NCBI RefSeq assembly: GCF_006345805.1
Contig: NC_043007.1
Span: forward strand, 54,808,001 to 54,872,000
Direction of reading: 5' to 3'
DNA from: Octopus sinensis
Taxonomy: Eukaryota
Length of the DNA stretch: 64,000 nucleotides
Below the pieces are notes generated by a model. It worked only from the letters and a program-made list of their open reading frames with translations. It was not told where the DNA came from and did not search any database. The translations under genes and the position numbers were made by a program. Shown here piece by piece: positions 1 to 64,000 of the stretch (the first letter of the stretch is position 1; each line of letters starts with the position of its first letter).

Positions 1-1698
1 AATTATTATATTTATAATTCTTTATCTTATTAAAATTATTAACAGAATTATATCTATGTACAGCATTTAAGGAATTATTAATATTATTAATTTTATCAAT
101 ATTATTATTATTATTATTAAATTTATTTTTATTATTCTTATTTTTATTTTTATAATTTCTAATATTTTTACCACTAATACTAACAAAATTATAATTATTA
201 TTATTATAATTATCTCGAAAATAATTAGTTATATCTTTATCTTTAATATTATAAAATTTAATATTCCTATTATAACCAGCCCCTCTAAGGGCCTCATTAT
301 AATAAGTAGCATGTTTATTAAAAATCTCTATATCATAAGAGAGTAATGAAATACGTTTACTTATATTATTAATCAAAGATTTTTTAATAGAATGTGGGTG
401 ATTACTATTAACATTTATATATCTAAGGTTCTCATTAATTTTATGAAATGGTTGTGTTTTACCTGTAATTAGATTAAAATTAACATCTAAATAATTAACA
501 TTATAATTCTCCTTATATATAGTAATACTTAAACCATATCTTTTAAAGAAACTATATAGTTTTTTCTTATATACTTCTAGATTCCTATTAGTACAATTCT
601 TTGTAATTAGTAGAAGATCATCTCTATATAAACCACCCTCTATCTTAAGATTTTCTAATTGGAGTTCAGATAAAAGAAAAATACCTACTAAATCAGTAGC
701 TTGTGCAGAATCTGGTGCTCCCATAGGTATATCAAAACAATCTCTAGTATCATTCCTAGCCCATAACTTATTTTTATATTTAATGAGCGATTTCCTAGCC
801 ATTTTAATTACATTAACTTCTTCAAGTGACATTCCCACTTTATTCATTGCGAAAATAAGGGCTTTATTAAACACAATTTCATTAATAGAAGAATAATAAT
901 TATCTATATCTATTTGAATAAATTTATAACGATTTTTATCTTTAATATTATTAAACCATTTCAATGTATTGTTATTACTAAACCATAATTTTAAATAATT
1001 AAGTTTATTTAATTTATTAATATATTTATCTAAAATAAATTTACTTAATTTACCTAGGTCAGATTTACATGGGCAAATTAATCTAACTTTAGGGTCTGAA
1101 TAAAAATTATCTTTATGGTCTTTAAGAGTAATTCTGGGGTGTAAAGGTACATAAGGTTCAGTTTTATTATCCAATTCATATTTTAACATTACTAATTTAG
1201 AGGCCTTATTAATATTATAAAGTATATTATCTGGAACAATTTTATATTTTTTATTATTTCTTTCCCTAAGAGTTTATCATATAATTTAACATCTAATTTA
1301 TATAAATTCCTAGTTTTATCAGATGTACTATAATACCATCCATATTTCTCATATCTTTAATTCTAATTGCTAAGTTTCTTAAATATTCATTATTTCTATT
1401 GGGTATTTATGAATTCAATATTTTTTACTACCTTCCATATATTATCTTCTAGTAATTGTAATTCTTTATTAAATGGAGGTTCCTTTCTAGATTTAAATTT
1501 AGAGGTAAAATTATCATTCCTACTATCATTATCATTAAATAAATAAAAATTATAGTAATAAGCTTTCCATTTAATTCTAGAAATAAAACCTTTAACATTA
1601 TTAATAAGTTTCAAAATAAATTCCTTTCTAGAAGGTATAGGAATATCTTTCAAAGATGAATCCCAAAATAGCGGTTCTATCTTACCTGTAAATTCCAT
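1..1698 (-). mobile_element. Penelope-like retroelement (Naiad-type) ORF, near intact; one frameshift at ~1401-1403; runs off the window start
   Basis: ORF 1396-1698 has the N-terminal SLKDIPIPSRKEF...FISRIKWKA motif. My translation of the adjacent frame is open from ~1397 to base 1 and gives VRLICPCKSDLGKLSK, FIQIDIDNYYSSI, FDIPMGAPDSAQATDLVG, GGLYRDD, SNHPHSIKK and YNEALRGAGY, then an Asn-rich linker. Confidence 0.92.
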
Positions 1699-1930
1699 AA
1701 TTTACGAAATTGAGGTATTACACTCAATATACAAAATTATCAATATATTAAATAATAATAAATATTAGGGAATAAATCCAAAATTACAGGGAAAAAAAAT
1801 CAGATTTAGGAATAAATCCAATTTTATAGTAAAATATTATATAATATTAATTCGAGACAAAACCACTATTTTGCAAAACAAACAAGGAAAGACTTAATCA
1901 ATACATAAAAAATTTTAATATAAAGTAAAT

Positions 1931-1985
1931 AAATCGCCACTACAATTGTTTCATGTCTTCAAATGACATTCGTCAGGTGGATTTC
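1931..1985 (-). ncRNA. Minimal type I hammerhead ribozyme upstream of the PLE ORF
   Basis: Minus strand reads aaatccac-CTGACGA-atgtc(atttgaa)gacat-GAAAC-aatt-GTA-gtggcgattt: full core, 5-bp stem II, palindromic short stem III, and stem I ccac/gtgg extended by aaatc/gattt. Confidence 0.88.
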
Positions 1986-3439
1986 CGATCTAAAAATATC
2001 AATATTTTAAAATATAAAATCAAAATAATATAAATTTATCAATGAAAGAATATAAATATATATAATCTATATATAATATAATCAACATATAATCTAAAAC
2101 AAACCCTATAAACAATTGAATATAAAGATACCTATTATTAAAGTTCTCATATTTAAAGATGTACAAAAAAACAAAAAACAAAATAAACTATATATACACA
2201 CATGCTCATACACATATATCTAAGTATAAATAACCATATCTAAATACATACACTAACTCACACACCTATATATATAACTCTATACATACACATAAAAAAC
2301 ATCTAGGCAACGATAAATTAATAAAATAGCCAAATACTTCAACACATTACTTATTCATACTCCCTCTCACACACATACAACCCACATTCATAAACAATAT
2401 ACATATACCCTCTCACACATACATATACATACGTACAGAACTCGATATATACACCAATATATTCACACCCACACCCATACAGATAAATAAATTACACAAA
2501 CAAACACACACACACATTCACACATACATAAACACTCAAAGGAAAACAAAAAATTCATTGCGCGTGGTAAGCGAACGTTATTTAAAAATTATGAATGGAA
2601 TATTATGGAATAATATTTTAATCAACGTAAATAGACAGAATTTACTCCAAAAATCATTAATAAACCAACCATGATAAATGAATCCCTTATATACATATAA
2701 TGATAAAACTCCCTTTACCATACACAATAATACCTATATAGCAATCCCCATAAACCTATACATTCACACACAAAGACACACACGTAAAACACACACCCAC
2801 AACATATACATATACCCACTCACACATACATATACATACGTACAAAACTCGATATATACAACAATATATTCACACCCACACCCATACAGATAAATAAATT
2901 ACGCAAACAAATACACACACACATACACATTCACACATACATAAACACTCAAAAGAAAAACAACATTTCTACACAACACGATATATAGAACACTCCATAA
3001 GTAACCAGATTAACATAAGTAACAATATTAACATAAGGAGAAAAAAAATACATACCTTCTAGTCAAAGAAATTAAAAAAGGAAAATACGCACTCTTTACA
3101 TAGTTTTAATATAATTTTTAATATATCGACCGGTTTCGCTATCGCTATTCATGATATTATGTTTTACTTATTTGAATATTTATTTTCTTACGAAGAAATT
3201 TTGTCCATGTCGTGTGTGATGATATTTATGAGTGAATGACTTCACAAGTAGAAAAATAAGGGGTGGGGTAATTGGTTATCATTATTATTGTTATTGTTGT
3301 GGGTAAGTGAGATAACTGTTCAGCTTTCGGTAATGGGAGGGGAATATATATGTACAGACAAAAACAGGTTTTGAAAAACTTGTTTAGTGAGGGGATTTAT
3401 GCACAGTGATGTAATTGTGAATTGAAATATGTAAAAAGA

Positions 3440-4010
3440 TAAAAGTTGGTTATGCATGCATATTAAGACATGTTCTGTATTTTTCAATGAAAAAAGTTTC
3501 TTTATTTAAACATTCTTGTAGAGAGATTGTGTCTTTGCACTGGTAGAAGAGGAATACTGAAATTTGGTTTGATGCTATCTGCACATTTTTCTATATGTTC
3601 ACTGAGAGGAATTTGCCTGTATGGCAAGAAACAGATTTGCTCTTTATGTAGAGTGGTTCTCTTTCTCAAGGTCATACTCGTCTGTCCAATATAGTTGTAT
3701 CCGCAACCCGAGCAGGTTATTACATAAATTAGGTTCTAAGAGGTACAAGTGAAACTAGTTTTAACCATGAACCTCTGTCCTTGTTTGAAAAGGAAATCCG
3801 AGCCTTCAGGTAGGTTGGGGCAGGTTCCACAGTTTGGGCGTCCACATTTTTCAACTGTTGGGTTTGTGGTTGTTTTATAAAGCTTCGCATTTGTTAGTAG
3901 TCTCTTTAGCAATTTGTCTTGCTTTTTACATTTGATGAGTTTGTGTGTTTTCAGGATGTCGTTCATTTTTGGATCTCTAGTTAGTAAAGGAAGATTTTGC
4001 ACAATAGTGT
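3440..4010 (-). mobile_element. Penelope-like element 3' fragment (Cys linker + GIY-YIG endonuclease), degenerate
   Basis: ORF 3736-4002 has CGRPNCGTC. Past the stop the frame continues as NLIYVITCSGCGYNYIGQTSMTLRKR...H. Confidence 0.8.
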
Positions 4011-5829
4011 TGAATGCCTCACTGTTTCACATGACTCAGCTCTTTTATAATATTGTTTTTTTATTGTTTTTCAGGTGTGAAAATCCTCCATTTGATTCCA
4101 TATCCATTTCCAAGTATCTGGCATCAACCAGGTGACATTGAGAGGAATCTAGATAAAAGATCTATTGCAAACTTTAAAAATGTATTGACTGTATTTGTTG
4201 CTCATTACTTGAAACTTCCTTCCTGGCACAGAGAATGTTCATCCAGGTTTGAAAAGTGACTATTCAAACAACCTATAGCAACCAATGGCAAACGGACAAT
4301 GCACACATCATTCATCAATGTCTAAATTCAAATTTGATCAGTCAGAAGATCTGAGTAAATGTGAGTGACAAAACAAGAGCCCTGTAGCATACATCTTTGG
4401 TTATATGTTCATTTTCAGTCCTTTCATAAGTATTTGTTGAGTTTGTAAAAATGTTATAACTACTTTTTTTATTAGAGGTTTTCTCTCAAATTATTTCCAT
4501 ATAATTTCTTTAATCCTTTTGAGACCAACCCACTTGAAACTGCCTCTGGCTCTGTCTTGTTTCCAAAAGTTCTAAATTAAAATTTACCACCACACCTTAG
4601 TCACAATTTATGTTCCTAACACTAGCTTAATGATAACTAAGTTATTTTATTAAATTCTTTGTTATATTTAAAATTAATTGAAAGAAACACAGAGTATCTC
4701 AACAGAAATATGGTAACAAAAGGGTTAAGCAATATTTTAATCTAGAAATATTTTTATAAATACTTTCTTATTTTATTTTTCCCTTTGATTTTTAATTCTT
4801 CATCTGTCAGAAAAAAGAAAAAAAATTGAAGTTTGGGCTCAGTTGTACAAGACAAATTCATTTCTCTAGTCAAAGTAGAAAACAAAAATGAAACACAACT
4901 AGAATATTTATTTCATTACATTTGTCAGTAGAATTAAATGAGTTTTGATTCTCTTAAAAACAAAATAGATGGATCCAACCTACATTTATATTACTGTAAT
5001 AAAATATTTTTATGCCAAGCAATATAAATTTTAAATATTATTAAATTTTATCTTCATTTTTTTTCTCTCTTTTATTAATGTTTATGTTGATTAGAAATGG
5101 TGGAAGGTAGAATTGTTTCAGCAGCAGATAAAAATAAATACAGAGGAACAGCAACTTTCATTTTTTGAATCAGTTCCTCCAGCTTATCCACCTCCACAGT
5201 AGCCACCAACAAAGTCAACAAATGTATGGAAATAGGCTGGATGATTGAGAAAGTACGTGTGTAAAGGCAACACTGCACCTTATACTATTTCCCACTGTAT
5301 GTCAAAGTATGCAGTATAGTACATAAAAGTCAGGTTATATTTAATACAGTAGATCTGTTAGTCATGTCTTGTCAGAGTTATTGACAAGAAGAAAGTGATG
5401 ATAAGTAGCAGAAATGGATATGTAGCAAGAGGTGAAGGGTGACAAATAGAAGTGGTTCAGAGGAGAGAGTGATGGATGTGTGTATAGGTAAAGTGTGTAT
5501 GTGTGTGTGTGTATATATATATATAAAGTTAATCCAAACATGAAAACACAACAACGCGAGGATGTGGAACAAATATAGTATTATTGGACACTCAGGAAGG
5601 AAGGGAAGAAGGAGGGTTTAACGTTTCAAGCGGAGCTCTTCATCGGAAACATAGGGAAGACAGAGGAAAAAAATCGCCAACGAATGGTAAGGCAACAAAA
5701 GAATGAAAGAGACCTCGATATTATGTAAATAGAGGAATTCATCTGTAAATATATGTGACAATTATTCGGTAGCCATGATAAATCTCCAAGTTTCGAATGT
5801 TGGGGCGGAAACCAACGCCGGCATCTCTT

Positions 5830-8400
5830 CAGCTATCGGGCCATCGGAAAAACTGCTATGAAAATGACCGTTAAACAAAGGGAGATTACTGTGTGATTGA
5901 CCGTTATTAAGACAAAAGAGCTAGCTATTAGAATGACTGCTAAGTGAGGGGAAGGAGTAAAGGTAAGGGAGTAAAAATGTTCATAGTATTTGTGTAAGTG
6001 CACATGTCCATACATACACATGTGTGTCCACATGCCCATGTACATGCGCCTTTTAAGTATATACTCATCCACCCACATGCTCACCCACACATTTGCCAAA
6101 AAATATATACATACCCACGTACACGCTCACACACATGCGCGCACAAAAAAGGTTCATATACACTTCTATATACGCACATGCACAAGAAAAAACAGAGCTA
6201 AAGGCAAAATACAGAAAAATGTGTAAAAAATAAGCACATACCCATATATGCACATACCCGTGCACACACATCCACACGTGCATGCAAAAGATTCCATATA
6301 CACGTCTATATAGGCACAGGAAAAATGCAGGATGGAAGGTAGAATACAAAAAAAACGTGTAAAAAGTATATGAGCAATAAGCCTATAAAACAAAAAAGTA
6401 TAGAGAGATGAAAAGCTTGTACATGGATACAATATAGAAAGCAAGTCTTATCTGTGATCTTGTGGGGACCAAAAGCGTAACAAATATACAGCTACAGACA
6501 TATGCGATCTTATTGGATTATTCCTACTCGATACATTTGGCAAGACTTTTCCTGACGTATACTTCGCCATTTACAAAGATGATGCCCTCGCCTTAACTGC
6601 AAATACCAATGGACCAGCACAGGTTCGGTTTTGGAAGGACATTATCCATTTGATGAAAAATTTCGGTCTTAGCATAACTGCAGACACCAACCTGACAGTT
6701 GTCCATTTCCTAGACATATCCTTAGATCTAAATAAGAACATTTATAAGCCTTATAGGAAGCCCAACGATAGACTTAGTTATATTAATGTGGGTTCCTGCC
6801 ATCCCCCCATAGTGTTTAAAAATTTAGTAAAAAACATTAGCAAAAGAATTTCTAGCCTCCCCTTCGAAAGGGACATTTTTGATAGCATTGCCCCAGTATA
6901 TAATAAGGCTCTAAAAGATAGAGGATTTAGCGAGGAAATAACCTATACACCTGCCACCAGTCCACTAATTAAGAAGAGGAAACATAGGAATAGGAAAACT
7001 ATCTGGTTTACACACCCCTACTCACCCGAAATGACCATCAATATAGGCAAGTATTTCTTAGCACTGATAGATAGACATTTTCCAGTCAACCATAGTTACA
7101 GGAAGCTCTTCAATAGACATAACTTAAAAATCAGTTTCAGCTCAACTACTAATTTTAAAAATATAATCGCACATGACACACAAAAACCACAATATAAAAC
7201 CAACTGTTCATGCAGGGGTAAAAATTTGTGCCCACTAAATGGAACTTGCATGTCTGAGACCATCATTTATGAAGCCACCGTGGACTCTATATCCAATAAG
7301 GACACGGTTTCGACGAAGAAATACGTGGGCCTTACAGAGGGTAATTTCAAGGCCAGGTTCAATAATCACACCTTGAGCTTCAGGCACTAGGATAAAAGGA
7401 AAACGACCAAATTATCCAGTCATATATAGTCTTTAAAAGATAAGGTGTCAGTTACAACATCCATTGGAAGATCTTAGCCAAGTGTAAGCCCTACACCAAC
7501 GGCAGTGGAAAGTGCGCTCTTTGTGATATGGAAAGATGGCTCATCTGGAAAAGCAGCTTAGACCCCCACCACATGTCTGAATTCAAGAACTGAACTTTTT
7601 GGATCATGTCCATATGTGGCTAAATGTTTGTTACATTTTTGATCCCTCTAAGATCACAGATAGGACTTGCTTTCTATATTATGTCCATGTACAAGCTTTT
7701 TATCTCTCTATACTTTTTACTTATATTTCTTATATATTTTATATATATTTATAGAGATATTGTTTTATAGGTGTATTGCTCATATATTTTTTACACATGT
7801 TTTTTTCTGTATTCTACCTTCCATCCTGCATTTTTCCTGTGTGTATATAGACGGGTATATGGATGTATGCGGGTATGTGCTTGCATGAGAGTATGTGCGT
7901 ATATAGACGTGTGAACCTTTCTTGTGCATGTGTATGTGTGTGCCTATATGGATGTGTGCGGGTATGTGCATATATAGACGTGTTTTACTCTTATTGCTTA
8001 TTTTTTACACATTTTTCTGTATTTTGCCTTTAGCCCTGTTTTTTCTTGTGCATGTGCGTATATAGACGTGTATATGAACCTTTTTTGTGTGCATGTGTGT
8101 GAGCGTGTACGCGGGTATGTATATATTTTTTGGCAAATGTGTGGGTGAGCATGTGTGTGTTTCAAGTGAGGGTAGATGAGTATATACATATAGGCACATG
8201 TACGTGAGTGTGCAGGCGTGCATGTGTATGTATAGACATGCGCACTTATGCGAATACTATGACCATTTTTACTCCCTTACCTTTACTCCTTCTCCCTCAC
8301 TTAGCGGTCATTCTAATAGCTCTTTCGTCTTAATAGCGGTCAGTCACACAGTAATTTCCCTTTGTTTATTATTGTTCACATTTCATCTTATGTCTATTGT
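5830..8400 (+). mobile_element. 5'-truncated Naiad-type PLE (RT thumb + GIY-YIG) between inverted pLTR-like arms
   Basis: ORF 6650-7390 has HFLDISLDL, SCHPPIVFK, CSCRGKNLCPLNGTC, IIYEATV and YVGLTEGNFKARFNNH; a CALC motif follows stops. ~5830-6505 is an imperfect reverse complement of ~7605-8400. Confidence 0.85.
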
Positions 8401-8491
8401 CTAGAAGTCAGAGGACACACATGGGATGGAAGAGTTACTGAAAAGGTCGTCACAGGTGTGTGACAAAAGATTTCCAGACAATGTACGTATA

Positions 8492-8888
8492 GGCGCAGGA
8501 GTGGCTGTGGTAAGCAGCTTGCTAACTAACCACATGGTTCCGGGTTCAGTTCCACTGCGTGGCATCTTGGGCAAGTGTCTTCTGCTATAGCCTCGGGCTG
8601 ACCAAAGCCTTGTGAGTGGATTTGGTAGACGGAAACTGAAAGAAGTCTGTCGTATATATATATATGTATGTATGTGTATATGTTTGTGTGTCTGTGTTTG
8701 TCCCTCTAGCATTGCTTGACAACCGATGCTGGGGTGTTTACGTCACCGTCACTTAGCGGTTCGGCAAAAGAGACCGATAGAATAAGTACTGGGCTTACAA
8801 AGAATAAGTCCCGGGGTCGATTTGCTCGACTAAAGGCGGTGCTCCAGCATGGCCACAGTCAAATGACTGAAACAAGTAAAAGAGTAAG
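8492..8888 (+). mobile_element. tRNA-derived SINE (family 1)
   Basis: GGCGCAGGAGTGGCTGTGG head, B-box-like GGGTTCAGTTCC, internal (TA/TG)n and tail ...GACTGAAACAAGTAAAAGAG. Related copies at 35475, 53162, 55232 and 63295. Confidence 0.85.
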
Positions 8889-9203
8889 ATGAAATAAGAA
8901 CACTAATAAATGAGTGACGAATAAATATATAGTGCATGTGTTTATTTGGCAGGAAAAAAATGACCATTCCAAAATATATTAATATCTGTTTCAACATGAT
9001 TTCACATCAGGAATCTTGCAAAACAACCTCATAAATGTGTGTATATATAGAAGTGGTTCAGAGGAGAGAGTGCTGGATGTGTGTACAGGTAAAGTGTGTA
9101 TACATACATATATGTAACCAAGAAAAAAGCAACAAGAATGGATTAGTAGTTTAGTACAATTGTTTCATACTAAGAACAATTTTATTTGAAGCTGCAAATA
9201 CAA

Positions 9204-11437
9204 ATGGAAAACCCTTCGGTAAGGCTTATTTGTCCAACTAAGTCAGACGTTGGCCGACTTAGTAAATCTATCTTGGATACTGTTTTACCCCAAATAACCC
9301 GGATCCTTCCCTTAAGTCTATGGCTAAATACTGATGAAGTATTAATATGGTTCAATTCTCTAGCTAACACTAGTTGTCTATCTTTTATTCAATTTGATAT
9401 CAATAATTATTATTCTAGCATTTCCCCCATTTTGCTAAATAAATCGCTTATTTTTGCCATGAATCGCTCCCTCATATCTAGAGAAGAAATCGACATAGTA
9501 CTATTAGCTAGGAAAACTATTATAGAATTTGAAGGAAAATTATGGACTAGAGCAGATACCCCTAACAATTTTGATATACCTATAGGTTCTAGTGATTCGG
9601 CTGAGATAACTAATTTGGTAGGTGCATATCTATTAAAGTGCATAAAAAGGGAAATCCCAGAATTACAAGGTGGTCTATATAGGGATGATGCTCTGTTTGT
9701 TATTCCTAGTAATAATAAATCTAGCATTGAACAGATTAGAAAGAAAATTAACAGGTTTTTTAAAGATTTTAACCTTAGCATAACCTATGAACCTAGCACT
9801 AAGATAGTCAATTTCCTGGATATTACATTAGACCTTAACTCTAAGCTGCATTACCTATTTAGAAAGGAAGGTAAAATCACTAGATACATAAATAAATTAT
9901 CTAATCATCCCCCAAATATAATAAAATCTTTGATTAGAAATATTTCCTTAAGAATTTCCAAATTGTCATCTAATAATGATATATTTAACTCTCACTCTAA
10001 GCATTATAATATAGCATTATCTAAAGCAGGATATAACCAAGAGATTACCTTTATTGACAAGGCGAGCTTATATATTCCTAATAATGGGGTGAACATTAAC
10101 TACGTAAACAAAAATATAGATCGTGCCCGTAATAATAATAAAAATAAAAATAGATTTACGGTAGCAACAAACCCAGCGTCCAAATCAAATCATAAGAATA
10201 AAAATATAGACCAGAGCATAGGTAATTTTGATAAAACTAATTTAGATAAATCTAAAAAGCATACAAATAATAGTAATAAGAATAATGATTATGGTGGGAT
10301 CAAAAATTATTCAACTAACTCTAACTCTAATTTAAGAAAATATAATAAGGAAGATATAATCTGGTTGAATATTCCTTTTAACTGCTCGATATATGCGGCA
10401 AATTCAAAGTAATATTAGAAAAAAAATTTCCAGCCTCTCATAAGTATCATAGAATAATTTCTAAGAGAACGGTTAGGATTTCTTACTCAACCCTCCCAAA
10501 TATATCCACTATAATAGCTAGAATTAATAATAAAAACATTAAGTTAGTCAGGAATAATAAGACTAATACCAACATGAATACCAATAATAATTGTAATAAT
10601 ATTATCATAAATAAAAATAATAACAACAATAATAATAATTATCAAAATAAGTGCAGCATCAACAGCAATGGAATAACTAATAATGATATTGATATTAATA
10701 GGAATAATAATAATGATAATAATATGAGCAATACAAATGGAAATAATATCGGGAATGAAGATAACAATGATATCTATAGCAGTAATAAGCATTCGGATAT
10801 TAATACAAACAATAATAATAGCAATACCAATAATGTTGATAATTATGATATCGCTATAGTAGATCTAAATGATAGTATAAACGGATCGATAAATGGTAAC
10901 ACAACTTCAGATAACAATATTATCTATAATAACGAAAATAACACTCATAATAATTTGAATAGCAGCAATATGAGAGATCTATCCTTAAATAATTCTAAAT
11001 CTGAAAATTATCCCCCTAGTTGCAATTGTAGGATTAAGTCAAAATGCCCTGGTCTGTGTGGGGCCCATAATGTAATCTATAAATGTACTATAACTACTGC
11101 GAATAGCAAATTTTTTTGTCTGGGTTGTACTATAAAATTTAAGCAAAGAATTAGCAATCATCTTTCCTCCTTTAAGTTACGTCATAAAGCTGGCTGTACC
11201 ACACTTTCCAGTAAGATCTGGGAACTCAAAACTAATAATATTAAATATAACCTAAAATGGGAAATAGTTAGAAAGGCAATGCCTTATAAAAATAATAGGG
11301 TAGGTTGCCAACTCTGCTCCATGGAGACAAATGAAATTCTAAAGCATAGAAAAAATAAAAACCTATTGAATAACCGTATAGAGTTAGATTTGTCTTGCAT
11401 TCATTCAAAAATCAAAACTCTAAAATATTTTAAATAG
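9204..11437 (+). mobile_element. 5'-truncated Naiad-type PLE ORF (RT + GIY-YIG-like), one frameshift at ~10395-10397, two Asn-rich inserts
   Basis: ORF 9186-10412 has VRLICPTKSDVGRLSK, FIQFDINNYYSSI, GSSDSAEITNLVG, GGLYRDD and SNHPPNIIK. The second frame is open 10397-11437 with GKFKVILEKKFPASHKYHRIIS, CNCRIKSKCP, NVIYKC, FKQRISNH and CQLC. Confidence 0.92.
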
Positions 11438-12509
11438 AAATCGTATAGAATAACCGTATAATCACTCAAAAATCAAAACTCTAAAATATTTTAAATTGAA
11501 ATCTATAGGCTCTTCCACTGGTGTTCTTTCTTTCTAACTGTACCTTTTTAATTATAAAAATAAATAGTATTTGTACGATGCTAATTTGATTGTCTATATA
11601 GTCAATTTGATTAACCTAACTTAAATCATATAAATTTTGATAATATTTCCTAATTCTATTCTAAATTTAATAAATAATACTATTCCCTTAAGGATACAAG
11701 CAATTTTCTCTATATACTTTGAATAAGCAAAATTCTCCCACCATTTACTATTGAACTTATTTGACCTCTAGATGTTGACCAAAATTCTTTCTTACAATAT
11801 GTGAGGGTCTCAGTTCTTAGCAGGTGGTGGTCAAACTTAATGTTCCTTTATAAATCTAAGATTCCTTCAACACTGACCTAGATTTTCTGTCACCACAGAA
11901 ATAAACTAACCTTTGTCTATGGTATATTTATGTCTTCTTACTCCTCTATTCCCTTCCTCCCATTATGTCCTTTATTTGGGCTGAATCTGCTTCACTAACT
12001 TTTCTTGCTACTACAACCAAATTCTATTTACAACAGCTTAGTTGTGAAATGAACTGGTGTGTGACCAGCAGCTTTCCTCATGTCTCCGGAAATTATATCT
12101 GCATTTTTATGGATGGATTCACCTTCTCTGGGAAGTTAACAATCTTTTTAAAAACTTTTTATAAAACTGTGCATCATTAGAAAGCATTTTAAGTCTGCTT
12201 ATAATTTGACTTTAAATTTCATAGAACTCACTCCTAATAACTTCATGAGGATAATCAAACCCTCTAGGATGTCTGGAAAGCATATATGTGATTTAGCTGA
12301 TGAATACTGGACATTTGTATTTGCAGCTTCAAATAAAATTGTTCTTAGTATGAAACAATTGTACTAAATTACTAATCCATTCTTGTTGCTTTTTTCTTGG
12401 TTATAATCACCCCACATTATTTTATGGTTAATACCATAAAGTATTCTGGTGCATCTAAGTTAAGTACCATATTCATTGGAATTCACTTGAATCTTAATTG
12501 TTTTTGCAT

Positions 12510-12537
<28 letters not shown>

Positions 12538-12540
<3 letters not shown>

Positions 12541-13222
12541 CCAATTAAGGACTGAACACGAAAAGTGGACAGTCAACATGCTAGATATAGACGTCAAATC
12601 GCCATTCTCCACAAAAGATTATGTTCTCAAATCAAACTCATCACAAACCCAAGCAATAAACAAGTGAAAATATACGAAATACAATACTTATCCATGTACT
12701 GATTCAGTTTCGGCTATTATCCGCAAGGATACCTGTAGCCTTTGTCAACATGGCCCGATATATATGCAATTTGCTGAACTAGATGCAAAAACGATACCGG
12801 AGTATCATGTGCGTGGAGTTCAACCTATTACATTCGAATGTATTTTTCAAATGCCTTTACTTTGGCGCGTTGAGACCCGAAGAAAATAGCCTGCAGCTAA
12901 TAATTAGCAGCAGTCAATTTATCGGTTAGAGAACATATTTATTTATATAAAATATAAAATTAATTAGGGTAGAAATCAATATTTATCAATTAAAACCAGT
13001 GGTCTAGCATATTAAAAAAGAATCCGAAGATTAAATATTTACATATACCAATTAAGGACTGAACACGAAAAGTGGACAGTCAACATGCTAGATATAGACG
13101 TCAAATCGCCATTCTCCACAAAAGATTATGTTCTCAAATCAAACTCATCACAAACCCAAGCAATAAACAAGTGAAAATATACGAAATACAATACTTATCC
13201 ATGTACTGATTCAGTTTCGGTA
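12538..13222 (-). repeat. pLTR-like repeat with partial tandem duplication (12541-12712 repeated at ~13046-13220)
   Basis: Direct internal repeat visible by eye; it carries a hammerhead, an arrangement typical of PLE pseudo-LTRs. Confidence 0.65.
12692..12753 (-). ncRNA. Hammerhead ribozyme variant (U3-A8 core, extra A after A9)
   Basis: Minus strand reads ccatg-TTGACAA-A-ggcta...tagcc-GAAACTGAATCAGTA-catgg; stems I, II and III all pair. Confidence 0.7.
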
Positions 13223-13863
13223 TATATATATTGTTATATTCGGGATGGTAATTTCTTTTTCCTGCCAAATAAACACATGCACTAATTTTCAAGAGGAGAC
13301 TGCCAAATCATTTGAGTTCATTTAGAGATGAAAATAAAAGATTCCAAACAAGTCTTAGTAAATTAATCTGGTCTATTAAAGACAGAAACAAAGACATACT
13401 ATCAATTGGGAATTAATCTGTACTGCAAAACCATACAGACCTGGAACTAAAAATATGGCCTATGTTTAGAAGAATTATACCAAATTTTTACATCTAAAAG
13501 TAATATGATAAATTCTAGACAGGAGCAAGCTTTGAGATGCTTGCACATGAGGAAATTCACATTGTCCAGTATAGATGAATAATAAACATTTAAACAACGG
13601 AATGCTTTGAAATAAAGGATTGTACATGATTATCAATCATGTCTACAATGCAGAGTAGATAAACGAAAAACTTTAAATGGTTAAATCAAAGGATATTAAA
13701 GTAAAGACCCTGAAAAAACTGCACCCATATAATTGTAGGGATGCAGTTGCAATGGTTACTAATCGGTGCAGTTGAAACAGGTGTAGGTCTATGTAAAGCG
13801 GTATATATAAAAAGAATTAAAGGTAATGCTATGCCACTTCATAATAATCCTCATTATTGTTGT

Positions 13864-15124
13864 TATTGGTTTTTTTAGGTGAAAATCAAAACAAAGTAAA
13901 CAATTGTGAAAAATGTATTTAATCAATACAATAGTTACCATTTGCTTCTATAACCTTTCGCCACCTGTTGGGTAGATCTTTAATCCCCTGTTCGAAGAAT
14001 TTAGGTTCTTTATTAGCAAAAAAAGTTTCCAAGAAAGTTTTCACGTCTTCATCAGAATTAAAATTTTTTCCATTCAATGAATTTTGCAGTGACCGAAACA
14101 GATGGAAATCTGATGGGCCCAGATCTGGAGAGTATGGAGGGTGAAGCAAAACTTCACACTCAAGCTGCAGCAACTTCTGCCAAGTAATCAAAGCAGTGTG
14201 TAGCCTTGCGTTGTCATGGTGGAAAACAACCCCTTTGTGATTCACCAGTTCTGGCCGTTTTTGATGAAGAGCTGTGTTTAATTTATCCAGTTGTTCACAA
14301 TAAACTTCTGAATTGATAGTTTTATTCAAGGGAAGACGTTAAAAAAAGATAACACCCTTCCAATCCCACCATATCGATAACAGAACTTTCTATGGGTGAA
14401 GACCTGCGTTGGATGTTCGTTTTGGAGAATCCCCTGCTTTTTTCCATGATCTTCGTTTCACATTATTGTAAAGTACCCACTTTTCATCTCCAGTAACAAT
14501 TGTTCTCAAAAAGGGTTTGTTGTTTTCCCTTTTCAGTAATGAATCACAAATGGAAACCCTCTGGACAAGATTTGCTTCTGTTAATTTATGGAGAACCCAA
14601 ACATCAAGTTTAGAAACATAACCAAGTTTATGCAATTCATTTTCCACACTTGTTTTGGATATGTTAATATCTGCAATTTGTCTGGTCGTAAGACAGCAGT
14701 CTTGTTTGACTACAGCTTTCAGTTGGTCGATGTCTATTTCTTTTTGCCAGCCAGAGTGAGGTGCGTCTCTTACTGAAAAATTCCCATATCGAAATCGAAC
14801 AAACCATTTCTGGCACACCTGTTCTGAAACAGCATTCTCTCCATACATATTGCATAACTTTCGGCAAGTTTCTGTTGCTTTCTTTCCTTTTCTGAAGTAA
14901 AAAAGCATAAGATGCCGATAGTGCTCTGCCCGGTCTTCCATGTCTAGGCTCAAATGCAATCAAACAAGTTGCAATCTCTCTCCTTTGAGGCTTGTTACAC
15001 ACTGATGTAACCTTGGTCGTTAGACCGAATACAGTTTCTAAAGAAAAAGAATATCGGAACAGTGATTAGAAGACCGAACAGTTGATACTAAAAAAATTAA
15101 ACGGAGTTTTTGGCCAACCCAATA
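13864..15124 (-). mobile_element. Mariner (DD34D-type) transposon, ~1.26 kb, inactivated
   Basis: MEDRAEHYRHLMLFYFRKGKKA, WVLHKL, IVTGDEKW, HDNARLH and HPPYSPDLGPSDFHLF motifs; two nonsense codons (HP*KV, FF*RL). 5' TIR TATTGGGTTGGCCAAAAACT is present; only CCAATA remains of the 3' TIR. Confidence 0.93.
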
Positions 15125-15770
15125 TATATATATATATATATATAATTGAGTAATTGAATAAATTATCTTATTAAGGATAATTCGAAAGATAACCGATACC
15201 TGGGTAGCAAATTCACATCAGAAAGAACACGGTTGAAGCTACGTCCCTAGGGCATAGACTATGTGTCTTCGTGCGGAAATTTGTATGTTTATTTTAAAAT
15301 TATAAGTATATGAAAGAATGGAGTTGAACGACTAGTTAACAAATATCCTTTATTCTTGACATATGTTTCCCGATTCTTTCGCTATCTACTTTCCTTTCCC
15401 TACAGTAAACATAATCGAACACACAGATACAGACCTTTCAACTCACAGCTGTCAGTTTTCTGACATCTACCCATCCACAAACACAATCACGCATTCAGTC
15501 ACACACATACACACATTAAGACAGTCACACACACAGGCACTCATTCACAAAAGAAATCATTTAAACCCACCATTCTTTTGACCTGCACTCTCTCACCTTA
15601 TTATTCTTATACCTCCCTCCTCCTACTTCGTTTGAACTCTTGAACCTTTAGAAACTTCTAGATTCTTCTACATTCAGCCACTCTGACGTCACTCATTATC
15701 ACCATGGGCTCCTTGAGAGCGGTCAGCTAAAAGTTTTTTGTGCATTTTGATGTCGACATAAGTTCCTTGA

Positions 15771-15853
15771 TTTTCCTGATGAGAAATCTGCATGATGTAC
15801 TCCTTATTCCTTCGGAATTAGGAATATGCAGCCTTCGAAACATATGTCGAGAA
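15771..15853 (+). ncRNA. Type I hammerhead ribozyme with long stem II
   Basis: ttttc-CTGATGA-gaa..ctgcat..tcct.attcc(ttc)ggaat.agga..atgcag..ttc-GAAAC-atat-GTC-gagaa. Confidence 0.8.
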
Positions 15854-15887
15854 TAAAGGATATTTGTTAACTAGTCGTTCAACTCCA

Positions 15888-17071
15888 TTCTTTAGAAACT
15901 GTATTCGGTCTAACGACCAAGGTTACATCAGTGTGTAACAAGCCTCAAAGGAGAGAGATTGCAACTTGTTTGATTGCATTTGAGCCTAGACATGGAAGAC
16001 CGGGCAGAGCACTATCGGCATCTTATGCTTTTTTACTTCAGAAAAGGAAAGAAAGCAACAGAAACTTGCCGAAAGTTATGCAATATGTATGGAGAGAATG
16101 CTGTTCAGAACAGGTGTGCCAGAAATGGTTTGTTCGATTTCGATATGGGAATTTTTCAGTAAGAGACGCACCTCACTCTGGCTGGCAAAAAGAAATAGAC
16201 ATCGACCAACTGAAAGCTGTAGTCAAACAAGACTGCTGTCTTACGACCAGACAAATTGCAGATATTAACATATCCAAAACAAGTGTGGAAAATGAATTGC
16301 ATAAACTTGGTTATGTTTCTAAACTTGATGTTTGGGTTCTCCATAAATTAACAGAAGCAAATCTTGTCCAGAGGGTTTCCATTTGTGATTCATTACTGAA
16401 AAGGGAAAACAACAAACCCTTTTTGAGAACAATTGTTACTGGAGATGAAAAGTGGGTACTTTACAATAATGTGAAACGAAGAAGATCATGGAAAAAAGCA
16501 GGGGATTCTCCAAAACGAACATCCAACGCAGGTCTTCACCCATAGAAAGTTCTGTTATCGATATGGTGGGATTGGAAGGGTGTTATCTTTTTTTAACGTC
16601 TTCCCTTGAATAAAACTATCAATTCAGAAGTTTATTGTGAACAACTGGATAAATTAAACACAGCTCTTCATCAAAAACGGCCAGAACTGGTGAATCACAA
16701 AGGGGTTGTTTTCCACCATGACAACGCAAGGCTACACACTGCTTTGATTACTTGGCAGAAGTTGCTGCAGCTTGAGTGTGAAGTTTTGCTTCACCCTCCA
16801 TACTCTCCAGATCTGGGCCCATCAGATTTCCATCTGTTTCGGTCACTGCAAAATTCATTGAATGGAAAAAATTTTAATTCTGATGAAGACGTGAAAACTT
16901 TCTTGGAAACTTTTTTTGCTAATAAAGAACCTAAATTCTTCGAACAGGGGATTAAAGATCTACCCAACAGGTGGCGAAAGGTTATAGAAGCAAATGGTAA
17001 CTATTGTATTGATTAAATACATTTTTCACAATTGTTTACTTTGTTTTGATTTTCACCTAAAAAAACCAATA
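15888..17071 (+). mobile_element. Duplicated mariner copy lacking the 5' TIR
   Basis: ORFs 15931-16545 and 16606-17016 mirror the minus-strand copy, with the same two stops plus a 1-bp frameshift near 16104. Confidence 0.92.
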
Positions 17072-18185
17072 ACAACAATAATGAGGATTATTATGAAGTG
17101 GCATAGCATTACCTTTAATTCTTTTTATATATACCGCTTTACATAGACCTACACCTGTTTCAACTGCACCGATTAGTAACCATTGCAACTGCATCCCTAC
17201 AATTATATGGGTGCAGTTTTTTCAGGGTCTTTACTTTAATATCCTTTGATTTAACCATTTAAAGTTTTTCGTTTATCTACTCTGCATTGTAGACATGATT
17301 GATAATCATGTACAATCCTTTATTTCAAAGCATTCCGTTGTTTAAATGTTTATTATTCATCTATACTGGACAAATGTGAATTTCCTCATGTGCAAGCATC
17401 TCAAAGCTTGCTCCTGTCTAGAATTTATCATATTACTTTTAGATGTAAAAATTTGGTATAATTCTTCTAAACATAGGCCATATTTTTAGTTCCAGGTCTG
17501 TATGGTTTTGCAGTACAGATTAATTCCCAATTGATAGTATGGTCTTTGTTTCTGTCTTTAATAGACCAGATTAATTTACTAAGACTTGTTTGGAATCTTT
17601 TATTTTCATCTCTAAATGAACTCAAATGATTTGGCAGTCTCCTCTTGAAAATTAGTGCATGTGTTTATTTGGCAGGAAAAAGAAATTACCATCCCGAAAT
17701 ATAACAATATATATATACCGAAACTGAATCAGTACATGGATAAGTATTGTATTTCGTATATTTTCACTTGTTTATTGCTTGGGTTTGTGATGAGTTTGAT
17801 TTGAGAACATAATCTTTTGTGGAGAATGGCGATTTGACGTCTATATCTAGCATGTTGACTGTCCACTTTTCGTGTTCAGTCCTTAATTGGTATATGTAAA
17901 TATTTAATCTTCGGATTCTTTTTTTAATATGCTAGACCACTGGTTTTAATTGATAAATATTGATTTCTACCCTAATTAATTTTATATTTTATATAAATAA
18001 ATATGTTCTCTAACCGATAAATTGACTGCTGCTAATTATTAGCTGCAGGCTATTTTCTTCGGGTCTCAACGCGCCAAAGTAAAGGCATTTGAAAAATACA
18101 TTCGAATGTAATAGGTTGAACTCCACGCACATGATACTCCGGTATCGTTTTTGCATCTAGTTCAGCAAATTGCATATATATCGGG

Positions 18186-18247
18186 CCATGTTGACAAAGG
18201 CTACAGGTATCCTTGCGGATAATAGCCGAAACTGAATCAGTACATGG
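18186..18247 (+). ncRNA. Duplicate of the U3-A8 hammerhead variant
   Basis: ccatgTTGACAAAggctacaggtatccttgcggataatagccGAAACTGAATCAGTAcatgg. Confidence 0.7.
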
Positions 18248-18730
18248 ATAAGTATTGTATTTCGTATATTTTCACTTGTTTATTGCTTGGGTTTGTGATG
18301 AGTTTGATTTGAGAACATAATCTTTTGTGGAGAATGGCGATTTGACGTCTATATCTAGCATGTTGGCTGTCCACTTTTCGTGTTCAGTCCTTAATTGGTA
18401 TATATATATATATATATATATGTATGCAAAAACAATTAAGATTCAAGTGAATTCCAATGAATATGGTACTTAACTTAGATGCACCAGAATACTTTATGGT
18501 ATTAACCATAAAATAATGTGGGGTGATTATAACCAAGAAAAAAGCAACAAGAATGGATTAGTAATTTAGTACAATTGTTTCATACTAAGAACAATTTTAT
18601 TTGAAGCTGCAAATACAAATGTCCAGTATTCATCAGCTAAATCACATATATGCTTTCCAGACATCCTAGAGGGTTTGATTATCCTCATGAAGTTATTAGG
18701 AGTGAGTTCTATGAAATTTAAAGTCAAATT

Positions 18731-19385
18731 AAGGAAAGTAGATAGCGAAAGAATCGGGAAACATATGTCAAGAATAAAGGATATTTGTTAACTAGTCGTT
18801 CAACTCCATTCTTTCATATACTTATAATTTTAAAATAAACATACAAATTTCCGCACGAAGACACATAGTCTATGCCCTAGGGACGTAGCTTCAACCGTGT
18901 TCTTTCTGATGTGAATTTGCTACCCAGGTATCGGTTATCTTTCGAATTATCCTTAATAAGATAATTATTCAATTACTCAATTATATATATATATATATAT
19001 ATTGGGTTGGCCAAAAACTCGTTTAATTTTTTTAGTATCAACTGTTCGGTCTTCTAATCACTGTTCCGATATTCTTTTTCTTTAGAAACTGTATTCGGTC
19101 TAACGACCAAGGTTACATCAGTGTGTAACAAGCCTCAAAGGAGAGAGATTGCAACTTGTTTGATTGCATTTGAGCCTAGACATGGAAGACCGGGCAGAGC
19201 ACTATCGGCATCTTATGCTTTTTTACTTCAGAAAAGGAAAGAAAGCAACAGAAACTTGCCGAAAGTTATGCAATATGTATGGAGAGAATGCTGTTTCAGA
19301 ACAGATGTGCCAGAAATGGTTTGTTCGATTTCGATATGGGAATTTTTCAGTAAGAGACGCACCTCGCTCTGGCTGGCAAAAAGAA
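18731..19385 (-). repeat. Inverted copy of 14738-15396 (pLTR piece + mariner 5' end with TIR at 19000)
   Basis: Reverse complement of 14738-15396 with a few differences (CAGATG vs CAGGTG; CTCGCT vs CTCACT). Confidence 0.92.
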
Positions 19386-19574
19386 TGGAGGACACCACTT
19401 GTATAATGGTGATGTTCATTTACAACCATTATATGATGTCAAGGATAGGACACACTCACACACACTTTGGGCTTCTTTCAGTTTCTATCTACTAAATCCA
19501 CTTGATCAGAGTGTCACACTGTGGGACTGGACTTGAAACCACATGGCTGGGAAGCAAACTTCTTAACCACACAG

Positions 19575-19850
19575 CCTTGCCTATATCATCATCATCATCA
19601 TCATTGTTTAACGTCCACTTTCCATGCTGGCATGGGTTGGACGATTTTGACTGAGGACTGGCACGCCAGATGGCTGCACCAGGCTCCAATCTGGTCTGGC
19701 AGAGTTTCCACAGCTGGATGTCCTTCCTAACGCCAACCACTCCAAGAGTGTAGTGGGTGCTTTTACGTGCCACCGGCATGAGGGCCAGTCAGGCAGTACT
19801 GGTGATGGCCATGCTCAAATGGTGTTTTTTTTATGTACCACTTGCACAGG
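19575..19850 (-). mobile_element. RTE-type LINE 3' UTR fragment
   Basis: (CAT)n-TTTAACGTCC..TTTCCATGCTGGCATGGGTTGGACG tail shared with 21835, 31735, 48440, 52035 and 54700. Confidence 0.75.
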
Positions 19851-19854
19851 TGCC

Positions 19855-20176
19855 AACAATTTGGTTATCTTCACTTCTTACAGCTGTTTTGATTAATACT
19901 CAGTAATTTAATTACAAATTTGTACATTAAATTTACATTTATGTGACATGAGTATAATTTCATCAGAGAAAAAATGATGTACCTTTGAATGTTGTAACTT
20001 CAGTAGTCTGCCAAAATAAATTGATAGGCCCACATATAACATCCAAAGGTACATCTATTTTTCTCTGATGAAATTATACTCATATCACATAAATGTAAAT
20101 TTAATGTACAAATTTGTATTTTAACTATTGAGTATTAATTGAAATGGCAGTAAGAAGTGAAGATGACCAATTTGTT
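19855..20176. repeat. Fold-back element / MITE with ~135-bp inverted arms
   Basis: ~19858-19994 is an imperfect reverse complement of ~20038-20172. Confidence 0.8.
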
Positions 20177-20362
20177 AATAATAAACAATTATTAACTTCC
20201 TAATCTCTATTTCCTTTTCTTCCTTTAAATGGATATAAACTATATGTTTGATATATACCTATTGTTTTAAGTGAATTTCATCTCCCAATAATACTAGGTA
20301 TTGAACCAGTATTTCCTCGGATGTAACCATCTCTTCATGAGGTAAATATATCCCCTGATTAA

Positions 20363-20393
<31 letters not shown>

Positions 20394-20812
20394 ACGGGAA
20401 GGTTTACGAAAATAAACAAAAGACGAAGGCAGGTTTACAAAAATAAACAAAAGATGAAGGCAGGTGGAGTACAAACAAACAATGTATTAGTATGGCGCTC
20501 AGGAATAGAAATAAAACAAGTCTTTTACGTTTTGAGCCTACGCTCTTCGACAGAAAGATACACAGAAAAGAAACAAGGAGAGAAAAAAATTGCGTGTAGG
20601 GGCTAACGATCCAACATGGCGTTAACTATTCTTATACATTGGTCTAGTGAAAGATAAGGGAACCAGAGAGTAATGATAATGGCAGAGATGTTGGTAGGAT
20701 TAAATGCAGATACCCACCAGTGTATCATTTGTCATTTGTGAGCAAAAGGAAGATAAAGTTACCAGGTCAGGGATGTGAGGTTTGGCATTATACTAATATA
20801 TACATATATATA

Positions 20813-20850
<38 letters not shown>

Positions 20851-21834
20851 TATATATATATTATATATATATATATATATGTATGTATATGTATATAGGG
20901 GACTGCAAAGAGACACTGAAGTATTGTGAAAACGGGTAGCTTGAGACAGATAAGTTTAGAAATTTTAAGACTTTCAATTGTTCACATGTTTTTTTGTGAT
21001 TGACCTCAAAAACCCATGCCACTCCTAGACATTCATATGCTAATCACACTTGTACAAGTGTGATTGGCCAATAGAAAATATGCAGGTATATACACTCACG
21101 TGATTCACCTCCCCGCTATTGCAATCCACACATTTGCATGTCTCTCGCTATCATTATCTTCATCGGTGCATGTTCCCACATGACCTTGCCCTTTGCCAGA
21201 CACCCATTCTCATCCTGCGTGCATTTTTAAGGCATGGTTGTTTTTCATGACAATGTGTTTCAACAGAACTGTCTTCCCAACGTTATCAATTCACAAAGGC
21301 TTACCTCCAGACAAAACAATGCTCATACACACTTTGATCTTCTTCCACAATTAATAGTGAGAGGTAAGCTTTATTGCTAATTAGTACACCAAAACCTGGC
21401 TGCACTAAGGCATATATGCACATCCGTAATATATGATAAATTCGAAATAAATATACAATGTAGTTAAAGTAAATTGGTTTACTGAACTTTTTTTTATAAT
21501 GCCTCCAATAAAGAAAATGAGATATGACAAATCTTATTTGAAATTCAGTTTTACTGTGATAAAGCCTAGTGGGGAAGGAAACCACAGTGTGTTTTGTGCT
21601 CCAAGGTTTTGGTGTCTACTTCACTAAAGCCCACCAGAAACTTCTGTACATTTTGGGATGTTATTACAATTTTTCTGCTGAAAATAGCTAAATTGGTTGA
21701 AATGCACCTCTTGGATAATCAATATGAGGAATGACCTGATAATGGGGAGGAATAGCATCCCAAACATTGTGAAAGAGGAAGATGATGCCAAAGTTCAAAA
21801 CCGCTGTCGTGTACATGTGTATATATATATATAT

Positions 21835-22556
21835 ATCATCATCATCATCATTTAACGTCCGCTTTCCATGCTAGCATGGGTTGGACGGTTCGACTGGGGT
21901 CTGGGAAGCCAGGAGGCTGCACCAGGCCCAGTCTGATCTGGCAGTGTTTCTACAGCTGGATGTCCTTCCTAACGCCAACCACTCCATGAGTGTAGTGGGT
22001 GCTTTTTTTACGTGCCAGGTGAGGCTGGCAACGGCCACAATCGGTTGGTACTTTTTATGTGCCACCGGCACAGGAGGGTAGTCGGGGCGGCACTGGCAAT
22101 GGCCACGTTCGGATTTTTCTTGTGCCACCAGCACTGGTATCACAACTACAATTTCCATTGATTTTTGAGTGATTTCAATTTCAATTTCACTCGCCTCAAC
22201 AGGTCTTTGCAAGCAGAGTTTTGTGTCCCAAGAAGGAAAGGTATGCATAAGTGAGCTGGCTACATCCCAGGTAGAGGCCACTGGTTATGGTCTCATTTGT
22301 CCTGCCAGGTCTTCTCATGCACAGCATACTTCCAAAGGTCTCGGTCACTAGTCATTGCCTCGGTGAGACCTAATGTTCGAAGGTTGTGCTTCACCACCTC
22401 GTCCCAGGTTTTCCTGGGTCTACCTCTTCCACAGGTTCCCTCAACCGCTAGGGTGTGGCACTTTTTCACATAACTATCTTCATCCATTCTTGCTACATGA
22501 CCATACCAGTGCAATCGTCTCTCTTGCACACCACAACTGATGCTTCTTAGGTCCAA
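21835..22556 (-). mobile_element. RTE-clade LINE 3' end
   Basis: ORF 22293-22556 has ERRLHWYGHVARMDED...GRGRPRKTW...DRDLWK (RTE C-terminus), followed by the family 3' UTR and (ATG)n tail. Confidence 0.88.
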
Positions 22557-22979
22557 CTTTTCTCTGAAGGTACTTACACTCTGTATACACTACAGTGTTT
22601 GGTGTATGATCCCGGTTTCTTTCTGCCAAATGGACTGAAATGGGTCTTATGAAGTTGCCAATACTGGGTGCTTGGGGTATTTTCAGATTGTTTTCATTTC
22701 TAATTTGTTTTGTAACCAATTGATCAACTGGCTCCCCATATTTTCATGTATATTTATTGTATCCCAATGGGGCATTGCATGGATTAAGTTGTGGTTTTCA
22801 AGGTTGTGGGTCAATGGACAGTGCAGTTCATAGTCCGGAAATTATGGTACATGAATGTATGTTATGTTTCCATGTTAATTATCCTGCATTTTATAGGGGA
22901 CTGCACATCATTGAAAAGACTGTAAGGGGACCAGCACGTAAAATTTTTGGAAAAATTTGAGAACCACTGTATTAGACTG

Positions 22980-23200
22980 CTCTTTACAACAATTCCAACA
23001 TCTGCATCTAGTCCGTGGTTTTCCAACCCAGATGAAGCTTCTGTGTAATGGTCTTCACCAGAAACCTGGGGTTCTGAAACTGCTGCTATATCTATTTTGA
23101 GACATTGCAGTTTTTTTTAGTGGCAAGTACAATATGGCATTTAAGATGATGTGCATGATCTAGAAGTGTTCTTACATTCTAACCATAGATGTTTAAAAAA
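22980..23200 (-). mobile_element. Degenerate LINE AP-endonuclease N-terminal remnant
   Basis: Minus-strand frames give VRTLLD and DIAAVSEPQVSGE...DVGIVVK, resembling the APE DIAALSET..GEG..GVG pattern. Confidence 0.45.
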
Positions 23201-24769
23201 TGTGTATCGTTAGAATAAATCCTGTGTTAAAATCTTTGTTCTTTGTTCATTCCTACTTTTGGAGAACTGTCATTAGTTGCAGTAAACTAACTGGCATATG
23301 TGGGAGGGTAATATTTAGTGCATCTTTTCTAGCAACTTCCCAGTCACACTGCTTTCCTAAGTTGCTCAGAGACTGGAAACCTTGCTGAAGCAATTTCTGT
23401 CCAAGAGAATAATGTTAGGATAAGTTTTCTGCTGCTTTGTATGTAGATTTGTGGTTGTGCCTCCTACTTGTTAAGTCTGCACACATTACCACTTTAATGG
23501 AAAAACAAGATGAACCAGATGGATTGAGGCAGTTGTACATCACTGGGATTACACTAACATACAACATGTATTCCACTCTCTAGCTATCAGTAATTGGAAT
23601 CCCATAACAAACATTGCAAGATGACTAGCAGCTACATCAACTACATGTTTAACTTTAGAGTGCCTTCTCTCAGACTTTACCCACCAAATGATACCTGTGA
23701 GCTAACAGGGATTTGAAAGAAGCAAATTTACTCACAATGGATGGCTGTTAACTCATAAGTTCATCCACCCTTTCACAGCTCTCTTTTTTATCCCACAATA
23801 TGTCCAAATGTACACACATATACATCAAACTTGTACACACACACACACATTTTGATAAGCTTTAATAATCTCAAGAATCTCACATGTATGTAGCTGGTAG
23901 ATGTTTTGCCACCTTAATATGACTTTGCAGATTTTATGATGGACCATTCCAAATCATAAGCAATGTTTTCAAACTATTCATCAAGGAATATTGAGTTTTT
24001 TAGGATGTCCTTAAAAAATGAATGGAAATGTAATAGCTGGTACCTGCGAAAACTCTTCATCCCTTACTGAATATGTACTCAATTTGAAAACTAAAAACAT
24101 TTTTTTACAATTTGAAATCATACACCATTTGTAAATTCTTATATATATTAGGAATGCTTGTCAGTTGGTTCAGTTTACTTTGTTGGTAATTAAAGATATT
24201 CAGCAGGATTCTCAATTTAAAAAATTTTAATTTTAAATTATATAATAATAGCATGCAGTGCTGAAATGTAGCAAAATTGACTGCTTGTAACTCAATCTAA
24301 AACTCTGATTGTAACAATTTAGCAGTTAATGATGGAATTTGAACAGCAGGTATTAGTTGAATTTTTTACTATGGCCTTAAATTTAAATTGTAATAATTAA
24401 TTGAAAGGAAATTATCTGTACATTACTAGTGAGTGATTATAATATATAATAAAACATAGTGTTCACAACTTGGTAACATTAGTAGAGGGAAACTAAAATG
24501 ACAAACAGTGTAGGAATGAGAGATAGAGATACTAAATGTAGGTGAGCTGTGGTAGAGGTTTTGCTGTTTGGAGTAGCTAGTGTTTTAATGAAAATGAAAC
24601 TGCAAATTTCTGTAAATTTTAATTTATTAATTTCACAGACACACACACACACACATGTGTATATGTATATATATATATATACGTGTGTATGTATATATAC
24701 ATATAAATGTGTGTGTGCATATATACATGAGTGAAGGAATGGAGTAGATAAGATCTGGGCTACATATGT

Positions 24770-26050
24770 AAGTGGTAAATATCCAAGCTAGGTGTATACT
24801 GCAGGCTACTCTTCAAGCCCAGGATACCTTGATTAAATGAAGGTTTACATTGTTGCAAGGAGGTATATGTTAACACATGGAAGATTCAAGCAGAATGTGT
24901 AGAGATCACAGTAGGAGTGGAGAATATAATTGTAGAGAGAAATTAGGACTAAAAGAAGGAAAAAAGAAAAAATCATAGGAGTGAGAAAAATGAGGAATTT
25001 AAGCAAAGTCATTTGACTGGTTGTATCCAAAAGAACTATTTTGGCCGAGTCACAGAAATTAGCAAGGGAAGTGGTATTTGGAAAAAAAAGATAATGTGTA
25101 GGGGAGAGGGTGGGGAAATATTTTTAGTCAAGGGGTAGAAAAATATGCTTGAAGAAAGCAAGAGAGAATGGGCAAGAATCATGATGGCTACTACTAGCTT
25201 TCAATTAAGAAATGTATATTGTGAGTGTGTTTACAGTATGAAGTAGTAGAGGTGTATGTACTTGTAAGTTTACAGGGGTGGGGTTAAGGGGGGTCAATTG
25301 ATGTTGGAGCTGGGGATTATGTTGAGTTAAGTTATTAGGGTGGAAGTTAGCTGGTTGTAGATTTCTGAGTTTCTTGTTAAGATGTCAGATAACTCCGGCA
25401 ATGTTGGTGGTGGTGGAATAGGACAGTTTTATAAATTGGGGTGGGGGGACTTAAATGTTTTTTTAAGGAGGCTGGATTTAGGGAAATGTTTTTCAAGTAG
25501 AGCAAAGAAGAGTTTAGATACACGAGTCTGAACATTAATGACAAAGGAGTAGGTGGAACCAGATAACGTCCTGGGTTCTTGTTCATTTAATCCAATTGGG
25601 CAGGGGGAGGGTTAACTGGGAGGATAGATGTTTGGAGGTGCACACTGGTGTCTGTTTTGGTGAGTTGCAATGTATATAGGATTTGGGGTCATCTAGCAGG
25701 AGGGTTGTTTATTAGATCACCTGTTACTTTGAAATTTGGACAGGTATTGGAGTGAGGGGATGGGGGGGGATTTTATGTTCATTATGTGGTGGGGGCAGAA
25801 CTGGTTTTAGTGGAGGGAGGGATATTCCACATGGGGATATATTTGATCAAGTTTTTTCTGTTTTCCTTTTTTTAATCCTAATTTCTCTCTACATTTATAT
25901 TCTCCACTCCTACTGTGCTCTCTACACATTCTAATTGAATTTTTCATGGGTTAACATGCACTTCCTTGCGAGAATGTAAACTTTCATTCAATCAAGATAT
26001 CCTTGGCCTGAAGAGTAGCTTGTGGTTTACACCTAGCTTGGATATTTACT
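24770..26050. mobile_element. Degenerate PLE-like remnant with inverted terminal arms
   Basis: ~24770-24990 is an imperfect reverse complement of ~25845-26050; the interior is decayed. Confidence 0.5.
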
Positions 26051-27439
26051 TCTGAGGTCCCACTTGCTATGAAACATATGCAGCCTGGATCTTATCTACT
26101 CCATTCCTTCACTTTTGTATTCTTATTTGCATACCTAGCAACCCTGCTCACCTATCCTTTCTTCCTTTCTAGTCAGCACCATGACTACCTTACTCTTTTC
26201 CTCTCAACTGACAGACAACCTTTTTCTATATATCAACTATTAACCAGCGAGTCATCCTTGTCCCTATCGCTAGAATTGCTACTGTCTCTGTAACAACTTG
26301 TCGGGTAAATGAATAAATATATATAAATAACATTTCTTCCTTGATGTTAATTCTTCCATGTTCACTGGTTACTCCGATGTGAGAACCTTGAAGCATTAAA
26401 TCTATACGCTACATTCAGTAGTGGGCTACATCGTATCAAATTGATATGGTACACCACAACCAGCTTGGTACATATATATAATTAATAAAAAAAAATGGAA
26501 AAAAACAGGAAGAAAAGAACAATGCATGAATGTGATACATACAAAGTATTAATAGGACACTTGGGAAAGGAAAGAAATTTTTTTTACATTTTGAGCAAAG
26601 CTCTTCTTCAGAAACAGGAGACAGAGGAAAGTCAAAAAGAAAAGGAAGACGCCAACAATCCACATGTAGATACATTTTGGAATGACCAGAAGAAAATGGA
26701 CAAAGAAAAAGTGCTTTCTAAGACAGGCGAGTGTAAAGAAAGGTTGGTATCTGTGTGTATGTGTGCATGAGTGTGTGTGTGTGTGTGTGTGGCAGTAACT
26801 GAGTGTGTGTGTGCATGTGGTGGAAGTGGTACGTGCGTTTGTAAGAGAGCATGTGATGGTAACTCTATGTGTGGTATTAACTGTTTATATATGTATATCT
26901 GATTGACCTTTGTTAATGTCGTAGGAAGAGGTCAACAGCTATGATAACAGGTGTGGTGGTTTTTGTGTAGTTGTGTGTTTTTGCACATGTGCATAGATAG
27001 GGTGGTCAATAGTAGGGTGTTTGAAGGGTGAGTGTGTGTAGGTATGTGTACGTAGATGGAGTGAGAATGTGCGTATGTGTGTGGACGTTTATGAGTACGT
27101 GTGTGTCCCACTCCCTGTGTCACTCTGTCTCTCTCTCTCTCTCACACTGTCTGTGTGTGTGCGTGTGGGGAAGTGTGTGTATGCACGTCTGAGTGAGTGT
27201 GGAAGTGTGTGTGTGTGTGCATGTGGTGTGTGTGTAGGGGTATATGTGTGCATGTGCATGTGTGTATGCATGTGTGTGTGTGCATGTATGTGTGTGTGGG
27301 AGATATATGTGCGTTCATGTGTATGTACATGTTTGCATGTATGTGTGTATATAAAATAAATAAAAAATAGATGAAAATAATAGAAAAATATACAAAATAA
27401 AAGATAAGATAAAAAAAATAAATATTAAAAAGATAAAAA

Positions 27440-28140
27440 TTAGAGATTAATACAATGATAAAATAAGAGGAAAGGAGATAATAGATAAGATAAAAGGATC
27501 GAAATAAGCAAGTGCAATGGAAAAAAACGATAAAAAATCAGTAATAAATGAATAAAAGTTATGATAGGATAAAAAGTTATTTTTTAGGGAGAGTGCAGAG
27601 ACAGTCATTGGAAGGAGGGGTTTGTGTTTGTAAAGTGAAAATGAAACTCTGTTCAAGGCAGAGTCAAGAGATGGTAAATCCATGGTGTAGGGCAAGGCTG
27701 AAGACAGTGATATTTGAGGGTGGAAAAGGAGAGGAAAGAGGATGCGGTGTAGGGAAGGAGAGGGCGATGGTGAAATTGATTACACGAGCATGGCCAAAGG
27801 CAGTTTAGACAAGGGTGGATGGGGGTCCGTTACGCATGAACAGGCGAGCCAGGTACCAAGACTGGGTTTCGAAATCCTGGTCCCAGCTGCACAAGTGTTG
27901 GAGGTAGAGGAACTGGGAGTAGGGGATGGCCCATTTGGTGTGGGAGCAATGGGAGGAGGAAAAGTTGAGATAGAGGTGGGAGTCCACGGGTTTGAAGAAA
28001 GCAGAGGTGGCAAGGGAGTGGGTGGGGAGGTCAATGGTGAGAGATATATCTAAGAAGTTTACAGAGGTGTCAGACATAGTAGAGGTAAGCTGAAGAGAAG
28101 GGTGAAAGTTAGAAAGGAAAGAGATGAAATTGGAGAGTTG
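27440..28140 (-). mobile_element. Penelope-like element RT thumb fragment
   Basis: ORF 27805-28077 has VNFLDISL..FFKPVDSHLYLNFSSSH..HTKWAIPYSQFL.L..LCS.D.DF. Confidence 0.8.
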
Positions 28141-28149
28141 TTCATATTC

Positions 28150-28490
28150 AGGGCCACAATACTTTAGACATGGCCATTAGAGCAAAGAAACAGGCTTGGA
28201 ATGCCTGGAAGAGTAGGGGTAGCAGGGGAATGTATCAAATGGCCAAAAGGAAAGCTAAGAGACAGGTATATATAGCCAAAGGAGTAGCAGAAAAGAAGTT
28301 TGTCAATGTTCAGCGACGCAAGGACCAAAGACTTGAGGTGTTTCGTGTTGCAAGACAGTGTGTGAGAAAGAATCGTGATGTCATAGGAGAGAAATGTGTC
28401 CATATGGATGATGGTGCCCTTGCATTTAATGACTCTGCAAAGACAGAGGCTTGGAGAAGCCATTACAAATGACTGCTAAATGTGGAGAAT
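28150..28490 (+). mobile_element. RTE LINE internal fragment (between EN and RT)
   Basis: AIRAKKQAWNAWK...YQMAKRKAKRQVY; homologous to the minus-strand piece at 28852-29145. Confidence 0.65.
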
Positions 28491-28849
28491 ATGTTAGTTT
28501 GTTATTTAATACCATAACAATCTTACAGCAACTGTGTGAGGACTGAGTTAATATACAATAGCATTGTCTTATAACAATGAATGAAACAAGTATCTCATTC
28601 CACCCACTAAATTTTTAGCCTGTGCGAAATAGCAGTTAAAACCAACTTTTCATAGCTGAAAAATGTTTCATCTGTACAAAAGATCAAAGCTGTCTGCTTG
28701 ACTCTAAGAGGTCATCTTCTGGCAAGAAGTGAGGTGAGTGAATCAGTTGCCAAACAGTGTTTATAGGTGAAAAGGTGTTACCTTAAAAAAAGCATTCAAA
28801 TTGTGACCATCCTATCTTTTTCTCAAGTGGCATCATGTATTGAGGACTA

Positions 28850-29650
28850 CATTATCTTCTATGTTTTCTCCTTCTTTCCAAGATGCACAGTGTAATTTGA
28901 TGGCCAAATTTAGTTGCTATTTCTAGAAGCCAAACAATCACATAGAGAGAGGCATGTGAACCATCATCCATGCGGCCACATTTCTCTATGGCATCACGAT
29001 TCTCTCTCACGCACTGTCTTGCAACATGAAATACCTCAAGTCTTTGGTCCTCATGACGCAGAACATTGGCAAATATTTTCTTATCTGCTTCCCCTCTGGC
29101 TAAATAAACCTGTCTCCTAGCTTCCCTTCTGGCAGTCTGATACAATTCCCTGCTACCACTGTTCTTCCATGCCTGTTTCTTTTCCCTAATGGCCCTGTCA
29201 ACTACAGTGTTCCACCATCACATTACCTTGGGTCGAGAGGGGACTTTGCACTATCCACAGATCTGGTCACTAGCCCTCAACAGGTGTCCTGTAGAAACCC
29301 CCAGTTGTCTTCCATAGCTTTAAGTAGTACATCTCTAAATCTCAGTCCATTTTCAGGATCCTTAAGCTTTCAGACCCTTCTCCACTATGCTGGTCGTCTT
29401 CTGGGCATCCATTTAGCCCTGATCCTGAAGTTGTTAACTACTAATCTATGTTGTGGGGTGCATCACCTGGGAAGGTTTTGGCATTTACAAGTAGCCATCT
29501 TTCCCGTTTCTTGGTGAGGATGTAGTCAATTTGACTAGTGCGTCTACCAGATTGGTAGGTAAATAGGTGATTGGCATGTTTCCTGAAGTTAGCATTGCAA
29601 ACCAGAACATCGAGTGATTTACTGATGAAGTCTTATAATTCTAGTGCTCG
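28850..29650 (-). mobile_element. RTE LINE fragment (endonuclease C-terminal part and linker)
   Basis: The minus strand encodes FTYQSGRRTSQIDYILT (APE motif) and YQTARREARRQVY. Confidence 0.7.
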
Positions 29651-30289
29651 CCCGAAGTTATAACTCTACTATTGAAGAACAAACCCACTGTCTTTATTTG
29701 TTTATTGTGATGGCAGCTAGCCATATAAATTACTATTTTTCTGTACTTTTAATCAAAATTTCTTGGTAAACTACATCAAATATGCTAGCCTACTTTACTA
29801 ACCAAGTGAAATTTTGGCAATTTGAGTTTTTTGAGTGGTACAGTAATGTTTCCAAGAAGATACAACAAATCTATTGATCACATTTTGTTTTAAGAAGATA
29901 AATTTTCAATTCCAAAATTTAAGATAACCAGGGTTGTAAAAATAAAAATCATATAACTAATGATTTTTACCTACTTCCTGCATTTAATATGTTAACAACT
30001 AGTGCTTTTTAAGTGTAATTTATTATCTAAACAATATATGCGTTTCATGTATAAAGTTAAGTGTCTGCTTCATTTCTTTACTGTTTAACAGGTTAGAAAG
30101 AAAACAAACAAAATAACGAGTAAAGACTAAAAATAGTAGCTGAAAAACAGGAAAAAACCTAAAAGCAGTAGAAATGCACGAACGTTTATGGTGGTGTCAT
30201 GAAGTAAACGTGCTTCAGATACACTCGCTTATTCATACGAACGTAACTGAGAAGAAATATGTCATAAATAACAGTGACAAACGAAATAT

Positions 30290-30812
30290 ACACCGCCGGA
30301 AGTTGTTGTTGACAAACAACAGCAGTAATTTAAGTCAGCTGAATACACGTCATTGATTGGTTGAAATGATCGAAATACGACAACTTTAACACGAAATAAC
30401 TTCGAAAATAGAAACTTTTCTCAACAACGCTAATAGTAAAAGATGTTCTATATGACACATTTTACCAGTATCTGAAGTTTCAAAATGTTTAGTTAAAGAA
30501 AAATCTAACAGTACTTATAGTAAGAGAGCTCTGATCATGTACAACTATTATGCAAAGTCATTCCAGCCATGGCTATCATATCCTTTTTGTCTCAAGACTC
30601 ACAGTCTTTTATGTTTGCTCTTTTTTTCCTAAAGACAACTGTATGTGGTATGAGAGAGATTTGAGTGCTGTTTTTTGCAGGTTAAACGTCTCCATGGAAG
30701 CTCTTTTAAGTCATGTTTTCACATGTAACCGGAAAATATAATACTGTAGCATTCGAAGGGACATCACTCTTGTTTCTAACATTGCGCCGCCTATCGGATC
30801 AAACAGGTAAGA
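30290..30812 (+). promoter_or_regulatory. Candidate UTP23 promoter / non-coding first exon
   Basis: ETS-type CCGGAAGT at 30296-30303, local CpG enrichment and a good donor CAG|GTAAGA at 30806/30807. The first coding exon starts at an acceptor, so an upstream exon is required. Confidence 0.35.
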
Positions 30813-31257
30813 CGTTGTTTTGAACGACTCTCATTTCATATTGTATTTAATTCATTAACACTTTGTTCTAAACATCTAATTAATAACCATTTCTGTACAC
30901 GTTTTAAATTTAAAATAGAAGAAGCTTACGTTAAATAGGTACGGGCATGGTTGTAGAGTTACCAAGTTCGCTACCACATGGTCCGAGGCACAATTCATCT
31001 GCACGTTGTCTTGAGCAAGTGTCTTCTACCAATGCCCCAGGCTAATCAATACTTCGTGAGTAAAATACAATAGACGGAAACTGTGCAGAAGTCCATTGTA
31101 TACGTACAGATGGTTAATTATTATCTCGTTTGTGTATATCTTTCATCGACATAAATAAACATCGACGAAGGTTGTAAACATAAGTGAAGAAACCGATGTT
31201 TACATTATCTTTCGTTGAAAACTTTGCCATTAATTTTTAAAAAACAATCAAAACTTC

Positions 31258-32613
31258 GGTACTTGTCTATTGTCGTGGTCCCGGTTTCGCACACGCGAAT
31301 TCGCGCGCGCGCGCGTCAGACGTAGGTACTCGATCCTACGAGGTGACTTGCGCAGTGCAGAATTCGCGCATGCGCGTTACCCCCCCCAAAAAAAAGGTGT
31401 TGGATTTCACTAAAAATATATATGTGTGTGTGTGTATATATAACATTTTCAATTTTACACAAAAAAATTACATAGTCGCTTTCCTCGCGGATTTACAGAT
31501 AAATGAATTAATTACTATTTTACAGAATAAAATTAATGAATTAATTATATAAATTAAATAATTCTTGAAAATTAATTAATATTAATAATATTTTTTGAAC
31601 AAAGTAAATAATTTATAAAACTTGGTTAATAATTTTTTTTACACAAACGCGAACGTATATAATTTGTGAAACTTTTTTTTTTTTTACAGACGTATATAAT
31701 TTGGTAAACTTAATGAATTAATTTCTTCTCATCATCATCATCGTTTAACGTCCGTTCTCCATGCCAGCATGGGTTGGACGGTTCGACCGGGGATCTGGGA
31801 AGCCAGAAGGCTGCACCAGACTCCAGTCTTATCTGGCAATGTTTCTACAGCTGGATGCCCTTCCTAACGCCAACCACTCCGAGAGTGTAGTGGGTGCTTT
31901 TTACATGCTACCCGCACAGGTGCCAGGAGAGGCTGGCAACGGCCACGGTCGGATTGGTGCCAGTCGAGGCGGCTCTGGCATCGGCCACGATTCGGATAGT
32001 GCTTTTTACGTACCACCAGTCCAGGGGTCCTGGCATTTGCCGGGTGCCACACTTGCCCCAACATGTCTTCGCAAGCAAAGGGGGTTGGCGTGGGTGCCTG
32101 TCGTGGGATGAGGTTCGATATCAACTTCGCTTGCCTCAACAGGTCTTTGTGTATAAATGTATAAATTTTTCGCACTAAATTCTTTCCGTAGAATTTATCA
32201 AAAAACGCGCAAAATTATTCCGTAGAATTTATCAAATTAAAAAACGCAAAATTAATATATTTTTTGAAATTGCAAATTATTTAGAATATAAAACAAATGA
32301 AGTTAAATTTTAAAAATAAATGTCATATACTTATACTCTGTAAGGTGCTGTGTTCACACTTCAATTTACTATTTTCTAGAAATGTTGCTTTTCTAATTGA
32401 AACAATTTTTCTCAATCTCCATTTAAAAGTCCATAATGCCTCTTGAGCCATATCAAAATGAACAACTTTGAATTACGCGGCGGCGGTGGTGGTGGTGGTG
32501 GTGGTGGTGTGAGGTTCTAATTTTTTTTTCTGATCTCTCTTTGCCCCCTCTTTATCTCAGTTGTTCATTCCGCTAATATTTAGAAACCGGGACCACGACA
32601 ATAGACAAGTACC
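31258..32613. mobile_element. Non-autonomous DNA transposon, 31-bp TIRs and 9-bp TSD (Mutator/MULE-like)
   Basis: TIR GGTACTTGTCTATTGTCGTGGTCCCGGTTTC at 31258-31288, inverted at 32583-32613. TSD CAAAACTTC at 31249-31257 and 32614-32622. Confidence 0.88.
31735..32155 (-). mobile_element. RTE 3' UTR fragment nested in the MULE-like element
   Basis: Same (CAT)n/TTTAACGTCC tail family as 21835. Confidence 0.78.
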
Positions 32614-32675
32614 CAAAACTTCTTAGCAATTCAGTTATATTTATTATTAGTAAGTTTGGTTAGATATTAGAAGTC

Positions 32676-32924
32676 GGTACTATTTAAAAAGAGTGGTCCC
32701 GGTGCGCGCATCCGCGCTAGCTAGTTGTGACTAGTCGATCCTACAACGACTACCTAGCAAAGTTAATAAAACACAAAATAAATAATTTTTGAACAGAGTA
32801 AATGAAACACAAAGTAAGGAACGACTAGCTAGCGCGAGTGCGCGCACCGGAACCACTCTTAAATAATAATAATGAAATTATTGTATACAGTGCTCGGGTG
32901 CACCACAACTTCTTAAATAGTACC
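32676..32924. mobile_element. Short MITE related to the 31258 element
   Basis: GGTACT termini and a shared GTGGTCCCGGT motif; TSD TTAGAAGTC/GTAGAAGTC (8 of 9). The right TIR is split by a small insertion. Confidence 0.75.
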
Positions 32925-33135
32925 GTAGAAGTCTAGGCGAAATGAAATAGAAAACTGATGTGTTGCTCCAGCGAGTTCAGATGTTATTGACATTAAGTTG
33001 ATAACAAAACATTTTGAACAACGAAGGAGCCTTTGCATAGTTGCTCTCGCTGCTAGAGGTAGCAACCAAACCTCACATCAAGCCCCACTGTCTTAAGGAG
33101 TAACATTGAATTGTGTGATGCTAGATGTTCTTTAT

Positions 33136-33889
33136 CAGTGGTTGTCCACCATTTTTTTATCTATGGACTCCTTTGATTATTATTTTATTCTGGTGGACCC
33201 CCATAGCCATTCGACGTTTAGAAACTAGTTTTATAGATACTTCTTTCGGTCAATATAAAGATCCTCACTCGGGAACAAAAACAAAAATTAACCAGTCTGG
33301 GGGTGTTAACAAGTATGAGGAAAATGAATATGAAAAAAAAAATGCGCGGTAACGACTTGGGGGATGAAGAGGGGACTTTCGGAAAATTCACAAGATCCGA
33401 TTTTTCCGTCATAACCTCCGGTAAAATAGATATATATATTGATCTTGTTTTACAGAATTTGATCCTTCATAACCAAAAACGCGGGATTCCGTAAAAAAAG
33501 ATCAATATATATATCCATTTTACCAGAAGTTATGACGGAAAAATCGGATCCTGTGAATTTTTCGAAAGTCCCCCCCCCCCCCGGTCGTCAGCGCACATTC
33601 TTTTTTCATATTCGTTTTCCGCATACTTGTTAACACCCCCCAGGCTGGTTAATTTTTGTTTTTGTTCCCGGATGAGGATCTTTATAATGACCCTTCTTTC
33701 AATGTTCCTATTTTGTTTTTCACACACTGTATCAGTTGAACTATGTAAAATGCTGGAGAAAGAAGCCTAGCTGTTTCTTGCAATATATACTAATGCATAA
33801 ATCTAAAGCAAAATTTTTTCAGAAACCCTTAAAATACTATTGTGGACAATTTGCCATTTTGTTGTATGGACCCCGGTTGAGAACCACTG
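33136..33889. mobile_element. hAT-like MITE
   Basis: Ends CAGTGGTTGTCCACC ... GGTTGAGAACCACTG; imperfect 8-bp flanks TTCTTTAT/CTCTATAT. Confidence 0.65.
33248..33692. mobile_element. Fold-back element nested in the hAT-like MITE
   Basis: Inverted arms of ~200 bp around a ~30-bp loop; perfect 8-bp TSD CTTCTTTC at 33240-33247 and 33693-33700. Confidence 0.85.
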
Positions 33890-33992
33890 CTCTATATAAA
33901 CGGTGTAGCATGGCTGGAATGATTTTGATCATGGCTTTGCTTCATTAGATACATTTAAACAGCTGATATTATACCTCTGTAAGGAATAACCA

Positions 33993-34118
33993 CAAGTGTA
34001 ATGTCATGGGCATTCAAACAATCAAGTGTAATGTCATGGGTATTCAAACAATCAAGTGTAATGTCATGGGTATTCAAACAATCAAGTGTAATGTCATGGG
34101 TATTCAAACAATCAAGTG
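33993..34118. repeat. 30-bp minisatellite, ~4.2 copies
   Basis: CAAGTGTAATGTCATGGG(C/T)ATTCAAACAAT in tandem. Confidence 0.95.
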
Positions 34119-34736
34119 ATGGTTTTGTGGGGTTTTTTTTTTTTTTATCAGGACGAAAAATGATTTCTTTTGCTGATCATTTTCCCTGCCATTTGCAAGT
34201 TATTGACCTCAAAGCTATAACAACATAAAAATAAATGATATCTAAGCAATACAGAGCAGTAGGTAGTTGAATAGTTAGAGTATTTGCTTTTCGTTGAAAA
34301 GACACAAACACTCGGTACCAGTCTGCTTAGTTGTAAGTTAGCTGCCACATCATCAATGTAATTCATCAATAACTGACTACTATTTCCTTTGAGCAAAATC
34401 TCTGATTGACATCCTGTTCAAAAGAAGGGAGATGTCTTAACCACTTAATGGGTTAAATGTTAAAACTTGTATTTCACCATGGAATAGTTGTGGAACAAAT
34501 AAAAGTGGATTAATTACAGAAAGAGAGATTTAGAAATTTATGAGAATCAATTGTTTTTCTGGGTATTAAAGCAAATTCTGCTGAGCGACTTTGTACCAAT
34601 TATTTTAATCCAATGGAGTTAAATAGCCATTTACATTTGGTTTTAAGACAACTCTTAAAAGTAAGTTTAAAATGTAGAAATCATGTAATTAAACAGGTTT
34701 TTCTTTTTGTTTCGTTCCAGGAATAACTTTGTGAAT

Positions 34737-34953
34737 ATGAAGATTTTACGAGAAAAAAAAGTTAAAAAAATTTTAGCATTTTATAAGAATTATTTTCACT
34801 TCCGAACACCATACCAAGTTTTAATTGATGGGACATTTTGTTTAGCTGCACTTAACTATCATCTTGATATAAATGATGTCCTCTCTAAATATTTGCAAAG
34901 TGAAATCCGGCTTTTTACCACCTCGTGTGCAATTGCAGAGGCACATAGTTTAG
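34737..34953 (+). CDS. UTP23: UTP23 rRNA-processing protein (PIN-like), coding exon 1
   Basis: MKILREKKVKKILAFYKNYFHFRTPYQVLIDGTFCLAAL resembles the UTP23 N-terminus as I recall it (MKITRQKHAKKHLGFFRNNFGVREPYQILLDGTFCQAAL). Acceptor TTCCAG at 34720; donor G|GTATGG (phase 1). Confidence 0.93.
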
Positions 34954-35474
34954 GTATGGTATTTCTGATTTGTGCTATTTCGGTTTTTAGAGTTAATGGT
35001 GTTTTGTGCTATTCATCAATAAATTAATTGATGAGGTTTTTAACAGTTTGCAGTCATGGCCTCAGATCTTGCTCTAAGAATAACTAAGTAAAAGTGGAAT
35101 ATAATTTCAGTTTATGTTCAGAATTAAGTTATTCATTAACTTCTTGTGATTAATCAGCTAAAAGCTAGGCTTGTAAATGTTTGCGTATTGATATTGCAAT
35201 AGTTCTTTGGGGGTAACAGAGAGATAAATTGTTAACTGAACTTTAATAGAAACCAGATTTTCTGTACATCTGCTTCTACAGATCTTATGTGTGTCTCCTA
35301 CTTCTGAGAGATGTCCTGTAAAGTTCATGAAGTATTTTGTTGCTTTTCACAATTTATATTAAACCTTACATGGAACAATCTCTTCCTGGTTTCCACAAGT
35401 GAAATGACTTAATGAATATCTTATTGGACTGCTAACATATAAGTCTTGAGCTCAGATCTAGTTTTTTTTTTTCT

Positions 35475-35863
35475 TACTCTTTCATTTGTTTCAGTCATTT
35501 GACTGTGGCCATACTGGAGCACTGCCTTAAAAGGTGTTAAATAAAGAAATCGATCCCAGGACTTATTCTTTATAAGCCTTGTACTTATTCTATTGGTCTC
35601 TTTTCCTGAACCACTAATTTACAGGGACATAAACACACCAGCATTGGTTGTCAAGTGATGGTGGTGCGAAAAACACAGACACACAGATATATATATATAT
35701 ACATACACACACACATACACACGATAGGCTTCTTCAGTTTCCGTCTACCAAATCCACTCACAAGGCTGTGATTGGCCTGAGGCTATAGTAGAAGACACTC
35801 ACCCAAAGTGCTACACAGTGGGACTGAACCCAGAACCATGTGATTGAGAAGCAAGCTTCTTAC
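35475..35863 (-). mobile_element. SINE family 1 copy in a UTP23 intron
   Basis: Reverse complement of the 8492-8888 sequence. Confidence 0.8.
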
Positions 35864-36784
35864 ATTCTATATCAATTTATATCATCTGAGAGCGTTGCTT
35901 GAGCAAAGGAAGGCATACTGTGAAAATGGAGATACCTGTTCATAACTTGAAGGGCTGAGCCATTGATAGTTTGATTGGTTGGTCAGGAAAACAGTACTGC
36001 ACCAGTTTCACTTGACTACAATACTAAAATAGCTTAGTGGATATGATATAGGAATTCCAATTCAATAATTTTGAGTTCAGATTTGTTACAGGCATTTTGT
36101 AGTGTATTTGGACAATGTTCGCAGTTCTACTTTGCCTCAGTTAATCTAGCTGTTGGAAACAGGCACCACATCATCTTGGAGTAATACCTTCAGTAGACAG
36201 GTGTTTTATCCAGTGGAAGATATACCTACCTGCTTCACACATTAAAACTGGAGTAGGGAGACATTTACATTTTTTTAATGACTTGGGAAGCTGCACCTCA
36301 CGTGAAGTATGAGTAATTGACCTTTTTACATTTACTAAGCAAATAAATTAAGAAGCCTGTATGGCTGAACTTCATTGTAGTTTTTATATCATTAAAAAAC
36401 CTTAAATGGTAGAAATACAAATACCAATTCTTTGGATAGAGAATGTCCTTATAATACAACAGAATAAACTGTAAAATACAGTTCTAGTGAAATACCTGCA
36501 GCCAGCTGATATGAACTCATGAGAAGAAAATAGTTAGGATAAATCTGAGATTATTAGTAATTATTGATTGAAATTAAGATAGATTAAGAGGCATGGAAAG
36601 CTATCACATTGCAGACCTGACTGATCTATGCTAATATACAAAGATGTATGCAAAGATGTAATGCTAGTTTACAAAGATACATGGAAATATTTTCAGACCT
36701 GTCTCATCTTTACTACTGTACAGAAAACAAATGTGAAAATGTGGAGACGACAATGATTTCATTTTTCTTTTCTATAATTTCTAG

Positions 36785-36930
36785 AAAAATTGTTTCCAGG
36801 TCTTTTACCTCAACTACGCAGTTGTCAAGTATGTTCATGTGGGCACAAAAAGAAAGCAGTATCAGTAGTTGAGTGTTTCAAGAGTATGGTCAATAATAAT
36901 AATAATAACCATTATATTTTATGCACACAG
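36785..36930 (+). CDS. UTP23: UTP23 coding exon 2
   Basis: Acceptor TTTCTAG; (E)KLFPGLLPQLRSCQVCSCGHKKKAVSVVECFKSMVNNNNNNHYILCTQ aligns with CQVRNCPH..AVSGSECLLSMV...HYFVATQ. Donor CAG|GTTAGT, phase 0. Confidence 0.88.
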
Positions 36931-37289
36931 GTTAGTAGTTTTCTATTTTGCTGTGTATATATACGTATGTACTCATCTGTATTTGCGGCGTGTGCGTGCA
37001 CACACACACACCTGTTTATATGTATTTGTGCAAGAGTATTTTTAAAAATTCTTTTTACTGATTTCATTTAAGGGACTATGGCCCGCTGGGCACTGCCTTT
37101 AAAGATTTAGTCAACCTTATCAACCTCTATTTGTTGAATTGCGAGGTTATGAGATATAGTTCCAAGATACGTCTCACAGATACTCTGGGATGCATCATCA
37201 GTGATGTTTCTGGAGCTGCAGGGAGCTTTTAAGTCTTTCAACTCCCCTTCACTCAGTTGACCCAGCCTGAGTCAATCAAATCTCAGCTT

Positions 37290-37890
37290 GCATCCTAGTA
37301 GCAGTAAACCTCTCATCTACCTTCTTTATCTAAAGCCATCATGTGGCTTCCTCTGCAGTTTCATTAAGAAACTTATAGCCCTCCTCTTATAATTCCAAAC
37401 CCAGTCAGCTTTGTAGAATAAATGCCCTGCTAAATCCAGGTAGCTCATTTCAGTTGCCTTGTTACATGCCTGCCAGCTCTGGTTTCTGCACTGCTTTAAT
37501 CCTTTCATTACTGTATTTATTTTGAGATGCTCTGTGTTTCTTTCAGTTACTTTAAATATAATTATGAATTTAGTAAAATAACTTAGTTATCATTCAGCTA
37601 ATAATAGGAACATAAATTGTGACTAAGGATTGGTGGAAGATTTTAATTCAAAACTTATGAAAACAAGACATTTGTACTCAGAGCCAGTTTCAGTCGGGTT
37701 GGTAACAAAAGCGTTAACAGCTCCTGGTATTTGGCAAGCTTCCTTTTATGAGCCTCTTCCATATGTTTTTTCCAGAGGACAGTCAGGACATGATCACCTG
37801 TTTGGTATATGGAATTTGAGAAGATCACTGTGTTTGGGCAGAGTCTTGTTTCATTCAATGTCTGTGTATACTTCTCTTTTCCTTTGATGC
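37290..37890 (-). mobile_element. HERO/NeSL-like non-LTR retrotransposon 3' remnant (restriction-like endonuclease)
   Basis: TRLCPNTVIFSNS...LTVLWKKHMEEAHKRKLAKYQEL resembles T.LRPDIV...ELTVPWE..EEAHERK..KY; ETAEEAT.WL follows downstream. Confidence 0.6.
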
Positions 37891-39788
37891 TTCCAATCTG
37901 GTGGATTTAGAAGTAGCCTAAGCCTGAGTTCCTTATTGCCACATTCCCAATCAGAGCCCTCTGCCTCAATTGTTTCTCAGCTACCAGCAACATCTTGGGT
38001 AGCACTCCTCTTTTGTACCTATGCAAAGTTCAATGCCAGCTCCTACTACGGTGGTCGTCTGGGAATCTCTGTACTTCTTTGGTAAGTCTTAGTAAAACTT
38101 CACCAACCTGAATTACACTTAGTAACAAAAATTTAGTCTCAAATTTTTGTAGGTAACATAACAGGTATCAAGTTAACTTTCATGAATGTTACATGTCTCA
38201 GAACTGTTCTCTATTAAACAGAGCAAGCTTAATAACTAAGAAGAGGTTAATATTTTAAAAATGAATGTTTACACAAGTAAATAGAATCAGTGATGTAATG
38301 AATAGCTGTTAATTAGAGCAATTCCAGATTCCTTTTACATCTGTTTCTTTTTTAACTTACTGTTCTAGTTTAGTAGTTGGAATATTTGGTTTGCTAGCAG
38401 CATAATTTCTCACTCTTTATGCCAGGTGTGAAATTCTAATCTTTCATTTTACTTGTTAGGTATGCTTTACTTCATAAACATTATCACTTTAATAATAAGT
38501 CTCTGAGCGAGGTATAAACAGATTTATTATTGCTTGTTTTCACTTTTTCGAGATCAGTGACTTTTCGTCACTGGAAAAAGTATATATATATATATTTGCA
38601 TTGAGAACCATTTCCCATCACCAACCAGTGGTTGTCACATGCTGATGACAGGTCAATATGCAGAAACTCAGGTCCATGTGTATCATGTCAGGCTGGAGAT
38701 GGGAAAATGACTTCCTTTTGCAAGTACTGATAGGGTACAGAATAAAAGACTATATGTTTGAAGTGGGACATGTACAATAATGCATTAAAGTTTTTTCAGC
38801 ATTGTGGAAAAACAAAAAACAAAACAAGTATGTTGCCGAAAATAGTCAAAAAAAAAAAAAAGAAACAAAATTAAAATTAACTAGTCTCCCTTTCCCAGCA
38901 ATTAAAAAGAAACTTGAATACATTTCAATTAAAAGAGAGTAATGAATGTTTCACATCACTGTCGAATTCCTTTGTAGACACACTTTTCATTTATTTGGGT
39001 TAATATTTTTATAAAAGACTTAGTTCAATAAAATAAGTAACAGAAGAATAAGTAATGGAGATGATATTATTGACTAAATAATTTCAAGGTGGTACCCCAG
39101 CATGACCACAGTCTAACACAATTTGAAAACTTAATTCTATAGATAGGGATTGTTTTTTGCATTATGTAATATGGTTAAAAATAATTTACTTGTTTTTGTT
39201 TTGTTTTTTTCGTTTTATTACATTTTTTACGAACATGAAGAAAAACTATTTGTTGACACTTAAAGCAGAAGCGAATCTTGTAATATTAAGCATTATAATT
39301 TATGGTTAATATACAAATAAACTTTATAGTTAAAAAATTTTTTTATATTAATTTCTAATTTATTCAGAGTAATATGAATTTTTTAATGTGGGAAAAAAAA
39401 TAATAAACCAGACACAGTCTTGCACTTCTTCAATCATTATATTATAAATATTAGCAATCAAAGAATTTGTGCCAAGGCACCTGTAACAGTTATACTTTAT
39501 TGTGGTTGGAATCATTTAGCCTTGTAGAATGTCTGCAGCTGTTTAGAGTTGAAGTACTTCTTGGTTTTAGAGAGAAAGGTAAGTCTTGGATACAAATTAG
39601 GCAGTACTAAAAGAAAATTTCTCAGATATTCAGTTCTAGCTTGCATGTATGAATTGTGAAAAAGATATGTCCATAAAAAAATAAAGATAAAAAAGCTTTT
39701 TGTGAGTTTATGAATTTCAGACTTAATCAAGTTTTTCATAGTAGATAAGATACTTGTAAAGTTTTATTTTTATTTTATGTTTTCCTAG

Positions 39789-40166
39789 GACAAGAAAATT
39801 CAGAAGGTTCTTCGAAAACATCCTGGTGTTCCCATCATTTTCATTGATAGAACTGTCTGTATTGAGCAACCAAGCAAAGCTTCTCAGCAAATAGCAACAG
39901 ATGGTTTTGCTGGAGAAGTGGAGGAATTAAATTATGAAGACAAAGTATTAAATCAGTTAAAAGACAAGATTTTGGTTAAAAAACCTCATGTTGATTTTAA
40001 GAAGCGAAAGTCAAAAAAGGGAGCTAATCCATTGTCATGCAAGAAAAAGAAAGTTGTAAATGCTGTTCCTAGCATAGACAATGGCGTCAAAAAATCTCGC
40101 AAAAGAAGAAAAAAATATAAGGTTTCTTCTCATATTAAAGAACTTTTGAAAAATATTCATCAATGA
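39789..40166 (+). CDS. UTP23: UTP23 coding exon 3 (terminal)
   Basis: Acceptor TTTCCTAG; DKKIQKVLRKHPGVPIIFID..IEQPS..GANPLSCKKKK (the conserved PNPLSC.KKKK motif) and a basic tail to TGA. The spliced product is ~246 aa. Confidence 0.93.
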   Translation, partial: DKKIQKVLRKHPGVPIIFIDRTVCIEQPSKASQQIATDGFAGEVEELNYEDKVLNQLKDKILVKKPHVDFKKRKSKKGANPLSCKKKKVVNAVPSIDNGVKKSRKRRKKYKVSSHIKELLKNIHQ

Positions 40167-40914
40167 AATACGTTCATCTCAATTTCATTAAAAATTTATA
40201 AATATTATCTCTTCAAATCTTTTTTAATGGTACATTTTTATTAGATCGCTGTAGGTAGGAAATGGAATATTGCAGTTGTTCATTTAACTGAACTATCTCC
40301 TCATGGAAGTAGTGCGTTAGTGGCTGAGTATTCTACAAATTGTTGTATCCTCAACTTAATCTTCAGGCAAAATGATTGTGATCTAATGACAAGGTTGGTA
40401 CTTTGATGCATCTATAGAGCAATTCAAAGCTTCCACACAGTTCCCACGTATCCAGTTTTACTACCAAGGATAGGGACAGTTTGAGGCAATGGTAAAATAT
40501 GCTGTGATTTTGCTTGTCACTGTTTTATGGGGTCAGATTTAATTTATAGACTAGTTTATCAAATCTTTGTATATCTAAGGCTAAAAGAACAAGGAGTAGT
40601 GCCTGCTAGGAAGCGGGCTGAGGGAGTTGACAGAAATCATAGTGGGTATAGTCATAAAAAACTATCAAGATTTATTTGAAGCAATATAATAAGCTTTGGT
40701 CAAGAAATTCTTAAATCAAGATGTTAGCTGACAATTAAAGGAGCAAGCCAATAGTAGACCATTGATAATGAAATAGGGGAAATCTTATGTGATGTAATGA
40801 TTGCATTGTTCAATTAAATGGAGTAGCTTGAAGCGATCATACTGCATTACCTCTCTATATCCTTGTTGCTTATTTTGATTTTATATATACATATATATAT
40901 ATGTAGTATAGAAA

Positions 40915-41575
40915 ACCTTTGACAGGGTCCCCCAATCCCTTATCTGGTGGTCAATGAAGAAACTAGGGATAGATTGGTTAGTGAGAGCTGTGTAAGCCAT
41001 GTACAAGGATGCTGTAAGTAAGGTGAGGGTTGGCAACAAGTACAGTGAAGAATTCCAGGTAGAGGTAGGGGTTCAGTGCTCAGCCCCTTCTTATTTATCA
41101 TAGTCCTCCAGGCAATAACAGAGGAATTCAAGACAGTTGCCCCTAGGAGCTCCTCTATGCTGATGACCTTTCTCTAATTGCTGAGTCACTATCAGAACTG
41201 GAGGAAAAGTTTCAGGTGTGGAAGCAAGGATTAGAATAGAAGGGCCTTAGAGTCAACCTAGCTAAAACCAAAGACCTAATAAGTAGGAAGGTAGACAAAC
41301 CACAAATCCTTTCAGGTAGATGGCCCTGCTCGATCTGTAGAAAAGGCATAGGTGGAAACTATAAGATGTACCCAGTGTAAGCTATGGACACTTAAGAGGT
41401 GCAGCAATATCAAAGGAAGGCTAACTGGGAAGATAGTTTTTGTATGTGGCAGATGCTCAGGAGCAATAAACACTGAAAATGTGCAGAGAAAAACTAGAAG
41501 TAGTTGATAGCTTCCGTTACCTAGATGACCAAGTCAGTAGTGGGGGTGGGTGCACTGAAAGTGTAGCTACTAGTA
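40915..41575 (+). mobile_element. RTE LINE reverse-transcriptase core fragment, frameshifted
   Basis: Pieces read DRVP..LIWWSMKKLG, SVLSPFLFIIVLQAITEEFKT, LLYADDL and KGLRVNLAKTK, followed by a Cys-rich CSICRKG..CTQC stretch. Confidence 0.85.
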
Positions 41576-42861
41576 TAAGAATATAGATATATATATGTAT
41601 ATATACTTCCGACATGCTTCGAAGATATTGGTATTATTCCAAAAGAACAAAATGGTGTGAAACAATGTAGTCTTCTCTTCAAGGAAATGAAGAAATAAAA
41701 CTTGTCAATAAGACATTTTAACAGAATATGATGGATATGTAAAGTGATGAAAAATACACACATGTATTTATATATACTTCATATATTTCCATATAACCTG
41801 CTAATAAAATAGTTACAGCATATGGAGTTATCTCTTATGATAAAAGGCAGATTTTCTCTGCCTGTTCCCATGTTTCTTTTTAATACAATTCTACAATATA
41901 GAATTTCTTCAATTGGAATTTACCTATGATTTTTCCAAGTAGATTCGATTGGGTCATGGCATGTAAAGTGTTTCCAATTTGACCCCCAATTAAGCAAAAA
42001 TTCGAGAAAACTCAATATTTTACGATTTGCCTCTCTCATTTCAAGTCGTTTACTCCTGCTATTACCACCACACTTTCTCCTACTTTCTCTTTGCAAGTGT
42101 GAAAGTATTATATAACAGGGATGAGCCATTAATACTGGTCATCCTTTTTGCTAGAGGAAGATCCGCTATGGTCTTATATGCTACACCACTGGTTTTCAAT
42201 TCATATTAATCAAATTAATATTCAATTTTTCACCCTTATTATGTGTGTGTGTGTATTAGCAATTCGTATAAAATTGCATCAATGACTTGAACTTGAATAA
42301 GTGGTTTCACATAAATGGGGATAAATTAAAAAGGTTTGTTGTTATTATTACTGTTTCACTATTGTAATCACGTTTGTTGGTTCCTCGTCAGGGAAACGTT
42401 GTGTTGCATTTGTTAAATAATTGTAAACCGTAACCCTCCCCCTTTCGGAGAAGGGGCTTTGGTTATTGTTTAAAAATTGAATTGTGTCCCTGTTTGGGGA
42501 AATTGACAATATTTTCACCGTCTTTACGGAAGCATTTTTGTTAAAATGCCTTTGATAGAAGAAAGTCCAAAAATGAATTTCGCTGCAGCCATACACTTCT
42601 ATAGAAGAGGGAGGACAAGATCCAATTGATCGAAATTGCAAGAGACGGGCCTACAATTACAGTCTGTTATATATTTTGAGTATTGTTATCACTAGCGATA
42701 TCAAGATATAACTTTGTATTTTGTATTTTATGTGTAGATGTATATATATATAGATGTACATGTAATATGTACACATATATATATGCATAATATATCTACC
42801 CATATGCACACACACACACACACACACATACATAGGGGCAGGTGTGGCTGTGTGGTAACAA

Positions 42862-45196
42862 ACTACGTTCGAAGATACTGTACTTGATATGGGCGGTAGT
42901 GCCTTGCCGGTCTATGGCCTACCTTCAACAAACTGGGAAGGCACAAACACTCTGTCTTCACATTTGCTGCGTGAGACGTTTTAATGTTGACGAGCTTGCC
43001 GAGTACATAGCCGACAATGAGCCAAAGCTCCTTCCAGAACAGAAGTTCGCTTACAACTCTGTTGTTAATTAAGTCCGGGCCAAAGCTGGAGGGATTTTTT
43101 TCCTGGACGCTCCTGGGGGCACTGGGAAAACTTTTGTCAAATTAATATTGGCTGAGATTAGGTGAACACAAGGCATTGCCCTAGCTGTGGCATCATCTGG
43201 AATTGCGGATACTTTGTTGCCAGGCGGCAGGACAGCTCACTCCACTTTCAAGCTCCCGCTTGACTTAGCGAAGACTGAGACACCAACTTGCAACATCAGT
43301 AACAGCTCCGATCAGGCAGAAGTCTTCAGACAATGCAAGCTTATCGTTTGGGATGAATGCACGATGGCCCACAGAGGTGCTCTTGAGGCACTAGATAGAT
43401 CTCTCAGAGACATCAAACACTCTTCAGCTCCCATGGGAGGTATAACACTTCTTCTTTCAGGGGACTTCCGGCAAACACTTCCCGTTATTCCCAAAGGGAC
43501 TAGAGCTGATGCAGTAAGTGCGTGTCTTAAGTCATCCACATTGTGGCCACTGGTGAAGACTCTCAAACTTCACACCAATATGCGTGCTCATATGCGATGT
43601 GATATCACATCAGCAGCATTTTCTCACACCCTCCTTGCACTTGGCGAAGGCAAAATACCAGGGGATGAAAATGGTAATATTGCCATAGATTCCATTTGTA
43701 CCATTGTTAAAACGCCTTCTGATCTCAGAGATGCAATGTTCCCAGATCTACAAGCTAATTATCAGAATATGGATTGGATTGGCCAAAGGGCTATTCTGGC
43801 CCCAAGGAATAAAACTGTTCACCATATTAATGATGAAATGCTAAAACTCATTCCTGGAGATGTCTATGTATATAAGTCTAACGATACAACTCCTGACCCA
43901 GAGGATGTCATCAACTATCCAATAGAGGTACTCAATTCCTTTGAGCCCCCCAGACTACCACCGCACATTCTCAAACTTAAAGTTGGTGCCCCTATAATGC
44001 TTATTACAAATTTGGTTCCCCCAAAACAATGCAATGGCACACGTTTGATCGTTAAGTCCTTATCTCCCAATCTGATTGAGGCCACCATTATCACAGGGTG
44101 CAGTCGAGGCAACATTGTGCTCATACCTAGGATGCATCTTTTCCCATCAGGAGCAGATCTACCTTTCATATTTCGGAGGTCCCAGTTCCCAGTAAGGCCA
44201 TGTTTCGCAATGTCAAACACTGTCTGTGGTGGGAATACATTTGGGAGAGCCATGTTTCTCTCATGGTCAGCTTTATGTTGCCTGCTCGCGTGTCGGCAGT
44301 AACAGTGATGCTTTCGCATTCGTTCCACAACGAAAAACAAAAAGCATTGTGTACAAGGAGGTTTTATAGGATTACTACGTTTCATCATTTTTGAACACGT
44401 TAGTATTTCACTTACATATGACTCTCTTTTATGATGGCATTTACATTTTTAGGCGTTTCATGACATTAATTCACACTTAAACAACACCTGTCCTTCGCTC
44501 ACCTCTATTTCTATCCATTCATCATCAAACCACCAGCCTCATCTTCTATATCCAACGTACATGACACATCTACCCCCTACATCTACACTCTCACTGTTAA
44601 AGTTTACATAAGCGACAACACGATCGCAACATACACTTTGGAAACTAAGCAACAGATCATTTTATACAACAACAAATTTAATCATAACGTCCATCAATGA
44701 AAACATCTCCACCACTGTGTTGTGATTCATCTATTCAGCACCACTACAGTCTTGCTGGTCTGACATATGGTGAGTAGATGCTATTGTTCTATATTTTATA
44801 AATTACCCATGCTCCATTCCCCTCTTGCCTACATAGGGCATCCATTCTCTTTTAACACAGCATGAAGTTTTGTAACAGCACATCCGCTGCCGTTCGTGGA
44901 AAATGAAGAGACCCTATTCACCTGTGAACGTTTTACACCGCCTTCCACGACTATCAAATTCTTACAATTATGAGAACAATAACATGGCTCTTTTCAAAGC
45001 AACCTCGCATTCAATTCTTACACCATTCTACGAGGGGGTAGGAACCCCTTTACACGGCTTTCTATACACTTACAAATTCATTCATTCGCCGTAAACTTAT
45101 ATCAATATTTGCCTGAATAATCATCATAATTCAGTGCAATCATTAACAGTACTTTCAAGCAATTCAGCCCCAACCATCGCTGGGCTATTCTGCTAG
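42862..45196 (+). mobile_element. Helitron 3' part: PIF1-like helicase pseudogene plus 3' terminus
   Basis: FFLDAPGGTGKT, ASSGIA..LLPGGRTAHSTFKLP, IVWDECTMAH, GDFRQTLPVI, LKLKVGAPIML and RSQFPVRPCFAM. Terminal hairpin AGCCC..GGGCT followed by CTAG|T at 45193-45197. Confidence 0.92.
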
Positions 45197-45199
45197 TTT

Positions 45200-47100
45200 A
45201 ATACAAACACATCTCTTAAGGATATACACATTCCCCCAAAGAATGCTTTCCTTAAGCAACTTGTTAATAAGACAAATTCCTTTATTAACCATATCAGATG
45301 GCTCTCCTTTTTCTTCGACAGGAAGGACATTCAACAACTCACTAATGATATAACCTATGAATTTAACAAATTGTTTAAATCTAAAAATAATCCTCCACCT
45401 AACCCAAGATTGAAATAGTTTGAAGATGATCTTGGGTCCATTGTGTGAAATTTAAAATTTCACCGATCACTGCTAAGGAATAAACATCTGAGGTATCTTC
45501 ACAATATCACCAAGGAAATTAATACCATGGATAGTATGCTGGTTCAATTGAATAAAATGTGAAACCTGTACAAACTTAACAAGGACTACTACTTGGAACT
45601 GCTTAAAAAAGAAATAAAAAAACAACTATAGAATTACCAATAAAAGTGTACTCAAGAAAGCCAACCTTGAGTACACGTTTATCTCTAAGTTATAGATGAT
45701 GAAGACAGAACCACTTGATCCTAAGCAACCTAATTTTATTTTGAAAGATCATAAATATAATTTTTTTAATAAATCATCCTTAAGACTTACCTGTCCTAGC
45801 TCTGACATCAGTGTACTTAGTAAAAATATTCAAGATAAATATATTCCTACATTAATTTAAAAATTAAAGCTTAGTTTATGGTCCAACTCATTCCAAGTCG
45901 TTGACTGGTTTAGTTCTATTACTACTAAGAGAAGTACTAAGTTTATCCAGTTTGACATTTCTAATTTTTATTCCTCCATCAACACAATAGTACTTAATAA
46001 GGCACTTTGGCTTGTTCATAACAAAGCTGGTCTCACCAAGGAAGAAATTAATGTTGTGTTGGTCACCAGAAAATCTATCATAAAGTTTGACAATAAGATG
46101 TGGGTCTGTAAAGACACACCTGATGGTTTTGATGTCACGATGGGAAGTTCTGATTCAGCACAAGTAGCTGATTTAGTCTGTATATATATAAACTTTTTGA
46201 AGTGGCAGAACAGTTCCCAAGCATCAATGGAGGTCTATATCGTGATAATTGTTTACTTTACCTTCAAAATGTTTCTGACCAAAAAGTTAAGAATAGTTTA
46301 ATTAAGTTTTTCCATAGAATGGGCTTGGGCATCATTTCTAATGATGATGAAACAAAAGCCAACTTTTTAGATATTACATTTAACTTACACAATAATTCGT
46401 ACTTCCCATACCACAAACCATCGACCAATCTTAAGTATATTAGCCAATTCAGTAACCATTCTAGGGCAATCACTAGGAACTTAGTTTTCGCTCAATAAAC
46501 ACTCACAACGCCCAGCCTGGGAATCGAAACTGCGATCCTATGACCGCGAGTCCGCTGCCCTAACCACTGGGCCATTGCGCCTTCACACATTTACTAATAC
46601 TAACATTAATTTAGCTAATACCCTTAGAAATATTTCTACCCTTAGAAATATTAATAACAGGGTTATTGTCTCTGAAGTCAATTCCAACAGAATTAAGTTT
46701 ATGTCAAGTAATTCTAAAATTAAAAATTCTATATACTCGTGTAAAATTACTTCAAGTACCAATGTCTTTTTTATTATATAGGTAGTTCTTCTTGTCAGTT
46801 ATCCAAAAGAATTTCTAATCATTACTCTACATTTAGGAATAGGAATAAACGTAACAGTACAGGGCTTAGTAAATTAATTTGGTATCTAAAAGACCATAAT
46901 AAACAATTTAATTTAGATTGGTTGAATCTCTCATTTTTGTTTCCTTATGATAAAGGCAAGGAATTCTGTCTTCTCTGTAATTCTGAACTATTTTTTATTA
47001 TTTTTTCTAAAAATCCCCTTATAAACACAGTTACAGAGCATGCTTACCAATGTAAACATCAGCAGAAACACACCTTTAGTTCATATAAGTGATATCTATC
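45200..47100 (+). mobile_element. Full-length but decayed Naiad-type PLE
   Basis: SLKDIHIPPKNAFLKQLVNKTNSFINHIRW at the start; DGFDVTMGSSDSAQVADLV, GGLYRDN and NFLDITFNL; endonuclease remnants near 46730-46920; many stops. Confidence 0.82.
46485..46581 (-). mobile_element. tRNA-like SINE head inserted in the PLE
   Basis: Minus strand GGCGCAATGGCCCAGTGGTTAGGGCAGCGG...GTTTCGATTCCC with A- and B-box-like motifs. Confidence 0.7.
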
Positions 47101-47384
47101 ATTATATATAATTTAAAAAATTGATTTTCTTCTTACATTTCACTTTCACAAGATATATCTTTTTCTAGAACTTTAGGGTTTCATTTAATTTACATATAGT
47201 TCTATACTTCTCATTTATTTGATTTCTGATTTTTTTCCTCTTTACCCTTCCTCTTTCTATAGGCTAGCTTTGACGTTATATCCTCTAACGTTTTTTTAAA
47301 AAAATCTTAATAACGTTCAGTTCATCACTTTACATATACATCATATTCTGTTAAAATGTCTGATTGACGAGTTTTATTTCTTCA

Positions 47385-47471
47385 TTTCTCTGAAGAGAAG
47401 ATTACATTATTTTACATCATTTTACTCCTTTGGAATAATACCAATGATATCTTCGAAACATGTGTCGGAAG
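47385..47471 (+). ncRNA. Hammerhead ribozyme, long stem II
   Basis: tttct-CTGAAGA-gaagat...atcttc-GAAAC-atgt-GTC-ggaag. Confidence 0.72.
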
Positions 47472-47869
47472 TAAAGGAATTTGAGTAATACCTGCGTTTA
47501 ACTCCATTTATTTATTTATATATATTATACAAAATATTTCAATTAAACCCGGAGTTTCTACCTTTAAAAACAAAGTGTTATGCCCCTTTTACTTGTGTGA
47601 TTTTTGTCACCCTGGTAACTATTTATCTATTTTTTCTGTATTAATTGTAAACAAGGGAAAAATACACACATCTATATATATTAATGGATGAATGAATTAT
47701 CCTTTGTTTACCGTTAACATGGAAAATTCAATAAACAGTTACCAGGGTAGCAAAATTCATGCAAGTAACAAGGATGTAGCGACCTATTCAAAGGTAGAAA
47801 CTGTGCAATAATTTGCGTAGTATAAGTAAATAAATGGAGTTGAATGCAGAAGCTATTCAAATTCTTTTA

Positions 47870-47952
47870 CTTTTGACATATGTTTCAAAGACAACATTGG
47901 TTTTATTCCAAAGGAATAAACGGTGTAAAATGCAATCTTCTCATCAGGAAAG
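47870..47952 (-). ncRNA. Hammerhead ribozyme, long stem II; C-A mismatch next to the cleavage site
   Basis: Minus strand ctttc-CTGATGA-gaaga...tcttt-GAAAC-atat-GTC-aaaag. Confidence 0.6.
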
Positions 47953-48264
47953 AAAGAGAACCTATCTCAACAACAAGACATTATAACAATTTTGATGACT
48001 GCATAAATGATAAACCGGACGCTATTAAGTATTTTTTAAAAGCCATTAGTAGATTCAACGTCAAAGGCAGACACTAGGAAGAGAAGGGGTAAAGAAATAA
48101 TAAGTAGAGAACAAATAAAGAGGGATATATTGGTTGAAAAAACGTTCTGCCTTTGACGTCGAATCTGCTAACGGTTTTTTTAAAATACTTAATAGCGTTC
48201 TGTTTATCATTTACTCAGTCATCAAAATTGTTATAATGTCTTGTTGTTGAGATAGGTTCTCTTT

Positions 48265-48347
48265 CTTTCCTGATGAGAAGATTACATTTTACAACGTTTA
48301 TTCCTTTGGAATAAAACCAATGTTGTCTTTGAAACATATGTCGAAAG
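48265..48347 (+). ncRNA. Hammerhead ribozyme, long stem II
   Basis: ctttc-CTGATGA-gaaga..acaac.tttattcc(ttt)ggaataaa..gttgtcttt-GAAAC-atat-GTC-gaaag; perfect 5-bp stem I. Confidence 0.82.
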
Positions 48348-48403
48348 TAAAAGAATTTGAATAGCTTCTGTGTTCAACTCCATTTATTTACTTATATATA
48401 TAT

Positions 48404-48435
<32 letters not shown>

Positions 48436-48439
48436 TGGT

Positions 48440-48625
48440 CCAAGGTCACGTAAAAAGCACCCACTACACTCTCAGAGTGGTTGGCATTAGGAAGGGCATC
48501 CAGTTGTAGAAACTCTGCTAAATCAGGATTAGAGTCTGGTGCAGCCATCTGGTTCACCAGCCCTCAGCCAAAATCGTCCAACCCATACTAGCATGGAAAA
48601 CGGACGTTAAATGATGGTGATGATG
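48440..48625 (+). mobile_element. RTE 3' UTR fragment
   Basis: ...CATGGAAAACGGACGTTAAATGATG(ATG)n tail. Confidence 0.72.
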
Positions 48626-48953
48626 ATAATGATATATATAGATATATAAGTCCATGTTGAGAAGAAAGATGAAGTGAACTATTGACCAAATTTGAAATTA
48701 CTGGAACGTCAAGTGAAGCAAGTACGTTATTATAAGCCCCATCTACTGTTTCTGGAAATTCGGGCATGAAATAATCCATTCTACTACAGCCACAAGGCCT
48801 GAATTTTGGTGGGGAGGTTTAGTGAAGTACACTGATCTCAGTATTTAACTGGTATTTATTTCATTCTGAAAGATGAAAAGCAGTCAACCTCAGTGGAAAG
48901 TAAAGACAGATGAAATACTACTAAGCATTTTGTCCAGCATGGTATTGGTTCTA

Positions 48954-49185
48954 AGGCGGCAAGCTAGCAGAAACGTTAGCACGCCGGGCGAAATGCTTAG
49001 CGGTATTTCGTCTGCCGTTACGTCGTGAGTTCAAATTCCGCCGAGGCCGACTTTGCCTTTCATCTTTTCGGGGTCGATAAATTAAGTACCAGTTACGTAC
49101 TGGAGTCGATGTAATCGACTTAATACCTATGTCTGCCCTTGTTTGTCCCCTCTGTGTTTAGCCCCTTGTGGGTAATAAAGAAATA
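48954..49185 (+). mobile_element. tRNA-derived SINE (family 2) with 13-bp TSD
   Basis: B-box GAGTTCAAATTCC; tail TGTCCCCTCTGTGTTTAGCCCCTTGTGGGTAATAAAGAAATA. TSD GGTATTGGTTCTA at 48941-48953 and 49186-49198. Confidence 0.9.
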
Positions 49186-52034
49186 GGTATTGGTTCTACC
49201 AGCTTGCCACCTTATATAAAGAAATAATAAGTATAACATTAAAGCAGTTTGCTGGTAAACGTGCTAGCATGCTGACCAGAATACTTAGAGACATTTTTAT
49301 CTGTCAAATTCTGCCGAGGCTGACTTTGCCTTTCATCCTTTCAGTACCAGTTGTGCACCGAGGCTCATGTAATTGACTTTCCCATCCCTACGAACTTCCT
49401 GACCTTGGACCAAAATCTGAAACCAATATTTAGTATAACATTTATATTCCTTTTTAAAAATAGTAGACCGAAATACTAAAAAAAAAATTTCAATCTAATA
49501 TTATTATGTAGTTTTGGTTTATTACGATATTTATTTTGCAGACAGCCATCAAAAGTCTTTTTAAAGAGAATTACATTCAGTTTTATATACTCAAGATATT
49601 TAAAGCAAATATCGTAACAGAGTTACCCTTCGTGGCAGCAGCTGCAGAGCAGTGATTGGCTGCAGACTTTGTTGTTTTTACCAATTAAAATCTCATCTAG
49701 AATTAATGTGAGTTGTCTTTCATAACCGGTGTATTTCACCCGCTAGAAATTTACTTGGATTGTTTTGGTATTTTTAAAACAATTTATATAATTATAATAA
49801 GAACAACATCATCCTAAATACAACATGAAGGGTCGATTTAGCACCATTGATGTGAATGTTGTTGTTAAAGACCTTCAAAAGTAAGTTTTTCTTGTTTATC
49901 AATTTCTGCTGGTGAATAGTGATTGATCAGTATTGACATCTGACTAGCACATCTGTTATTCTCTGTTGTAAATAAGAACAATATCACACATGATGAGATT
50001 AATTGTCCGATTAATTAATTACGGCAAAAATAATCGTAACTCGCCCTCCACCGTACCTTTTTTTCCTTAGAGTGCACCAGGAACACATCGAATGTGTCGA
50101 TTTTCTGAACGGTTGATGCGATTTGATTGCTATTTCTAGCAAGCTTGATGACTCTTATAGACACCCTCTGATTAGTGTGGTGACAATTTCTAATATAATT
50201 CTATGTAATTTTGTTTACTTTTCTGTATATTTTAGACATAGTTTGTTGTCGCAATTGACTACTGTGTGGGGGTGGTGTAATTACAGTAACGCTTTTTAGA
50301 GCAGTATAAAGGAGGCACACACGTGTGTGTATTTACTCGTGTATAAGTCACACCCTAATTTAGTGTTAAACCTTGGTACAAATGTTTTTCCTTCATAGTT
50401 TTAGCTTTACTCTCGAGTATAAGTTATAGCCTAGTTTTTCAGTTAAAATCCTGTATAAATACAGCGACTTGTATGACGTGCAGAGTTACAACATAATTTT
50501 AATGAAATGAGGAATGTTTAAAAACATGGCTTTTTCCAGAAATACCGAAACGAAAAAGAAATATTGTCGTAGAACAGGAGCTACGAAAGTTGCCAATCTG
50601 GCGGAATTCTGGTTTAAACACCCCATATAATCCCTCATAGCTTATTTATTTTTGAAACTTTGTGTTCTACACACGGGAATTCATACGATTATGAAAAAAA
50701 ATTTTGTGTGATTTAAGTGCGATTTAGCTGTTATTTTTTAACACAACTCACGACCACCCGATACCTTCCTTGTTTCATTGTCACTCTGACATATATTGAT
50801 GCTTTTCAATATTTTCCTTTCCGTAAACACATTTAATGGAATGATGATGCGTCTAGGGGTTTTCAGATATTTCAGAAAATTTTTGCGAATTTCTGTTGTA
50901 CATGGGAATTCATACCATTATGAAAACAATTTCTTTTTGAATTTTTTAAGGCCTCCACCTCATAAATCCTAATTGTTCCACTCTTTTTCAAAATTTTTTT
51001 AAAAATCAGAGTTTAAAATACGGACAGTATTTTTTGCTTAAATCCCAGCAATGGACGACTCTTGGGTACATCATCATTCCATTAAATGTGCTTCGGCCAC
51101 ACGAATTTGAATATGTAAAATAACAAGACAAGTGCCATTGCACAAATCTACCAGAAGCTGAATTTTATTTCCAGTTGTCTTACAAAAAAATTGTCAGTTC
51201 AAAGGAAATGGAAGAGATGAAAGTAGGAGGATAAGTATCTTCATTAGAAGTATTCAAAGAGAGAATATCAGTAATACCATGTGAAATTGCCATTTTTAAA
51301 CACAAATTAGTTGGAACCACACATATGAAAGGATATGAAAAGATGAACTGCAATGAACTCAGAAAGTTTCTGGATAAAATTTGCTTTGGAATCATTCATT
51401 TGAGAGAAGAAACTTTCCTCAATGTTGAAAGTTATTTTGCACAGACGAAAGATATGCCTAAGCTGTTAAAAGTCATGCTAACAACCTTACAATATCATAG
51501 CTTCAACAGGTAGGAGTTGTGGTGGTAAAATTAATAAGCAGCAATGTCTGCCCCCTCTGATCTTCCCTCACTGATGTAGAGGTGATGAGTTGCGTCTGTT
51601 GTTGCAGTTTTTGCTGGCTTTTTCCTGAGTTGAATATCACCAAATATTCCTAGGTGAAGATGTATGCTTGAGTGTCACCATTTTTGTGACTTTACTGGCC
51701 TGTTTTTGAGTCAAGGGTCACCAATGTTGCTGGTGAAGATGATCATCCTGTGTCAGTAATGTTACTGGAGTGCTTGTCACTCAAGTTATGTTGGCCAATG
51801 AAGATATTTATTTATGAAGTTCAATCTGTCATTGCCTACAGGCATAGCTGAGTTCAATCCCAGGCAAGTCACTATGGTGAACCACAAGGCACCTGAAGAA
51901 GGCTGCAGCATACAACTGCTGAAACATAGTGAAAGCGACAATGAAGATGAGGATACCAGTCTGACAGTAAACAGTGTACATAATATAAGCTCATCACCTC
52001 AAAAATATAGAATGTTATTATTATTATTAGATCC

Positions 52035-52575
52035 ATTTTCATCATCCTCATTTAACATCTGCTTTCCATGCTGGCATGGATTACACTATTTGACTGGAGC
52101 TCATGAGCTGGAGAGCTGCACCAGATTCCAGTTTAATCTGGCATGGTTTCTACAGCTGGATGCCCTTCCTAACACCAAGGCGTGTAATGGGTGCTGTTAT
52201 GTGCCACTGGCATGGATGACATTTACATGACACCAGCGATGACTATGACTACAATTCATGGGTGCCATTTACATGGCACTGGCAATGACCACAACTACGA
52301 TTCATGGGTGCCATTTACATGGCATCAGCAATGACCATGATTCATGGGTGCTATTTACATGGTACTGTTGATGAGCATGCTCACGGGCGCCATTTACATG
52401 GATCTGCCAATGACCACAATTCCTGGGTGCCATTTATATGGCACTGTGATTCACAGGTGCCATTTACATGACACTGGCACGACTGCAACTACGATTTCAC
52501 TTGGCCTGATGAGTCTTCTCATGCACAACATATTGGCAGAGGTCTTAATCACTTGTCATAACCTCCGTGAGGCTC
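52035..52575 (-). mobile_element. RTE 3' UTR fragment with an internal ~40-bp tandem repeat
   Basis: Family tail plus repeated GATTCATGGGTGCCATTTACATGGCAC units (~52200-52480). Confidence 0.7.
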
Positions 52576-53161
52576 AACGTTCAACGATCATGCTTCACCA
52601 TCATTTTCATAATTATTATGATCATTATTATTATTCAAGTTGCTACCGTTATGAATATTCATCATCATAATCTATTATTATTATTATTAGTAGTAGTATT
52701 TAGAATAGAAGTGGTATTCATCTTATTTCTATTATTGTTATTATTATTAGTATAATAATTATTAATGATATTTATTTTTTTATAGTTTAAGAAAAATATA
52801 ATATCACTTAAGTTAGATGTTGCAGAATAAGAGAATTTTATTATGTGTCTTTTGAATATTTTATGGTATTATTAGGAGGAAAATGTTTCTTTAATGCATG
52901 AAAGATTAAAGAAGGCAATTTAGTAGATACATGAATGCTAATGGGAGCTTTATACTATATAATTTTCCTATTGAATCATTTACTTGATTTGTAATTATTT
53001 TCATTTTTATTATTGTACTTGGTTATAATTTTTAAAAGATAATATATGTTTTAATTTTTAACATATATTATCTTTTAAAAGATAATATATGTTATCAGGC
53101 GGTGAAGCATGATCTGTTATAATTTTTAAAAGATAATATATACTCTTTTCTCTTTTTTTTT

Positions 53162-53564
53162 ACTCTTTTTACTTGTTTCAGTCATTTGACTGCGGCCATG
53201 CTGGAGCACCGCCTTTAGTCAAGCAAATCGACCCCGGGACTTGTTCTTTGTAAGCCCAGTACTTATTCTATCGGTCTCTTTTGCCGAACCGCTAAGTTAC
53301 GGGGACGTAAACACACCAGCATCGGTTGTCAAGCAATGCTAGGGGAACAAACACAGACACACAAACATATTCACACACACTTATATATATATACATATAT
53401 ACGACAGGCTTCTTTCAGTTTCCGTCTACCAAATCCACTCACAAGGCATTGGTCGGCCCGGGGCTATAGCAGAAGACACATGCCCAAGATGCCATGCAGT
53501 GGGACTGAACCCGGAACCATGTGGTTGGTTAGCAAGCTACTTACCAAACAGCCACTCCTGCGCC
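53162..53564 (-). mobile_element. SINE family 1, full length
   Basis: Near-perfect reverse complement of 8492-8888. Confidence 0.88.
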
Positions 53565-53879
53565 TATGTTGAATTTTATTGTCAAATTTATTAATATTAA
53601 CAATTATTGCTGTTATTATGGCAACAAATTTTTTATTATAACTAAATATGTTATTGTTAATTTTATGCTCATCATTATTATTCCTACTATCATCAAGGGT
53701 CCTAGACACTTTGGAAAATGTCCATAGAGCTGTCACGAAGTGGATGGAGCACTACAAGTGCATTGAAGTTAGTGGATTCCACTTTGAAGGAGATTAGAAT
53801 TTAGTATTTCTATGAAGTAAATAAATGTCTCTCCTGAAAATGTTTGAAAACTTCAGGAATGGACCTTGTCTATATATTT

Positions 53880-54840
53880 GGCAATGACAAATGACTGAGA
53901 CCTTCAGCAATATGCTGTGCTTGAGTTGAAGACCCATCAAGTGAAATCATAGTCGTGACAGATACTGATGTCACACAACTGGCATGTGTACCGGCAGCAT
54001 GTAAAAGCACCCATTACACTCTCAGAGTGGTTGGTATTAGGAAGGGCATCCAGCCATAGAAATCATGCCAAATCAGATTGGAGACTGATGCAGCCCCTCA
54101 GCTTACCAGTCCTGGTCAAACTATCCAATCCATGCCAGCATGGACAATGGATGTTAAATGATGATAATGATATATATATAGTGAGAGGCAGACTGTATGA
54201 TACCTGTCTGCAAACAGCTATGCTACATGGCAGTGAAACATGGGCTGTGACTGCTGAGAACCTGTGTAGGCTTGAAAGAAATTAAGCTAGCATGCTTCAC
54301 TGTATTTGCAATTTCAGTGTGCATGTACAACAAAGTATAAGCATCTGAGAGAAAAGTTGGGCATAAGAGGCATCAGATGTAGTGTGCAAAAGAGATGACT
54401 GTGTTGGTATGGTCATGTGATGCATATGGATGAAGACAGCTGTGTAAAGATGTGCTGATTGCTAACTGTGGAGGGGACCTGTGAAAGAGGTTCACCTAGG
54501 AAGACATGGGATGAGGTGGTGAAACATGATTTTTGAATGTTGGATCTTATGGAGGTAATGACTAGTGACTGAGACTTTTGCGATATACTGTGCTCGAGAA
54601 GACCCGTCAAGCCAAGTGAAATTGAAGTTGTGGCTGATGCCGGTGTCATGTAACTGGCACCCATGCTGGTGGCATGTAAAAAGCACCTTTTGAGTGTTGG
54701 GCCTCACAGAAGGAAGGGCATCCAACTGTAGAAACCATGCCAAATCATACTGGTGTCTGTGCAGCTCCTCAGCTTGTCAACCCTGGTCAAACTGTCCAAC
54801 CCATGCCAGTATGGACAATGGACGTTAAATGATGATGATG
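53880..54840 (+). mobile_element. Two RTE 3' fragments in tandem
   Basis: QTAMLHGSETWAVTAENLCRLERN, a WYGHV-like stretch and RKTWDEVVKHD, with two family tails. Confidence 0.78.
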
Positions 54841-55231
54841 ATATATATATATGTATATATATCAAAGAAAATAAGATGATGAAGGAATAAATGATTATCT
54901 TATGAATTTCAATAACTTAGTTGTTTCTGTTATAAGATGCAGTGGATTCATATATGCATAAATGTTATTCTTTTCCAAAATACACTGTACTTCATATTCG
55001 AGGCTTTGATGAAGCTATAAGGTGTTATTCAAGCACTCAGTTAAGTTCTACACTAGGTTATTAGTCTTGCAATGCTTAAGCGAAATATATATAAATATAG
55101 ATTATCACAACTGTCTGATGAGTAAGTAACAGTTTGTGGAGATTTTTTCAGCTTTAATAAAATAGCATATGTGTGTGTGTGTGTGTCTGTATATTTGTGT
55201 GCATTTATATATGTATATATTTTAATATATG

Positions 55232-55365
55232 TGCAGGTGCATGTGTAGTAAGGAGCTTGCTTCCCATCTTAATGGTTCTGGGTTCAGGCCCATCGAGTGG
55301 TACCTTAGGATCGACCAAAGCCTTGTGAGTGGATTTTGTAGAAAGAAGCCTGTCATATGTGTGTG

Positions 55366-55396
<31 letters not shown>

Positions 55397-55540
55397 AACT
55401 TTGTGTTTGTTCCCACTACTGCTTGACAACTGATGTTGGTGTTTTTATTGGTAACTTAGTGGTTTCCTGAAAGTGATCGATAGGCTTAAAAAGTAAAAAT
55501 AAATACTGGTGTTGATTCATTTGACTTAAAATTCTTCAAG
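55232..55540 (+). mobile_element. Degenerate SINE family 1 copy
   Basis: Similar to 8492-8888. Confidence 0.65.
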
Positions 55541-55559
55541 TATCTAAATAATACTTAAT

Positions 55560-56766
55560 GCATCTGCTAACACGAATAGGTTAAATTCTAGTATCCAAAA
55601 CATTCAGTCCGAATCACTAGTCCAGGTAAGGTCAGTTCCACAAAATATAAGTCCCTGTTATATGCATATTAGATTTCACAGTGTTTACATTCCTAGAAAA
55701 TGCTCATTATGCATTAATGAGATTTTCTTTTTAATTAAGGCTAATTTACCTATTATTAACAATCTTAAGGAACAAAATGTTTTATGCCTTCATAGACTAG
55801 CGTATACTTTCTCTAGATACAAATAATACTTAGTTCTAAATACCATTCAAAATAGACATAATTAGTTGTTAAAGGCTTATTTACTTTATTTATTTAAGAA
55901 TACTAAATGGTAATGAGTTATGGGCATATTATTTTTGTACATCTATGTATAAGTGTATAATATGTATAATATAAGTATTTGTATATGAATATTTGTGTAT
56001 TTATATATTTTGATATAAAGTTTTTTTTTTGGTGTGCATATTGGTATTTTTATACTGGTCTTTATTTTTATGTATATTGATATGTATTTACTTTTGGATT
56101 TCAGTATATTGTTATGTACATAGTATGAGTCAATGTACTAAACATATTGTGGTCACTATTGGATTTGTATATGTGTGGATACATGCGTATATATATATAT
56201 ATTTTTATTTATTCATGTAGGTTTATTTGTGTGCATGCATGTGGTGGTCTTTAGTATTATTGTGTTTTTCTGTATGTACATATTTGTATTTTTTATATGC
56301 TGGTACTTGTTCGTAATTATACCTTTATATTGATGTATATTGAGTCGTATTCAATTTTGGTTTTCAGTATATGGTTATACACTTAGTATGAGTCAATGTA
56401 CTGAACATATTGTGGTTACTAATAGATTTGTATATGTGTGGATGCATGTGTATATATTTATTTTATTTTATTATTTTATTTTATCTAGTTTCAGCTCACG
56501 AGCTGTGGCCATGCTGGGGCACTGCCATTATATATATATATATATTTTATATTTATTTATTTATTTTTTTATATATTCATGTATGTCTATTTGTGTACAT
56601 GCATGTGATAGTTTTAAGTATTATTTTATGTTATCTTCTTGTATATTGGATATTATATATGGACTTCAGTAAACTTTTGTATAGGTGATGTTTGTACTGG
56701 TCTGTAAGTATGTAGGAATATATGTGTGTATATATCAATGTATGTATGTGTGTTTATATGTAAGTG

Positions 56767-56797
<31 letters not shown>

Positions 56798-57190
56798 GTA
56801 TATATATATATGTATAGGCCTGACGAGGCCTTTGGTTATTTAAACAGACAAATATAATCTTTAATGCCTAGGACTATATTACAATGGCATCTATAGGCAA
56901 TTTAAGTTGGATTGTCTCTTGACCATAGGCTGAAACAGCTGTAAGGAGCAGTTTATTTGTATTATTTTATTTTATTATTAATTTGCATATTGATGTATAT
57001 TGTTTTGTTTGATTTTCATGTTCCTATTTGTATAATTAATAAAAATGTGAAATTGTAATATCCGTAAGTTGATGATCGAAATGAATTTGTTTCTCCATTA
57101 TCTTATCTGTATTATGAATTAACGGTAAAATATTTTTACCTTCACCCATTCAATACAATAAATGAAATAATTGCATTGCAATTATAAGCA
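55560..57190 (+). mobile_element. PLE 3' fragment with a microsatellite-rich pLTR and a hammerhead relic
   Basis: One frame reads KCSLCINEIFFLIK..INNLKEQNVLCLHR (PLE C-terminal CxxC/CxH pattern); CTGACGA at 56820 and GAAACAGCTGTA at 56932. Confidence 0.55.
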
Positions 57191-57256
57191 TTTTTTTTTC
57201 GAATTTAAAGTTCTTTTTATCATTTCCAAATTAAAGTTTTCACAATAACTTTTCTT

Positions 57257-58753
57257 TTATATATACTCCATTATCTCTACCAAATCTTGGTAAATTTCCA
57301 TCGTTCGTGGCCACCTTGTAAGTCGGCATTTCATATGTTTTGACACGTTCTTGCCAGCTGCCTCGATGAACGCCTCAGCGTTGTTCTCGTGGACAAGTGT
57401 ACCTGTTTCTTTCCATTCGGTGCCCATCCTGACCCACGTATATCCATCTGATTGGTTTATTAAATCTTCCATCTCCTCACAATGCCTGTGATGGATCAAC
57501 GTTCCATAGTATTTGAATTTTCTATTCGTACCTGCATTTTCTCTAGTTTTTCTCTTAGGACTTACTTCCTCTTTTTTCTCCTCTCTCGGTTTCTCTCTTT
57601 CTCTCTTTTTGCTTTCTCTTCTTTCTTTTTCCTTCTCTTGTCTTTTTGGCTCTTTGTCTGTCGTCTCTCTACCCTGTGCCTTATGTTCCTTTCCTGTTGT
57701 TTCTTTTCCTTTTTGCATACCATCTTTTCCTTTCTCTTGGTTCTGTTCCTTCTCTTGTTCTTTTCCTGTTTTTTCTCTTTCCTTTAATTTACTTTCCTTT
57801 TCTTTCTCTTGCTTCTGCCTTGGCTCCTTCTCCACTACTTCTCCACCCTGTGAATTTTGCTCCTTTTCTACTATCTTCTTCCCTTTGTTTTCATTTTCCT
57901 TCAGTGCACTGTTACTTCCCTTCTCTTGTTGTTTCTCCGTTATTTCCTTTTCCTTGTTCTTTCCTTCATGTTCTTTTTCCTTCTTTTTTTTGTTCTCTCC
58001 ACTTTGTATCTCTTTTTGCTCCATTTCCCTCTCCGCTGTGAATTCATATAGCGGACATTCCTTTTTTATGTGCCCTCTTGACCCGCACAAGTAGCAATTC
58101 GGTTTTCTCCCCTCCACAATTACACTAATTGTTTTCTTGTTTTCTATTTCTATTTGGAAGGGAAACCGGTCGATGTCTTCCATTGTGGCCATCAGCCATA
58201 ACTCCACTCCGAATCCCTTCCAATTTACAACGTTGGTCTCCTTGATTGACCCTATCTCTACTTCCTCCTTTGCTGACCCTAAAATGGCTGTTACCAGCAT
58301 TTCTGTTTTTATTTCTGGGGGCACCTTTGGGACTCTTACCCGTACCCCTCGTCTTCCTTTATAAGTCAGCTACATAGTGAAATTTTTGTCTTTCAGTACA
58401 GTGGAAGCTAACGAGGCTGCCACTTCCTTTGTTGCGCATCTTACCTCCACCGTACCATATTTCTTTCCTCTGTCTACAAAAGTTGCTTTTTTCATAATGT
58501 CCCCCAGACATTTCTCTATTTCTTCAATCGTCACTCTCACCAGTTTTCTCGTGTTCCTATCTTGCGTTCTATACATTATTGTCTTGTTATTTCTCTCTTC
58601 TATTGTTTCCACAGGCGGAACCAGCTTTACGCTGTCACCCTCCCTTTTGACGAACTTCTTGTATTCCTTCAATTGTTCTTTTCTAAAGAACACTTCTCTT
58701 ATTCTAAGAGACTCATCACTTTTTGTTGTGGCGACCCCCGCGTAAGTCTCCAT
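57257..58753 (-). pseudogene. ORF1/gag-like CCHC protein, unit C; single premature TAG at 58370-58372
   Basis: ORFs 58370-58753 and 57257-58324 share a frame; TGG in the paralogs is TAG here. CYLCGSRGHIKKECP. Confidence 0.85.
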
Positions 58754-59270
58754 GACTTGAGGGTCGACACACCTTCTATAAAAGGTTCAAACACGCAGTG
58801 GCAAACGCCTCGCGCGATTCAATTTTTGACAATTTTTTAACAGTTTTTTTCCAAATTTTTCACATACAAAATAACTAACCAACACACTCAATGAAGACTG
58901 GAATTATTTTATTATTACCCACAAGGGGCGAACATAGAGGGGACAGTACAATCGGGGAAAAAAAATAGAATAATGAAATATGTATAAATGTGGTGTAATG
59001 CACCACCCGATCCCCGAAATCAGGTGGTTACATTTCGTCATTTTTAATTACATTTTATAATGTTTTCAAAAGTAACAAATTCATTTTTCAGCATTTCGCA
59101 ATACATTTCAATACATTTCAAAATAGAATTTCAAAATACATTATCAATTACAGAAAAATTGTTTTCACAAATTCACATATAAATCTTCCGCAATACATCT
59201 TTAAGATTTCAAAATACATTTAAAATAAACAAAAGTCTTTCCAAATTCTCTTTTTTTTTTCCTTATAATT

Positions 59271-60704
59271 TTAAATTAGTTCCATTACCTTTGTCAGGTC
59301 ATTGTAATTTTCCATCTCTCGTGGGTACCTTAGCAGTCGGCACTTTGTGTGTCTTGTTACGTTCATACCAGCGGCCTCGATAAACGCATCGGCGTTGTCT
59401 TCATGGACCAGTGCACCCGTTTCCTTCCACTCCGTGCCCATCCTGACCCATGAATATCCCTCCATTTCACTTATTAATTCCTCCATCTCCCCACAGTGTC
59501 TGTATTGAACCAATGTTCCGTAAAATTTGTACCTTCTATTTGACCCTATGTTTTCTTTAGTTTTCCTCTTCGGACTTACTTCTTCTTTACCTTCCTCTCT
59601 CGGTTTTTCTCTTTCTCTCTTTTTGCTTTCCTTTTCTTTTTCCTTCTCTTGTCTTTTTGGTTCTTTGTCTGTTGTATGTTCTTTTCCTGTTTTTTCTTTT
59701 TCTTTTTGTGTAACAGCCTTTCCTTTCTCTTGATTCTGTTCCTTCTCTTGTTTTTTTCCTGTTTTTTCTCTTTCCTTTATTTTACTTTCTTTTTCTTTCT
59801 CTATTACCTGTGACTTTTGTTCTTTTTCTATTAATTTCTTCCCTTTGCTTTCATTTTCCTTCTGTGTATTGTTATTTCCTTTTACCGTTGTTTCCTTTTC
59901 CTTGCTTTCTTTCTCCTTTAGAGTATTGTTCCCTTCTTCGGGTTCTTTTTCTTTCTCTTTTTTGTTTTCCTCTGCTTTTTCACACTCCGCCACGAATTCG
60001 TATAGCGGACATTCTTTTTTAATGTGACCTCTTGTCCCACATAAATAACAATTGGGTTTCCTCCCCTCAACGATTACGCAGAGGGTTCTTCCATCTTCTA
60101 CTTCTATTTGGAAGGGAATTCGTTCTATATCGCTGTTTGTGGCCGTCAGCCACATCTCTACTCCGAATCCCTTCCATTTCACTATGCTAGTCTCCTTTAT
60201 CGATCCAATTTCTATATCTTCCTCTGCTGATCCTAGGATGGCTGTTACCAGCCATTCTGTTTTTAAATCTGGGGGTATATTTGGGATTTTAACCCGTACC
60301 CCTCTTTTCCCTTTGTAGGTAGGCCACATGACGAAGCTTTCGGCTCTGAGTACGGTGGTAGCTAGCGAGGCCGCAACTTTTGTTGCGTGCTTCACCTCCA
60401 CCGTACCATATTTCTTGCCTCTGCACACAAAGGTAGCCTTTTTCATAACGTCGTCCAGACATTTTTCTATGTCTTCTATTGCTATTCTTGATAGCTTTCT
60501 TGTGGTCGTGTCCTGTGTTCTATAAATTATAGTTTTGTCCTCTTTTTCCTCCTTTGCTTCAGCAGGGGGGACCAGCTTCACTCTGTCACCTTCCCTTTCA
60601 ATGAATTTCTCAAATTCCTCTAGCTGTTCTTTTTTAAAGAACACCTCTCTTACTGTCAGCGGCGTATCGCTTTTCATTTCGGCGACCCCCGCGTAAGTCT
60701 CCAT
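59271..60704 (-). CDS. ORF1/gag-like CCHC zinc-knuckle protein, unit B, intact (477 aa from the ATG shared with the paralogs)
   Basis: METYAGVA... start aligned with units A and C; GKKYGTVEV, VRVKIPNIPP, VIVEGRKPNCYLCGTRGHIKKECP, a K/E-rich linker and a conserved C-terminal block. Confidence 0.85.
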   Translation of the reverse strand: METYAGVAEMKSDTPLTVREVFFKKEQLEEFEKFIEREGDRVKLVPPAEAKEEKEDKTIIYRTQDTTTRKLSRIAIEDIEKCLDDVMKKATFVCRGKKYGTVEVKHATKVAASLATTVLRAESFVMWPTYKGKRGVRVKIPNIPPDLKTEWLVTAILGSAEEDIEIGSIKETSIVKWKGFGVEMWLTATNSDIERIPFQIEVEDGRTLCVIVEGRKPNCYLCGTRGHIKKECPLYEFVAECEKAEENKKEKEKEPEEGNNTLKEKESKEKETTVKGNNNTQKENESKGKKLIEKEQKSQVIEKEKESKIKEREKTGKKQEKEQNQEKGKAVTQKEKEKTGKEHTTDKEPKRQEKEKEKESKKREREKPREEGKEEVSPKRKTKENIGSNRRYKFYGTLVQYRHCGEMEELISEMEGYSWVRMGTEWKETGALVHEDNADAFIEAAGMNVTRHTKCRLLRYPREMENYNDLTKVMELI

Positions 60705-61106
60705 GACTTGAGGGTCGGCGCACCTTCTACAAAAAGTTTTCAATGCGCAGCGGCAAATGCCTCGCATGATTCAAATTTCGATTTCTATATACAAAAATTA
60801 CCAATTACTTAACACACTCAATGAAGACTGGAATTGTTTTATTCCTACCCACAAGGGGCAACATAGAGGGGACAATACAATCGGGAAAAATAAAATAATG
60901 AGTTATGAAGTTTGTACAATGTGGTGTAAATCGAGCAGTTACATTTCGTCATTTTTTTATTACGTCAACAATATTTTCCAAATAAAAACATTTTACACAT
61001 TTTCTACATACATTTCAAAAATTTTACAAAGTTCAACATTTATTTTTCCAGAATTTAAAGTTCTTTTTATCATTTCCAAATTAAAGTTTTCACAATACCT
61101 TTTCTT

Positions 61107-62586
61107 TTATATATACTCCATTATCTCTAACAAATCTTGGTAAATTTCCATCGTTTGTGGCCACCTTGTAAGTCGGCATTTCATATGTTTTGTCACGTTC
61201 TTGCCAGCTGCCTCGATGAACGCCTCAGCGTCATTCTCGTGGACGAGTGTACCTGTTTCTTTCCATTCGGTGCCCATCCTGACCCACGTATATCCATCTG
61301 TTTGGTTTATTAAATCTTCCATCTCCTCACAATGCCTGTGATGGATCAACGTTCCATAGTATTTGAATTTTCTATTCGTACCTGCATTTTCTCTAGTTTT
61401 TCTCTTAGGACTTACTTCCTCTTTTTTCTCCTCTCGGTTTCTCTCTTTCTCTCTTTTTGCTTTCTCTTCTTTCTTTTTCCTTCTCTTGTCTTTTTGGCTC
61501 TTTGTCTGTCGTCTCTCTACCCTGTGCCTTATGTTCCTTTCCTGTTGTTTCTTTTCCTTTTTGCATACCATCTTTTCCTTTCTCTTGGTTCTGTTCCTTC
61601 TCTTGTTCTTTTCCTGTTTTTTCTCTTTCCTTTAATGTACTTTCCTTTTCTTTCTCTTGCTTCTGCCTTGGCTCCTTCTCCACTACTTCTCCACCCTGTG
61701 AATTTTGCTCCTTTTCTACTATCTTCTTCCCTTTGTTTTCATTTTCCTTCAGTGCGCTGTTACTTCCCTTCTCTTGTTGTTTCTCCGTTATTTCCTTTTC
61801 CTTGTTTTCGGTGTTCTTTCCTTCGTATTCGTTTTCCTTCTCTCCACTTTGTGTCTCTTTTTGCTCTGCTGTGAATTCATACAGTGGACATTCCTTTTTT
61901 ATGTGCCCTCTTGACCCGCACAAGTAGCAATTCGGTTTTCTCCCCTCCACAATTACACTAATTGTTTTCTCATTTTCTATTTCTATTTGGAAGGGAAACC
62001 TTTCGATGTCTTCCATTGTGGCCATCAGCCACAACTCTACTCCGAATCCCTTCCAATTTACAACGTTGGTCTCCTTTATTGACCCTATTTCTACTTCCTC
62101 CTTTGCTGACCCTAGAATGGCTGTTACCAGCATTTCTGTTTTTATTTCTGGGGGCACCTTTGGGACTCTTACCCGTACCCCTCGTCTTCCTTTATACGTC
62201 GGCCACATAGTGAAATTTTTGGCTTTCAGGACAGTGGAAGCTAATGAGGCCGCCACTTCCTTTGTTGCGCATCTCACCTCCACCGTACCATATTTCTTTC
62301 CTCTGTCTACAAAAGTTGCTTTTTTCATAATGTCCCCCAGACATTTCTCTATTTCTTCAATCGTCACTCTCACCAGTTTTCTCGTGTTCCTATCTTGCGT
62401 TCTATACGTTATCATCTTGTTATTTCTCTCCTCTATTGTTTCAACAGGCGGAACCAGCTTTACGCTGTCACCCTCCCTTTTGACGAACTTCTCGTATTCC
62501 TTCAATTGTTCTTTTCTAAAGAACACTTCTCTTATTCTCAGAGACTCATCACTTTTTGTTGTAGCGACCCCCGCGTAAGTCTTCAT
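61107..62586 (-). pseudogene. ORF1/gag-like CCHC protein, unit A; 2-bp deletion frameshift near 61433
   Basis: ORF 61405-62586 plus the 61107-61571 frame reconstruct a protein colinear with unit C; one CT of a (CT)n run is missing relative to C. Confidence 0.85.
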
Positions 62587-63240
62587 GACTTGAGGGTCGG
62601 CACACCTTCTATAAAAGGTTCACACACGCAGCGGCAAACGTCTCGCGCGATTCAATTTTTTAACAATTTTTTCCAAATTTTTCACATACAAAATAACTAA
62701 CCAACACAATCAATGAAGACTGGAATTGTTAGCTCTTCTTTTTTCTCTACATTGTATACTTTATAGACAATAGTCTTTTCTTTAATTTAATTTTTTATTA
62801 TCCATCTGGACTATTCCATTTCTGCACGCTAATTTTATTTTTAATTTAATTCCCATTCATGTGAAACCACTTATTCAAGTTCAAATCATTAATGCAATTT
62901 TATACCAATTGCTATTTTTACTTATATTATACTTTAGTTTGATTTTAATTATTACTTACTACATATAATTCAATTGTTATTATTATTTTTATTGTTAAAG
63001 TGAAAGCATCTGACATAAAATAGAGAAATATTTTTGTTTCACTTTTAACACGTAATACTGAAATAGTGGAGAAGATATGATATTGCTATGGGCTCGCTCT
63101 AGGCAAGAAATTGAACATTTTTTTTTGCCCATGAAACTACATGGATCCTAAGTAAGGCATGTGTAAAATTTGAATGAAATTGGTTGTGTAGTTCTCAAGT
63201 TTTAGGGAATCGTAGTGGCGAAGACAGACACACATTCTCA

Positions 63241-63279
<39 letters not shown>

Positions 63280-63294
63280 GCACACACACACACA

Positions 63295-63480
63295 CATTTG
63301 TGTGTGTGTGTCTTAGTATCTGTGTTTGTCCCCCAACCACTGCTTGACATCTGGTTTTGCTGTGTTTATGTCCTTGTAACTTAGTGGTTCAGTAAAAGAG
63401 ACCTATAGAATAAGTACCAGTCTTAAAAAGCAAGAATAAGTACTGAGTTCGATTCGTTTGACTAAAATTCCTAATGACTG
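63295..63480 (+). mobile_element. SINE family 1 3' half
   Basis: TGTGTTTGTCCCC..GCTTGACA..GTAACTTAG..AAAAGAGACC..TAGAATAAGTAC. Confidence 0.65.
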
Positions 63481-63769
63481 AAAACTTAAATAAAACCCAC
63501 AGTGGATTACTACTTCCACATCTTGAATGTTTGCTGCTAAACTGTATCACCTCTCCTCCCCACATTGTAGGCCATCAAAGACTCACAACCAACATTTCAA
63601 CCTTTACATCACAGACATCTTTTTACTGTTACTGAAACAATAGGCTCAGAGATAACTGCATAGTGTCTTCACTCATTTCCACCTTACTTGTTACCCATTC
63701 TTAAAAATGGGTCTAATTAAACTTTTAAAGCAGTCTCTATGTTTTTGTGCTACAAAAGGTGTATGGCTT

Positions 63770-63960
63770 AGTGGTTAGGGTATTTGGTACATAGTCGTAA
63801 TGTTGTGGGTTCGATTCCCAGCAGCATGTTGTGTCATTGAGCAAGCAAGATACTTTATTTCACATTGCTCCAGCTGGCAAAATGAGTTGTACGTGTATTT
63901 CAAAGGGTCAGCCTTGTCACATTCTGTGTCATGCTGAATCTTCCTCAGAACTACATTAAA
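63770..63960 (+). mobile_element. tRNA-like SINE head
   Basis: TGGCTTAGTGG (A box) and GGGTTCGATTCCC (B box). Confidence 0.55.
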
Positions 63961-64000
63961 GGTACGCGAGCAGGTTGTTCCGTTGATTGGATCAATTGGA

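What the first reader, a model, noticed from the sequence alone, without database searches (positions are those of the whole stretch)
57195..62728. Head-to-tail array of ORF1-only 'half-LINE' units
Seen: three tandem ~1.7-1.9-kb units on the minus strand. Each starts with the same AATTCCAGTCTTCATTGA motif (62727, 60835, 58905) and has a short leader, then one ~480-500-codon ORF with a single CX2CX4HX4C knuckle. Only ~270-370 nt separate each stop from the next unit, so there is no room for RT/endonuclease, and I see no LTRs. Units A and B end in a conserved tail plus a (TAA)/A-rich end. Knowledge: an RRM-like region followed by V..EG.P..CxxC is typical of L1/Tx1-clade ORF1 proteins, and mammalian HAL1 elements are ORF1-only L1 derivatives. 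Inference: a cephalopod HAL1-like non-autonomous retroelement that keeps its own RNA-binding protein and forms tandem arrays, or a domesticated ORF1 gene family. I know of no description of this, but cannot check the literature here.
Basis: partly seen in the sequence, partly recalled or inferred. Interest (0 to 1): 0.88.

Follow-up and report, generated by a model that had tools for sequence, protein, structure and literature searches.

The report
Stacked ORF1-only LINE derivatives in octopus
Three head-to-tail 1.7-1.9-kb units in an octopus genome are copies of a mobile element that kept only the RNA-binding gene (ORF1) of a LINE retrotransposon, borrows the 3' end of a complete LINE found next to such units elsewhere, and piles up at one specific target site; the kind is known from mammals and flies, but this cephalopod version has not been described.

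Summary
There are three minus-strand units (62727-60836, 60835-58906, 58905-~57200), and each starts with the same 18-mer. Only unit B has an intact ORF (498 aa). Unit A carries a 2-nt frameshift, and unit C has a TGG>TAG stop and is cut short at its 3' end.

The ORF is a true LINE ORF1 homologue. It is 38% identical (E=1e-41) to ORF1 of a 5.2-kb APE+RT+zf-RVT LINE of the L1/Tx1 type. That LINE lies directly downstream of unit arrays at five Octopus vulgaris loci.

Units, LINE and a SINE in the window share a ~45-nt 3' block. Unit copies lie on at least eight chromosomes in three or more subfamilies. dN/dS between subfamilies is 0.12-0.17, yet 23 of 26 copies are broken. This is a transposon pattern, not that of a host gene family.

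Six arrays sit at fixed points in a ~1-kb host repeat. Empty sites show that AATTCCAGTCT(GTTATA) is a target-site duplication.

Best reading: a HAL1-like, ORF1-only non-autonomous retroelement stacked by repeated site-specific insertion, with local duplication also contributing. It is a new variant of a known kind, of moderate interest.

The parts
62728..63279 (-). 5' arm of the host repeat ('host5', ~550 nt). It begins right after a (TA)n run and ends ...AGAAAAAAGAAGAGCTAAC just before unit A.
   Evidence: 88-97% identical to the sequence that precedes unit arrays in L001, L002, L003 and L007 on other chromosomes.
60836..62727 (-). Unit A (1892 nt, A-type subfamily). It comprises the duplicated target AATTCCAGTCT (62717-62727), a 141-nt leader, an ORF at 62586-61107 broken by a 2-nt deletion near 61435, a 271-nt 3' UTR and a conserved tail at ~60836-60880.
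   Evidence: It is 95-97% identical over its full length to copies in L002, L003 and L004.
58906..60835 (-). Unit B (1930 nt, B-type subfamily, ~78% identical to A and C). It is the only intact copy in the window.
59271..60767 (-). Intact ORF of unit B (498 aa; the conserved start METYAG is at 60704). Parts: N-terminal ORF1 domain (residues ~22-235), CCHC knuckle (residues 239-254, nt 60006-60053), K/E-rich low-complexity linker (residues ~262-405), and a C-terminal ~90-aa domain (nt 59274-59540).
   Evidence: Pfam zf-CCHC. Residues 56-253 are 38% identical to LINE ORF1, E=1e-41. dN/dS is 0.12-0.17 against two other intact subfamily copies. AlphaFold is confident only for residues ~150-240, a beta-alpha-beta-beta-alpha-beta fold whose best Foldseek matches are RRMs at E~1e-3.
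57200..58905 (-). Unit C (A-type, ~1706 nt). Its ORF at 58753-57257 is interrupted by TAG at 58370-58372. The 3' UTR is cut at ~57200, so the tail is missing.
58895..58905 (-). AATTCCAGTCT at the B/C junction (also at 60825-60835 and 62717-62727). It is a copy of the target sequence regenerated at each junction, either as a target-site duplication or as a conserved 5' terminus.
   Evidence: The same 11 nt (17 nt for the LINE: AATTCCAGTCTGTTATA) occurs once at empty sites and n+1 times at filled sites.
58906..58950 (-). 3' terminal block of unit B (TTGTACTGTCCCCTCTATGTTCGCCCCTTGTGGGTAATAATAAAAT). This is the presumed recognition tail for the partner LINE's reverse transcriptase.
   Evidence: The block is shared by four unit subfamilies, three LINE subfamilies, the SINE and a small element. 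The last 60 nt are 84-93% conserved, against 49-66% for the whole 3' UTR.
48945..49185 (+). SINE copy carrying the same 3' block (...TGTCCCCTCTGTGTTTAGCCCCTTGTGGGTAATAAAGAAATA). It is a second non-autonomous passenger of the same LINE family.
42257..42794 (+). A second, rearranged copy of the host repeat with an unoccupied target site. It consists of a 76-nt host5 piece (42257-42332), ~320 nt of other sequence ending ...GGGCCTAC, then AATTACAGTCTGTTATATATTTTGAG... (host3, 42655-42794).

Best explanation
The three units are copies of an ORF1-only, non-autonomous non-LTR retrotransposon of octopods. Each unit has a short leader and one gene for an ORF1-type nucleic-acid-binding protein. That protein has an N-terminal RRM-like region, one CCHC knuckle, a K/E-rich linker and a C-terminal domain. 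Each unit then has a 3' UTR ending in a ~45-nt block identical to the 3' end of a 5.2-kb autonomous L1/Tx1-type LINE (ORF1 + APE-RT-zinc finger ORF2).

Inferred mechanism: unit RNA is coated by its own ORF1 protein and is reverse-transcribed in trans by the LINE's ORF2 protein. ORF2 protein recognises the shared tail, as it does for the SINE with the same tail.

Integration is target-primed and site-selective. The nick falls at ...AAC^AATTCCAGTCT... in a ~1-kb host repeat. The 11-17 nt after the nick are duplicated. The element's own end (...AAAAC) recreates the left half of the site, so every insertion regenerates the target. Further copies then stack head-to-tail, usually upstream of a LINE that is already there.

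Local unequal exchange or gene conversion then adds and homogenises copies.

In the window the stack is host5-A-B-C. B is still coding, A and C are decayed, and the downstream part (end of C, any LINE, host3) is lost.
For: Shown:
1. ORF1 homology to the LINE's ORF1. The LINE has Exo_endo_phos, RVT_1 and zf-RVT domains, and its RT matches human L1 ORF2p best (1.8e-37, against ~1e-24 for R2).
2. A shared 3' block in units, LINE and SINE, conserved well above the rest of the 3' UTR.
3. Full-length units with the same ends occur at five O. vulgaris loci on four chromosomes. Further copies lie outside the host repeat in L004 and L006, and scrambled copies in L005.
4. Purifying selection between subfamilies: dN/dS 0.12-0.17 with dS > 1. 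Yet 23 of 26 individual copies are broken. This is the pattern of a transposon selected through its active masters.
5. Site specificity. The same host5 flank precedes arrays in the window, L001, L002, L003 and L007, and host3 follows the LINE in L002, L003, L007 and L008. The LINEs at L002 and L003 differ strongly in 5' UTR and ORF1 (68-76% identity), yet sit at the same nucleotide with the same 17-18-nt duplication.
6. Three empty sites show one copy of AATTCCAGTCTGTTATAT.
7. In L006 a unit is bracketed by an 18-nt direct repeat, exactly after a pre-existing tail.
8. Clades of units span chromosomes: L001_8 with L007_1, and L001_1-3 with the L008 units. The 5' junctions vary within the L008 array.

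Known parallels:
- Tandem copies sandwiching a TSD, for Tx1-mobilised SINEU-3 in a mariner target (PMC4494074).
- Tandems formed by consecutive insertion (PMC5932611).
- L1-Tx1 is listed among recently active O. vulgaris LINEs (PMC13282606).
Against: - No experiment or transcript data shows that unit RNA is made, or that the LINE's ORF2 protein mobilises it.
- Copies within one array share a few private substitutions: 6 for window A/C and 9 for L002_1/L002_2, against 1-2 for other pairs. Some neighbours are 99.2-99.8% identical. DNA-level duplication or conversion therefore contributes, and could by itself explain A-B-C as a duplicated A-B block.
- For the units, as opposed to the LINE, the 11 nt AATTCCAGTCT could be a conserved 5' terminus rather than a TSD.
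- The left flank of filled A-type sites (host5...GCTAAC) differs from that of the empty sites (filler...GCTAAC).
- Sequential insertion does not by itself explain why the LINE is always the 3'-most member.
- The loci were found through annotated unit or ORF1 proteins, so the sample is small (10 loci) and biased.
- The RRM fold is only weakly supported (overall pLDDT 47; Foldseek E~1e-3).
Confidence: 0.74

Rival explanations
1. The units are LINE-derived, but this array and most others were built at the DNA level. A dimer or A-B block was amplified by unequal crossing-over or replication slippage, as for a young satellite. Arrays reached other chromosomes by segmental duplication or ectopic exchange. 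Retrotransposition of single units would then be rare or extinct.
For: Within-array private substitutions: 6 for W_A/W_C and 9 for L002_1/L002_2, against 1-2 for other pairs. Blocks of 99.2-99.8% identical neighbours in L001, and 99.3-99.6% in L009 and L010. Junctions in L001 and L009 are identical from copy to copy. The pattern A-B-A' fits a duplicated two-unit block whose second B was lost with the truncation of C.
Against: - B is only 78% identical to its two neighbours.
- L001 units 1-3 are closer to L008 units on another chromosome than to L001 units 4-8, and L001_8 pairs with L007_1.
- Junction sequences differ from copy to copy in L008.
- Units occur outside the host repeat, one with an 18-nt flanking repeat (L004, L006).
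- Host arms are 88-92% identical between some loci while the units inside are 95-97% identical, so the units are younger than the hosts.
Confidence: 0.25
2. Each array is made in a single integration event. After copying its own RNA, the LINE reverse transcriptase jumps from the 5' end of that template to the 3' tail of a unit RNA, then to another, giving a [unit]n-[LINE] concatemer.
For: The full LINE is always the 3'-most member, and there is exactly one of it, in L001, L002, L003, L007 and L008. This is what cis-preference followed by template jumps would give. Junctions are precise tail-to-head with small variable stretches in L008. Template jumping is an established property of non-LTR reverse transcriptases (R2; my knowledge, not tested here).
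Against: - Members of one array belong to clades that differ by 4-5% (L001) or 22% (window A versus B). This fits insertions spread over time better than one event.
- LINE 5' UTR/ORF1 regions between loci (47-93% identity) are more diverged than units between loci (95-99%), suggesting the LINEs arrived first.
- The repeated 11-18 nt at junctions matches the target sequence seen at empty sites.
Confidence: 0.1
3. The units are not separate elements. They are a repeated 5' module of one long composite element (host5 + units + LINE + host3) that moves or is copied as a whole.
For: The same order host5-units-LINE-host3 is seen at five loci, and the composite is bounded by (TA)n on both sides.
Against: - Every unit ends in the complete 3' tail that also ends the LINE and the SINE.
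- Host-repeat pieces exist without units or LINE (window 42257-42794; L005).
- Units and LINEs occur outside the host repeat (L004, L006, L009, L010).
- LINEs in L002 and L003 have different 5' UTR/ORF1 modules inside similar hosts.
Confidence: 0.07
4. The locus is a tandemly duplicated host gene family domesticated from a LINE ORF1, comparable to L1TD1 or ZCCHC3-type genes.
For: Strong purifying selection between subfamilies (dN/dS 0.12-0.17). One intact 498-aa ORF in the window. Some copies are annotated as proteins in O. vulgaris.
Against: - Two of the three window copies, and 23 of 26 copies overall, carry frameshifts or stops.
- Copies are dispersed on many chromosomes with retroelement ends and a LINE/SINE-type tail.
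- The annotated proteins are truncated or chimeric gene models.
- There are no introns and no conserved unique flanks.
Confidence: 0.04

Closest known systems
HAL1 (half-L1) elements of mammals
   Same: A non-autonomous LINE derivative that keeps ORF1 and lacks ORF2, and is mobilised in trans by the parent LINE. Such lineages arose repeatedly and lasted for long periods (PMC5753468, citing Smit 1999 and Bao & Jurka 2010).
   Different: HAL1 derives from mammalian L1, which has a coiled-coil/RRM/CTD ORF1 and a poly(A) end. The octopus units have a CCHC-knuckle ORF1 and a specific ~45-nt tail shared with a SINE. Their ORF1 is only 35-38% identical to that of the partner LINE. They stack at a specific target rather than being dispersed at random.
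HeT-A / TAHRE / TART telomeric retrotransposons of Drosophila
   Same: HeT-A encodes only a Gag (ORF1-type) protein, depends on a reverse transcriptase supplied in trans, and forms head-to-tail arrays together with its RT-encoding relatives through repeated insertion at one place (PMC5537684, PMC5932611).
   Different: Those elements belong to the jockey clade and add to chromosome ends. The octopus arrays lie inside chromosomes (for example 64 Mb into a 226-Mb record), in an interspersed host repeat, with target-site duplications.
Tx1-clade target-specific LINEs and their passengers (Tx1L in Tx1D, Keno, Tx1-Mar with SINEU-3)
   Same: APE-type LINEs with a C-terminal zinc finger that insert at one sequence inside another repeat. 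Non-autonomous partners use the same site and are found in tandem 'sandwiching a TSD' (PMC4494074).
   Different: The passengers described there are SINEs without coding capacity. Here the main passenger carries a selected ORF1 gene. Membership of the octopus LINE in the Tx1 clade proper was not tested by RT phylogeny.
Tandem TE dimers formed by double insertion, and R1 arrays in Drosophila
   Same: Insertion-site preference produces head-to-tail dimers that later expand by unequal exchange (PMC5932611). The mixed signals seen here match this two-step picture.
   Different: That work concerns autonomous elements or their truncated copies, not a distinct ORF1-only lineage.

Membership tests
ORF1-only non-autonomous LINE derivative (HAL1-like class) | Encodes a homologue of a LINE ORF1 protein | tested here: met
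   BLASTP of unit B against ORF1 of the LINE in L004: 38% identity over 201 aa, E=1e-41. A profile search finds 920 relatives at E <= 1e-3. The eight hits I read carry the same N-terminal domain plus knuckle, and several continue into an ORF1-like C-terminal part.
ORF1-only non-autonomous LINE derivative (HAL1-like class) | Lacks ORF2 (endonuclease and reverse transcriptase) | tested here: met
   271-365 nt lie between the stop and the next unit. tblastn with the LINE's APE and RT finds nothing in the window. Units in L001-L008 have the same 1.8-1.9-kb length.
ORF1-only non-autonomous LINE derivative (HAL1-like class) | Shares the terminus needed for reverse transcription with an autonomous partner | tested here: met
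   The ~45-nt 3' block is conserved in units, LINEs and the SINE.
ORF1-only non-autonomous LINE derivative (HAL1-like class) | Copies dispersed by retrotransposition (defined ends, TSDs, 5' truncation) | tested here: met
   Full-length copies with identical ends occur at five O. vulgaris loci on four chromosomes. One copy lacks the first 19 nt in a different flank (L004). One copy has an 18-nt flanking repeat (L006). The sample is only 10 loci.
ORF1-only non-autonomous LINE derivative (HAL1-like class) | Mobilised in trans by the partner's ORF2 protein | not testable with these tools
   Needs a retrotransposition assay or insertion polymorphism data.
HAL1 proper (mammalian L1 derivative) | Derived from mammalian L1, with an L1-type ORF1 (Transposase_22) and a poly(A) tail | tested here: not met
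   No Pfam L1 ORF1 domain, only zf-CCHC. The units end in a specific tail, not poly(A). It is an analogue of HAL1, not a member.
L1/Tx1 superfamily LINE (the partner element) | ORF2 with an N-terminal APE endonuclease, RT and a C-terminal zinc finger | tested here: met
   PF03372, PF00078 and PF13966. The best solved relative is human L1 ORF2p.
Tx1 clade | RT groups with Tx1 elements in a phylogeny | not tested
   No reference RT set was available. A published O. vulgaris annotation lists 13 recently active 'L1-Tx1' families (PMC13282606), but I could not link them to this element.
Tx1 clade | Insertion at a specific target sequence | tested here: met
   Same nucleotide position in the host repeat at L002 and L003 (A-type site) and at L001, L007 and L008 (second site). 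Empty sites seen in L007, L008 and window 42650.
Type I ORF1 protein (RRM + CCHC knuckle) | RRM fold upstream of the knuckle | tested here: inconclusive
   AlphaFold pLDDT is 70-87 only for residues ~150-240, which form a beta-alpha-beta-beta-alpha-beta unit. The top Foldseek hits are RRMs, but at E~1e-3. Sequence profiles give only E=0.03-1 to RRMs.
HeT-A-type telomeric retrotransposon | Arrays at chromosome ends | tested here: not met
   All loci lie tens of Mb from the ends of chromosome-scale records.
Domesticated ORF1-derived host gene | Intact, conserved coding sequence at a unique locus | tested here: not met
   23 of 26 copies are disrupted, and the family is multi-copy on many chromosomes.

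The most novel reading that the evidence does not exclude
The ORF1-only units are an old, independently evolving lineage that lives by stacking directly in front of its partner LINE at a self-regenerating target site. These stacks would also serve as the place where ORF1/5' UTR modules are exchanged with ORF2.

That would explain why seven LINE copies are 94-99% identical in ORF2 but only 69-93% in ORF1 and 47-90% in the 5' UTR. The units would be both parasites of the LINE family and a reservoir of ORF1 diversity for it.
Probability: 0.2. Interest if true: 0.75.

Novelty: new variant of a known kind. Interest (0 to 1): 0.55.

Why it matters
ORF1-only LINE derivatives are documented mainly in mammals (HAL1) and as the Drosophila telomere element HeT-A.

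A third, independent case in a cephalopod has three useful properties:
- Its ORF1 gene has been kept under purifying selection across subfamilies that are saturated at silent sites.
- It has an identifiable partner LINE and a SINE that share one tail.
- It has a defined integration site.

Together these give a compact natural system for three questions:
- What does ORF1 protein contribute in cis versus in trans?
- How does a stringent 3' tail recruit reverse transcriptase?
- How does site-specific insertion seed tandem arrays and young satellites?

It also matters for annotation. Several O. vulgaris 'proteins' are chimeric models built on these units. At least one tandem LINE array of this family runs into an assembly gap.

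Tried and rejected
- Sequence search of unit B against solved structures gave only zinc-knuckle hits.
- The word-indexed protein searches found few relatives, all from Octopus (9, 2 and 11 hits). The alignment for AlphaFold therefore stayed shallow and the model is poor (pLDDT 47).
- An exact look-up of the unit B protein found no annotated gene, so the window's own record and species remain unidentified. Similarity to O. vulgaris copies (95-97%) points to O. vulgaris or a very close relative.
- ARAGORN finds no tRNA in the window, so the SINE head is not a recognisable tRNA.
- The 3' tail alignment predicts only a small invariant hairpin (CCC...GGG) with no covariation, so I claim no RNA structure.
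- I looked for the missing LINE and host3 downstream of unit C and found none. An inversion linking the array to the host-repeat copy at 42257-42794 does not fit the order of parts.
- I looked by eye for terminal inverted repeats at the two ends of the host repeat and saw none. Its nature is unknown.
- I first read the L004 copy as a simple 5' truncation with 13 nt of filler. The same GAAATCTACCCACGTGT follows two other small elements in that locus, so its 5' junction is not understood.
- I first concluded from pairwise identities that A and C are independent insertions. The count of shared private substitutions weakened this, and I now leave both routes open.

Full report
**1. What is in the window**

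The 18-mer AATTCCAGTCTTCATTGA occurs exactly three times, all on the minus strand, ending at 62727, 60835 and 58905. Chance expectation is 0.15, and no shuffle reaches three. These sites mark three direct repeats:
- unit A, 62727-60836, 1892 nt
- unit B, 60835-58906, 1930 nt
- unit C, 58905-~57200, ~1706 nt

Each unit has a leader, one long reading frame with a single CX2CX4HX4C knuckle (Pfam zf-CCHC), a lysine/glutamate-rich stretch, a C-terminal ~90-aa region and a 3' UTR.

Only B is intact (59271-60767, 498 aa). A is split by a 2-nt deletion near 61435. C carries one in-frame TAG (58370-58372) and stops at ~57200 inside its 3' UTR, followed by GA9 and unrelated DNA.

A and C are ~97% identical to each other. 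B is ~78% identical to either. There is no endonuclease or reverse-transcriptase coding anywhere in the 64 kb.

**2. The gene is a LINE ORF1**

Protein searches found only Octopus proteins, on many chromosome-scale records, and several of these are truncated or chimeric gene models.

I fetched the DNA around them from the O. vulgaris assembly GCA_951406725.2. The same units recur there:

| Locus | Units |
|---|---|
| L001 | eight in tandem |
| L002 | two |
| L003 | one |
| L004 | one |
| L007 | one |
| L008 | at least eight |
| L005, L006 | scrambled copies |

In L001, L002, L003, L007 and L008 the last unit is followed at once by a ~5.2-kb element. That element has its own ORF1, and an ORF2 with Exo_endo_phos, RVT_1 and zf-RVT domains. 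Its RT matches human L1 ORF2p far better than R2 proteins.

Unit B residues 56-253 align to this LINE's ORF1 at 38% identity, E=1e-41.

A profile of the N-terminal domain finds 920 representatives at E <= 1e-3. The named ones come from O. bimaculoides, O. sinensis, O. vulgaris and Argonauta hians.

AlphaFold on a shallow alignment is poor overall (pLDDT 47). It is confident for residues ~150-240, a beta-alpha-beta-beta-alpha-beta unit whose best structural matches are RRMs at E~1e-3. Sequence profiles support only the knuckle. The RRM assignment is therefore plausible but not established.

**3. Shared 3' end**

Units of four subfamilies, LINEs of three subfamilies, a SINE in the window (48945-49185) and another small element all end in the same ~45-nt block...TTGTATTGTCCCCTCTATGTT.GCCCCTTGTGGGTAATAATAAAAC.

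Between unit subfamilies the last 60 nt are 84-93% identical, while the 3' UTR as a whole is 49-66% identical.

By the established LINE/SINE 'common tail' rule (PMC4494074, PMC3747384), the tail would be the handle by which the LINE's reverse transcriptase takes these RNAs. That step is inferred, not shown.

**4. Transposon or host gene**

Three intact ORFs from three subfamilies (window B, L004_1, L001_5) give dN/dS of 0.12-0.17 with dS above 1. The protein has therefore mattered throughout the divergence of the family.

Yet only 3 of 26 copies examined are intact. Copies lie on many chromosomes with defined ends.

This is the signature of a mobile element selected through its active masters, not of a domesticated gene cluster.

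**5. Where the units sit**

The window array and the L001, L002, L003 and L007 arrays are preceded by the same ~550-nt sequence (host5), which starts after a (TA)n run.

After the LINE in L002 and L003 comes a conserved ~200-nt sequence (host3) that ends in (TA)n. In L007 and L008 a 308-nt filler lies between the LINE and host3.

Host3 begins AATTCCAGTCTGTTATATATTTTGAG. The A-type LINEs begin AATTCCAGTCTGTTATA, and the A- and B-type units begin AATTCCAGTCT.

At three places the site is unoccupied: L007 ~16600, L008 ~18412 and window ~42650. There ...GGGCTAAC is followed by a single AATTCCAGTCTGTTATAT. For the LINE the 17 nt are thus a target-site duplication. For the units the 11 nt are either a duplication or a conserved 5' end.

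A second lineage (L001, L007, L008) uses a site at the host5/filler border, with (C/A)ACATGGAGGAAA repeated in the same way.

The LINEs in L002 and L003 share 97% identity in ORF2 but only 68-76% in 5' UTR and ORF1, yet occupy the same nucleotide position. This argues for independent, site-specific integration.

In L006 a unit lies between two copies of an 18-nt sequence, exactly after a pre-existing tail.

Each element ends in ...AAAAC and the site's left half is ...CTAAC. Every insertion therefore rebuilds a usable site, which would make stacking self-perpetuating. This last point is inference.

**6. How the arrays grow**

Stacking is not special to the units:
- L010 has three full LINEs head-to-tail, running into an assembly gap.
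- L009 (O. sinensis) has a full LINE followed by at least three copies of an internally deleted LINE.
- SINE tails are often followed at once by a truncated SINE.

Signals for repeated insertion:
- Unit clades span chromosomes: L001_8 pairs with L007_1, and L001_1-3 group with the L008 units.
- L001 is built of two clades in positional order.
- Junctions vary within L008.
- Units are younger than the host arms.

Signals for local DNA-level processes:
- Blocks of 99.2-99.8% identical neighbours.
- Identical junctions in L001 and L009.
- Private substitutions shared within arrays: 6 for window A/C and 9 for L002_1/L002_2, against 1-2 for other pairs.

Both routes probably act, as described for Drosophila elements, where double insertion makes dimers that unequal exchange then expands (PMC5932611).

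For the window I cannot decide between three separate insertions (C, then B, then A) and a duplicated A-B block whose second half was lost with the truncation of C.

I also cannot explain why the full LINE is always the 3'-most member. Addition at the host5-proximal site and template jumping after cis-copying of the LINE RNA would both give that order.

**7. Comparison with known systems**

Functionally the units are the counterpart of mammalian HAL1, which is ORF1-only and mobilised in trans (PMC5753468). In their array habit they resemble Drosophila HeT-A, which is Gag-only and stacked with its RT-bearing relatives (PMC5537684).

They are members of neither:
- The ORF1 is of the knuckle type, not the L1 Transposase_22 type.
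- The 3' end is a specific tail, not poly(A).
- The arrays are chromosome-internal.

The integration behaviour is closest to Tx1-clade elements and their SINE passengers, for which tandem copies sandwiching a TSD inside another transposon are described (PMC4494074).

A 2026 repeat annotation of O. vulgaris lists 13 recently active L1-Tx1 families, but mentions neither ORF1 nor non-autonomous LINE derivatives, and uses 'tandem' only for Tandem Repeats Finder (PMC13282606). The octopus-brain LINE paper concerns RTE elements (PMC9115989). I found no description of this element in the searchable literature. Repbase entries could not be checked.

**8. Verdict**

The element is a new variant of a known kind.

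The most interesting open thread is the modular LINE: ORF2 is 94-99% identical across copies, against 69-93% for ORF1. It raises the possibility that these stacks are where ORF1 modules are exchanged.

Noticed in passing
L002:11203-16221, L003:11165-16331, L004:1010-6200(-), L007:11083-16298, L008:12857-18110, L009:4506-9758, L010:4431-9709: The partner LINE is mosaic. Across seven full-length copies ORF2 is 94-99% nt identical, but ORF1 is only 69-93% and the 5' UTR 47-90%. This suggests repeated replacement of the 5' UTR/ORF1 module by recombination.
   Followed up: partly
L009:4506-21353 (O. sinensis CM016867.1) and L010:4431-19184 (O. vulgaris OX597840.1): Head-to-tail arrays of the LINE itself. 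L009 has one full copy followed by at least three 3.57-kb internally deleted copies (ORF1 plus the last third of ORF2, 99.3-99.5% alike). L010 has three full copies running into an assembly gap of Ns.
   Followed up: partly
window 48945-49185 (+); also L004, L005, L007: A ~240-nt SINE has the same 3' block as the LINE and the units. In other loci SINE tails are often followed directly by a 5'-truncated SINE. ARAGORN sees no tRNA in the window.
   Followed up: partly
window 42257-42794 (+): A rearranged copy of the host repeat with an unoccupied target site. It lies 14 kb from the array, in the opposite orientation.
   Followed up: yes
window 57190-57200: Unit C ends inside its 3' UTR at ...CTTTAAATTC, followed by GAAAAAAAAA and unrelated AT-rich DNA. 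The tail, any LINE and host3 are absent. The cause is unknown (deletion or something else).
   Followed up: partly
L005:1-39929 (O. vulgaris OX597818.1): Scrambled units, LINE fragments, host-repeat pieces and SINEs fill the ~20-kb space between two large haemocyanin genes (Tyrosinase/Haemocyan_bet_s domains).
   Followed up: no
P0002, P0007, P0008, P0009 (annotated O. vulgaris proteins): These gene models join fragments of the unit ORF to unrelated pieces, for example an AP-endonuclease-like stretch in P0009. They span 3-21 kb of repeats and look like annotation artefacts.
   Followed up: partly
L004:7813-8671 and 9907-10422: Small (~335-520 nt) tandem elements end in the SINE-type tail. Each is followed by the same GAAATCTACCCACGTGT, which also precedes the A-type unit in that locus. 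Not understood.
   Followed up: no
window 43187-44302 (+); 14390-14959 (-) and 15931-16545 (+); 6650-11437 (+): Other transposon remains. One is a PIF1-like helicase ORF (PF05970, 2.5e-48), probably Helitron-derived. Two are inverted mariner-type fragments; the one I scanned has a Mos1 HTH domain (PF17906) and the other shares most of its sequence with it. Three ORFs have no Pfam match, and to my eye two of them (6650-7390 and 10574-11437) carry a GIY-YIG-like motif.
   Followed up: partly
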